Shown here in pieces: positions 1-64,000 of a stretch of 64,000 nucleotides of DNA. Source of the DNA: Mobula hypostoma. Taxonomy: Eukaryota. The DNA is taken from assembly GCF_963921235.1 (NCBI RefSeq), contig NC_086108.1:11780001-11844000 (forward strand), written 5' to 3'. Made by a program: the position numbers and the translations under genes. How positions within the stretch are numbered: position 1 is the stretch's first letter; every line of letters begins with the position of its first letter. The notes beneath the pieces were generated by a model. That model was given only the letters and a program-made list of their open reading frames with translations. It was not told the origin of the DNA and did no database searches.

Positions 1-272
1 CCTGATGGCCTTTCTCTTTGCAGCCCCCATAATGACTTGGAGAGAGAAGGCTCTGCAGTGCAAGCGGCCACCAAAACCTCCACACCCCACCTCTATAGAT
101 TGGCATTGTGCCTTCCACCCCTTTCCCTGGCACTGCTCCACCTACTGTCGGTACTTGGCTTTCTTACGCTCAAATGCCTCCTCAATCCGGTCTTCCTAAG
201 CCACTGTCAGGACTTCCATGACTACCTGCTTTAAAGTTTCCTGCAGAATGACCATGTCAAGCCTCAGGGATG
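1..272 (-). mobile_element. Fragment of an RLE-type (HERO/NeSL/R2-group) non-LTR retrotransposon, restriction-like endonuclease C-terminus, decayed
   Basis: Hand translation of the minus strand gives SLRLDMVILQETLKQVVMEVLTVA*EDRIEEAFERKKAKYRQ*VEQCQGKGWKAQCQSIEVGCGGF, matching the R(P)D...ELTVPWE...EEA.ERKK.KY...GW...EVG.RGF pattern. Two stops; absent from the ORF track. Confidence 0.8.
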
Positions 273-276
273 ATGA

Positions 277-740
277 TCATAGAGTCATAGAGTCATAGAT
301 TCACAGAAAAGTACAGCACAGAAACAGGCTCATCAGCACAACTACTCCATAACAAACCATTTAAACAGCCTGCTCCTGCACTGGGATCCTATCCCTCCAT
401 ATCCCTACCAACCATGCACCTAACAAACTTCTCTTAAACATTGAGATTGAGCGCACATGCACCACTTGTGTAGCAGCTCACTCCACACTCTCACAACTCT
501 CGGAATGAAGAAGTTTCCCCTCACGTTCACCTTAAGTGTTTCACTTTTCACCTTTAACCATCACCTCTGGCTGTTGCCCCCTTAACCTCAGTGGAAAAAA
601 GCCTGCTTGCATTCACCTATCCATACCCCTCATAGTTTTGTATACCTCTACCACATCTCCTTTCAATCTTCTACATTCCCAGGAATAATGTCCTAACCTG
701 TTCAATCTTCCCTTATAACTCATGTCCTTCAGACCCAGCA
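277..740 (-). mobile_element. CR1 LINE 3' fragment
   Basis: ORF 613-1026(-) ends in CR1 C-terminal LKDMSYKGRLNRLGHYSWECRRLKGDVVEVYKTMRGMDR; (CATAGAGT)n tail at about 278-300. Confidence 0.85.
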
Positions 741-1746
741 ACAGCCTTGTAAGTTTGCTGTTGTACTCTTTCAACCTATTTACGTCTTTCCTGTCAGTAT
801 GTAATAATAAATCTACTTTGAACTTTGAATTTGGAAAATTCAGTTTCTCCAACAAACATTTCCAAGCACAGTGCTTGGAGTGCAATGAAGAGAAGAAGAA
901 TCGGCCCCCGGAGTAAACTTCCTGAGACGCTGAGAAGAGAAACACTCTGAATGAGCAGAGCCGTACCAAGGTTCCAGGCGTCAAAATTGGGACAGGAGGT
1001 GATGAGGGCCCGCAACCCCTTTCCAACAGATGTCATGCCCCAAAGGCAAATCCACAATCGAGTGATAATAACTGAAATTTGAAACCATAAACTGATGGAT
1101 GGGCTTTCTAACTTCCCATTAACGGAACAGCATGCTGCTTCTCATTAACAAAGCAGAGTCTGTTAGCACCATTTAAATTTGCAGTGTTGATATCTGTGAA
1201 ATTAGCAAGGCCAATAGAACCTATCAGCAAGCTTTGTGCTGTTGCTGTCATGAGATGCATCTAATCTATTGAAGAATTCAGCTCTAGTAATTTTACTGTT
1301 TATTACACATTTATGGAGCACTATGGTAGGAAGATGCTGGCACATCATACACTTGATCCATTTAAGTATTTAGAGCTGAAGGGAGTTATAATCACATTAA
1401 GCCTGAGAAAACGTCCAATCCGTTTTCTGCCTCAATGGACTGCTGCTAAGATTGCTAAGCTAAACTAAGATGCATCACGCGGGGGCTTCCCAGATTCAGA
1501 AACACTGACTGTACTCCAGTGACTCACACTTTTCAATCTTACTTTCCTCTCTTGTGAATGTACAGGACAAATGTTGGGAAAATGTGAAGCCATGGAGACA
1601 ACCAAACTTATCCATGATGACCATGTGGTGCGAGTCCTATTTGCCCCTTATGTCCAACTATTATTCAATTGTCTTTTAAGTTTTGTTAACTTTGAGTGTT
1701 GGAAATTTGGCTGAGTGGTGTCATAACAACAACATCTCACTCAATA

Positions 1747-1856
1747 CACAGGGCAACAAACATTTGGCTTCCCGAATACTTTTGAATGTACCTTATGGAT
1801 TTTGGTCTACTGATCACGAAAATCACCATGAAATTTCCATATCATGCACCATTTTT
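1747..1856 (+). mobile_element. Left end of a Chapaev3-like DNA transposon
   Basis: Similar to the left termini at 20288 and 34998 (CAC..G.CAACAAA...ATGGATTTTGG...CTGATCACGAAAATCACCATGAAA). Confidence 0.55.
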
Positions 1857-2482
1857 GGCCCAGCTCTTTTATCACAACACTGCAATTGTTTTCCCTCAAC
1901 ATTTTTGATTAAAAGCCTTCCTCTTTCATGCCTCCCTCAGACTAGGATTCATTACCCCAAGTTGAGTCTTGGCAGACTATTTGAAAAAGCAATGGATTCC
2001 ATCCAAAGTCAATCTTATCCTTATTGACAGACAAAGGCTTCAGACAGACCTATATAATCTGCACTCTGGACCACGATCAGGAGCAGATGTGGTCCACAGA
2101 ACCAAAGGGGCTAACTTGGCCAAGATCTTTGCCAAACAACATAAAAGGCAACATGTTTCATTCCCAGGCAAGCTCAATGTCTTTTATCTTGCATCAAGCG
2201 TGCAGGCAGCTTTACGAGCCCGCATAGACCCCGTGATCTCAGACTATGGGACCGTTGTGAGAGCATCCTTCAGGATGGTAAATCCATGAATTGCATCTGA
2301 CCCAGACAGTGTACCTGGTCAAGTATCGATGACCCATACTGAACTTCGACAGTTTGAGGTGCTCATCTGCTTCAACCAGGCTTCAATTATACCAGTGCCC
2401 AAGAAGAACTTGGTAAACTACCTCAATGTCAGTAGCACTTACATCCACTATTTGAGAGATTGGTCATGAAGCATATCAACTC

Positions 2483-2634
2483 CATAAGACCACAAGATAT
2501 AGGAGATGAATTAGGCCATTTGCCCTATCAAGTCTGCTCTGCCATTTCATCATGATTGTTCCATTTGCCCTCTCAGCCCCAATCTCCTGCCTTGTCCCTG
2601 TATCCCTTCATGTCCTGACTAACCAAGAATCTAT
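2483..2634 (-). mobile_element. Short CR1 3'-end insertion inside the Rex1 copy
   Basis: CCATAAGACCACAAGATATAGGAG..AATTAGGCCATT is the same tail family as 60175; it interrupts the Rex1 RT frame. Confidence 0.7.
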
Positions 2635-3067
2635 GCCTGCCTGAGGAGTGACTTGAAACCGCTCCAATTTCCCTAACGGCACAACATGTCTACAGCAGAT
2701 GCCATTCCATTGACTCTTCACTCAACTCTGGAACACCTGGAGAGCAAAGATGCATACATCAGGAAGCTCTCTATTGACTACAGTTCAGCATTCAACGTTA
2801 TCATCCCCTCAAAACTCGACAGTAAGTTCCAAGACCTGGACCTCAATAGTTCCTTGTGCAAATGGATCCTCAATTTCCTCACTTGCACACCCCAGTCAGT
2901 TTGGATTGGCAACAACATCTCCTCCACAATCTCCATCATCTCAGGAGCATCTCAAGAGCATGTGCTTAGCTCCCTGCTCTATTCGCTTTATACTGTGAGG
3001 CTAAGCATAGCTCCAATGCCATATTTAAGCTTGCTGATGACACCACTGTCGGCCAAATCAAAGGTAG

Positions 3068-4457
3068 TGTCATGGTCTGGATCGGGGTCTCTTTAAATTT
3101 ACTTTGTTTATGTTACGATCCAAACCGTTGACTCCCTGTTTCCCTTTGGTTCCCTGTTTTCCCGTGTCCTTCGGCCTTAGTGATCAGATGCAATTTACTC
3201 TCAGCTGAACCGGTAGTTTATAGTCTCCGGCTTTCAGCTGTTTGGCGCGAGAGCGTTTGCAAAGTCACCAAGGTATGGCATGCCAATGTCATCTGGCCGG
3301 AGCAAACCTAGTCTCCGCCCGAAGCGAGAGCCGGTAATTCACCTTTCCTCACCGGAGCAATCCTGTCTAGTTACCTCACCAAAGCGAGCCTGCAAAGTTT
3401 CCTCACCGAGGTGGGTTGGTCAGTTAACCCGCCGGAGGGAATCAAGAACCACTGTCTACTGTTCCTGGGCTAAGTCGAGAGCTCACCACTACCCAGAAGC
3501 TCCAAGTCAAGTCCTGGCTCTGGGGGCATCCAAGTACCGAGTCGAGTCCTGGCCCTGGCGGCATCCAAGTTCCGAGTCAAGTCCTGGCCCTGGCGGTCTG
3601 TGATTCCTGTCCTACCCCACTGTCTGAATCCCTTCTCTGCCCATCTCACCTCTAGCCCTCGTCTGCAGCCCTCGCCTGCACCTCGGTCTAGTTCTATCAC
3701 CGGAGCTAGATAGGTACTGTCTGGTGTTCTTTCGTGTTGGTCTTGTCCTGTCCTCGCCTCCGTGGGGTAAGTCTGGCCGTCTTGCCGTTGCCCTGCGGGG
3801 GGTCATATCATGTCTTGTCTTGTCCTCGCCTCCGTGGGGTAAGTCAGGCCGTCTTGCCGTTGCCCCATGGGGGGTCATATTTTGTCTTGTCTTGTCCTCG
3901 CCTCCATGGGGTAAGTCAGGCCGTCTTGCTGTTGCCCCACAGGGGGTCATGAGTCCCAGCCCTATGCCCTGTACCCAAGGAGGGGTCCCGGCTCTCTGTT
4001 CTGTGTGTGAGTCCCGGCCCTATGTCCTGTACCCAAGGAGGGGTCCCAACTCTCTGTTCTGTGTATATGTGCATGGTTCCATGTACCTGCTCTCCCGAGA
4101 CCGAGGCTCTGTTTTTCCACGTTCCTCCTCTCCCTAGCCCATGTCATGTCCATGCCTGGTTCTGGGATCCGAGCCCGGGGAAGACCCAGGTACTGGGTCC
4201 TTGCCCAGTTTCTGGCTCGGAGTCCATACCGTAGCCTCTTCATGTCACCTCTAGTTCTGGAAGCCGATTCCGAGTCCTAGCCCAGACCCTTAGTCCCAGC
4301 CGAGTCGTTGTCCTAAATCCTTGTCCAGTTCGCTATTCCTGATCCTGCCTTGCTCTCCTGGTTTCGAACAATAAACTAAATTTAATTAACCTCACAAGAT
4401 GTGTCTTGCATTTGGGTCGTCCCTTGCTCCCTATGCCCCCCCCCCCCCAGTGTGCCA
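3068..4457 (+). mobile_element. Solo LTR (about 1.39 kb) with 5-bp TSD GGTAG
   Basis: Starts TGTCATG and ends TGTGCCA; GGTAG at 3063-3067 and 4458-4462; AATAAA near 4370; the Rex1 sequence resumes right after it. Confidence 0.85.
3741..4066. repeat. Tandem repeats inside the LTR: 3 x 72 bp (3741-3950) then 2 x 58 bp (3951-4066)
   Basis: Units start at 3741, 3813 and 3885 (TCTTGTC.TGTCCTCGCCTCC) and at 3951 and 4009 (GAGTCCC.GCCCTATG); the overlapping ORFs show 24-aa periodicity. Confidence 0.9.
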
Positions 4458-5082
4458 GGTAGTGATGAATCAGCATATAGGAGAAAGACTGAGCATGTCA
4501 GCAAACCCAAAGAGCTGATTATTAACTACAGGATGAAGAAGCTGGAGGTCCATGAGCCAGTTCTCATAAAAGGAGCATTGGTGGAGAAGATCAGTAGCTT
4601 TACATTCCTAGGTATTATCATATCAGATGGTCTGTTCTGGGACCAGCACGTAAGTGCCTTCACAAAGAAGGTACAGCAGCACCTTACTTTCTTAGAAGGT
4701 TGTGAAGATTCAATATAGGTTTGCATAAATTACCAAAACCTTTGATGAGCTTCTATAGGTGCACAGTGGAGAGTATCCTAACTGGTTGCATCACTGCCTG
4801 GTATGGACACTAATGTCAAGAAATGGAAAAAGCCACAAAATGTGGTAGAACAGTCCATCACAGGAAAAGTCCTCCCCATTATTGAGTACATTTTCACGGA
4901 ATACTGTCGTAAGAAAGCAGCATCCATCATCAAAGATCCCCATCTTCCAGCCCATGATTTCTTCTCACTGCTACCATCTGACAAGAGGTGCAGAATCCCA
5001 CTCACTCCACCTGGTTCTGGAACAGTTATCACCCTACAACCATCAGGCTCCTGAACTGGCAGTGATAACTGCACTCGCCACG

Positions 5083-5480
5083 TGTAATGAGTTCTGCAGT
5101 CATGGAAACCGTTGGCCTCCAAAGTTTTTAGAGCACATTAATTGGTTAATTGTTGTTTAATGATAGTTTTTAATTGTTCAGAGTTTCTTGTGATTTTCTC
5201 GAGCGACTCACTCTTTGTAATGCGATCTCCTGATGCCTTCGGTTTAAGTTTGTTAATTTTACTTTGATAGGCTGGGAGATTCCATGTTACTCGTATTATT
5301 TAAGTGGATGCCTGATTAGTGCTAATGGCAGGATAATAGCTTTGAGAATGTCGCTTCTTGCAGCATTACTTGGCCGGGACACTGATTGTCTTTTGGAATA
5401 AATTCTCATCGCTGTCTGTACATCAGTGTCTGTCTTTCCTCTGCATTTGGGTTCTGATGTTGCTGGTGTACATCATGACA
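5083..5480 (+). mobile_element. Probable older solo LTR (about 400 bp)
   Basis: TGTAATGA...TCATGACA termini (7/8 inverted match); AATAAA near 5397; it interrupts the Rex1 3' UTR; TSD degenerate (CCACG/TCACA). Confidence 0.55.
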
Positions 5481-5689
5481 TCACAACACCATGACATACA
5501 GACTCACTTTCAAGGACTCTACAACTCCTGTTCTCAATATTATTGCATTTTATTTGCACAATTCATCTTTTGCACCTTGGTCTGGTACATGTTTGTCTAT
5601 CCATGTATAGATTTTTATAGAACTCTATTGTACTTTCTTCTTGTAAATGTGTACAAGAACATGAATCTCAAGGTAGTATTTAGTACTTC

Positions 5690-6266
5690 GGTTCCATAAG
5701 GTTGTTATAGCCAAGAGAGGTAATGGGGACAAGCTCCCACTACCTATTAAATGCTCCCAATGGTATTCAACTCAAATAACCTTTGGAAATCAAGTCCAGC
5801 TCCTGGCTTTCACGTGTGGTTTAGCTACAAAGCCCAACAAAACAATTTCTACTGACAGGAGAGTTACTGGCACCTTAAAACCAGTTGTTTTGGACAAATG
5901 GATCTTGTCAGGTGTGGTTGGCAGTTCATCTAGGCGAAGGAAAACTCTGATATCAAACCTTCGCTGCCTTGTGTCTGTACTCACTCATGGGGAAGGCTTC
6001 TAAAGTAAATCCTAAGGGAAAATTCCAGAGCTGGAGTCCCTAAGGCAGTCCTACGTTGAGTTCAATGCTGAGTGGCAACTCCTGCAACACTGCTGGTACC
6101 AAACTGTATTGGTCTCTGCCATTCCTTTGGGTTTATCAGATGCATGGAGAGAGGGAGCTTGGTACATGGGCAACAGCTTGCTCTCCATATTGTACTGCCC
6201 TGGCTTGCACATCTAGACAGTTAGGACGCAACATCTATGGTTGATCCTGACTGATGGAGGCCTCAT
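5690..6266 (+). mobile_element. Non-autonomous RTE-derived retroposon (about 580 bp), copy 1
   Basis: Colinear with 33498-34076; no ORF; the end ATC.ATGGT.GA.CCTGAC.GA.GGAGGCCT resembles RTE 3' termini; inserted in the Rex1 tail. Confidence 0.6.
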
Positions 6267-6403
6267 AGAATGTACGTTGATAATAAATTTACATTGAAGT
6301 TTGAACTTTGAAGATCTAAGAATGCAGAAATAGTGAAGGAAAAATTCTCTGAGTCCGATAGAGGCAGACCGCTCGGCTTGCATTGGATTGGAGGACTGTG
6401 TGA

Positions 6404-6504
<101 letters not shown>

Positions 6505-6530
6505 TGGTGGCTGGATGGGTGGGAGGGAGG

Positions 6531-7376
6531 TGTGACGACAGACCAAATTATCAGAAGATTGATGCCGATAAGAGGACAATGGGGGAACATTCAGAAATGT
6601 TAATCAGAGACGAGAGGGATTAACGAGAAGGAGACACAGATCCGAGTATTGTCAGAGACCGGTGGCTTTGAACCCTGAACTGTTTGAAGTTTGATGGACA
6701 GGCGATACCCCAGCAGGGGGATAAAAAGGGACAGGTTTGCTAAGGCAACAGACACACGACTCCACGAGGTAACGAGACCCTGGAAGCGGTGTGCCCCCAC
6801 AAGTTGGTGGGAGTTTTGGTGGTCTGGTCGCGGGACCAGCCATAGACGCACAGGGTAGAAAGGTACGGGTCGGCGGGAACCTGGTGTGTGTGTCCGCCCT
6901 TGCCTGGGTGCCAGGTTCACTGCAGAAGAACGATCGTATCTGGGACGGAGGGGTCACAGTCGGTGACCTCAGAAGACATTACAAAGGGTTCGCCCGAAAG
7001 CTAACTGCGAGGAATATGGAAGGTCTGTTTGGAATCCGTTTTGAATATTCATTTGCTTTCGCTCTCTCTCTTCTCCCCTCCCCAATGGCACAACAGCGAC
7101 TACTGCGAACTGAACTGAACTCAATTGAACTGAACTTTGCATCACTTGAAACTGATCATTTACCCCTAGACTGTGATAGAGCTTGATTAATCCTATTATC
7201 CTAGTTCTGTGTACATGTGTGTTTATTCATTGCTAACCTGTTGCATTTATATCCTTACTATTAGAGTACTGTGTTACTTATTTCTTTAATAAAACTTTCT
7301 TAGTTCCAGTAATCCAGACTCCAACTAAGTGGTCCATTTCTGCTGGTTTGGCAACCCAGTTACGGGGTTCGTAACA
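6531..7376 (+). mobile_element. Solo LTR (846 bp) with 4-bp TSD GAGG, probably Gypsy-type
   Basis: TGTGACGA...TCGTAACA termini; GAGG at 6527-6530 and 7377-7380; GATAAAAA near 6720 and AATAAA near 7288. Confidence 0.88.
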
Positions 7377-7444
7377 GAGGTAAGAGGTTTGCTTTGCTGA
7401 ACATGGTGGGCATGCCCTGTTGTCACCAGAATGTGTGGAGTGGG

Positions 7445-8240
7445 GACACATGCAGCCGGTTGGGTGGTGTCGCAGCACCAATCTTGCACTCAGTATCAAT
7501 AAGACCAAAGAACTGATTGCGGACTTCAGAAAGTGTAAGACCAGGGAACACACATCAGTCATAATAGCGGGATCAGAAGTGGAAACGGTGAGCAATTTCA
7601 AAATACAGGGTGTCAATATCTCCAAGAATCTCTTCTGGGCCCAACATATCGACGCAACTACAAAGAAGGCGCAACAGCAGCTATATTTCATTAGGAGTTT
7701 GAGGAGATTTGGTATGTCACCAAAGATGCTGCAAAGTTCTGTAGATGTACTGTGGAGAGCATTCTAACTGGTAGGGGGTGGGGTGGCTACTGCGTAGGAT
7801 CAAAATAAGCTGCAGAGGTTGTAAGTTCATTCAGCTGCATCATAGGCACTACCTCTATAGTATCTAGAACATCGTCAAGGATTGATGCCTCGAAAAGGTG
7901 GCATCCATCATTAAGGACTCCTATCACCAAGATCATGCCTTGTTCTCATTGCTTCCATCAGGAAGTAAATACAGAAGCCAGAAGTCACACACTCAGCGAT
8001 TCAAGAACAGCTTCTTCCCCTCTGCCATCTGATTTCAGAATGGACATTGAATCCATGAACTTTACTTCACAATTTTTTTTATTTCTGTTTTTGTACTACT
8101 TATTTAATTTAACTATTATATATATTTTTTTCTTACCGTAATTTATGTTTTTTCCCCTATTATTATGTATTGTATCGTACTGCGACCACAAAGACAACAA
8201 GGTTCATGACATATGCTGGTGATATTAAACCTGATTGTGA
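7445..8240 (+). mobile_element. Rex1/Babar LINE 3' fragment
   Basis: WCRSTNLALSINKTKELIADFRK...KKAQQQLYFIRSLRRFGMS; tail GGTGATATTAAACCTGATT. Confidence 0.85.
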
Positions 8241-8297
8241 CACGCAGGCTCTCGCCAGCACGTACTTAGAATGTGTTGCTTGCTAATGTAAGTAACT

Positions 8298-8567
8298 GGG
8301 GCAGCACGACACTTTACAGTGCAGGTGATCCTGGTTCAACGCACCCTGCTGTCTGTAAGGAGTTCGTACGCTCTCCCCATGACCACATGGGTTTCCTCCA
8401 GGTGCTCTGGTTTCCTCCCACAGTCCAAAGATGTGCTGGGTGGTAGGTTAATCATTCATTGTAAGTTGTCCCATGATTAGGCTAGGGTTAAATCAGGAGA
8501 TTGCTGGACAGCGTGGCTCAAAGGGTCGGAATGGACTGTTCTACACTGTATCACAATAAATAAATAA
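8298..8567 (+). mobile_element. V-SINE (HE1-like tRNA-derived SINE)
   Basis: V-domain core GGGTTTCCTCCAGGTGCTCTGGTTTCCTCCCACAGTCCAAAGA; (TAAA)n tail. Confidence 0.8.
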
Positions 8568-10745
8568 ATAGAAACATAGAAACATAGAAAATAGGTGCAG
8601 GAGTAGGCCATTCGGCCCTTCGAGCCTGCACCGCCATTTATTATGATCATGGCTGATCATCCAACTCAGAACCCAGCCTTCCCTCCATACCCCCTGACCC
8701 CTGTAGCCACAAGGGCCATATCTAACTTCCTTTTAAACATAGCTAATGAACTGGCCTCAACAGTTTGCTGTGGCAGAGAATTCCACAGATTCACCACTCT
8801 CTGTGTGAAGAAGTTTTTCCTAACCTCGGTCCTAAAAGGCTTCCCCTCTATCCTCAAACTGTGACCCCTCGTTCTAGACCTCCCCAACATCGGGAACAAT
8901 CTTCCTGCATCTAGCCTGTCCAATCCCTTTAGGATCTTATACGTTTCAATCAGATCCCCCCTCAATCTTCTAAATTCCAACGAGTACAAGCCCAGTTCAT
9001 CCAGTCTTTCTTCATATGAAAGACCTGCCATCCCAGGAATCAATCTGGTGAACCTTCTTTGTACTCCCTCTATGGCAAAGATGTCTTTCCTCAGATTAGG
9101 GGACCAAAACTGCACACAATACTCCAGGTGTGGTCTCACCAAGGCCTTGTACAACTGCAGTAGTACCTCCCTGCTCCTGTACTCGAATCCTCTCGCTATA
9201 AATGCCAGCATACCGTTCGCCTTTTTCACCGCCTGCTGTACCTGCATGCCCACTTTCAATGACTGGTGTATAATGACACCCAGGTCTCGTTGCACCTCCC
9301 CTTTTCCTAATCGGCCACCATTCAGATAATAATCTGTTTTCCTATTTTTGCCACCAAAGTGGATAACTTCACATTTATCCACATTAAATTGCATCTGCCA
9401 TGAGTTTGCCCACTCACCCAACCTATCCAAGTCACCCTGCATCCTCTTAGCATCCTCCTCACTGCTAACACTGCCACCCAGCTTCGTGTCATCCGCAAAC
9501 TTGGAGATGCTGCATTTAATTCCCTCTTCCAAGTCATTAATATATATTGTAAACAACTGGGGTCCCAGCACTGAGCCTTGCGGTACCCCACTAGTCACCG
9601 CCTGCCATTCTGAAAAGGTCCCGTTTATTCCCACTCTTTGCTTCCTGTCTGCTAACCAATTCTCCACCCACACCAATACCTTACCCCCAATACCGTGTGC
9701 TTTAAGTTTGCACACTAATCTCCTATGTGGGACCTTGTCAAAAGCCTTTTGAAAATCCAAATATACCACATCCACTGGTTCTCCCCTATCCACTCTACTA
9801 GTTACATCCTCAAAAAATTCTATGAGATTCGTCAGACATGATTTTCCTTTCACAAATCCATGCTGACTTTGTCCGATCATTTCACCGCTTTCCAAATGTG
9901 CTGTTATCACATCCTTGATAACTGACTCCAGCAGTTTCCCCACCACCGACGTTAGGCTAACCGGCCTATAATTCCCCGGTTTCTCTCTCCCTCCTTTTTT
10001 AAAAAGTGGGGTTACATTAGCCACCCTCCAATCCTCAGGAACTAGTCCAGAATCTAACGAGTTTTGAAAAATTATCACTAATGCATCCACTATTTCTTGG
10101 GCCACTTCCTTAAGCACTCTGGGATGCAGACCATCTGGCCCTGGGGATTTATCTGCCTTCAATCCCTTCAATTTACCTAACACCACTTCCCTACTAACAT
10201 GTATTTCGCTCAGTTCCTCCATCTCACTGGACCCTCTGTCCCTTACTATTTCTGGAAGATTATTTATGTCCTCCTTAGTGAAGACAGAACCAAAGTAATT
10301 ATTCAATTGGTCTGCCATGTCCTTGCTCCCCATAATCAATTCACCTGTTTCTGTTTGCAGGGGACCTACATTTGTCTTTATCAGTCTTTTCCTTTTTACA
10401 TATCTATAAAAGCTTTTACAGTCCGTTTTTATGTTCTCTGCCAGTTTTCTCTCATAATCTTTTTTCCCCTTCCTAATTAAGCCCTTTGTCCTCCTCTGCT
10501 GAACTCTGAATTTCTCCCAGTCCTCAGGTGAGCCACTTTCTCTGGCTAATTTGTATGCTACTTCTTTGGAATTGATACTATCCCTAATTTCTCTTGTCAG
10601 CCACGGGTGCACTACCTTCCTTGATTTATTCTTTTGCCAAACTGGGATGAACAATTGTTGTAGTTCATCCATGCAACCTTTAAATGCCTGCCATTGCATA
10701 TCCACCGTCAATCCTTGAAGTGTCATTTGCCAGTCTATCTTAGCT
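8568..10745 (-). mobile_element. Young 5'-truncated CR1 LINE
   Basis: (TTTCTATG)n tail on the minus strand; intact RT ORF; probable TSD TAAATAA at 8561-8567 and 10745-10751. Confidence 0.95.
8666..10745 (-). CDS. CR1 ORF2 reverse transcriptase, uninterrupted for about 690 codons, endonuclease domain missing
   Basis: [39 protein letters not shown] and KFADDTK motifs. The first ~40 aa of the 733-aa track ORF come from flanking DNA. Confidence 0.9.
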
Positions 10746-11589
10746 AAATAAACAACATATTTCTCTATATACGTGATAAATAAATTAATCTGAATCTGAA
10801 CATATAAATTACTGAAAGAGCACAGAGAGATAATGATTGGTTTTCCACTCAATTGACTCTTGATCACATACTCTCTCTAAATTTGTCTCTACTTCCACCA
10901 ATTTATAATCAATCAGACCCTTGCATCCCAGATCAAGCACCCAAGAACGATAATATTCTCTAATCTTAGGTTCTCTGATGCTTTCTCTAATGGGGAAACA
11001 GTGCATTTTGAGTACTACATTTCCAGTAGAATTGATAATGAACGCTGTGCTGTTGTATTTTTTTCAATGTGATCTTAATGAACACATTAATAGTAGTCTG
11101 CTGTGCCTTCGCGTGGGCTGTGGTAGTGGTGTGGCTTGGGAACTCTAAGTGCTTTGACTGCTTGATGCCTGTTAAATCTTCAGCCTCACGTGTCAAATTC
11201 ACTGAAGGAACATCTTGTGGAGCGAGAGAGGAGATCATCATCAAGCTGAGGTGTAGATGCCAGTAAACATATTTAAGTGTTTGCCAAGTGGCGTAGATGC
11301 CTCATTAGATCTTGCTGGGCAAAGACACGTCTTGACATCCTGGTTCCCTAGCAACAGGGATAAGCTGCTCTATCTAATTACAATCAGCAAAACAGACCTC
11401 TGTCACATTTCAGTTTGAGGTAGATAATTAATTCATAACTTCTTGCTGCTTTATGGTTTTCCCTCAAAAATACAATCAATTTTATTTCTCATTAATTTGA
11501 TAACAAAGCTACATCCGTGAATTGGCAAGTGTGAGTGAAATAGGTGAATGTCAGGAATGTTCTGGAGCTGGGTACCTGGTTGCATGACT

Positions 11590-11810
11590 TTCTCTCTCTG
11601 CCTACCTCTTCTGCTGATGAACAGAGTTCACCCTGACTTCCTCCCTCCTTCCCTTCCCCCTCTCTCACCCCCCTCACTCTCTCTCTTCCTCTTGAGCTCT
11701 CCCCTTGCTCCCTCTTTCTCTCCCTCTTCCTCTTGCTCTTCCTCCCTCTCTCTCTCCCCTCTCTCCCCCTCTTGCTATTTCTCTTTCTCTCTCTCTATTT
11801 CTTTCTTCAT
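11590..11810. repeat. Polypyrimidine (CT-rich) low-complexity tract
   Basis: Long C/T-rich run seen directly. Confidence 0.9.
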
Positions 11811-12109
11811 CACTGCTCTGCACATTTTTTTGTTTGAAGTCTACAGGAGGAGTCAGAAATAGAATTAATTCCCAGCTCCACTGACCCACCGGCTGAAGTG
11901 CAGGACGATGAGATGTACTGTGAATGATGTGGATTTCTCTCTTCTTCAGGCAGTCCCAAGGGATCGTGATTGCTTCCTCCACTCTACCTTTGTGGGTTCT
12001 GTCAAGACTGTGTTCAAATCTTCAGTGAAGGAATCCAACATCTCGACTAGGGAGGAGGAGCATTTAGGATGTTCCAAGTGTTAGGAGCTCACAGACCCCT
12101 GGGGTAAAT

Positions 12110-12280
12110 GGTGAACACACCAGCTCACACTCTCTGCTTGCATTCTCAATCAAACACCTCCTGTCCTGTTCTGTGCTAGAATCTGTGGTCCACACATTGG
12201 TCTCATCAGCCACATCCAAACATATGGAACTGGTGCAGAAACTGGTTGTCCTCAGTTCCAAAGAACAGTCGGAGAAGAAG
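12110..12280 (+). mobile_element. RTE LINE 3'-end remnant
   Basis: Encodes CPVCARICGPHIGLISHIQT-like sequence, resembling the RTE C-terminal C2H2 motif, followed by a GAAGAAG tail. Confidence 0.55.
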
Positions 12281-12919
12281 GTGAGGCTGTTGTGGGACTT
12301 TGGCCTCTTCACAATGAGGCAGGTGCTACACAGAGAGGCAGCTGGATAATTTGTGAGGTGTTTACGCTATAGCTCTCCCAAGGGTTTCCTCACCATCCTA
12401 CATTCTCTTCTCAACTTTGGGCCAAGGATCTGAAGAGGTGACCAGGAAAATTGATAAAGGTAGTGAACATTGTCCACATGGACTTTAGTGAGGCTTTAGA
12501 CAAAATCTCACATGGGAAGCTGGTCCAGAAGGTTCCATCTCTTAGCATTCAGGACGAAGAAGTACTTTGGATTAGACATTGGCTTCACGGGAACAGGAAT
12601 GTTCAGGGTTCAAGATGCATTTATTATCAAAGTGTATGCAGTATACAGCTCTGAGACTTATCAGAGAGTGGGAGTAGATGGTTGCCTCTCTGACCAGAGG
12701 CCTGTGACCGGTGGTGTACCGCAGGGATCGGTGCTAGCTCTACTATTGTTTGACATCTATGTCAATGATTTTGATGATAATGTAGTAAATTGGATCAGCC
12801 GATTTGGAGATGATGCTAAGACTCGGTATGTAGTGGACAGCGAGGAATGCTATCAAAGCTTGCAAAGTCATCTGGACCATCTGGGAAAATGGGCTGAAAA
12901 ATGGCAGATGTAATTTAAA

Positions 12920-13055
12920 AAACAAGAGAAAATCTGCAGATGCTGAAAATCCAACCAACACACAAAATTCTGAAGGAATGCGGCAGGCCAGGTGGCATCA
13001 ATGGAAAACAGTACAGTCGACGTTTAGGGCCAAGACCCTTCAACAGGACTGGGGA
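12920..13055 (-). mobile_element. Penelope pseudo-LTR fragment with a mutated hammerhead motif
   Basis: AAATCTGCAGATGCTG...CAGTCGACGTTTAGGGCCAAGACCCTTCAACAGGACT is similar to 28515-28610. Confidence 0.75.
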
Positions 13056-13104
13056 AAAAGATGAGAAGTCAGGTGGAATTTAATGCAGACAAGTGTGAGG
13101 TGTT

Positions 13105-16100
13105 ATAACTTCTGGATTGCTACCTGTGCCGCACGCCAGTGAGGGTAGAAACAAGATGACTTGGCAGATTAATGCATGGTTGAGAAGCTGGTGCAGGGGG
13201 CAGGGCTTCAGATTCTTGGTTCATTGGGATCTCTTCTGGAGGAGGAGAGATCCCAAGGAGAGACACCAATATTCTCACGGGCAGGATTGTTAGAGCTCTT
13301 GGGGAGGGCTTAAACTAATTGGTCAGGGGGTTGGAACCAGAGAGAAGAGACTCAGGATGGTAAAAAAGCAAATAGCATGCAGTCAGAGTGTCAGGAACTG
13401 AAGACAGATGTCAGGTCAAAATTGCAGCCAGCAGGGTGAGTATCAGTGCACTGGGGATGCAGAATCAAAACGAGTAGCAAATGCAGTACTCGAAGTGTAA
13501 TATCTCAATGCACGAGTGTACAAGAAATGAGGTGGATGATCTTGTTGCACTATTACAGATTGTCAGGTATGATGCTGTGGTTATAGTTAGGAACTGAATA
13601 TCCAAGGTTATACGTTGTATTGGAAGGATAGAAAGGTAGGCAGAGAGGGTGGTGTGGCTCTGCTGGTAAAGAATTGCATCAAATCAGAGAAAGATGTGAT
13701 ATGCGGTTGGAAGATGCTGCGCTCTTATGGGTTGAGTTAAGAAACTGCCAAGGTAAAAGGACCCTGATGGCAGTTAAATACATGCCTGCCAATAGTAGCT
13801 GGGAAGTGGACCACAGATTACACGGGAAATAGGAAAGGTGTGTCAAAAGGGCAATCTTATCATAGTCACAGGAGACTTTAACACGCTGACCTGCATTGGG
13901 AAAATCAGTTGGTAATGGTTCTCAAGAGAGTAAATTTGTTGAATGGCTATGAGATGGCCTTTTAGAGCAGTTTGTTGTTGAGCCTACTAGGGGATCAGAC
14001 AAACTGGATTGGGTGTTATGTAATGCATTGGAGACGATTAGGGAGCTTAAGGTAAAAGAACCTTAATGAGACAGTGATCACAATATGATTGAGTTCAACT
14101 TGAAATTAGGAGAAAGTAAAGTCAGATGTACCAGTATTTCAGTAGAGTAAAGGAAATTACAGTGGTATGAGAGAGGATTTGGGCAAAGTAAATTGGAAAG
14201 AGATGCTGACAGGGATGACAACAGAGCAACAATGTTGTGAATTCCTAGGAAAAATGAGGAAGGTGCAGAACAGATGTATTCCAAAAATTAATAAATACTG
14301 AAATAGCAAAATAATATAACTGTGGCTGACAAGGGAAGTCAAAGCTAATGGAAAATCAAAAGAGATGGCATACAACAAAGCAAAAATTAACAGGAAGATA
14401 GAAGAATTGAAGCTTTTAAAAACTGACAGTGAGCAACCAACAAATCAATAGAAGGGAAGAGATGAAATATGAAAGCAAGCTAGCAAACAATATCAAAGTG
14501 GATGGTAAAAGCTTTCTCAAGTATGTAAAAAATAAGAGAGATGAGAGTTATCATCGGTCTGCAGAAAATGAGGTGCTAGAAATAATAATGGCCAACAAGA
14601 AGATGGCAGATGATCTAAATGAATATTTTGCTTCAGTCTTCACTGTGGAAGAAACTAGCAGTGTGCCAGATGTTGACTGGTGTGAGGGAAGAGAAGTGAG
14701 TGCAGTTACAATAAGGAAGGAGAATTTGCCCAGAAAGCTGGAAGACCTAAGGGTACATAAGGCCTGGACCAGATGAACTGCAGCCTAGGGTTCAGAAAGA
14801 GGGATCAGTAAAGATTGTGGAAGCACTAGTAACGATCTTTGAAAAATCATTGGACTCTGGCATGGTGCAAATGTCACTCCACTCTTTAAGAAAGGAGGAA
14901 GGCAGCAGAAAGAAAAGTATAGGCCAGTTAGCCTGACTTCAGTGGTTGGGAAGACGATAGAGTCAATTGTTAAGGATATTATGGAGTACTTGGTGACACA
15001 GGACAAGATAGGACAAAGTCAGCATGATTTTATTAAAGGAAATTTTGCCTGACTAACCTGCTGGTATTCTTTTAGGAGATTACAAGTAGGATGAAAAAAA
15101 GGGATGCAGTGGATATTGTATATTTGGATTTTCAAAAGGTCTTTGAGGCTGCTTACCAAGGTAAGAGCCCATAATATTATAGGAAAGTTACTGACATGGT
15201 TAGAACTTTGGCTGATTGGTAGGAGGCAGTGAATGGGAATGAAAGGATCCTTTTCTGGTTGGTTGCCTGTGACTAGTGGTTTTCCACAAGGTTTGGTGTT
15301 GGGACTGCTTCTTTTTATGCTGCATATAAATGATTTTAATGCTGGAATTGATGGCTTTGTTGCCAAGTTTTCAAATGATATGAAGACTGACAGAGGGACA
15401 GGTATTGTTGAGGAAACAGGTAGGCTGCAAAAGGGCTTAGCCAGATTAGGAGAATAGACAAGAAAGTGGCAAATGAAATACAATGTTGGAAAATGCATGG
15501 TCGTGCACACTGGTAGCAGATATAAATGTGCAGACTATTTTCTAAACAGGGAGAAAATCCAAAAATCAGAGATGCAAAAGGACTTGTTCAAAACATCCTA
15601 AAGGTTAACTTGCAGGTTGAGTCGGTGGTGAGGAAGTTAAATGACATGTTAGCATTCATTTCAAGAGGTCTGGAAAACAAGAGCAAAGAAGTGATGCTGA
15701 GGCTTTATAAGGCACGGGCGAGGCCTCACCTTGAGTATTGTGAACAGTTTTTGGTTCCTCATCTAAGTAAAGATGTGTTGGCATTGCAGAGGGTCCAGAG
15801 GAAGTTCAGAAAGATGATTTGTGAAGTGAAATGTTTATCATATGAGGAACATTTGATGGCTCTGGGTTCTAGACTTCAGAAGGATGAGAGGCGATCTCAT
15901 TGAAATCCTTCGAACATTCAAAGGCCTATGAGTTGATGTGGGAAGGATGTTTCCCATGGCGGAAGTGTCTAGGACAAGAGGGCACAATCTCAGGTTAGAC
16001 AGGCCTCCTTTTAAAACAGAGATGTGGAAAAAGTTCTTTAGTCAGAAGGTGATGAATTTGTGGCAATTGTTACCATTGGCAGCTGGTTGGAGGCCAGGTC

Positions 16101-16232
16101 ATTGGGTGTATTTAAGGTAGAGATTGATTGCACATGGTATCAAAGGTTATGGGGAGAAGGCCATGATTGAATGGCTGAGCAGACTCGATGGGCCAAATGT
16201 CTTCATTCTGCTCCTATGTCTTATGGTCTTTT
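13105..16232 (+). mobile_element. Decayed long CR1 (end of ORF1 esterase, ORF2 endonuclease and RT, 3' UTR)
   Basis: SGLLPVPHA...NAWLRSWCRGQGFRFL.HWDLFW (ORF1); ORF2 fragments at 14429, 15233, 15526 and 15938; CTTATGGT tail. Confidence 0.88.
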
Positions 16233-16738
16233 GATTTTATGGCATTACAGTTTGGGAGGTCAAACCATGGTAGGACTTACACAGAGAGTGGTAGAGAACT
16301 GTGGTACTTGGTAGAATAGGAGGACGTGGAAATACAGATTCATAATTTATTGAATGTGGCATCACAAATAGATAGGGTCATAAAGAGAGCTTTTGTCACA
16401 TTGGCCTTCATAAATCAGGGCATTTAGTGCAGGAATAGGGATGTTATGTTGAAATTGTATAAGACAATGCTGAGGAAATTGTGGTCAACTACCTGCAGGA
16501 AACATATCAATAAGTTTGAAAGAGTACAGAAAAAATTACAAGAATGTTGCTGGGACTTGAGAACCTGAGTGATAGGGAAAGATTGAATAAGCTAGGACTT
16601 TATTTCCTAAAGTGCAGGAGAATTAGGGGAATCTTGCAGTGGTATTGAAAATTACTAGGAGTGTAGATAGGGTGAATGCATGAAAGATTTCTTCCCTCAG
16701 AGTAGGAGAGACTAGAACTGAGATTCATTGGTTTAGAT

Positions 16739-16817
16739 CGGGGTTCCCAATCTGGGGTCCATGGATCCTTCGGTTAATAGTAAGGTTCCATGGCATAAAA
16801 AAAGTTGGGAACCCCTG
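16739..16817. mobile_element. hAT (Charlie-like) MITE, about 80 bp
   Basis: TIR CGGGGTTCCCAA...TTGGGAACCCCTG; flanks GTTTAGAT/ATTTAGGG; second copy at 61201. Confidence 0.7.
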
Positions 16818-17659
16818 ATTTAGGGTGAAAGGTAATATATTTGAGGGGAATATGAGGGGGTAAATCTTCACTCAGAGGATGGTGTGAGTGTGGAACAAGC
16901 TGCCGGAAGATCTAGTAGATTCAGCTTCAGTTGCAAGATTTATGAAATTTGGATAGGTACATGGATGAGGAGGGTTTGGAGGAATATGGTCGGGGTGTAT
17001 TTAGGTAGGACTAACAGAAATCTAGGCTGGCATGGACTAGATGGGCCAAATCCCTGTTTCTGTCCTCCATGCTCTGTGACTCTGTGATTTCCCATGAATT
17101 TCCTACTCATCTTCAACCAAATTGGAGGGCATCTTTGAATCTTTTTCTCTGTTAACATTATGTCTAGATGGTTTGAAAGAGAAAGAGAAGCATGCAGAAG
17201 ATTCAGGCAATGCTGGACGTCAGTTGGGGATAAGGAGGATAGCTAACTAATCTCATCACTGGCACTGTAGTCAGGAATCATGTACAGAACTTGTCCAGTC
17301 TCCTCTCAGTCACCAGCATGGTGGACAGTGCTGTTAATTGTTCTCTTCTTTGCCACTTAACAATAATTGCCTGGTTGAACTACTTATAGTATATGCATGT
17401 TTAGTATGTTTCCTAATGGCCACAGTGTGCATATGCAATGGTTACAGTTCCTTGTTTCATTCTGGAAAGTTCTGGAAGCTTCTCTGGCATTGTAATATTT
17501 AAATATTTTTATTGAGTATAGGTCCAGAGCCGTCAAACACCCCTCATACATTAACCCTTCCAATTCCAGAATCATTCCTGTGAACATCCTCTGATCCCTG
17601 TTTAACGACAGCACAGCCTTTCTTAGATAAAGGGCTCAAAACTGCACATCACATAGAGT

Positions 17660-17885
17660 AAACACGAGGAAATCTGCAGATGCTGGAAATTCAAGCAACA
17701 CACACAAAAATTACTGGTGAATGCAGCAGGCCAGACAGCATCTATAGGAAGAGGTACAGTCGACGTTTCGGGCTGAGACCCTTAGTCAGGACTTGAAGGG
17801 TCTTGGCCTGAAACGTCGACTGTATCTCTTCCTATAGATGCTGCCTGGCCTGCTGCGTTCACCAGTATTTTTTGTGTGTGTTGCG
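17660..17885. mobile_element. Penelope-derived fold-back mini-element
   Basis: About 17695-17785 is the reverse complement of about 17795-17884; both arms are Penelope terminal sequence. Confidence 0.85.
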
Positions 17886-18149
17886 TCACATAGAGTAGAC
17901 GGGCCAAAGGGCCTGTTTCTAGTTCTCTATGACCCTAAAACCACCAGGTCGATCAGAAGGTTTGTGACACAATTTGTGTTATACAAGTTAATATTTAAAG
18001 GTAATTGATAACTATTGTATAAATAGTTAATTTTACCAACATTAGTAATTAACTGAAAAGCCTTATTATATAAACTAACCATATTACAAGTTAAACTAAC
18101 ATTTTTGAACAACATCAATCCAGAGATTGAAACCTTATTTTTATTTTAT

Positions 18150-18360
18150 TTAGAGATACAGTGCAGAATAGGCCCTTCCAGCCCTTCCAGCCACATTACC
18201 CGCAACCCCCAATTTAGCCCTAGCCTAATGACCGGACAGTTTACAATCACCATTTAACCTACCAACCAATATGTCTTTGATCACAGGGATAATGTATAAA
18301 CTCCTTACAGACAGCGGTGGGAATTGAACCGGGGTTGCTGGTACTGTAAAGTTTTGTGCA
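18150..18360 (-). mobile_element. SINE remnant
   Basis: AAACTCCTTACAGACAGCGGTGGGAATTGAACC is the reverse complement of the SINE B-box region. Confidence 0.65.
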
Positions 18361-18373
18361 TCATGACACCCCA

Positions 18374-18443
18374 ACTAAATATTATCCAGTTATTGCTGCT
18401 AAGGTTAAGTTAAGTTAGTAGCAATAACTGGATAATGTTTAGT
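18374..18443 (+). other. Inverted repeat forming a 29-bp stem with a 12-nt loop
   Basis: ACTAAATATTATCCAGTTATTGCTGCTAA pairs with TTAGTAGCAATAACTGGATAATGTTTAGT: 27 Watson-Crick pairs plus 2 G-U pairs. Confidence 0.9.
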
Positions 18444-19431
18444 CCTTACTGCCTCCAGCACAACACATCACACCGAAGAGGAACGTGGCAAATTTCTAGC
18501 ATTGTCGATGTTTAGAAACTCTGGGACTATCCAGTTTACCACAGGACTGTTCCCCTTTTTGTGTTGTTGTCTTAGCCCACATAACATGTATCTATTAGGC
18601 GATTCTGTGCCCCTCACATCCGCACAATCGTTTCTGTGGCTGATTTCATGGGCTGCAGTGAGATTTCTTAAAAATATCTATAAAATTTCATAATGCTTGT
18701 GCTCCAGGCATTTTTAAATAACTGCAACCAAGGGCTTCAGTTCTGATCAACTTGATGGAGTATTTCAATCAGACACAAGGACAGTCAATCTCCTTAATTC
18801 TAAACCACTCTTGCTCCGTGATTTCAGTTGTGTTTTCAGCAATTTGCTGTTACTAATGGTCCCATTTGGTAAATGTCAAGGATCAACAGAAACAGGATGG
18901 AAATTTTTAAATTCTTTCCTCGTAATCAGATCGTGTCAGAAAATCTCATCTCCTCACAGTTAACAAGTTTATCATCTGTTGTAAGGACATTATCCAGAAA
19001 CCTTGCCATTTCCTCTGCCTCTAATTCAACACTGTCCACCTGATCCTCAGATATCTGGAAGGCTGCAGAGTCTTGTGTTTGACACATCGAGAGCACTCAG
19101 GCTAGAAAAGTAGCTTCATATATTCAGGAGTAGTTAGACATCAAACAACACTTCTGATAGCAAATAATTCTTTGAAGAAATCCTGTAGGTTGGGCCTACA
19201 AGAGTACAAAGGAACGTAGATCAGGAACGTAATGATAAAGAAGTGGGTTACTGCAGAAAGTCGTGACAAATCGTGGAATTATATAAAGGGAAAAGATCAG
19301 CTTTATTTGTCACAGGTACAGTACTGTGCAAAAGAGGCACAGATACAGTATATAGATAGGGTGCCTAAGGCTTTTGCATTTATAATGTGGAGTGGAGAAA
19401 ATGTTTGCAAACTTGGCGGGAGTAAAAGATT

Positions 19432-19622
19432 GCACACGAAATGCTGGAGGAACTCAGCAGGACAGGCAACATCTATGGAAAACAGTAAATAGTCGACTTT
19501 TCGGGCTGAGACACTGCTTTGGTCCAGAATGTCAACTCTTTACTCTGTTCCATAGATGTCACTTGACCCGCTTAGTTCCTCCAGCATTTTGTGTGTGTTG
19601 TTTGGATTTCCTGCATTTGGAG
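19432..19622. mobile_element. Older Penelope-derived fold-back mini-element
   Basis: CACACGAAATGCTGGAGGAACTCAGC...GCTTAGTTCCTCCAGCATTTTGTGTGTG inverted arms. Confidence 0.75.
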
Positions 19623-20024
19623 GTTCTTTTGTCTTTGGGAGTAAAGGAATGGCGATGGGTGGAGCGCTTAGGGAGGGACAGGTGGCAGAGAAGGATTGCC
19701 GAGGGTGTGGGGAAGTGGCGCAGGTGCAGACATACCCAGCTCCGAGCATTTGATTCCAAATAAGTGTTTATTGATCAATACAGAATGCCTCCCTGGTGCT
19801 TCCCACTCCTTCCCTTCTCCCAACTGTGATTCCCCGCTCCCTGACCCTTTCCCACTCTCAGTCCACAATAGAGACCCAAATCAGAATCAGGTTTAAGATC
19901 ACTCACATATATCATGAAATTTGTTTTTTTTTTGCGGCAACAGTACAGTGTAATGCAAAAAACTTACTACAGTACTGTGCAGAAGTATTAGGCCCCCTAG
20001 CAACATATATGTGTCCAATACTTT

Positions 20025-20275
20025 TGTACATTGAAGCATTGAAACACACAGGGAAATAGTCATTTGTGTTAATGACCAACAAAGTCGAAGGATGTGCTGG
20101 GAAGGCCAGTAAGTGTCGCCACACTTCCAGTGCCAACATAGCATGCCCACAACTTACTAACTCTAACTGGTATGTCTTTGGCATGTGGGAGGAAACTGGA
20201 GCACCCAGAGGAAACCTATGTGGTTTCAGAGAGAACGTATAAACTCCTTACAGACAGCGGCAGAAATTGAACTTT
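20025..20275 (-). mobile_element. V-SINE
   Basis: TGTGGGAGGAAACTGGAGCACCCAGAGGAAACC is the reverse complement of the V-domain. Confidence 0.8.
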
Positions 20276-20287
20276 GATAGAAGATTA

Positions 20288-21089
20288 CAGTGAATAACAA
20301 AGATTTTTCTTCCTGAATACTTTTTGGTGTATCATATGGATTTTGGGCTGCTGATCAAGAGAATCACCATGAAAGTTTCTTATCATGCACCAGTTTTTGA
20401 AATAATCTATATTTGTTATTTCAATTCATAATTCAAGTCAGAGTAACTGATGCCACGATTAAGGAAGACATTTTTGTTGGTCCACAAATCAAACAGGTCA
20501 TCAATGACAGGCAATTCAAAAAGACCTCTAGTGGGACCAGAGAAAATCTCATGGAAGGGCATTCAAGGATGTTTTTGAAAATTTTCTTGGCAACTGCAGA
20601 GCACCAAACTATGTACAGCTAGTTGAAAAAAAGCTTCCAGCATACAAGACCATGAAGTGCAACATGTCACTAAAGATTCATTTTTCCTTTCCCATTTAGA
20701 ATTCTTCCCTGCAAATCTCGGCACTGTCAGCAATGAGCATGGTAAAAGTTTCACCAGTTCATTGTGGTCATGGAGAATTGGTACCAGGGAAACTGGAATC
20801 CATCAATGTTGGCTGATGGTTGTTGGACACTTAAGTGAGAAGCCTCAGACACTGAGTACAAATGAAAATCATCAACAAAACATTTTTAGCTTAGTTGAAC
20901 TATTACAAAGCATCAACACCATTATGCAATTAAACACATTATATTCAATAAAGGTAATTTCTTGTTTCTCCAAATTCCTACGTGATACAAATAGTCTGAA
21001 ATTCAATTTGTGTTCAGCTTCAAGTGGTCTATCATAATGAAACAAAAATTCTGAGGAAGCAACTCTTTAAAAAAATGTGTTGTAGAGTG
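20288..21089 (+). mobile_element. Internally deleted Chapaev3-like DNA transposon keeping the transposase C-terminus
   Basis: Frameshifted DATIKEDIFVGPQIKQVINDRQF...KCNMSLKIHF..SHLEFFPANLGTVSNEHG.....GNWNPSMLA; right end TGTTGTAGAGTG. Family assigned from my recollection of this motif. Confidence 0.7.
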
Positions 21090-21444
21090 TTTCTGGAACA
21101 CTACCATACCATTTCTACATTACATACTGGGTAAAACCCTGGAACTGAGAGGAAAGAAAATACATCAAAGACAACAGAGAACAAGAAAAGTACAACCAAG
21201 AAGATTTTTATCAGGAAAGGTATGGAGAGAGCATCGAGGGATTTCTGTTCCATGTCTGTCCCTGGGCTGGGACAGTGTGGGAGAGATGTCTAACTTGTGC
21301 TCATCCTGCACTATTCCTGTTCAGCAATAAGTGCAGAGGAAGGTTGATGTTGGTCGATCCTGTGTTGTTGCTGCATTGGAAATGTTGCATGGGAGGGTGT
21401 TGATGGAGCTTTATCATTGATCCAACCAGGAATGTTTGGCCAAT

Positions 21445-21630
21445 CGCTGGTGGAGTGGCATCAGCACCGGACTTCAAGGCGAGAGGTCCCAAGTTCGAAT
21501 CTGGCCGGCTTTCCATCTGTGCTAGGTAGAGCGTCGAGCTAACGACTTGACCTTGTGGAAAAACAGTCAGATGCTATAGAAATAGTAAAAATGCTGCCCA
21601 TCGTACCACCAGGCTTGAAAAGGAACAACG
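21445..21630 (+). mobile_element. tRNA-derived SINE, not V-type
   Basis: tRNA-like head with B-box AGTTCGAATC; ends AAAGGAACAAC; no intact cloverleaf. Confidence 0.55.
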
Positions 21631-21804
21631 ACTGAGAATGTTTAGGGACCAATTTAGAAAAAAAAATGAAAAATATGAGAAAGCTGTACTCAATGCCTTG
21701 ATCTGGGAAGGCAAGCACACCAAGTACACTATCCACATGCGTAAACATTTTCAGGGAACCATCACCTTGCTTGCCAGAATCACTCCTTATAGAATCTTCA
21801 CAAA

Positions 21805-22420
21805 ATTCGAAGTAAATTTATTATCAAAGTAATATATGTCGCCATATACAATCCTGAGATTCATTTTCTTGTGGGCATACTCAATAAATCAATAATAGAA
21901 AAATAACCTTAACAGAATCCAATGAGAGACCATACCAACTTGGGTGTTCAACTAGAGAGTAAAAGACAAAAAAACTGCGAAAATACAAAAAAAGGAAATA
22001 GTAATGATAAGTAAATAGGCAATAAATATTGAGAACATGAGATGAAGTGAGTTGAAAGTGAGTTCAGAGGTTGTAGGAACAGTTTAATGATGGGGCAAGT
22101 GAAGCTGAGTGAAGTTATCCACTTTGGTTCAAGAACCTGATGCTTGAGGGGTTGTCACTGTTCCTGAACCTGGTGGTGCGAGTCCTGAGGCTCCTGTCCC
22201 TTCCCCCTAATGGCAGCAGTGAGAAAAGAGCATGTCCTGGGTGGTGGGGTTCCCTGATGATGAATACTGCTTTCCTGCAACAAGATTTTGTGTAGATGTG
22301 CTCAATGGTGGGGAGGGCTTTACCTGTGATGGACTGGGACATAGCCACTACTTTCTGTAGGATTTTCTGTTCAAAGGCATTGGTGTTTTCATACCATGCT
22401 GTGATGTAGCCAGTCACTAC
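21805..22420 (-). mobile_element. Rex1/Babar LINE 3' fragment
   Basis: ORF 22115-22417 reads TGYITAWY...LQKVV...HHPGHALFSLLP.G.R.RSLRTRTTRFRNS. Confidence 0.85.
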
Positions 22421-22744
22421 CCATCTGTACTACTCCATTACAAAGGTCCCAGCCACTTTCTGTATATGTTCTGCCAATATTCGATATCCAAAGATGAATT
22501 ACCTCATACTTGTCTAAATTAAATTATCTTATGACCTCACTATTTCTGCTGTCTTTTCGCATTACTTATTTATTTTTTAAGTTCCAGTATATTCCCTATT
22601 GTAATTCATAGCATATTTTATGGATTACAATGTACTGCTGCTGCAATCAACACATGTCATAACAGATCCCAGTGGTATTAAACCTGCTTCTGGTTCTGAT
22701 ACAGATATTCCACTTTTCACCACTCCACCCGTCTTTCCACCGTT

Positions 22745-23000
22745 TCATAGAATCATACAGAAGTACAGCACTGAAAGAAGCCCTTTAGCCCATCTAGTCC
22801 ATGCCAAACCATTTAAACTGCCTACTCCCATCGACCTGCACCCAGACTATAGACCTCCACACCCCTACCATCCATGTACCTATGCCAACTTCTCTTAAAT
22901 GGTGAAATCAACTTCACATGCACCACTTGCACTGGCAGCTCGTTTCAGACTCTCAGCGCCCTGTGAGAGAAGTTTCCCCTCATGTTCCAGTTGACCTTTG
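22745..23000 (-). mobile_element. CR1 3' fragment, same family as 277-740
   Basis: CATAGAATCATACAGAAGTACAGCAC...AAACCATTTAAACTGCC is shared with 280-370. Confidence 0.75.
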
Positions 23001-23154
23001 TCCCACTGTATCCTTAGATAATCTTCACTCCCTATGATTCCAACAAGAAATTGGCTTATCATTGTCACAGGTACTGAGATACAAACAAAAAAAAACAATG
23101 TTTTTCATGCCATCTGTACTCATCAATTAATTACAACATTGTATTATAGTACAA

Positions 23155-23370
23155 ACATGTGCGTTTTCTCTGGGTGCTCCGGTTTCTTCCCACATTGCGT
23201 AGGTGTACGGGCCAGGGTTAGCTCGTTGTGGGCAATCTATGCTGGCACCAGAAACGTGGTGACACTTGCCAGCTGCACCCTTGAAGTGACTGGTCACTGT
23301 GACGCATTTCACTGTATGTTTCAATGTTTCGATGTACATGCGACAAATAAAGCTAAGCTTTATCTTTAAC
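23155..23370 (+). mobile_element. Partial V-SINE
   Basis: TCTGGGTGCTCCGGTTTCTTCCCACA; tail ACAAATAAAGCTAA. Confidence 0.65.
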
Positions 23371-23484
23371 AGTACAGAATATGGTTTACAGTTACCCAGA
23401 GAAAGTGCAGTAAGGTACAAGGCCAGAATGAGGCAGATTGTGAGGTTGAGAATCCATTTTCTCGTACTGGGGACTAGATAACTG

Positions 23485-24533
23485 TTTTTTGAATTTCAAA
23501 ATATACTTTATTCAAAAATAAAATTATATACAATAAACCACTCAATAACTTTCCATCCTTTACATACGTTTCCATTATAGTCAGTACATATCTATACTTA
23601 TGGCCACCCACGTGGCACTCCAGTTGTTCAACTTACCACATTATTGTTGAGGGGTATACTCCCCGCCACCCGACCCCTCCCACTCCCGTGGGTGAAGGAA
23701 CCTATACCGTGGTCCTTCCCCACCGGGCCTTTGCGGTGGCTGCACCGAGTTTCAGTGCGTCCCTCAGCACGTACTCCTGCAGCCGAGAATGTGCCAGTCG
23801 GCAGCATTCTCCCACGGATATCTCCATGTGCTGGTAGATCATCAAGTTTCGGGCCGACCAAAGGGCGTCTTTCACCGAGTTGATGACCTGCCAGCAGCAC
23901 CGGATGTTGGTCTCCGTGTGCATCCCTGGGAACAGCCCGTAGATCAGAGAGTCCTCTGTTACGCAGCTGCTGGGGATGAAACGTGACACTAGCCCGTCCA
24001 TCCTCCTCCACACCCTCTCTGCAAACTGGCACTGTGCAAAGAGGTGGGTCACAGACTCCTCACTGCAGTCCTCCCATGGGCAGTGGGGTGTGGAGACAAT
24101 GTTCCGGGAGTACAGGAGAGATCTGACTGGGAGGGCCCCTCTCATCGCCAGCCAGGGTCCCTCCACTGCCTGGCAGCATCTCCCCTCTTATACCCCCATC
24201 CCTCCTGATGGCTTCCACAAAGGGTTTTATGCAGCAGACAAACAAGACAGGGGAGAGGGGATAGCCCTGCCTGACTCCAGACCTGATGGGGAAGCTGTCT
24301 GTTTCCCACCCGTTGACCTGGACTGCACTACGGATGTCTGTGTAGAGCAGTCTGATCCACTTCTGGATTCCCTCCCCAAATCCCATTTTGGAGAGCACGT
24401 CCGCCATGTACGTGTGCGATATCCTGTCAAAGGCTTTCTCCTGGTCCAAGCTGACCAGGCAGGCATTCACCCCCCTGTCCTGCACGTAGGCAATGGTGTC
24501 CCTCAGCAGCGCGAGGCTGTCTGAGATCTTCCT
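23485..24533 (-). mobile_element. Tx1-type (L1 clade) LINE, 5'-truncated and internally deleted
   Basis: RT N-part SLDQEKAFDRISH...GVRQG.PLSP.LF joined near 24165 to C-terminal LPVRS.L..R......CP..C.EESVTHLFAQC; AATAAA and A-tail at 23485 on minus; possible TSD ATAAC(T/A)G. Confidence 0.85.
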
Positions 24534-24589
24534 ATAACAGTAGTAGATACGGCCCAGTACATCATGGGTAAAGCCCATCCCACCATGAT

Positions 24590-24846
24590 GGTGTGGTGTT
24601 TAGCACAATACTTAAAAGTAACAGTGAGCCAAGCTCAATTCCTGTCACTGTCTGTAAGGAGTCTGTACATTCTCCCTGGGACCACGTGGGTTTCCCCCAG
24701 CTGCTCTGCTTTCCTCCCACAGTCCAAAGATGTACAAGCGATAGGTTAATTGGTCATTGTAAATTATCCTGTAATTTGGATTGCTGGGCAATGTGGCTTG
24801 AAGGGCCATTAAGGCCTATTAGGCGTTGTATCTCAATAAATAAATA
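24590..24846 (+). mobile_element. V-SINE
   Basis: GTCTGTAAGGAG...TTTCCTCCCACAGTCCAAAGA...(TAAA)n. Confidence 0.8.
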
Positions 24847-24859
24847 CAGAAATCTACAC

Positions 24860-25580
24860 AAAGTGTTCTCGCAGGAAAGCAGCGTTCATCGTCAAGGTCT
24901 CTCGCCGCCCAGGTCATGCTCCCTTCTTGCCGCTGCCATCAGTAAGAAAGTCCAGGTGCCTCAGGACTCACATCTCCAGGTTCAAGAGCAGGTATTGTCC
25001 CTCAGCCATCAGGTTCTATCAACATAAGTGCACCACAACTTGAATATGGCATTGGAGCTGTGAGATTAGCCCCCTGCTCTGCTCGCTTTATACTCGGGAC
25101 TGTAAGGCTAAGCACAGCGCTAATGCCATATTCAAGTTGGCTGACGATACCACTATCACTGGCTGGATCAAAGGTGGTAATGGATCCGCAAATGGGAGGG
25201 AGATTGAAAATCTGGCTGAGTGGTGCCACAACAAACTCTCACTGAATGTCAGCAAGTCTAAAGAGATGATTATTGACTTCAGAGGGAGGAGAAGAGAAGT
25301 CCACGAGCCAATCCTCATCAGAGGATGGGGTGGAGAGAGGCAACAACTTTAAACTCCTCGGTTATTATCTCGGAGGACCTGCCTGAGGCCCAGCATGTGA
25401 ATGCTATTACGAAGAAAGCATGTACCTCCTTAGGAGTATGTGGAGACTCGGCATGATATCGAAAGACATCTACAGATATGTGGTGGAGTGTGTATTGACT
25501 GGTACACCACAATCCGGAAAGGAAACCCCAACACCTTGAATAGAAAAACCTACAAAAGTTAGTGGATATGGTCCACTACG
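24860..25580 (+). mobile_element. Rearranged Rex1/Babar fragments
   Basis: ADDTTITG.I...EIENLAEWCHNKLSLNVSKSKEMIIDFR; a 3' piece lies upstream of the RT piece. Confidence 0.75.
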
Positions 25581-25724
25581 GCAGTTAGCCCAAAATCTGT
25601 CATTGAAAAAATGCTGGAAGCTATTACTAAGGACATGATAGCAGATGATTAGAAATGCATGACACAATTTGTCAATGTCAATATGAAATAGAAACGGCAT
25701 TTGATAATATGTTAATGTTATTAA

Positions 25725-28128
25725 CCTGATTAGTTCCAAGGGTTTAGATGGGGCAGAGTTTGTTAAGTGTGTCCAGGATGGATTCCTGTCACAGTATGTG
25801 GACAGGCCGACTAGGGGGAATGCCATACTAGATCTAGTACTAGGTAATGAACCGGGTCAGGTCACAGATCTCTTAGTGGGTGAGCATCTGGGGGACAGTG
25901 ACCACCACTCCCTGGCCTTTATAATTATCATGAAAAAGGATAGAATCAAAGAGGACAGGAAAATTTTTAATTTGGGAAAGGCAAATTATGAGGCTATAAG
26001 GCTAGAACTTGCGGGTGTGAATTGGGATGATATTTTTGCAGGGAAATGTACTATGGACATGTGGTCGATGTTTAGAGATCTCTTGCGGGATGTAAGGGAT
26101 AAATTTGTCCCAGTGAGGAAGATAAAGAATAGTAGGGTGAAGGAACCATGGGTGACAAGTGAGGTGGAAAATCTTGTCAGGAGGAAGAAGGCAGCATACA
26201 TGAGGTTTAGGAAGCAAGGATCAGCTGGGTCTATTGAGGAATATAGGGAAGCAAGAAAGGAGCTTAAGAAGGGGCTGAGAAGAGCAATAAGGGGGCATGA
26301 GAAGGCTTTGGCGAGTCGAGTAAAGGAAAACCCCAAGGCATTCTTCAATTATGTGAAGAACAAAAGGATGACAGGAGTGAAGGTAGGACCAGTTAGAGAT
26401 AAAGGTGGGAAGATGTGCCTGGAGGCTGTGGAAGTGAGCGAGGTCTTCAATGAATACTTCTCTTCAGTATTCACCAATGAGAGGGAACTTGATGATGGTG
26501 AGGACAATATCAGTGAGGTTGATGCTCTGGAGCATGTTGATATTAAGGGAGAGGAGGTGTTGGAGTTGTTAAAATACATTAGGACAGATAAGTCCCCAGG
26601 GCCTGACGGAATATTCCCCAGGCTGCTCCACGAGGCGAGAGAAGAGATTGCTGAGCCTCTGGCTAGGATCTTTATGTCCTCGTTGTCCACAGGAATGGTA
26701 CCGGAGGATTGGAGGGAGGTGAATGTTGTTCCCTTGTTCAAAAAAAGGTAGTAGGGATAGTCCGGGTAATTATAGACCAGTGAGCCTTATGTCTGTGGTG
26801 GGAAAGCTGTTGGAAAAGATTCTTAGAGATAGGATCTATAGGCATTTAGAGAATCATGGCCTGATCAGGGACAGTCAGCATGGCTTTGTGAAGGGCAGAT
26901 CATGTCTAACAAGCCTGATAGAGTTCTTTGAGGAGGTGACCAGGCATATGGATGAGGGTAGTGCAGTGGATGTGATCTATATGGATTTTAGTAAGGCATT
27001 TGACAAGGTTCCACATGGTAGGTTTATTCAGAAAGTTAGAAGGCATGGGATCCAGGGAAGTTTGGCTAGGTGGATTCAGAATTGGCTTGCCTGCAGAAGG
27101 CAGAGGGAGTACATTCAGATTGGAGGATTGTGACTAGTGGTATCCCACAAGGATCTGTTCTGGGACCTCTACTTTTCGTGATTTTTATTAACGACCTGGA
27201 TGTGGGGGTAGAAGGGTGGGTTGGCAAGTTTGCAGACGACACAAAGGTTGGTGGTGTTGTAGATAGTGTAGAGGATTGTCAAAGATTGCAGAGGGACATT
27301 GATAGGATGCAGAAGTGGGCTGAGACGTGGCAGATGGAGTTCAAGCCGGTGAAGTGTGAGATGGTGCACTTTGGAAGGACAAACTCCAAGGCAGAGTACA
27401 AAGTAAATGGCAGGATACTTGGTAGTGTGGAGGAGCAGAGGGATCTTGGGGTACATGTCCACAGATCCCTGAAAGTTGTCTCACAGGTGGATAGGGTAGT
27501 TAAGAAAGCTTATGGGATGTTAGCTTTCATAAGTCAAGGGATAGAGTTTAAGAGTCGCGATGTAATGATGCAGCTCTATAAAACTCTGGTTAGGCCACAC
27601 TTGGAGTACTGTGTCCAGTTCTGGTCGCCTCACTATAGGAAGGATGTGGAAGCATTGGAAAAGGTACAGAGGAGATTTACCAGGATGCTGCCTGGTTTAG
27701 AGAGTATGGATTATGATCAGCGATTAAGGGAGCTAGGGCTTTACTCTTTGGAGAGAAGGAGGATGAGAGGAGACATGATAGAGGTGTACAAGATAATAAG
27801 AGGAATAGATAGAGTGGATAGCCAGCGCCTCTTCCCCAGGACACCACAGCTCAATACAAGAGGACATGACTTTAAGGTAAGGGGTGGGAAGTTCAAGGGG
27901 GATATTAGAGGAAGGTTTTTTTACTCAGAGAGTGGTGGGTGCATGGAATGCACTGCCTGAGTCAGTGGTGGAGGCAGCTACACTAGTGAAGTTTAAGAGA
28001 CTACTAGATAGGTATATGGAGGAATCTAAGGTGGGGGCTTATATGGGAGGCAGGGTTTGAGGATGGGCACAACATTGTGGGCTGAAGGGCCTGTAATGTG
28101 CTGTACTATTCTATGTTCTATGTTCTAT
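25725..28128 (+). mobile_element. Fairly young 5'-truncated CR1, ORF2 broken by frameshifts
   Basis: ORFs 25798-26751, 26723-27133 and 27070-27960 are consecutive ORF2 parts; (TTCTATG)n tail. Confidence 0.95.
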
Positions 28129-28569
28129 AGGAGGATGTGACGATTTGGATACCGTGTTTTGAATTTCGAAAAAAACATTTGATAAGGTGTTACATCAACA
28201 ATGATCCTACAATAGGAACATGATGAAACGGAAGTGATATCTGGTATGGGTACAGGATGAGTTAACTGCACGGACAGTAAAACAACAGAAGGTCAGAGTG
28301 TGTGTCACCTGCCCAGGATGGGTGTACTGGAGGTCAGGGTATATGTCAAATGCCAGATCAGGTGTACAGGAGATCAGGGTGTGTGTCACCTGCCAAGGTT
28401 GTGTGTACAGGAGGTCAGGGTGTGTGTCACCTGCCCAAATCAAGTATACAGGAAGATAGGGTGGATGTCACCTGCCCAGGTTGGATGGATAGGAGGACAG
28501 GATGTGTGTCACCTACATCAAAGTTGCTGGTGAACGCAGCAGGCCAAGCAGCATCTATAGGAAGAGGCG

Positions 28570-28607
28570 CAGTCGACGTTTCAGGCCGAGACCCTTCATC
28601 AGGACTA
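28570..28607 (-). ncRNA. Minimal type-I hammerhead ribozyme motif in the Penelope pseudo-LTR
   Basis: Minus-strand RNA UAGUC-CUGAUGA-AGG(GUCUCGG)CCU-GAAAC-GUC-GACUG has the complete core, stems I and II, and a palindromic ACGU in place of stem III. Confidence 0.8.
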
Positions 28608-30486
28608 ACTGAAGGAAGAGTGAGTAAGGGATTTGAAAGCTGGAAGGGGAGAGGGAGATGCAAAATGATAGGAGAAGACAGGAGGGGGAGGGATAGAGCC
28701 GAGAGCTGGACAGGTGATAGGCAAAAGGGGATACGAGAGGATCATGGGACAGGAGGCCTAGGGAGAAAGACGGGGGGGGGGGGTGACCCAGAGGATGGGC
28801 AAGAGGTATATTCAGAGGGACAGAGGGAGAAAAAGGAGAGTGAGAGAAAGAATGTGTGCATAAAAATGAGTAACAGCTGGGGTACGAGGGGGAGGTGGGG
28901 CCTAGCGGAAGTTAGAGAAGTCAATGTTCATGCCATCAGGTTGGAGGCTACCCAGACGGAATATAAGGTGTTGTTCCTCCAACCTGAGTGTGGCTTCATC
29001 TTTACAGTAGAGGAGGCCGTGGATAGACATGTCAGAATGGGAATGGGATGTGGAATTAAAATGTGTGGCCACTGGGAGATCCTGCTTTCTCTGGTGGACA
29101 GAGCGTAGATGTTCAGCAAAGCGGTCTCCCAGTCTGCGTCGGGTCTCACCAATATATAAAAGGCCACATCGGGAGCACCGGACGCAGTATATCACCCCAG
29201 TCGACTCACAGGTGAAGTGATGCCTCACCTGGAAGGACTGTTTGGGGCCCTGAATGGTGGTAAGGGAGGAAGTGTAAGGGCATGTGTAGCACTTGTTCCG
29301 CTTACACGGATAAGTGCCAGGAGGGAGATCAGTGGGGAGGGATGGGGGGGACGAATGGACAAGGGAGTTGTGTAGGGAGCGATCCCTGCGGAATGCAGAG
29401 GGGGGGGGAGGGAAAGATGTGCTTAGTGGTGGGATCCCGTTGGAGGTGGCGGAAGTTACGGAGAATAATATGTTGGACCCGGAGGCTGGTGGGGTGGTAG
29501 GTGAGGACCAGGGGAACCCTATTCCTAGTGGGGTGGTGGGAGGATGGAGTGAGAGCAGATGTACGTGAAATGGAGGAGATGCGTTTAAGAGCAGAGTTGA
29601 TAGTGGAGGAAGGGAAGCCCCTTTCTTTAAAAAATGAAGTCATCTACCTCGTCCTAGAATGAAAAGCCTCATCCTGAGAGCAGATGCGGCGGAGACGGAG
29701 GAATTGCGAGAAGGGGATGGCGTTTTTACAAGAGACAGGGTGAGAAGAGGAAAAGTCCAGATAGCTGTGAGAGTCAGTAGGCTTATAGTAGATATCAGTG
29801 GATAAGCTGTCTCCAGAGACAGAGACAGAAAGATCTAGAAAGGGGAGGGAGGTGTCGGAAATAGACCAGGTAAACTTGAGGGCAGGGTGAAAGTTGGAGG
29901 CAAAGTTAATAAAGTCAACGAGTTCTGCATGCGTGCAGGAAGCAGCGCCAATGCAGTCGTCGATATAGCGAAGGAAAAGTGGGGGACAGATACCAGAATA
30001 AGCACGGAACATAGATTGTTCCACAAACCCAACAAAAAGGCAGGCATAGCTAGGACCCATACGGGTGCCCATAGCTACACCTTTAGTTTGGAGGAAATGG
30101 GAGGAGCAAAAGGAGAAATTATTAAGAGTAAGGACTAATTCCGCTAGACGGAGCAGAGTGGTGGTAGAGGGGAACTGATTAGGTCTGGAATCCAAAAAGA
30201 AGCGTAGAGCTTTGAGACCTTCCTGATGGGGGATATGCACACATTCTTTCTCTCACTCTCCTTTTTCTCCCTCTGTCCCTCTGAATATACCTCTTGCCCA
30301 TCCTCTGGGTCACCCCCCCCCCGTCTTTCTCCCTAGGCCTCCTGTCCCATGATCCTCTCGTATCCCCTTTTGCCTATCACCTGTCCAGCTCTCGGCTCTA
30401 TCCCTCCCCCTCCTGTCTTCTCCTATCATTTTGCATCTCCCCCTCCCCCTCCAGCTTTCAAATCCCTTACTCACTCTTCCTTCAGT

Positions 30487-30524
30487 TATTCCTGACGAAG
30501 GGTCTCGGCCTGAAACGTCGACTG
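30487..30524 (+). ncRNA. Second hammerhead motif in the inverted pseudo-LTR
   Basis: UAUUC-CUGACGA-AGG(GUCUCGG)CCU-GAAAC-GUC-GACUG, with one mismatch in stem I. Confidence 0.72.
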
Positions 30525-31671
30525 CGCCTCTTCCTATAGATGCTGCTTGGCCTGCTGCGTTCACCAGCAACTTTGATGTATGTTGCTTGAATTTCCAGCA
30601 TCTGCAGAATTCCTGTTGTATGTGTGTCACCTGCCCAGATCAGGTATACAGGAGGACAGGGTGGATCTCACCTGCCCAGGTTGGATGTACAGGAGGACAG
30701 GATGTGTGTCACCTGCCCAGATCGGGTGTATAGGAGGTCAGGGAGTGTGTGTCACCTACCCCGATCAGGTATATTGAGGTCAGGGTGTGTGTCACCTGCC
30801 CAGATAAGGTGTATGGAAGGTCAGGGTGTGCTTCACCTGCCCAAATCAGGTGTACAGGAGGACAGGTTGGATGTTACCTGCCCAGGTCGGAGACACAGGA
30901 GGTCAGGGTGTGTGCTACCTGCCCAGATTGTGTGTACAGGAGGTCAGGTCTGTGTCACCTGCCCAGATTAGGTATACAGAAGGTCAGGCTCAGTGTCACC
31001 CGCCCAGGTTGTGTGTACAGGAGGTCAGTTCAATGTTAACCTACACAGAGGGGGAGTTGGCTGAAATGTTTCCCGAGAATTGAGGATACAGACATCTGGA
31101 AGCTGCTTTGTTGCAAATAATACACAAAATTTGAATTCAGATATTGTAAATAAACAGTTAAACTAACATTTGTATTGACTGTTTTGGGCGATAAATCTGC
31201 TTTCCTTCAGCGCACCTGATGTTTGATAAATCCAGTGGAACAGCTACCAGCAAGCAGAGTGGCAGAGAACTGACTGCTAGGAAGCAGTGTGGGCTTCTGG
31301 TTTAGCTGATGTCCCCTGAGGGGTTTCCCCCACTGAGAGCACAGACTGGTCCCACCTCACCACACGTCTACACTTGCCCCATCCTGAAAACTGCCCATCT
31401 TCCTCACAGACAATCACCATGCTTTCCACATAGAATAGCTTGCTCACAGTCCCCAAGGGCTCTCTCCGAGCTGCTGATAAATGTGCTGTGCTGAGCTAAA
31501 ATTAGTTTATTATTCATTCGTTCTATACAGCGGCAACACGCGTCTCCACAAATTGCATTTGCTTCTCTCTGCTCATTACAGCACCAGGCAAGTGGACAGG
31601 GATAGGACTGTCATCACAGCTTAACTACATCCTTCGGAGCTCAGATGAACAATGGACATCAGCATGGGGCA

Positions 31672-31875
31672 AGCACCCTGACCTTCTGTACGCCATCCCA
31701 GGTCAGGTGACACTCCCGAACTCCTGTACGCCAACCCAGGGCAGGTGACACACACCCTGACCTCCTGTACGGCAACCAAGGCCAGGTGACACATACTCTG
31801 ACCTCTTATACACCAGAATGGGGCAGGTGAGGTACACCTTGACCTACTGTAGAGACACCCCCTGACCTTCTGTAA
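31672..31875 (-). repeat. Same 41-bp minisatellite in the opposite orientation, about 4-5 units
   Basis: CCCTGACCTCCTGTAC...CAGGTGACACACA is the reverse complement of the unit. Confidence 0.88.
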
Positions 31876-32669
31876 CTTTACCTAGTGGCATTTGAGTTTC
31901 TGCCGGTACCGAGAGGAAGGAAGTCCCAGACTCTGCCCCATGGCCACTCCAGACCAGTAAGGTTGCAAGGCCACAGAACGGGGTCACTACAATTGCCCCC
32001 TCAGCACAGCACACCAAACTCCAGCCCCAGTTGTCTGGGAAGGAAGGTATGAGAGGGGGCATGAGGTTGAAATGTATTGCTCTCCCACAAGCTCCTGCCC
32101 ATGGTGAGCTCTGCTGTCGATGTGATTCCTGGCTTCACACAAACTGCAGATCGGCACCGGGCTTTAATCATTGGGAAGGTACCAGGGGATTCATCACACC
32201 CACCCACACCTCTCAAACCCTTTGTTTTATGCGTCAGCTGAGCCTGTGGAAAATCTAATTCAACCCACAATAAGAGCTACGGTTAGAGCTGCTAACGCAA
32301 TTGCACTCAGACCAAAACTTAACAGTCTGTGTTGCATTTCCATGGCATTAAAAATATCATCAGATTGTTGGATATTGAAGTCTTCAAACCTTTAGAAGCC
32401 CCACTGGACACCAATACCTGCACTGGTGGTTTTGGAGCCAGAGATGGGTGTTCTTGGCTGGAGCAGTAGGGTTTCAGGAGGATCTTTGAGGGACAGCTTT
32501 GCTGAGGGGCAAGGTGTGGTGGAACAATGGGTGGCCTGGTTTGGAGAAGTTCTGTGATATTCACCTGCAGTTGAGGTCACAGATGTGAAAAGAGGTGTCA
32601 TCTGCCTGTCTCAGTCCCTGACAGCAGATCAAGTATTGCGCAATCTCTCATTGGGATGTCTATATACTG

Positions 32670-33060
32670 ATTTAAAGAAGCTTTCCTGTACATATTTGAT
32701 AAACTCTATCCCACCAGGTCCTTTTACAGTATGGGATTCCCAGTCAATATGGAGAAAAATAAAATCAGCTACTTTCCTAGAGCAGCCTGCGCTCTCTCTA
32801 CCAAATTTGCTCCTCTAAATTCCACTGACCAGTGGGTGGTTTATAAAACAGCCCCATTAATGTGGTCATACCTTTCTTAGTTCCACCAGTATTGCCTCAG
32901 TAGACGAGCTCTCCAGCCTGTTCTGTCTGAGCACTGGCATAGTAATCTCAGCACTCCCCCTTTAAATACCTCCCGCTCTACCATGACCAAAGCAACAAAA
33001 CTGTAGAGCACTGGCCTGCCTGTCCAGTCCTGCCCTTCCTGCAACTAAGTCTCACTGATG
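32670..33060 (-). mobile_element. Old CR1 endonuclease-region fragment
   Basis: Similar to 40740-41160 (CTTTTACAG.ATGG...CCCAGTC; CAAATTTGCTCCTC.AATTC). Confidence 0.6.
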
Positions 33061-33164
33061 GCTACACTGCCCAGGACACTGAAGTTAACTCACTGCTATT
33101 ACTGGTGAACATGGAAGATTTTGCCGAGGCAGCACTGAGGTGGGGTCCTACCACAGAGTTACCT

Positions 33165-33460
33165 ACTGCATGGTAGAGGTTAGCGCAATCACATTACAGA
33201 GATTGGGGCTTGATTCCCGCTGCTCTCTGTAAGGGGTTTATACGTTCTCCCTGTGACTGCGTGGGTTTCCTCCAGGTTCTCTGCTTTCCTCCCATATTCC
33301 AAAGACATGCGGTTTAGGGTTAGTAAGCTGTGGGCATGCTATGCAAGTGCTGGGAGCGTGCTGACACTTGTGGGCTGCTCCCACCTGGCACATTGTCAGC
33401 CTGTGCTGTTTGTTGATGCAAAACAAAACACTTCACTATATGTTTCAATGTACACATGAC
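33165..33460 (+). mobile_element. V-SINE
   Basis: GCGTGGGTTTCCTCCAGGTTCTCTGCTTTCCTCCCATATTCCAAAGAC. Confidence 0.8.
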
Positions 33461-33497
33461 AGTGCAAAGTATGAAGTACATTTATTATCAAATTATG

Positions 33498-34076
33498 AAT
33501 AGCCGGGGAGGTAGTGGAGATAAGCTCCCACTATCTATTAAATGCTCCCAATGGCACATGTCTCAAATAGACTCTGCCAACCAAGTCCAGTTCCTGGCCT
33601 TCACATGTGGCTTAGCTACTAAGCCAGGTGGAACTGTTTCTACTGACAACAGAAGGGGCAAAGACTGGTTACTGGCACCTTAAAACCAGTTGCTTCGGGC
33701 TAATGGGGCTAGTCAGCTACGGTTGGCAGCTCATCAAGGGGAAAGAAAACTCTGATCTCAAACCTCCGCTGTCTTGCATCTATACACACCCACGGAGAAG
33801 GCTTCGGGAGTAAACTCCAAGGGAAAAATCCAGACCTGGAGTCCCTAAGGCAGTCCAACTTTGAGTTCTCAATGCTGACTGGCAACTACTGTGCTGCCAC
33901 TGGTGCCAAACTGTACTGGTCTCTGCCGTTCCTTTAAATCTATCGGCTGCATGGACAGAGGGAAGCTGCTGCATGAGCAACAGCTTGTTCTCTGTATCAT
34001 ACTGCCCTGACTTGCATATCACGTAGGCAGCTAGGACACAACATCCATCATCGACACTGACTAACGCAGTACCTCA
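33498..34076 (+). mobile_element. Non-autonomous RTE-derived retroposon, copy 2
   Basis: Colinear with 5690-6266 (AAGCTCCCACTA.CTATTAAATGCTCCCAATGG; CTGGAGTCCCTAAGGCAGTCC). Confidence 0.6.
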
Positions 34077-34179
34077 GAGACGGATAATACATACAGCCTT
34101 AAGGGTCATCTCCTTACAGGCAGCCACCAAACAAAAAAAAAAACAAAAGACCTCATTAAAAGAACATAAAGCTCATCTA

Positions 34180-34500
34180 AAGCAACACACACAGAATACT
34201 GGAGGAACTCAGCAGGCCAGACAGCATCCATGGAAAAGAATAAACAGTCGACATTTTGGGCCAAGACTGGAATGGACTGGAGTGGAAGGGGAAAAGTCAG
34301 AGTAGAAAGGTGAGGGAAGGGGAAGAAGAAGTATGGTAGCAAGTGATAAGTGAAAATAGGAGAGGTGGAGGGGTGAAATAAAGAGCTGGGAGGTTGATTG
34401 GTGAAAGAGATAAAGGGCTGGAGGAGGGAGAATCTGATAGAGAGGTCAGGAGACCATGGACTAAGCAAATATGGAGAGATCCAGAGCAAGGTAAGATGCA
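34180..34500 (-). mobile_element. Old Penelope pseudo-LTR fragment
   Basis: CTGGAGGAACTCAGCAGGCCAGACAGCATC...CAGTCGACATTT followed by a purine-rich tract like 28620-28760. Confidence 0.7.
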
Positions 34501-34997
34501 TGAGGACACTTGAGGACCACCTAGACTGGAACAAAGAGCGATTGTGATGAAGTTGTGGGTAGGTGGTTCTAATCACTGAGAAATTTGTGATCTGCATCTC
34601 CCAGTCTGCCAACAATTGGAGGCAGATGCCTCTTCATTGTTCATTTCATCCAGACAGATCAGCTGGTGCTTTGTTTTGACAAACAGAATTAAAATTAAAA
34701 TTTAAAACACTTCTATGTAAATTTCAAATCTCAACAGAGATAACAGATTTAGTAGGTTAATTAAGCGAAACATTTGTATGTCTTAAATAAAAAGTGTTAG
34801 ACTATAACCTCTTCCCATGTTAATTAAATGCCAAGGGTAGAGATCACATATTTAGTCAATAAAAACTCAATGTTGAGTGTCAAGAACATCAGTGTGAAGG
34901 TCAAGGTACAAAGATGCTACACCCAACTTGCAAATTGCCAGCATTCCTCTGATGCTCCTGTCTCTCATTTGAAATCCATTCCCTCTCTAAACAAATG

Positions 34998-36263
34998 TGT
35001 TGGACAACAGAAACTTTACATCATGAATACCTCTTGGTGTATCTTATGAATTTTGCGCTGCTGATCATGAAAGTCAGCATGAAATTCCCTTATCGCGCAC
35101 CGCTCTGGAGGACGATGGCGTCCGATGGGTTGCATCTTCAGAAACAGCTCTATTTCTATTTGTAATATCTCTATTTTTCCCTTTCAGGGTTCTTTTCAAG
35201 ACCCTGACCTGGAGTTACACGCTGACTTTGGTTCTTTGTGGAAATAGAACTCGCTCTCGGGGTCTCATGACTGATCGCTATTCGATATGCCAAGAACGCG
35301 GTGTAGAAGACGAGTGCGCCTTCAGAGTTGCGGAAGTTTGTGGCTCTGGAGGTGGGCGAACCAGAGGTCGGTGCCGCCACAGAAAAATGGTTTGTCGTGG
35401 GAGAGGGAAGATCGAAAGTGTGTGCCCAGAGACCACAGCTTTTTGGGCACAGAGCTCGGAAGCAGTGACGCAACAGACTTTTAACACCATAAGTCAGTGA
35501 GTTATTTTGTTATGTCTCACCTCTCACTGTGAAACAGGGACACCTCTTTTTCTCTTTTTAGGGAGAGAGAGAGAGAGCCTGTGGAATGTCGAATATCTGT
35601 TAAACAAGTAGACTTCAGGGTACTGCAAGTCTGTGTCTTTATCAACGCTTTGCTGCATGCTTGAGTGCTCGATAGGGGGTGCTGATGCTTTTTAGCTGGT
35701 GGGGGTGGGGGTCATTGCTTTGCTGCTGCTTATGCGTGAGAGGGGGAGCTGGGGGGGATTTGGGGTTCTAACATTTAACTGTCGTTCATTCTTTGGGACA
35801 CTCCTCTGTTTCCGTGGATGTTTGCAAAGAAAAAGAATTCAGGGTGTATATTGTATACATTTCTCTGACTTTAAATGGACCTATTGTTATTTCAATTCGT
35901 AATCAGAATAACTGATGCCAAGATTTTTGTTGGTCCACAAATCATCATTGACAGGCAATTGTTCTAGTGGGACCGGAGAAAATCACATGGGAGGCTTTTA
36001 AGGATGTCGGAAATTTTCTTGAGAAGAGCAGAGCATCAAACTACATGCAGCTAATTGACAGCGTGCTTCAAGCTTATGCAATTCAATTCAAAGTTATGCA
36101 ATTAAATGCATTCTATTCAATAAAAATTGATTTCTTGTGCCTCCAAATTCCTACCTGATACAAGTAATCTGAAATTATATTTTTGTTCCGCTTGGAATGG
36201 TCTATCAGAAGCAAAGAGTAAATTCTGAGGAAGCTACACTTTTGAAAATAATTATTGCCAGTG
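34998..36263 (+). mobile_element. Chapaev3-like deletion derivative interrupted by a retroposon
   Basis: Left end 34998-35102 and right part 35886-36263 are colinear with 20288-21089; reads GPEKITWEAFKDV.NFL...RASNYMQL; ends GCCAGTG. Confidence 0.7.
35105..35885 (+). mobile_element. Unclassified non-coding retroposon (about 780 bp), copy 1
   Basis: Similar to the reverse complement of 57845-58580 over its length; tail TATACATTTCTCTGAC.TTAAATG. Confidence 0.7.
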
Positions 36264-36589
36264 ATATCAGTCACTGTGTTTCTATCAGACACAGCTCAGT
36301 GGTAACAGCAGAGTATCAACCATGTCCTCACATTTCCTTCACTCCAATCTCAGCCAAAAATTTTCTTTCCTTTTCTCATTCTTTCCCCTTGGTTGCTCCA
36401 CATTTATCACACACCAACTTGCATCAATAATCATACAGTCACCATACACCCACTTACTGCTCCTGATGCCCCTGTCACTAAAGGCGAGACTCAGCTGGCC
36501 AACTTGACTCCAGCGTCAACCTAGCATTGGCTGTTACTCCCTTCAACTCAATGGGAATTGGTTGCCTGAGGATTGGAGTGTCAGAGAGC

Positions 36590-37088
36590 CATTACCATGG
36601 CTAAACATTTTAATTCCGATTTCCATTCCAGTTCCAACATGTCGGACCATTACCACCCCTTGCGTCAAGATGAGGTTACTCTCAAGGTAGAGGAGCAACA
36701 ACTTCTACTCACTCTGGGTAGCCTCCAACCTGATGGCAAGGATATCAATTTCTCTTTCTGGTAAACTAATTAACCGTCCCATTCTGACCTTTTACCTCTC
36801 CTCACCTGCCTATTACTTTCCCGGGTCCCTCCTTCTTTCCTATCTCCTACTGTTCATTGCCCTCTCCAATCAGATTCCTTCTTCTCCAGCCCTTGATCTT
36901 TCCCATTCACCTGGTTTTACCTATCACCTTCCAGCTATCCTCCTTCCCCTCCCCTCTACCTTTTTATTCTGGCAACTTCCACCTTCCTTTTCAGTCCTGA
37001 AGAAGAGCCTCGACCGGAAATGTTGACTGTTAATTCATTTCCATAGATGGTGCCAGACCTGCTGAGTTCCTTCAGCATTCTGTGTGTG
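36590..37088 (+). mobile_element. Penelope 3' fragment (end of GIY-YIG plus pseudo-LTR)
   Basis: AKHFNS..HS.S.MS...LK.EEQ.L...LGSLQPDG..I.FS; decayed hammerhead CAGTC-CTGAAGA...GAAATGTTGACTG near 36992-37029. Confidence 0.85.
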
Positions 37089-37319
37089 CTATTCTTTTGA
37101 CAGATTTTGTGAAGAAGACTCAAAGGAGCAGATGCGCACAGTGACTGGTAGGGATGTAAACAGCTTTATCCTCAATACCCTGCTCTTGGTCAGAAGCTTC
37201 TCTCGATCTCCACAATATAAGTTCTCATCCAGCTGTTCTTTGAATATGATGGGGCTCTCTGTGTCCATCAATGCTTTCTGTGTCCATGACTGCTTCTGCA
37301 AGGATTTGCTGACATTGGA

Positions 37320-38170
37320 GATCATTCCAAGGATGTTCACAAGAATGATTCTGGGAATGAAAGCATTACCCCGTAGGATCTACTACTAGAATTTAGAAGA
37401 ATGAAGGGAGGGGAGGGATCTCATTGAACCCGAGTGAATATTGACAGGCCTCGATAGAGGTTTCCTTCAGTGTTTTCTTTTTTGCAGCCGATTGGCGGGT
37501 GGGTGATCTGTTAATTTTTGCTCTTAAGAGGGGTGTTGGGGTTTGGTGCTACTGTCGCTGTTCTTTTCAGCGAGTGAGAGGGTCAGGGGTTGTTATATGT
37601 AGGGGGCCAGTGATTGTTATGGTGGCTGCTTTTTGCTGTTGGGGGGAGATTTTCTAGTTTGCGAGTTTTGTTTCTTTTCGTTTTCATGCCGGGAGGAGTG
37701 GGGTGTGGGGAGATGATGTATTTTCTGTCATCAACAAGCATAGTCATTCTGTGCTTAATGGCTATCTGGAGAAGACAAATAGCAGAATTGTATTGTGTAT
37801 GCATACTTTGACAATTAAATGAAACTTCAAAACTTTTTTTAGAGTGGATGCGGAGAGGATATTTCCTTTGGTGGGGGTGTCTAAGTCCAGAGGGCACAGC
37901 CTCAGAAGAGAGGGATGTCCATTTAGAAAGGAGATGAGGAGAAATTTCTTTAGCGAGATGGTTGTGAATCTGTAGAATTGATTGCTACAGGTGGCTGTGG
38001 AGGCCAAGTCGTTGGGTACAAAGGTTAATAAGCTTTTGATTTGTTGGGGCATGAAGGGATACGGAGAGAAGGCAGGAGATTGAAACTGATAGGGAAATGG
38101 ATCAGCCAAATGACAGAGTAGACTTGTTGGGTCAAATGACCAAATTCTGCTCCTATATCTTATGGTCTTC
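37320..38170 (+). mobile_element. CR1 3' fragments with an unclassified retroposon piece (about 37465-37830) between them
   Basis: RMFTRMILGMK; VDAERIFPLVGVSKSRGHSLR; CTTATGGTCTT tail. Confidence 0.7.
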
Positions 38171-38659
38171 TGGACATCCTGTGCATGATAACCACTGGGT
38201 GGAAACACCGTTCTTCTATTCCTCCTCATCCTTTTCCCAATCAATTTAAATATCCCCATTTCTTTGCTTCTACAGAAAAAAAAAGTCTTTATGTTTGTAA
38301 TTCATCTTTTGGGATGTGGGTGTTGTTGGCAATGGCTCGTTGAGCAACCTACTCTCACCAGTTAAGTCCTTCTGGTGAAGGTGCCTCCTACAGTGGTATT
38401 GTGGAAGTAGCTCCAGGAACTAACAACTGTGAGAATGAAAGAGTGGGGAGATAAAATATTTGAATTCATTAAGATGCCCTTCCTTGCTACATTGAAATCA
38501 TCAGGGACTGGAGTGGTAGTAACAGGGTGGAGAACTGTACATCAGATCTATCCTTGTAGATTGAATGAGATCTGGAACAGGAATGCATGGGTTGGAATAG
38601 ATTTCCTTGGATCTCAGAAGTTAAGGGAGAATTGACATGATTATAATGGCGTAATTTTG

Positions 38660-38880
38660 GGGGCATGGTAATATAGCAGTTTGTGTATCGCTATTACAGT
38701 CCCAGCGACCTGTGTTTAATTTATAAGTACATTCTTTCCGTGACCATGTGGGTTTCCTCCAAGTGCTCCAGTTTCCTTCCACAAGTCCAAAAACATATAG
38801 GTTAGTAAGTTAATTGGTCACATGGGTATAACTGACTGACACAGGCTCATTGGCTGGAAGGGCCTGATACGGTACTGTTA
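38660..38880 (+). mobile_element. V-SINE
   Basis: GTGGGTTTCCTCCAAGTGCTCCAGTTTCCTTCCACA. Confidence 0.75.
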
Positions 38881-39029
38881 AATGAACAGAGTTGGCAATC
38901 AATAATTTTTCCTGCATAGTAGACAAATCTGTAACAAGACAGCATAGGAGTCTGATGAAGAATTTTTTTCACCCAGAGAGACTTATATCTGAAACAAAAT
39001 TCCTGAGGTACTGAAGGAGGCAGAGATAT

Positions 39030-42000
39030 AACATTATAACCATATAACAATTACAGCACGGAAACAGGCCATCTCGGCCCTTCTAGTCCATGCCGAACTC
39101 TTACTCTCCCCTAGTCCCACCGACCTGCACTCAGCCTATAACCCTCCATTGCTTTCCTGTCCATATAGCTATTCAATTTAACTTTAAATGACAACATCGA
39201 ACCTGCCTCAACCACTTCTGCTGGAAGCTCATTCTACACAGCTACCACTCTCTGAGCAAAGAAGTTTCCCCTCATGTTACCCCCAAACTTTTGCCCTTTA
39301 ACTCTCAACTCATGTCCTCTTGTTTGAATCTCCCCTACTATCTATGGAAAAAGCCTATATGCGTCAACTATGTCTATCCCCCTCATAATTTTAAATACCT
39401 CTATCAAGTCCCCCCTCAACCTTCTACACTCCAAAGAATAAAGAACCACCTTGTTCAACCTTTCTCTGTAACTTAGGTGATGAAACCCAGGTAACATTCT
39501 AGTAAATCTTCCCTGTACTCTCTCTATCTTGTTGACATCTTTCCTACAATTTGGTGACCAAAACTGTACAATACTCCAAATTTGGCCTTAGCAATGCTTC
39601 GTACAATTTCAACATTACATCCCAACTCCTATACTCAATGCTCTGATTTATAAAGGCCAGCATACCAAAAGCTTTCTTCACCACCCTATCCACATGAGAT
39701 TCCACCTTCAGGGAACTATAGACCATTATTCCTAGATCTCTCTGTTCTACTGCATTCTTCAGTGCCCTACCATTAACCATGTATGTCCTATTTTGATTAG
39801 TCCTACCAAAATGTAGCACCTCACAGTTATCAGCAGTAAACTCCATCTGCCAACTTTCAGCCCACTCTTCTAACTGGCATAAATCTCTCTGCAAGCTTTG
39901 AAAACCTACTTCATTATCCACAACTCCACCTATCTTAGTATCATCTGCATACTTACTATTCCAATTTACCACCTCATCATCCAGATCATTAATATATATG
40001 ACAAACAACATGGGACCCAGTACAGATTACACAATTCAATATCCTTCTCCTTAGTGAATACCAAAGAAAAAGAATTGATCAAAATCTCCCCCATCTCTTT
40101 TGGCTCTGCACATAGCCATCCACTTTGATTCTCTAAGGGACTAACTTCATCCCTCACTATCCTTTTGCTATTAATATAACTGTAGAAATCCTTTGGATTT
40201 ATTTTCACCTTACTTGCCAAAGCAACCTCATATCTTCTTTAAGCTTTTCTAATTTCTTTTTTAAGATTCTTTTTACATTCTTTATATTCCTCGAGCACCT
40301 CATTTACTCCAAGCTGCATATATTTATTGTAGATATCTTGTTTTTTCTGAACCAAGTTTCCAATATCCTTTGAAAACCATAGCTCTCTCAAACTTTTAAA
40401 CTTTCCTTTCAACCTAACAGGAACATAAAGTTTCTGTACCCTCAAAATTTCACATTTAAATGACCTCCATTTCTCTATTACATCCTTCCCATAAAACAAA
40501 TTGACCCAATCCACTACTTCTAAATCCTTTCTCATCTCCTCAAAGTTAGCCTTTCTCTAATCAAAAATCTCAACCCTGGGTCCAGTCCTACCCTTCTCCA
40601 TAATTATATTGAAACTAATGGCATTGTGAGCACTGGACCCGAAGTGCTCCCCAACACATACCTCTGTCACCTGAACTATCTCATTTCCTAATAGGAGATC
40701 CAACACTGCCCCTTCTCTAGTTGGTACCTCTATGTATTGCTGCAAAAAATTATCTTGCACATGTTTTACAAACTCCAAACCATCCATTCCTTTTACAGAA
40801 TGGTCTTCCCAGTCTATGTGTGGAAAATTAAAATCTCCCACAATCACAACCTTGTGCTTACTACAAATATCTGCTATCTCCTTACAAATTTGCTCCTCCA
40901 ATTCTCGCTCCCCATTAGGTGATCTATAATACACCCCTATAAGCGTTACTACACCTTTCCCATTCCTCAATTCCACCCAAATAGCTTCCCTAGAAAAGTC
41001 CTCTAATCTATCCTGCCAAAGCACCGCTGTAATATTTTCTCTGACAAGCAATGCAACCCCTCCTCCTCTTGCACTTCTGATTCTATCACACCTGAAGCAA
41101 CAAAATCCTGGAATATTTAGTTGCCAGTCACACCCCTTGTGCAACCATGTTTCACTAACAGCTATAACATCATACTTCCAGGTATCAATCCATGCTCTAA
41201 GCTCATCTACCTTTCTTACAATGCTCCTAGCATTAAAATAGATGCATTTAAGAAACTCTCCACCTCTTACTCTCTGTTTATCCCTGATGTTGCAAACAAC
41301 TTTGCTATCTTTTTCTTCCTTCTCCCCTACATCTTCGGTCTGAGTGCTCCCGTTCTCTGTCCCCTGCCTATCCTCCCTTACACACTGTCTACTAGCTTTC
41401 TCTATTTGTGAATTAACCTCCTCTCTCCTAGTCTCTTCAATTTGATTCCCACCCCCCCAACCATTCTAGTTTAAAGTCTCCCCAGTAACCTTCGCAAATC
41501 TCCCCGCCAGGATATTGGTCCCCCTAGAATTCAAGTGTAACCTGTCCTTTTTGTACAGGTCACACCTTCGCCAAAAGAGGTCACAATGATCGAGAAACTT
41601 GAATCCCTGCCCCCTGCTCCAATCCCTCAGCCACACATTTATCCTCCACCTCATTGCATTCCTACTCTCACTGTCGCATGGCACAGGCAGTAATCCCGAG
41701 ATTACTACCTTTGCGGTTCTTCTTCTCAACTTCCTTCTTAACTCCCTATATTCTCCTTTCAGGATCTCTTCCCTTTTCCTACCTATGTCATTGGTACCTA
41801 TATGTACCACGACGTCTGGCTCCTCACCCTCCCACTTCAGGATATCTTGGACGTGATCAGAAACATCCTGGACCCTGGCAGCAGGGAGGCAAACTACCAT
41901 CCAGGTCTCCTGACTGTGTCCACAGAATCGCCTATCTGACCCCCTAAATATCGAGTCCCCTATTACTACTGCCCTCCTCTTCCTTTCCCTACCCTTCTGA

Positions 42001-42330
42001 GCTACAGGACTGGACTCTGTGCCGGAGGCACGGCCACTGTTGTTTCCCCCAGGTAAGTTGTCCCCCCCCCAACAGTATTCAAACGGGGGTACCTATTGTC
42101 AAGGGGCACAGCCACTGGGGTACTCTCTAGTACCTGACTCTTCCCCTTCCCCCTCCTAACCATGACCCACTTGTCTGCCTCCTGTGGCCCCGGTGTGACC
42201 ACCTGCCTGTTACTCTTCTCTATCGACTCCTCACTCTCCCTGACCGGACGAAGGTCATCGAGCTGCAGCTCCAGTTCCCTAACACAATCCCTTAGGAGCT
42301 GCATCTTGGCGCACCTGGCACAGATGTGGA
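39030..42330 (-). mobile_element. CR1 with most of ORF1 and ORF2, carrying a ~650-bp deletion in RT
   Basis: SGNH esterase ORF1 (VVVHIGTND, DRLHLN), APE (IVGDFNFP, SSAHNAI) and RT (KYADDTK). Junction CCCAGTACAGAT|TACACAATTC near 40027 joins sequence equivalent to 48796 and 49450. Confidence 0.93.
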
Positions 42331-42381
42331 TTACTCTCATAAATTTATGTAGCAATTAGATGCTTGATTGAAGTGTCACAC

Positions 42382-44462
42382 TCATAGAACATAGAACATA
42401 GAACAGTACTGCTCAGGAACAGGCCATTCGGCCCACACGTGTCAAACCAGCTAAAGGAGAAATCAAAAACAACCAAACACCAATCCCTCCTACCTACACC
42501 ATGTCTATATCCCTCTACTTCCTTACATCCATGTGCTAATCCAAACATCTCTAATGTATTTGCTTCTACCGCCATGCCAGGCAGTATATTTCAGGCATCC
42601 ACCACTCTCTGAGTGAAAAACATACCCCTCACATTCTCTTTGAACCTACCCCCTCTCCCCTTCAATACATGCCCTCTGGAATTAAGCATTTAAACTCTGG
42701 GAAACAAATTCCCTCTGTCCACTTTGTCTATGCCTCTCACAGACTATCAGATCACCCCTGAGTCTCCAACGCTCCAAAGAAAACAACCCAAGTTTATTAA
42801 GCCTATCATGATAGCACATGCCCTCAAAACCTTCTGTTCACCCTCTGCAAAGCTACGAGTCTGTGGTGGCCAGTGCTATCATGTTTGCTGTTGTGTGCTG
42901 GGGCAGCAGGCTGAGGGTAGCAGACACCAACAGAATCAACAAACTCATTCATAAGGCCAGTGATGTTGTGGGGATGGAACTGGACTCTCTCACGGTGGTG
43001 TCTGAAAAGAGGATGCTGTCCAAGTTTCATGCCATCTTGGTCAATGTCTCCCATCCACTACATAATGTACTGGGTGGGCACAGGAGTACATTCAGCCAGA
43101 GCCTCATTCCACCGAGGTGCAGCACAGAGCGTCATAGGAAGTCATTCCTGCCTGTGGCCATCAAACTTTACAACTCCTCCCTTGGAGGGTCAGACACCCT
43201 GAGCCAATAGCCTGGTCCTAAACTTATTTCATAAATTACTGGTATAATTTACATATTACTATTTAACTATTTATGGTTCTATTACTATTTATTATTTATG
43301 GTGCAACTGTAACGAAAACCAATTTCCCCCGGGATCAATAAAGTATGACTATGACTATGACTATGAATATCCTTCCTATAGTGGGAGGATCAGAACTGTA
43401 TGCAATACTCCAGATGTGACCAAACCAGAGTTTTATAAAATTGCAACATAACCTCTTGACTTTTGAACTCAAAGTCTCAACCAATAAAAACAAGCATTCT
43501 GTAAGCCTTCTGAACTACCCTGTTGACTTGTGTAGCCACTTTCAAGGGACTCTGAACTTGGATCACAAGATGTCTGTGTTCAGCAACACTGTTCAGGGTC
43601 TTGCTCTTAATAGTGCCTGTCTCCTTGCATTTGCTCTACCAAGGTGCAACACCGCACATTTTTCTGGGCTAAACTCCAACTGCCATTTCTCTACCCATAT
43701 CCTCAACTGGTCTGTATGGTACTGTATTCTTTGCCAATCTCTACACTATCCACAACTCCACCAATCTTGGTATCATTCCAAACTTACTCATCCACCCATC
43801 TACGTTTTCTTCCAGATCATTTTTTTTATTTTATATAATTCTTTATTCTCTATAATTGTTGATTTCTTTTTCTTTTCAAAGCTTTTTATTATTATTATTC
43901 AAAATTAACATGGGTACATCGAAGTAGGCAATACTTACAATGTCTCAAGAAAAAAAACATTATTTTAAAGATTGAAAAATTTCGGTGATAAAAAACCCCT
44001 CCTAAGCAAGAAAAAGTGGAAAAAAAACCCATTAGGTGTTCAACCCCAGAGCCATACGTCATACAAAAAGCTTCTGAAGATAAACATCAAACTGCCAGCA
44101 AGAAACAGATCATTTATATACATCGCAAACAGCATAGGTCCTAGCACAGATCCCTGCAGAACTCCACTTACTACAGACCTCCAGCTCAAATAAATCCTTT
44201 CAACTACTACCCTCTGTCGTCTATGTGAAACCAGTTCTTAATGCAAATGGCCCATTCTTCAAGGACTCCATGCATCTTAATCCTTTGGTTTAGACTGTCA
44301 TTAGGGACATTGTCAAACACCTTACTGAAATCCATATAGACAACATCCATGTACCTTCATCAATCTCTCTCATCACCTTGTCAAAAAAACTCAACCAAAT
44401 TGGTAAGACACGACCTGCCATGCACAAAGCCATACTGGCTCTCCCTAGTTAGGCCATGGGTT
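42382..44462 (-). mobile_element. Old CR1 copy, fragmented, hosting two insertions
   Basis: (CATAGAA)n tail at 42382; CR1-like pieces at 42382-42828, 43366-43815 and 44108-44462; an unrelated A/T-rich piece at about 43820-44105. Confidence 0.75.
42830..43365 (+). mobile_element. Rex1/Babar-type 3' fragment with (ATGACT)n tail
   Basis: YESVVASAIMFAVVCWG...RINKLI.KA..VVG...SHPLH...TERHRKSFLP.AIKLYN; ATCAATAAAGTATGACTATGACT. Confidence 0.85.
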
Positions 44463-44594
44463 TTATGTATGTCATGGGATTCAAATGCTGGAAGAATGGG
44501 ATTAAGGTAGATGGGTCCTAGATGGCGGGCCACAAGGATTGTTGCAGACTGTATGTCCTCAGAACTCTTTTACCCTCATCTTTGTGTGGTTCAT

Positions 44595-44912
44595 TATCCA
44601 TTCAGAAATCTGATGGTGGAGGGGAAGAAGCTACTACTAAAATATCAACCGTGTGTCTTCAGGTTCCTGTCCCAACTCCTTCGTAATAGGAATGAGAAGA
44701 GGCATGTCCCAGGTGATGGGCTCCTTCAGGATGAACACTGCCTTCTTGAGGCATCATCTTCTGAAGGTGTCCTAGATGCTGGGGAGGTTAGTGCCCATGA
44801 TGGAGCTGACTGCGTTTACAACCTTCTGCAGCTTTTCCTGATCTTGTGCAATGGCTTCTGCATACCAGACGGAGATGCAACCAGCTAGAATGTTCTCCAC
44901 AGTGCATCTGTA
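44595..44912 (-). mobile_element. Rex1/Babar 3' fragment
   Basis: Similar to 22115-22417 (CTGATGGTGGAGGGGAAGAAGCT...GATGCAACCAG). Confidence 0.7.
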
Positions 44913-45186
44913 GTCCTGGTTTCAGATCAGGGATGCCCCACTTAGGACAGAGATCAGAGAGTCAGGAACCTTTGGTTTTCTCCAGCTCACTGAGTTGTGT
45001 AAGGGCAGACATGTAAGGCAAGACTGGCAAACATTTAAACTCTAAGGGAGTTGTGGTGTTAGGGGACAGAAGTCAAAAGTGGTGGTGGGGCCAGGATTAG
45101 AACAGCCATGATTTTACTGACTGATGGTGTAGGTAAAAGGAGAAAGCTAGCCTGGTCTCCTCTTGTCATTTATATTCTAATCTATA

Positions 45187-45692
45187 CACCCAGTGGCCAC
45201 TTTATTAGGTACACCTATTCGTTAAGGCAAACCTTTAATCAGCCAATCACACAGGCAGCAACTCAACGCATAAAAGCATGCAGACAGGGTCAAGAGATTC
45301 AGCTGTTGTTCAGACCAAACATCAGAATGGGAAGAAATGTGATCTAACTGACTTTGACCGTGGATTGATTGTTGATGCCAGACGGGGGTAGTTTAAGTAT
45401 CTCAGAAAATGCTAATCTTGTGGTATTTTCATGCAAAATATTCTCTAGAGTTTACAGAGAATGCTACAAAAAAAAAACCCCAAAAGAAACCATCCAGTGA
45501 CTGGTAGTTCTTTGGGTGAAAGTGCCTTGTTAATGAGAGAAGTCAGAGGACAATGGCCATATTGGTTCAAGCTGACAGGAGGGCGTCAGTAACTAAAATA
45601 GCACACATTACCACAGTGGTGTGCAGAAGAGCATCTCTGAACACACAACACATCGAACTTTGAAATGGATGGGCTACAGCTGCAGAAGACCA
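45187..45692 (+). mobile_element. Tc1/mariner transposon: left end and HTH part of the transposase, decayed
   Basis: TA|CAC.CAGTGGCCACTTTATTAGGTACACC terminus; frameshifted KCDLTDFDRGLIVDARRG...LSISE.A.L..FS...SRVYRE...QKSISEHTTHRTLKWMGYSCRRP. Confidence 0.85.
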
Positions 45693-46164
45693 TACTGTGT
45701 ATGTGGCTGTTTCGAAGCAAATCAGTTGCTTCTTTTTCACAACCTTACAATTCTCCTCACTTCTACTAACACCAGCTTCCAAAGCAGAATTTACATTTTG
45801 AAATCATCACAGTGGGATTTGAACTAATTTTCTAGATCACAGCCTGTTTCACATGTGAAATTAATTAGCACACTTTTTTCACATCTCAGATCTATTGTTT
45901 ATTTTTAGATGAACTCTTTACACCTCCATTCAACATTGTCACCCACTGCAAAGCTGCTCTCAGAGGTGCTGCAGGCTGCCCTTGACTGCGGGAGATTTAA
46001 TCAGGATAGCTACAAGTATGCAACGCTGAGAGGAAGCCACCTTTCTCATTTTCTTCTGTTTATTGTTTGGCCTGTGGACATGACCAACATCTAGTAGCTA
46101 TCTCTGATTCCCCACAGAGGTGGCAGATCAAAAAACCCCAAAAAACTAATCCTTCCTCACTACA

Positions 46165-46560
46165 CAATGCCCATCCTTCCTATAGTGGGGCAACCAGAAC
46201 AGTATGCACTATTCTAGATGTGGCCGAACCACAGTTTTATGAAGTTGCAACATAACCTCTTGACTTCTGAACTCAATGCCTTGACTATAAAAGCAAACAT
46301 TCCATAAGCCTCCTTCGCCACCCTAGCGATCTGTGTAGCCACTTTCAAGGAGCTATGAACTTGGATCCCAAGATCTCTCTGCTCAGCAACACTGTTATGG
46401 ACTTTTGCCCTTGACAGTGTACTATCTCCTTGCATTTGCCCTACCAAGGAATAATACCTCACGTTTATCTGGGTTAACCTCTATCTCCCATTTCTCTGCC
46501 TGTATCTGCAACTGATCTATATCGCACTGTATTCTTTGCCAGTTTTCTACACTATCCACT
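46165..46560 (-). mobile_element. CR1 RT C-terminal fragment
   Basis: EQRDLGIQVHSSLKVATQIARVAKEAYGMFAFI. Confidence 0.8.
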
Positions 46561-46704
46561 AATTTTGGAGGGTGTCAGGGGTAGGTTTTTACACAAAGAT
46601 TGGGAGTGGTGGGTGTGTGGAATGCTCCACCGGGGTGGTGCTGTAGGCAGGTACATAGACAACTTTTATGTTAGCACATGAATGATAGAAAGAGCGAGCA
46701 ATTT

Positions 46705-47365
46705 TGTTTCTGGCATCAACATCTCTGTTATCTATCCTGGGCTCATCATATCGATGCAGCTACAAAGAAGGTCACGACAGTGGCTATATTTCATTGGGAA
46801 TTTGAGATTTGGTATGTAACCAAAGGCACTTGCAAATTTCTACAGATGTGCTGCGGCCAGCATTCTAACCGGCTGCATCACTGTCTAGTGCGGCGAGGTG
46901 GTGGGTGTGGGCTACTGCTCAGTATCGAAATAAGCTACGAGAGTTTAACCTTAATCAGTTCCAGCATGGGCTCTAGTCTCCATCAGTTTAGGATACTTTC
47001 AAGGAGCGATGCCTCAAAATGTAGCATCCATCATTAAGAACCCCCATCATCGAGGACGTGTCCTCTTCTCAATGTTGCCATCAGGTACAGAAGGCTGAAG
47101 GCACACACTCAATGAATCAGGAACAGTTTTTTCACCTCTGCCATCCAATTTCTGAATGGACATTGAAGAATATCTCACTACTTTTTTTATTTTTATTTCA
47201 TCACTACTTATTTCAATTAACAATTTTATATATATACTGTATATATAAAAATGTATTTCACAGATTTTTTCTCTGTTATTATGTTATTGTACTGCTGCTG
47301 CAAAGACAACAAATTTCTCGACATATGCCAGTGGTATTAAACCTGATTCTGATTCTGACTGTGAT
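46705..47365 (+). mobile_element. Rex1/Babar 3' fragment
   Basis: LSWAHHIDAATKK; tail GGTATTAAACCTGATTCTGATTCTG. Confidence 0.78.
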
Positions 47366-47793
47366 TATTTTAAGGTAATTGGAAGAAAGTATAGGGGGGA
47401 TGTTAAAGTTAGGTTTTTACAAGGAGTGAGAGTGTTGGGTGTCAGGGGTGGGGCTAGAGGCAGAAATAAACCTTCGATTGGCACATAGCTTGACACTAGG
47501 CACTATATCATAGGTTGCAGCATGCTCTAGAGGCTTCAGGCTCTGTGTCTGAGGGCTCCACGACATTTACTCGGCTCCGCACTGAAGTGTCGCTGAGGCT
47601 ATGGCCTGCTCTGGCTGCTCCAGCCTTCGTGCCTGTGGACTCACATTTGTTCTGAATGCATTTGCTTACTTCTATTGTTGCACAATTTGTTTCTTTTCTC
47701 TCTCTCTCTCTGCACTTTGAGTCCTGGACTGTCTTCTTATTTGAGGTTTCTTTTGGAGTTCTTAGTTTGGTGGCTGCCTCTAAGATTAGATTA

Positions 47794-50700
47794 TATAACC
47801 ATAAAACCATATAACAATTACAGCACGGAAACAGGCCATCTCAGCACTTGTAGTCCATGCTGAACTCTTACTCTCACCTAGTCCCACCGATCTGCACTCA
47901 GCCCATAACCCTCCATTCCTTCCCTGTCCATATAGCTGTCCAATTTAACTTTAAATGACAACATCGAACCTGCCTCAACCACTTCTGCTGGAAGCTCATT
48001 CCCTACAGCTACCACTCTCTGAGTAAAGAAGTTTCCCCTCATGTTACCCCTAAACTTTTGCCCTTTAACTCTCAACTCATGTCCTCTTGTTTGAATCTCC
48101 CCCACTCTCAATGGAAAAAGCCTATATGCGTCAACTCTATCTATCCCCCTCATAATTTTAAATACCTCTATCAAGTCCCCCTCGACCTTCTACATTCCAA
48201 AGAATAAAGATCCAACTTGTTCAACCGTTCTCTGTAACTTAGGAGATGAAACCCAGGTAACATTCTAGTAAATCTTCTCTGTACTCTCTCCATTTTGTTG
48301 ACATCTTTCCTATAATTCGGTGACCAGAACTGTACACAATACTCCAAATTTGGCCTTACCAATGCCTTGTACAATTTCAACATTACTTCCCAACTCCTAT
48401 ACTCAATGCTCTGATTTATAAAGGCCAGCATACCAAAAGCTTTCTTCACTACCCTATCCACATGAGATTCCACCTTCAGGGAACTATGCACCATTATTCC
48501 AAGATCCCTCTGTTCCACTGCATTCTTCAATGCCCTACCATTTACCATGTATGTCCTATTTTGACTAGTCCCACCAAAATGTCACACTTCACATTTTTCA
48601 GCATTAAACTCCATCTGCCATCTTTCAGCCCACTCTTCTAACTGGCCTAAATCTCTCTGCAAGCTTTGAAAACCTACTTCATTATCCACAACGCCACCTA
48701 TCTTAGTATCATCTGCATACTTATGAATCCAATTTACCACCCCATCATCCAGATCATTAATGTATATGACAAACAACATTGGACCCAGTACAGATCCCTG
48801 AGGCACACCACTAGTCACCGGCCTCCAACCTGACAAACAGTTATCCACCACTACTCTCTGACGTCTCCCATCCAGCCACTGCTGAATCCATTTTACTACT
48901 TCAATATTAATACCTAACGATTGAACCTTCCAAACTAAACTTCCATGTGGAACTTTGTCAAAGGCCTTACTGAACTCCATATATACACTGTTTTACCTTC
49001 ATCAACTTTCCTAGTAACCTCTTCAAAAAATTCAATAAGATTTGTCAAACATGACCTTCCATGCACAAATCCATGGTGACTGTTCCTAATCAGACCCTGT
49101 ATATCCAGATAATTATATATACCATCTCTAAGAATACTTTCCATCAATTTACCCACCACTGACGTCAAACTCACAGGCCGATAATTGCTAGGTTTACTCT
49201 TAGAACCCTTTTTAAACAACGGAACAACATGAGCAATACGCCAATCCTCCGGCACCATCCCTGGTTCCAATGACATTTGAAATATTTCTGTCAGAGCCCC
49301 TGCTATTTCCACACTAACTTCCCTCAATTTCCTAAGGAATATCCTGTCAGGACCGGGAGACTTATCCAATTTTATATTCCTCAAAAGCAACAGTACTTCC
49401 TCTTTAATCATCATAGTTTCCATAACTACCTTACTTGTTCCCCTTACCTTACACAATTCAATATCCCTCTCTTTAGCGAATACCGAAGAAAAGGAATTGT
49501 TCAAAATCTCCCTCATCTCTTTTGGCTCCGCACATAGCCGTCCACTCTGATTCTCTAAGGGACCAATTTTATCCCTCACTATCCTTTTGCTATTAATATA
49601 ACTGTAGAAACACTTTGGATTTATTTTCAACTTACTTGCCAAAGAACCCTCATATCTTCTTTTAGCATTTCTAATTTCTTTATATTACTCGAGCACCTCA
49701 ATTACTCCAAGCTGCATATATTTATTGTAGATCTCTCTCTTTTTCCGAACCAAGTTTCCAATATCCCTTGAAAACCATGGCTCTCTCAAACTTTTAACCT
49801 TTCCTTTCAACCTAACAGGAACATAAAGTTTCTGTACCCTCAAAATTTCACATTTAAATGACCTCCATTTCTCTATTACATCTTTCCCATAAAACAAATT
49901 GTCACAATCCACCCCTTATAAATCCTTTCTCATTTCCTCAAAGTTAGCCTTCCTCCAATCAAAAATCTCAACCCTGGGTCCAGTCCTATCCTTCTCCATA
50001 ATTATTTTGAAACTAATGGCATTGTGATCACTGGACCCGAAGTACTCCTCAACACATAACTCCGTCACCTGACCTATCTCATTCCCTAACAGGAGATCCA
50101 ACACTGCCCCTTCTCTAGTTGGTACCTCTATGTATTGCTGCAAAAAACTATCTTGCACACATTTGACAAACTCCAAACCATCCAGCCCTTTTACAGAATG
50201 GGCTTCCCAGTCTATGTGTGAAAAATTAAAATCTCCCACAATCACAACCTTGTGCTTACTACAAATATCTGCTATCTCCTTACAAATTTGCTCCTCTAAT
50301 TCTCACTCCCCATTAGGTGGTCTATGATACACCCCTATAAGCATTACTACACCTTTCCCATTCCTCAATTCCACCCAAATATCCTCCCTAGACGAGCCTT
50401 CTAATCTATCCTGCCAAAGCACCGCTGTAATATTTTCTCTGATAAGCAATGCAACACCTCCCCCTCTTGCCCCTCCAATTCTATCACACCTGAAGCAACG
50501 AAATCCAGGAATATTTAGTTGCCAATCACACCCCTCCTGTAACCATGTTTCACTAACAGCTATAACATCATACTTCCAGGTATTAATCCATGCTCATCCA
50601 CCCTTCTTACAATATGCTGAGCATTAAAATAGATGCATTTAAGAAACTCTCCACCTCTTACTCTCCGTTTATCCCTAATGGTGCAAACAACTTTATTATC

Positions 50701-52089
50701 TTTTTCTTCCTTCTCCCCTACATCTTTGGTCTGAGTGCTCCTGATCTCTGTCCCCTGTCCACCCTCCCTCACACACTGTCTACAAGCTTTCTCTATTTGT
50801 GAACTAATCCCTGCTCTCCTACTCTCTTCAATTTGATTCCCACCTCCAACCATTCCAGTTTAAAGTCTCCCCAGTGGCCTTCGCAAATCTCCCCGCCAGG
50901 ATATTGGTCCCCTTAGGATTCAAGTGCAACGCGTTCTTTTTGTACAGGTCACACCTGCACCAAAAGAGGTCCCAATGATCGAGAAACTTGAATCCCTGCC
51001 CCCTGCTCCAATCCCTCAGCCACGCATTTATCCTCCACCTCATCGCATTCCTACTCTCACTGTCACGTGGCACAGGCAGTAATCCCAAGATTACTACCTT
51101 TGCGGTCCTTCCTCTCAACTCCCTATATTCTCCTTTCAGGATCTCTTCCCTTTTCCTACCTATGTCATTGATACCTATATGTACCATGATGTCTGGCTCC
51201 TCACCCTCCCACTTCAGGATATCTTGGACATGATCAGAAATATCCCGGACCCTGGCACCAAGGAGGTAAACTACCATCCGGGTCTCCGGACTGCATCCAT
51301 AGAATCTCCTATCTGACCCCCTAACTATCAAGTCCCCTATTACTACTGCCCTCATCTTCCTTTCCCTACCCTTCTGAGCTACAGGGCTGGACTCTGTGCC
51401 AGAGGCACGGCCACTGTTGCTTCCCCCAGGTAAGTTGTCCCCCCCCCCCACAACAGTACTCAAACAGGAGTACTTATTGGCAAGGGGCACAGCCACTGGG
51501 GTACTCTCTAGTACCCGACTCTACCCCTTCCCCATCCTAACCGTGACCCACTGGTCTGCTTCCCGTGGCCCCGGTGTGACCACCTGCCTGTAACTCCTCT
51601 CTATCAACTCCTCACTCTCCCTGACCAGACGAAGTTCATCGAGCTGCAGCTCCAGTTCCATAACGCGGTCCCTTAGGAGCTGCATCTCGGCACGCCTGGC
51701 ACAGTTGTGGACGTCCGGGAGGCTTGGAAACTCCAGGACCTTCCACATCTGACACTGAGAACAGCAAGCTGCCCTCGCACTCATACTTTCCCCTTTCCTC
51801 AAATTACAGGGATAATTGAAAAACAAACCTACTTTGCGTCACCAGTTTCCGCCTAAGCCCATTGAGCCAAAGCCCTTAAACCTTCACTCTGCTCCCATCT
51901 CAGTCCGCTGCCCGCAAAACGATGCTGCTCACTGTATAAGGCTGTGTTCCTTTTAAATCTTCCGCACTTCACTGCCCAATGTCACACGCCTGCGCAGTCC
52001 CGCCTCTCAACTCCAATGAGAGAAAGAAAAAATCAAAATGGCTTCCGCCGCACTCCCGCTCCAATTCTCAGACATCCTTCTCCAATTAA
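47794..52089 (-). mobile_element. Full-length (about 4.3 kb) decayed CR1: 5' UTR, ORF1 (Cys motif plus SGNH esterase), ORF2 (APE plus RT), tail
   Basis: ORF1 starts MSARAACCSQCQMW at 51784; consecutive ORF2 pieces at 49916, 49685, 48935, 48582, 48171 and 47878; TSD ATTAGATTA at 47785-47793 and 52090-52098. Confidence 0.93.
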
Positions 52090-52812
52090 ATTAGATTAGA
52101 TTCAACTTTATTATCATTGTGCTGAGTACGGATACAAAGCCAATGAAATGCAGTTAGCATCTGACCAGAAATATAAAGAATAGTGTTATTTACAAAATAA
52201 CTGCGAATAAAAAGTATGTGCTACAGAACACAAATATAAAAGTACTGAGACAGTACAATACGGATGCAATACTGCTTAGCACTTTAATGTGAGGTTCAGC
52301 AGGGTCACAGCCTCAGGGAAGAAGCTCTTCCTGTGCCTGCTGGTGTGGGAGCGGAGGCTTCTGTAGCGCCTACTGGATGGGAGGAGAGTAAAAAGTCCAT
52401 GGTTAGGGTGAGATGCATCCTTAATAATGCTTTTCACCCTGCCCAGGCAGCGTTTATGGTAGATGTTCTCAATGGTGGGCAATTGGGTGCTGATAATCTG
52501 CTGGGCAGTTTTCACCACACACTGGAGTGCTTTGCGGTCTGATAGGGGACAATTGCCATACCACACTGAGATGCAGTTGGTGAGTATGCTCTCAATGGTA
52601 CAGCGGTAAAAGTCCATCAGTATCCTGGGACAGAGATGAGCTTTCTTGATGCTCTGCAGGAAATAAAGGCACTGTTACGCCTTTTTGACCAGGATGGAGG
52701 AGTTCAGGGACCAGGTGAGATCCTCGGAAATGTGGACACCAAGGAATTTGGAGCTTGATACATGCTCCGCTACAGCTCCGCTGATGTAGATGGGGATGCG
52801 AGTGTGAGGAGA
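52090..52812 (-). mobile_element. Rex1/Babar 3' fragment with (ATCTA)n tail
   Basis: DFYRCTIESILTNCISVWYG...SHPNHGLFTLLPS.RRYRS...SFFPEAVTLLN. Confidence 0.88.
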
Positions 52813-53249
52813 TAAATATCAAGGATGTTTAATAAATGTACTTTGAACTTTTAATTTTAAAATAGGATCTTTGTTTAAATAATTCCAATCATTTTTATTG
52901 TAAAACCCTACAGCTGGGATTTGAAGTTATTATTCCATTTGCCCGTGTTCCTGGGTTACGATTCACACTAAGTCCCCATTGTCTGCTGTACACCACTTAG
53001 TGACATTTGTTGTATCAAATTGAATCAATTCATTCTACGCACTCTTCAGTTTCAAGGTGAAACTAAAGCAGCTTCTTCACTTTAGCTTCTCCAGCTCATA
53101 CACAATTGTGAAGATATTTTGTTCCATTATTTAAAATTTAATCTCGCAGAGAGCTCAATCATTCAATTAGAGCATCAGGTTATGCACCACTCAGATACAC
53201 AAGAGCTTCTACAGATGCTGGAAATCTGGAGCAACATACACAACACATA

Positions 53250-54280
53250 CAGACCACAGTCTATGCGGATTGGTGATAACATATCCTCGCTGACGATCAA
53301 GACTGGCGCACCTCAGGGGTGTGTGCTTAGCCCACTGCTCTTCTCTCTGTATGTGCATGACTGAATAGCTAAGCAGAGCTCAAATACCATCTGCAAATTT
53401 GCTGACAATACAACCATTGTTGGTAGAATCTCAGGTGGTGACGAGAGGGTGTACAGGAGAGAGATATGCCAACTAGTGGAATGGTGCCTCAGCAACAACC
53501 TGGTACTCAACGTCAGTAAGACGAAAGAGCTGATTGTGGACTTCAGGAAGGGTAAGACGAAGGCACACATACCAATCCTTATAGATGGATCAGAAGTGGA
53601 GAGAGTGAGCAGGTTCAAGTTCTTCGGTGTCAAGATCTCTGAGGATCTAACGTGGTCCCAACATATTGATGTAGTCATAAAGAAGGCAAGACAGTGACTA
53701 TACTTTATTAGGAATTTGAAGAGATTTGGCATGTCAACAAATACACTCAAAAGCTTCTATAGTTGTACCATGGAGAGCATTCTGACAGGCTGCATCACTG
53801 TCTGGTATGGAGACACTACTGCACAGATCCGAAAGAAGCTGCAGAAGGTTGTAAATCAAGTCGGCTCCATCTTGGGCACTAGCCTACAGAGTACCCAGGA
53901 TATTTTTAGGGAGCGGTGCCTCAGAATGGCAGTGTCCATTATTAAAGCCCTCCAGCACCCTGGGCATGCCCTTTTCTCACTGTTATCATCAGGTAGGAGA
54001 TAAAGAAGCCTGAAGGCACACACTCAGTGATTCAGGAACAGCTTCTTCCCCTCTGCCATCAGATTCCTAAATGGATATTGAATCTTTGGACACTACCTCA
54101 CTGTTTTTAATATACAGTATGTCTGTTTTTGCGTATTTAAAAAAATCTATTCAATATGCGCAACTGATTTTTTTGTTTATTTATTATTATGTTTTATTTT
54201 ATTTATTTTTTCACTCTCTCTGCTAGATTATGTATTGCATTGAACTGCTGCTGCTAAGTTAACAAATTTCACGTCACATG
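53250..54280 (+). mobile_element. Rex1/Babar RT C-terminal half plus 3' UTR
   Basis: TGAPQGCVLSPLLFSLY; EWCLSNNLVLNVSKTKELIVDFRK; the tail resumes at 55337-55363 after a CR1 insertion. Confidence 0.9.
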
Positions 54281-54282
54281 TT

Positions 54283-55336
54283 CTGACCTTTTCAGAATGG
54301 CAGGCAGTGACTAGTGGGGTACCGCAAGGCTCAGTGCTGGGACCCCAGTTGTTTACAATATATATTAATGACTAGGATGAGGGAATTAAATGCAGCATCT
54401 CCAAGTTTGCGGATGACACGAAGCTGGGCGGCAGTGTTAGCTGTGAGGAGGATGCTAAGAGGATGCAGGGTGACTTGGATAGGTTGGGTGAGTGGGCAAA
54501 TTCATGACAGATGCAATTTAATGTGGATAAATGTGAAGTTATCCACTTTGGTGGCAAAAATAGGAAAACAGATTATTATCTGAATGGTGGCCGATTAGGA
54601 AAAGGGGAGGTGCAACGAGACCTGGGTGTCATTATACACCAGTCATTGAAAGTGGGCATACAGGTACAGCAGGCGGTGAAAAAGGCAAATGGTATGTTGA
54701 CATTTATAGCAAGAAGATTCGAGTACAGGAGCAGGGAGGTACTACTGCAATTGTACAAGGCCTTGGTGAGACCACACCTGGAGTATTATGTGCAGTTTTG
54801 GTCCCCTAATCTGAGGAAAGACATCCTTGCCATAGAGGGAGTACAAAGAAGGTTCACCAGATTGATTCCTGGGATGGCAGGACTTTCAAATGAAGAAAGA
54901 CTGGATGAACTAGGCTTATACTCGTTGGAATTTAGGAGATTGAAGGGGGATCTGATTGAAACGTATAAAATCCTAAAGGTATTGGACAGGCTAGATGCGG
55001 GAAGATTGTTCCCGATGTTGGGGAAGTCCAGAACGAGGGGTCAGAGTTTGAGGATAAAGGGGAAGCCTTTTAGGACCGAGATTAGGAAAAACTTCTTCAC
55101 ACAGAGAGTAGTGAATTTGTGGAATTCTCTGCCACAGGAAACAGTTGAGGCCAGTTCATTGGCTATATTTAAGAGGGAGTTAGATATGGCCCTTGTGGTT
55201 AAAGGGATCAGGGAGTATGAAGGGAAGGCTGGTACAGGGTTCTGAGTTGGATGATTAGCCATGATCATACTGAATGGCGGTGCAGGCTCAAAGGGCCGAA
55301 TGGCCTACTCCTGCACCTATTTTCTATGTTTCTATG
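54283..55336 (+). mobile_element. CR1 3' 1 kb, same subfamily as 8568-10745
   Basis: ORF 54511-55245 is almost identical to the C-terminus of the 733-aa ORF; same tail. Confidence 0.95.
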
Positions 55337-55629
55337 TCGGTGATAATAAATCTGATTCTGATTGTGTTTCTGACAAAATGCCAGAGGAACTAAACAGATT
55401 AGGTATATCTCTTCAGGGGAATAAACTGTCATCATTCTGGGCCAATACCCTTCGTCAGGACTGGAGAGTAAGTTCCAGTTCGTTGGTATTCAACTGTACA
55501 CATATATACTGCCAAAGGTTCCTCCAGACCAAGGTCCATAATGCAGCACATTATAGTTGCCACATGTTGCAAAGACAACAAATTTCATGATTATGCTGGT
55601 GATATTAAACCTGATCAGATAACATGTAA

Positions 55630-58600
55630 AGTTATATTACCACAAATAAATTAACAAATAATAAGGTGCATTTATGACACAAGTTCAAAAGTAAACTGTA
55701 TAACACTACTGGCGTTTCATACGTGATGAGACCTGGGTGGTGGCAGGAGGTGTCAAAGAGATTGTTGGATGGATGGAAGGGATTATTGATAATACAAAGG
55801 ACCCTGTGTATGCAACAAACCTGATAAATATCTCTAGTGAGTGGAAGAGAGACCCCAATGATCCTCTCAGGAAACTGCACATTCTTTGCAATTCCTGGAC
55901 CAGACAATGATGCAACTGGTCAGGACACTCCCGATGCTGTTCCTGTAAAAACAGGTTAAAGTGTGGGTGTGTGGGGAGACCTACTCACCTCACTCTCTTC
56001 AGGAAGTGGAGATACTGCTCTGCTTATTTACCCACAGAGGTAGTATTGAAGAACCAGGTGAGATCGTTCAGTATGTGCACTCCCAGAGACTTGGTACTCC
56101 TAACTCTCTCCATGAAGGAGAAATGTATGTGCAGCAAGGAGTGGTCACTGAGCCTTCCTGAAATCCACAATCACCTCTTGATCTTGTTCACATTGCAAGT
56201 CAAGTTGTTGTGCTCACCAGCCACTCTACCCCCTCTCTGTATGCCGTCTCATCATCGTTGTTGATGAGGCCAACCACTGTTGTGTCATCAGCGAACTTGG
56301 TGATTCGGTTTGGACTGGATCCAGCAGTATAGTACAGTCATGCATCAGCAGCATGAAAAGCAACAGGCCTTGTACGAGGTGCTGGGCAGCCGCTAGTGCT
56401 CAGTGTGAAGGAGCTAGAAATGTTCAAAGGTTCATTTATTATCAATGTATACAACTCTGAAATTCTTCTTCTCCAGATAGTCAGGAAACCAAGAAAGAAG
56501 GAAAATGGCACCACAATCACCAACCCTCAAATCCCTCCTCCCCACAGAAAAAAATGAGGATGATCGGGCAAAAAAGACAGAATACAAAAAGCCTAAAGAC
56601 TGAAAAAAAGTCCACAGCCCACATCCAAAACTCAGAAAACCTAGGCAACATTCACCTTCTCCATAGCAGAGCAATCTCACCAGCAATAAAATGGCAATCT
56701 CCCTTCACCGTAACAGAGCGATGTCACAAGCAATAAACAGGTAGGCAGCTGACGTTCCAATCTCCTTCATCATTTTAATCAGTGAACAAAGGAAACTTTA
56801 ATCGGTGAAATGGAGTCGAACATCAGCTCACAGCCTTCAACGCCACAAGGTTCCCACACACTGCCTCTGACTCCTGGAATCCTCTCAGAGACTGCAGAGT
56901 GTTGATAAAGCCAAACTGTCTCTAAACTGCAAATCACAGGCTCCCACAGTTCCAGAATCACAATCAAGATAAAACACAAACATAAAAGACATAAGAGAAG
57001 TGAAATCTATGGTTTCATGATCTAGCCAGAAGATGTTGACTGTGGGAGCATTGTACACAGGCACAATCTGCCTACACGAGCTGTTTACTGACATTGGCCT
57101 TTCTGTCAAGAAGTCCAGGATCCAGTTACAGATCAAGGTGTTGGGACCCAACGAGGACAGTTTACCCAGCAGCTTCTAAGGGATGGTTATATTGAAGACA
57201 TATGAGGCGCAAATTCTCAAGTGCGACAGGACAGAGTGGAATGTAAAGGCTATAACATCATCAGTGGACCAATTTAAGTGATAGGTGAACTGGAAAGGGT
57301 CCAACATAACAGGAAAATGGGATCCATAACCAGTTCGTTCAAGGCGCCTCATTTTTGTTGAGGTCAGTGCCACTGGATGGCTGTCATTGAGCCGGGTTCC
57401 TGTTGCCCTCTTGGGCACTGGGACAATGGTGGCTGCCTTGAATCCTGAGGGGCTAGTGGACTGTTCCAGAGAGATGATGAAGATGTCTGCAAGAACCTGT
57501 CAACTGGGCTGCACATACCAAACCAGGTATGTTATCAGGCTGCAGAGCTTTGCATGAGGGGGCCCTGGCCAGGGTCTTCCTCACATCAGCTGTGGCCAGA
57601 CATAGTACCTGCTGCTCGTTGGGGGTGGTGTGGAAGGGAGACTTTTAATCGTTCCATGCATCAAATAGAGCCCATCAAGAAGAGAGACATCACAGTCGTT
57701 GATGAGCAGGGTAGATTAGCAGTCTGTTATGATCTGAATTCCCTGCTACATATGCCTTGTGCCTCTGGTGGCATTGAAATGGCTGTAAATTCTCTGTGAA
57801 TAATCCTATTTTGCCTTCCTCGCGTTGCAGAGAACTGCAGCTCTTCAAAGGTTTCAAAGGCACATTTAATGTCAGAGAAATATATGTAATATATATCCTG
57901 AAATGCCTTTTCTTCACAACCATATACAAAAACAGAGGAGTGTCCCCAAAGAATGAATGACAGTTAAATATTAGGACCCCAAACCCACACCCCCCAGCTC
58001 CCCTCCCTCCCGTGTGTAAGCAGCAGCAAGCAATAATACCCCCCTCCCCGACCAGCAAAAAAAAGCATCAGCACCCACCACCAAGCACTCAAGTGTGAGC
58101 AAAGCAACAGCAAAGACACAGACTTGCAGTACCCCAAAGAATGTGTTCACCCGGTATACGACATACCATAGGGAGAAGGAAGTGTCTCTGTTTCACAACA
58201 AGAAGGGAGACATAACAAACAACTCGCCGGTTTACCATGTTAAAAGTCAGTTGCGTTGCTTTTTCTGAGCTCTGTGCCCAAAGATATCAGGTCTTTGGGC
58301 ACACAGCCAAAGATCTTCCAGCTCCCACGACACACTGGTCTGGGACACTGACCTTCGATCTACCCATCTCCAGAGCCCCAGATCCTAGGCCTCCAAAGGT
58401 GAGCCGAACTATTCTACCACACCCTTGGCATGTTGGATAATGGCCAGTCGTGACACCCCGAGAGCGGGTCCCATTCCTACAAAGAAACGAAGTCTTCAGG
58501 TTGGGGTCCTCCAAAGAACCCTGAAAGGGAAAATAAAGATATTAGAGATGGAAATAGAGTTGTTTTCGAAGACGCAAGCTGACCTGTGAGCTGTCTTATC

Positions 58601-59225
58601 CTCAGATCTGAAGGTAAATCTCTCAGCCATGACTTCTGATTTGCCATCACATAAACATGAGAAATTCTGGAGATGCTGGAAAATCCAAAGAAAAGGCTGG
58701 AGGAGCTCAGCAGACCAGGCAGTATCTATGGAAAGTGTGAACAGTCAACGCTTCGAGCCAAGAGCCTTCTTCATCCCACATTCCCAGCTGTGTCCGCACC
58801 TCTGCTGTCAGCCATGCGTTCATGTAGTTGTGTTTAATAATGTTGACAGCCTTAGTGCACATCTCTATGTAGCCAGTCACAGCTCATCAATGTTAATGTG
58901 ATGGTCGAAGGTCACCACCTCCCTGAGTATGCTCCAGTCCATGTTCTTAAAACAGACTTGTAATGCTGCGGTTGCTTCTTCTGGCCAGGTCTTTATTTCC
59001 CTTTCATCTAGTTTGCCCTGGGGAAAAAGCCTCTGGAATTATGCAGGAACTAGTATAACAGATAAGAGGTCTGAGAATTCAATGTGGGGAAGGGAAGCTG
59101 CTTTGTATGCACCAGGAATGTTGGTATAATCCAGATCTAATGTGTTCTCACCTCTGAGAATGAAGTCAACATTCCAATAGAATTTTGTCAGGGCTGTCTT
59201 CTTAAATTGGCACGGTTGAAGTTGC
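55630..59225 (-). mobile_element. Long decayed Rex1/Babar LINE (end of APE to 3' UTR) with nested inserts at about 56425-57070, 57845-58580 and 58655-58775
   Basis: Minus strand reads TLDLDYTNIPGAY (near 59120), WPEEATAALQVCF (near 58970), LNDSHPVALTS and DPFQF (57176-57418), and ICNWILDFLTERP (57151). Confidence 0.75.
57845..58580 (-). mobile_element. Unclassified non-coding retroposon, copy 2
   Basis: Similar to the reverse complement of 35105-35885. Confidence 0.7.
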
Positions 59226-59249
59226 TAACAATAGTAGAGACAAAAGACA

Positions 59250-59490
59250 CAAGGGGTACTGCAGAAGCTGGAAATCTAGGTCATACACATCATGTGCTGG
59301 AGGAACTCAGAAAGCCAGGCACCATCTATGGAAGTGAATAAACAGTTGATGTTTCAGGCCGAGACCATTGATCAAACCATCTGGGTGTGTTGTCTCGGCC
59401 TGAAGCACTGAATGTTTACTTTTTCCATAGATGCTACCTGATCTCCAGCATCTTATGTGTGTTGTTTTGCATTTCCAGCATCTTCAGATT
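59250..59490. mobile_element. Penelope-derived fold-back mini-element
   Basis: CTGCAGAAGCTGGAAAT...CATCTATGGAA...TTCAGGCCGAGAC and GTCTCGGCCTGAA...TTCCATAGATG...ATTTCCAGCATCTTCAG form inverted arms. Confidence 0.78.
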
Positions 59491-59491
59491 T

Positions 59492-60710
59492 TAGAAAACC
59501 TACAGCACAATAGCTGTGCTGAACATGTCCTTACCTTAGAAATTACCTAGGGGTTACCCTTAGTCCTCTATTTTTCTGTGCTCCATGTACCTATCCAGGA
59601 GTCTCTTAAAAGACCCTTTCATATCCACCTCCACCACCATCGTCGACAGCCCATTCCACGCACTCACCACTCTCTGCATAAAAAACCTACCCTTGACATC
59701 TCCTCTGTACCTACCTCCAAGGACCTTAAAACTATGCCCTCTCGTGCTAGCCATTTCAGCCCTGGGAAAACAGCCTCTGACTATCTACACAATCAATGCC
59801 TCTCATCATCTTATACACTTATACATTTTCCTGTGGGTGTGTGGCTTGCACGTCACTGATAGCACTACAGAACTCATGGAGAGCTTCCCCAGCATGAGGT
59901 GGCATGGGGCAGGTGGGGGGTGTGTATAGACCCACAAGCACAGTAGCAGTGTCTATGTAAGACTCTCATAAATGTCCCTTATGTATCTGCTTCTACCGTC
60001 ATCTTTGGCAGGGCGTTCCATGTACGCAGCACCCTCTGTGTGAAAATGTTATTGCTGACATCCCCTGTATACTTTCCTCCAAACCCCTCGTATTAGACAT
60101 TTCTGCCCTGGGGAAAAGTCTCTGGTTCTCCAACTTACCTCTGCCTCTTATCATCTTGTACACCTCTATCATGTCATAAGACCATAAGACAAAGGAGCAG
60201 AATTAGGCCATTTGACCCATCAAGTCTGCTTGCCATTCTATCATGGCTGATCCATTTTACCTCAACCAGATTCACCTGTGCTCTCCCCATAACCTTTGAC
60301 ACCCTAGATGTCAAGAACCTATCCACGTTATATATACCCAATGACTTGGCCTCCACAGCCACCTGTGGAAACAAATCACACAGCTTCGCCACCCTATGTT
60401 TAACGAAATTTCTCCTCATATCTGCTGTAAAGGATTGTCCTTGTATTCTGAGGCTGTGCCTTCTGGTCCTACACTCTACCACAATAGGAAACATCCTCTC
60501 CAGATCTACTCTGTCAAGATCTTTCAATATTCGACAGATTTCAGTGAGATCGCTGTCATTCTTCTAAGCTCCAACAAGTACAGGAAAGAGCTATTAAGCG
60601 CTCTTCATAAGTTAACACTGTCATTCTTGGGATCATTCTCGTGACTATCCTCTGGACCATCTCCATTTCAGCACACCTATTCTTAGATAAGGGGCCTGAA
60701 CTTGCTCATA
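59492..60710 (-). mobile_element. Cluster of CR1 3' fragments (59492-59820, 59960-60172, 60175-60710)
   Basis: TRGHSFKV...FFMQRVVSAWNGL; LDRVDLERMFP...TRRHSLRI; CATAAGACCATAAGAC tail. Confidence 0.8.
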
Positions 60711-60759
60711 ATATGAGTCCAGGTGGAGATCTCCTAATTTTAATCATGATAGCACAGAG

Positions 60760-60855
60760 AAACACACAAAAAAATGATGGAGGAACTCAACAGGCCAGGC
60801 AGTATCTAAGGAATAAAGAGTCAACATTTCAGTCCGAGACCCTTCATCAGGACTC
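60760..60855 (-). mobile_element. Penelope pseudo-LTR fragment with a near-intact hammerhead core
   Basis: Minus strand AGTC-CTGATGA-AGGGTCTCGGACT-GAAATGTT-GACT. Confidence 0.7.
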
Positions 60856-61200
60856 ACAGCATGTCATGGAAGGACAGATATCAGTTCAGTTGGAAGTCAG
60901 CCCGAGGCTAATCAATGGCAGGAGAAAATAGGAAATTTAATGGGTCAAGTTTGTGGCCATGTTCTAAATACTTGTGGTCTGCTTGTCAATGACAAAGCAC
61001 TGCTCAACTCAGCCCAGTGATTTCTGCACAAACTTATCCTCAATTTACAAACAGATGCCTATCTAACTAAATCTTGAGAACTTTGTTGCAGTATAAGACT
61101 GCGACCAGTAATTTCTAGAAAAAGAGTCCTTGTACTTACATAGCAGCCTGGCAACTCAGCTAACAGTTGTGTAAAAATATATTCAGTTAGTGCTATAGAT

Positions 61201-61285
61201 CAAGGGTTCCCAACCTGGGGTCTACCTGGGGTCCTCTCAGTTAATGGTAGGGGTCAAATGGCATTAAAAAGGTTGGGAACCTCTG
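61201..61285. mobile_element. hAT (Charlie-like) MITE, copy 2
   Basis: CAAGGGTTCCCAACC...GGTTGGGAACCTCTG; similar to 16739-16817. Confidence 0.7.
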
Positions 61286-61670
61286 GTTTAGAGCAATGGT
61301 TTTTCACAAGAACATGATCTGCTTCACTCTTCACAAATGCTCTGTTGCCATCGTCTGCTTTATTTTGGTTATCCTGTGCCTATAGGATTCTGTCCTTGTG
61401 TTGCCTTTGCTGTTGAAGGATAATCCACTGAGATTTGTTTCAATAAATAACTTCTGAAAAGCACAAAGTCGCTCAGTAACGGGTCCAAGAACAGTGATTG
61501 TCAGGAACAGTGAGGAGAGGGATGACTTTGCCAGGTCTTGTGTTGGTGTTCAGTCTAGCAGTTGGCATGTGTCCAATCTCTGTTCAAGGCTGATCCCCAG
61601 CCAGACAAGAATCAAAGCAAACTAGTTCCTGATGAGAATTTGTTCATTTACAAGCAAGTGGAATATCTGG

Positions 61671-62780
61671 TGTTACAGGCACAGAGTTTCATCATGGGAC
61701 AGTGGGATGATGAGTGAGTGCTGTGAGTGGGATGATGTAATTGTCTCATTACCGTGGGGTGATGTTATGTCATGTAATGGCATGTTTCCTCTTCCCCAGG
61801 GCACCACTGCTCAATACAAGGGGACATGGCTTTAAGGTAAGGGGTGGGAAGTTCAAGGGGGATATTAGAGGAAGGTTTTTTACTCAGAGAGTGGTTGGTG
61901 CGTGGAATGCACTGCCTGAGTCAGTGGTGGAGGCAGATACACTAGTGAAGTTTAAGAGACTACGAGACAGGTAAATGGAGGAATTTAAGGTGGGGGCTTA
62001 TATGGGAGGCAGGGTTTGAGGGTTGGCACAACATTGTGGGCCGAAGGGCCTGTACTATGCTGTACTATTCTATGTTCTATGTTCTATGTTCTATGTATTT
62101 AAGGAAGCCCGCCAACGTGTGACGCAGAGCTTTTACTTTCTATTTTAAGCTGCAAACACGTTGTTGCCGGCAGTTTCGCCAATCACTGCCAGTTTGTTTG
62201 TTGCACATTTGTTTTACTTTAACAGTCTGGTATTGGAGAGTGAAGACCTTACCAATGTACCGGAACCCAAAGGACTGGGTAAAGTTAACGACGTTCGGTG
62301 TTTTGGAAGTGATCAACTGTTTGGAATCGGAATCGTCTGGGAAATTGTGGCATGCACGCTTGAGTTAAACCCCTGCAAGGTCAGGACAGTTTGTGCAGTG
62401 TCCACCCTCCTGAGAGAAAAGGTCAGTTATTTTATGACTTCATTTCTTCGTGACTCCTTTGCACAAGGCATCTCTCGACTGTGTTCAGCAGATACGTCAT
62501 TTTCTTCGGAGGAATTGTTGCTGCAGTGAAGTCTCTCCTTCAAGACTGTAAAAATCACAAGGACTTTTCAACTTACTACTTTAAGACTGTGTTTGAAGTT
62601 ACCACTTTTAGAAGTATTTTAAAGTTCGACTGTTTGTTTGAGATAGCCGCATAACGGTTAACTTCCGGTTAAGCTAGTTTATTTACTTTTCTATGTTTTT
62701 GAGCAGAGGTTAATAAATATCATTGTTTTTTTTATAAAACCTGACTCAATTTCATATCCATTGTTGCTGGACACGTGACA
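61671..62780 (+). mobile_element. 5' LTR of a Gypsy LTR retrotransposon (start at 61671 or 61768), containing a CR1 insertion
   Basis: Ends ACACGTGACA just before the PBS; AATAAA near 62712; candidate starts TGTTACA (61671) or TGTCATGT (61768). Confidence 0.7.
61788..62095 (+). mobile_element. CR1 3' end (about 300 bp), same subfamily as 25725-28128
   Basis: Near-identical to 27828-28128; (TTCTATG)n tail. Confidence 0.92.
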
Positions 62781-62784
62781 AAAG

Positions 62785-62802
62785 TGGGGGCTCGTCCAGG
62801 AT
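62785..62802 (+). promoter_or_regulatory. Primer-binding site complementary to the tRNA-Pro 3' end
   Basis: TGGGGGCTCGTCCAGGAT matches the canonical TGGGGGCTCGTCCGGGAT at 17/18 positions and lies 4 nt after the LTR's terminal CA. Confidence 0.9.
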
Positions 62803-62910
62803 CTGTTCCGATTTTGAGCTTAATTGCTTGTTTAATTATCTATTTGATTGGAAAAGGGGAAATATTCGATTCTTTTTGTTTGATTGGTTTGTGTGTGGTC
62901 ATCAGCAGCA

Positions 62911-64000
62911 ATGAATGTTGACGGCTTCCTGGCATCACCAGCCCCGGCGGTATTAGCGAAGGTGAAAAAGGATGATGTATTAAAGATTGCTAGACGGTTA
63001 GACCTTAAAGGAATATTGGTGGTTACAACTAAGCCAGTAATTCAGAGGAAAATCGTGGAACACTATGCAAATTCGGGAGTTTTTGATGAAGCAGAGTTAG
63101 ATAGGTTCCCTGTAAGTAAAGAAGCGATCCAGTTATACATGGAATAGGTAGCGTTAGAGAAGCTTAGAGTAGAAGCTGACTTAAAACAGAAACAATTAGA
63201 AGCTGACTTGGAACAAAGTCAGTTAGAAGCTGCAAATAAACAGAGGGAATTTGAACTCGTGATAGAGTGGTTAAGGTCTGAGAATCAGTCCTCTGGTTCT
63301 AGGAAACTGTTTGTTGCTAGTTAGGAAGTTAAATTGGCTCCTCCATTTAATGAGGCAGAAGTTGATAAGTACTTCCAGCATTTTGAGACAGTTGCTCGGA
63401 TTTCAGAGTGGCCGAAAGAGAAATGGCCAGTGCTGTTACAAAGTGTAATTAAAGGTAAAGCAAAACAAGTTTATACAGTTTTAACTGATGAACAAGCACT
63501 TGATTATGATATCGTGAAGCAGCATATACTGAAAGCATACGAACTGGTTCTGGAAGCTTATAGAGAAAGATTTAGAAGTTTGAAGAAATCTATGGACCAA
63601 ACTTATGTGGAATTTGCTTATGATAAATCTGTGTGTTTTGAGCGATGGGTTACCTCTAAAAATGTGAATGGGAAGTTTGATACCTTGAAAGAGTTGATTT
63701 TAATGGAGGAATTTAAAAGGTGCATCCCTGTTGACGTAAGGACATACTTGAATGAGAGAGACACTGCCACACTGCAGGAATCTGCTAAATTAGCAGATGA
63801 GCATGCTTTAATCCATAAGAGTAAATTTCCTACAGGTACAACTTTTAAGAAAAAAATTAGCATGGATAGTCAGAGTAGACCAAAAATCAAATCAGAAGTT
63901 AGTGAGAAAGGTAAGGAGGAAGGGAAACAAGTGAAGGAAAGACCTTTGGGTCCTATTTGTAATTATTGCAGGAAAGCTGGTCATGTAATAGCTAACTGTT
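62911..64000 (+). pseudogene. gag: Gypsy gag (coiled coil, SCAN-like capsid region, CCHC knuckle); two in-frame stops; runs off the window
   Basis: One frame from MNVDGFLASP: ...FETVARISEWPKEKWPVLLQSVIKGKA...DYDIVKQHILKAYELV.EAYRERFR...LKELILMEEFKR...AKLADEH...CNYCRKAGHVIANC; TAG at 63145 and 63322. Confidence 0.88.

Follow-up and report, generated by a model that had tools for sequence, protein, structure and literature searches.

Insertions of endonuclease-bearing Penelope-like elements (PLEs) are described as carrying an inverted 5′-truncated copy of the element and a one-sided tail of 30-40 bp (PMC8557442, Fig. 2 legend), and inverted pseudo-LTRs (pLTRs) with duplications of 9-10 bp have been reported (PMC3846280). 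Among these elements, the Neptune/Nematis group is marked by a Cys linker (CX2-5CXXC) (PMC8557442; PMC3846280). Minimal hammerhead ribozymes (min-HHRs) have been noted in PLEs, sometimes as pairs of motifs that are 100-700 bp from each other and on opposite strands; a highly conserved G10.1-C11.1 pair is part of their description, and dimers of the minimal hammerhead are said there to cut weakly (PMC4209133). Concerning the insertion reaction itself, the protein of a Poseidon element from the anole is reported to cut and extend both strands in vitro, reverse transcription starting at two sites that bound the tail (PMC11167929). Hammerheads also occur in the non-LTR retrozymes, which are presented as non-coding head-to-tail tandem units with a hammerhead in each and which, according to the abstract of the same preprint, are excluded from introns (bioRxiv 10.64898/2026.07.22.740005). 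Our literature search, made on titles dealing with Penelope together with hammerheads, host introns, dsRNA or small RNA, listed none on the ray family treated here or on the cleavage of a host pre-mRNA by an inverted PLE copy, and a search joining Penelope, Neptune, shark and ray returned no paper.

The present analysis deals with a stretch of DNA of 64 kb, hereafter the window, in which an earlier note had proposed a Penelope element whose pseudo-LTR termini bear minimal hammerheads. The presence of reverse transcriptase (RT), GIY-YIG and hammerhead core motifs bears out this identification. The locus at 28515-30619 very likely results from a single recent insertion, into the genome of a batoid (ray), of a Neptune-type Penelope-like retrotransposon present in very many copies; the inserted copy is now dead. 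It has the standard inverted-plus-tail Penelope build and is an ordinary, real feature.

The insertion, its target and its family

The main body (28515-30233, minus strand) is, from its translation and protein matches, a 5′-truncated Neptune-type Penelope-like element, whose 3′ end lies at 28515 without a tail. It begins within the RT, the alignment starting at residue 224 of the relative P0002. The RT fragment itself (29647-30233, minus strand) was delineated by protein matches and corresponds to the C-terminal part with YIDD, truncated on its 5′ side. Among the matches listed (best 120 of 612), its identity reaches 92% with a Mobula protein and 90% with a Hypanus protein, as compared with 72-79% for most shark proteins and about 55-65% for unnamed metagenome and coral proteins. 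Because the closest of the proteins listed are those of Mobula and Hypanus, the host is probably a ray. A Pfam search of the RT fragment alone gave no match, the relatives P0002, P0005 and P0031 matching RVT_1, and a profile search of solved structures at E 0.01 returned 0 matches for the RT.

Downstream of the RT, the translation shows a C-X4-C-X2-C linker of the Neptune/Nematis type (29280-29306, minus strand), which recurs in other members of the family: of the 120 relatives listed, 72 extend as far as the YIG motif, and 51 of these have the linker. A GIY-YIG endonuclease domain with CCHH residues follows (28974-29198, minus strand), as judged from the translation and from a PF01541 match (E 2.6e-4) whose score of 21.7 bits is slightly below the cut-off of 22.6. 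The label Neptune is proposed from the linker motif and the homologs, the same linker being found in Nematis. The body is collinear with the single-ORF relatives P0005, P0030, P0031 and P0067. The order typical of PLEs, RT then C-terminal GIY-YIG with CCHH in one ORF, can be recognized despite two lesions that break the frame. One is a premature stop seen in the translation (29644-29646, minus strand) and private to this copy, 99.7% of the depth of DNA run X1 at 29646 reading another base than the stop-making one. The other is a frameshift at a homopolymer run (29398-29414, minus strand), where the tblastn alignments with P0005 and other relatives break. The ORF ends with a stop at 28902-28904, 300 nt upstream of the left hammerhead. 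The earlier idea that the inverted arms enclose the RT and GIY-YIG coding region therefore holds for the presence of both domains but has to be qualified, since the region starts inside the RT and carries the stop and the frameshift.

As previously noted, near-identical inverted arms of about 350 bp are found at 28514-28862 and 30234-30580 (349 and 347 nt); they align in blastn with an E-value of about 1e-173. They differ by four substitutions (right-arm positions 30442, 30449, 30489 and 30496) and by 2 nt in homopolymer length. Their description as inverted termini, in the sense of terminal repeats, has to be abandoned: the arm alignment identifies the left arm (28515-28862, minus strand) merely as the 3′ end of the body, namely most of its 3′ UTR/pLTR end, whereas the right arm extends 39-40 bp beyond. 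The right side is a second, inverted and 5′-truncated copy of the 3′ end (30234-30619, plus strand), placed head-to-head with the body. At the junction, the interior of the RT meets the interior of the 3′ UTR with a 1-nt microhomology, the base at 30234 fitting both sides, and without a palindrome. The one-sided tail of 39-40 bp (30580-30619, plus strand) is missing from the left arm, and 270 contigs of run X1 leave the aligned stretch at 30619, the tail end. Two other identities were considered and ruled out, a DNA transposon with terminal inverted repeats by the RT plus GIY-YIG and the unequal ends, and a non-LTR retrozyme by the fact that the locus is a coding remnant with units that are inverted, not tandem.

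The insertion is flanked by the two parts of a 41-bp minisatellite array, on the left at 28285-28514 (plus strand; TRF period 41, 5.6 copies) and on the right at 30620-31028 (plus strand; TRF period 41, 9.9 copies). A target-site duplication is found at its borders. The left copy (28502-28514, plus strand) measures 12-13 bp, as its last base fits the arm too, and is identical to the right copy of 13 bp (30620-30632, plus strand). Removal of the element together with one 13-mer restores the 41-bp period; if both 13-mers are kept, one step of 54 bp results. This duplication of 13 bp was absent from the earlier note. The locus combines the inverted pLTR orientation, the tail at one end and the short target-site duplication of endonuclease-bearing PLE insertions.

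The element belongs to a very abundant family: as many as 311,068 contigs of DNA run X1 align to 1.8 kb. The depth of X1 is about 1 million at the RT end and climbs towards the ribozyme, where it attains 9-10 million, as expected from 5′ truncation; this is a summed depth and gives no copy number. The two arms agree at 30292, 30393, 30399, 30434, 30526 and 30547, positions where 58-77% of the family depth reads another base, and the sharing of these six minority bases argues that both derive from one source. Their divergence (4/347) amounts to 0.6% per arm, and the body has at least 8 near-private changes in 1371 bp (0.6%) among the 40 of 174 variant rows listed. Decay is even between arm and body, and we are dealing with one young insertion. 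A search of viral contigs with a 25-base family pattern gave 0 matches. The possibility of a truncation hotspot at stem I, raised by 387 contig ends before 30490, was not retained, being unproven, as the consensus of these ends (agreement 0.37) resembles other subfamilies. Such other subfamilies, with copies at 13048 and 36997, have just the ribozyme region in common.

The same build is encountered at other loci. A miniature version at 17661-17885 is flanked by a duplication of 12 bp, and one of its arms is tailed. Inverted repeats of at least 60 bp occur in 16 of 80 related metagenome loci. Three such relatives (L001, L024 and L069) were compared, and a duplication was found in L069 only; there, a 758-bp inverted arm adjoins the truncation point, with a one-sided extension and a 13-bp duplication, identity reaching 47% in the best segment. 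Older copies of the window, near 59250, 12920, 60770 and 36600, had either no duplication or one too short to be convincing, of 7 bp at best.

The hammerhead motifs

Each arm contains one minimal hammerhead in sense orientation. The left one, of type I (28570-28607, minus strand), has its core CUGAUGA at 28602-28596 and a predicted cut between 28575 and 28574. In the right one (30487-30524, plus strand), the core CUGACGA is at 30492-30498 and the cut is predicted between 30519 and 30520. The motif announced for each arm, CUGA(U/C)GA followed by GAAAC-GUC with a palindromic ACGU in place of stem III, was retrieved in both, together with an extra A and a 4-bp stem II. A pairing stem I had likewise been attributed to each; this is correct for the left motif (5/5) but not entirely for the right one (4/5), which has a U-C mismatch at 30489. 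The latter change is private to the copy, 98% of the family depth in run X1 showing the pairing base; the base at 30496 is likewise specific to this locus. When compared with the core of minimal hammerheads, both arms display CUGANGA...GAAA..NUH, an extra nucleotide after A9 and a palindromic 15.2-16.2. Neither has the G10.1-C11.1 pair of the metazoan minimal hammerhead: on either side, the closing pair 10.1-11.1 of stem II is G-U, the position being a CpG site, and the copy at 17667-17794 keeps C where both arms have U.

Over the whole 64-kb window, a strict descriptor retrieves just these two motifs, on opposite strands. The Rfam hammerhead models, which the earlier note had suggested as a check, did not recognize them: a scan of 26000-33000 at E up to 10 gave no hammerhead and two matches, both of them weak and to snoRNAs. 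Such a missing match would be expected for motifs devoid of stem III. Predicted minimum-energy folds of the monomer and of the homodimer differ from the active form.

Conservation of the motif was considered at two levels. Among distant relatives, 80 metagenome loci were sampled, of which 40 reach the ORF end and 35 continue past it for 300 nt or more; some are near-duplicates (L001, L002), so that not all are independent. A core is found 60-354 nt downstream of the ORF in 16 of these 35 eligible loci (controls: 0 antisense, 0 within the ORF and 0.12 in shuffled sequences). With a stricter descriptor the count is 7 of 35, the controls being at 0. The stems of the hammerheads in these relatives differ in sequence yet still pair. 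Among nine other copies in the window, a small sample from subfamilies of mixed age, the majority base is found in 74 of the 84 cells of the 11 core columns, against 254 of 295 in control columns, and 0 of the nine pass the strict descriptor. The excess conservation of core positions across copies, by which the earlier note proposed to judge the ribozymes, is therefore not seen in this small set. As judged from these alignments, conservation of the motif concerns the element as such and not its individual inserted copies. Its maintenance across distant relatives suggests that it has a part in the life cycle of the element itself. It probably serves the RNA of the active element, by protein-assisted or dimeric processing of tandem transcripts. 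In the copy at 28515-30619, the motif is now decaying.

Proposed origin of the insertion and possible consequences of read-through

The insertion exhibits a duplication, two outward-facing 3′ ends lying 40 nt apart in the template, a head-to-head junction and disabling lesions. The following scenario may be envisaged. The GIY-YIG/RT protein would cut both strands of the target about 13 nt apart, and each free 3′ end would prime cDNA synthesis close to the 3′ terminus of RNA, the same source element having supplied the template for both. The two cDNA start sites would be about 40 nt apart and would bound the tail. The cDNAs would stop after about 1.72 kb and 0.39 kb and would then be joined, fill-in of the cut target yielding the 13-bp duplication. 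Since the hammerhead is within 130 nt of both start sites, any double-ended insertion would copy the motif twice. Opposed hammerheads would thus be a by-product of double-ended insertion. The priming steps in this scenario are modelled, by analogy, on in vitro work with an element of another clade, Poseidon.

Another way of producing the inverted arm, and a rival for the joining step in particular, would be self-priming, that is fold-back on the antisense template, or a template switch to the nascent strand. Fold-back has been put forward for head-to-head PLE insertions (PMC3846280), and both routes likewise predict a single source for the two arms. However, the fold-back proposal relies on palindromes at the junction, whereas the junction here has a 1-nt overlap without a palindrome, and fold-back alone leaves two different outer ends, 40 nt apart, unexplained; we regard this origin as unlikely. 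In a family as extremely abundant as this one, with its hundreds of thousands of contigs in run X1, two independent side-by-side insertions may also be imagined, or else an artefact of assembly, as such PLE structures are known to trouble assemblies (PMC8557442). Both are hardly credible here, since a single duplication encloses the two parts and since the arms share minority alleles, yet have four differing sites and unlike outer ends. Double-ended insertion with two priming sites is the reading retained. A single locus has little weight in this respect; it is a clean textbook example, useful as test material. With young double-ended copies, counts made in a many-copy Neptune family would be a test of the two-site priming model, the in vitro demonstration concerning so far one Poseidon element (PMC11167929).

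What would happen if the locus were transcribed from outside? As the earlier note rightly pointed out, a read-through RNA in either direction would contain one sense ribozyme and a hairpin of about 350 bp, the arm duplex being predicted at -745 kcal/mol. From there, it had suggested that a host pre-mRNA could be cleaved at the locus. In such a case, the locus would lie within a host pre-mRNA and the sense hammerhead would cut after GUC. The core of the left motif is indeed intact and its stem I has 5 bp, the 64-kb window might sit inside one very long intron, and co-transcriptional folding could in principle briefly beat the long duplex. Nevertheless, whatever the direction of transcription, the antisense copy is made first and the sense ribozyme follows with the second arm; in the predicted folds of 28400-30750 in both directions it is entirely paired to the antisense arm. 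The 38-nt duplex is worth -69.5 kcal/mol, whereas the ribozyme stems amount to -7.7 in the left motif and -1.5 in the right one. With the sense ribozyme fully duplexed, cleavage and dsRNA roles would be mutually exclusive at equilibrium. Moreover, the right motif suffers from its stem I mismatch, and a dimer partner in cis is lacking, each strand of the 64 kb having a single sense copy by the strict descriptor. In the published work, a minimal hammerhead monomer did not cut (PMC4209133), and the anole motif is described as needing the element's protein, with no RNA-seq ends at the cut site (PMC11167929).

A search for host exons points in the same direction. Masking for self-similarity and for matches to transposon proteins takes up about 60% of the window. 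Pfam was run on 237 of the 316 unmasked stop-to-stop frames of at least 38 aa, those omitted being mostly the shortest, and revealed no host exon, a search that short or poorly conserved exons escape. The sole match among the 237 frames was a SCAN domain at 63325-63999, with a zinc knuckle, which we take to be an LTR-retrotransposon gag; as a host exon it was rejected for its zinc knuckle and gag-like character. With the ribozyme fully duplexed in the predicted folds and no host gene found in the window from these 237 frames, cleavage of a host pre-mRNA at this locus is extremely improbable, and that part of the earlier proposal is not retained.

The other consequence put forward, a source of dsRNA, is physically plausible but has already been described for Penelope in Drosophila (PMC3681739). 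The hairpin of about 350 bp would be A-to-I edited or diced, and would feed small RNAs against the family or affect a host transcript. The very stable arm duplex speaks for such an activity, as does the precise match of siRNAs to inverted regions in Penelope-transformed D. melanogaster (PMC3681739). Family sequence is also abundant in run X9 (18,224 contigs), whose RNA nature is a guess. In contrast, none of the 24 contigs listed (357,726 more exist) ties RNA to the locus. A>G and T>C places number 25 and 18 in X9, presumed RNA, versus 29 and 19 in DNA run X1, without any excess, in contigs that pool copies and drop rare variants. The locus is also young, one among very many similar copies, and bears no sign of selection. 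A dsRNA activity of this particular locus is thus decidedly unlikely. If such hairpins were edited or diced in rays, they would constitute a large natural source of dsRNA in cartilaginous fishes. Finally, one may imagine an insertion turned into a regulator inside a long host transcript, where the inverted arm would act as an antisense clamp, as predicted by folding, holding the ribozyme off, and the 350-bp hairpin would be edited or diced to give family-directed small RNAs; this model is very doubtful. Were it true, double-ended Penelope insertions in rays would act like the inverted Alu pairs of primates, to which their hairpins, edited or diced, may be likened.

Comparison with known systems

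As in the inverted-repeat copies of Penelope in Drosophila, the arms of the ray locus could pair into long dsRNA in a read-through transcript; for the former, transcription and small RNAs were demonstrated according to PMC3681739, the ray locus being known from sequence and predicted folds. With the metazoan min-HHR as described in PMC4209133, the motifs share the CUGANGA/GAAA core, the extra A between 9 and 10.1, a stem I of 4-5 bp (fully paired in the left arm), the palindromic 15.2-16.2 and the absence of stem III. They deviate from it by a short stem II of 4 bp closed by G-U and, in the right copy, by the stem I mismatch.

Resemblance to Poseidon PAc of the green anole lies in a tail bounded by two positions and in the joining of both target ends to element 3′ ends (PMC11167929). 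Unlike the ray element, the PAc clade is described there without a Cys linker, and PAc is intact and active, whereas the ray copy is dead. PAc is also reported to favour AT-rich sites (PMC11167929); the target of the ray copy is a 41-bp minisatellite of moderate GC. With the Neptune clade, the element has in common an RT, a C-X4-C-X2-C linker, a C-terminal GIY-YIG with CCHH and a hammerhead downstream of the ORF.

A close likeness is to the endonuclease-bearing PLE insertions described in PMC8557442 and PMC3846280, with which the locus shares the head-to-head 3′ end, the 39-40-bp tail, the short duplication, the 5′ truncation and a tandem-repeat target. The duplication of 13 bp is longer than the 8-10 bp given in these sources for rotifer PLEs, a difference that is not one of kind. 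As truncation has removed everything upstream of the RT interior, the direct upstream pLTR of the published insertions is missing here. The opposed hammerheads and the mirror-image ends are the usual scar of a Penelope insertion, an architecture that has already been published.

Target repeat and other copies of the family

The 41-bp minisatellite into which the main element, a Neptune-type Penelope-like insertion (28515-30619), has inserted extends over 28285-31028 (+), and occurs a second time, inverted, about 650 bp rightward (31674-31875, -). The outer ends of these two stretches have some 15 bp in common, in inverted orientation. Possibly, the minisatellite belongs to a different element as its subterminal repeat, and that element would then have been host to the insertion.

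At 17661-17885 the same family has left a miniature insertion of palindromic form. It consists of two truncated 3′ ends placed head-to-head, the left arm bearing the tail, within a 12-bp duplication (17649-17660 and 17886-17897); one of its hammerhead cores is mutated and the other is cut off. Older, decayed 3′-end stubs of related subfamilies lie at 59250-59495, 12920-13060, 34180-34275, 36590-37090, 58655-58775 and 60762-60870. The stub near 59250 is also an inverted pair, as in the main element. Finally, L069, a distant metagenomic relative, is built like the main element (L069:2186-4503), with a duplication of equal length, 13 bp.

Other repeats and open frames

On the minus strand, an open frame of 736 aa (8666-10876) encodes a LINE RT. 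The 95% identity of its partial copy at 54285-55337 suggests that this LINE family is young. At 63325-63999 (+), a zinc knuckle accompanies a SCAN domain (E 5.8e-10) in an open frame that continues past the window edge; we take this frame to be an LTR-retrotransposon gag. An imperfect palindrome of 163 bp (19433-19595, 76%) showed no relation to the main element when the window was compared with itself.

Ray proteins with host-gene names

Among the matches listed (120 of 612), three NCBI ray proteins, P0003, P0006 and P0011, match the RT piece of the main element at 72-91% and bear the names of host genes: chitinase domain-containing 1, divergent protein kinase domain 1C and nicotinamide riboside kinase 1. 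Upon inspection, the sequences of P0003 and P0006 are essentially Penelope ORFs. The three names probably stem from Penelope copies annotated within those genes.

A splice-site-like sequence before stem I

In both arms of the main element, a pyrimidine tract followed by CAG immediately precedes stem I of the hammerhead on its 5′ side (30460-30491, +; 28603-28634, -). The same arrangement is observed before stem I at 36975-36996 and 13049-13062. Judged from its sequence, this motif resembles a 3′ splice site. In the D. virilis Penelope, the end of the intron is reported to fall at helix I's 5′ end (PMC4209133).
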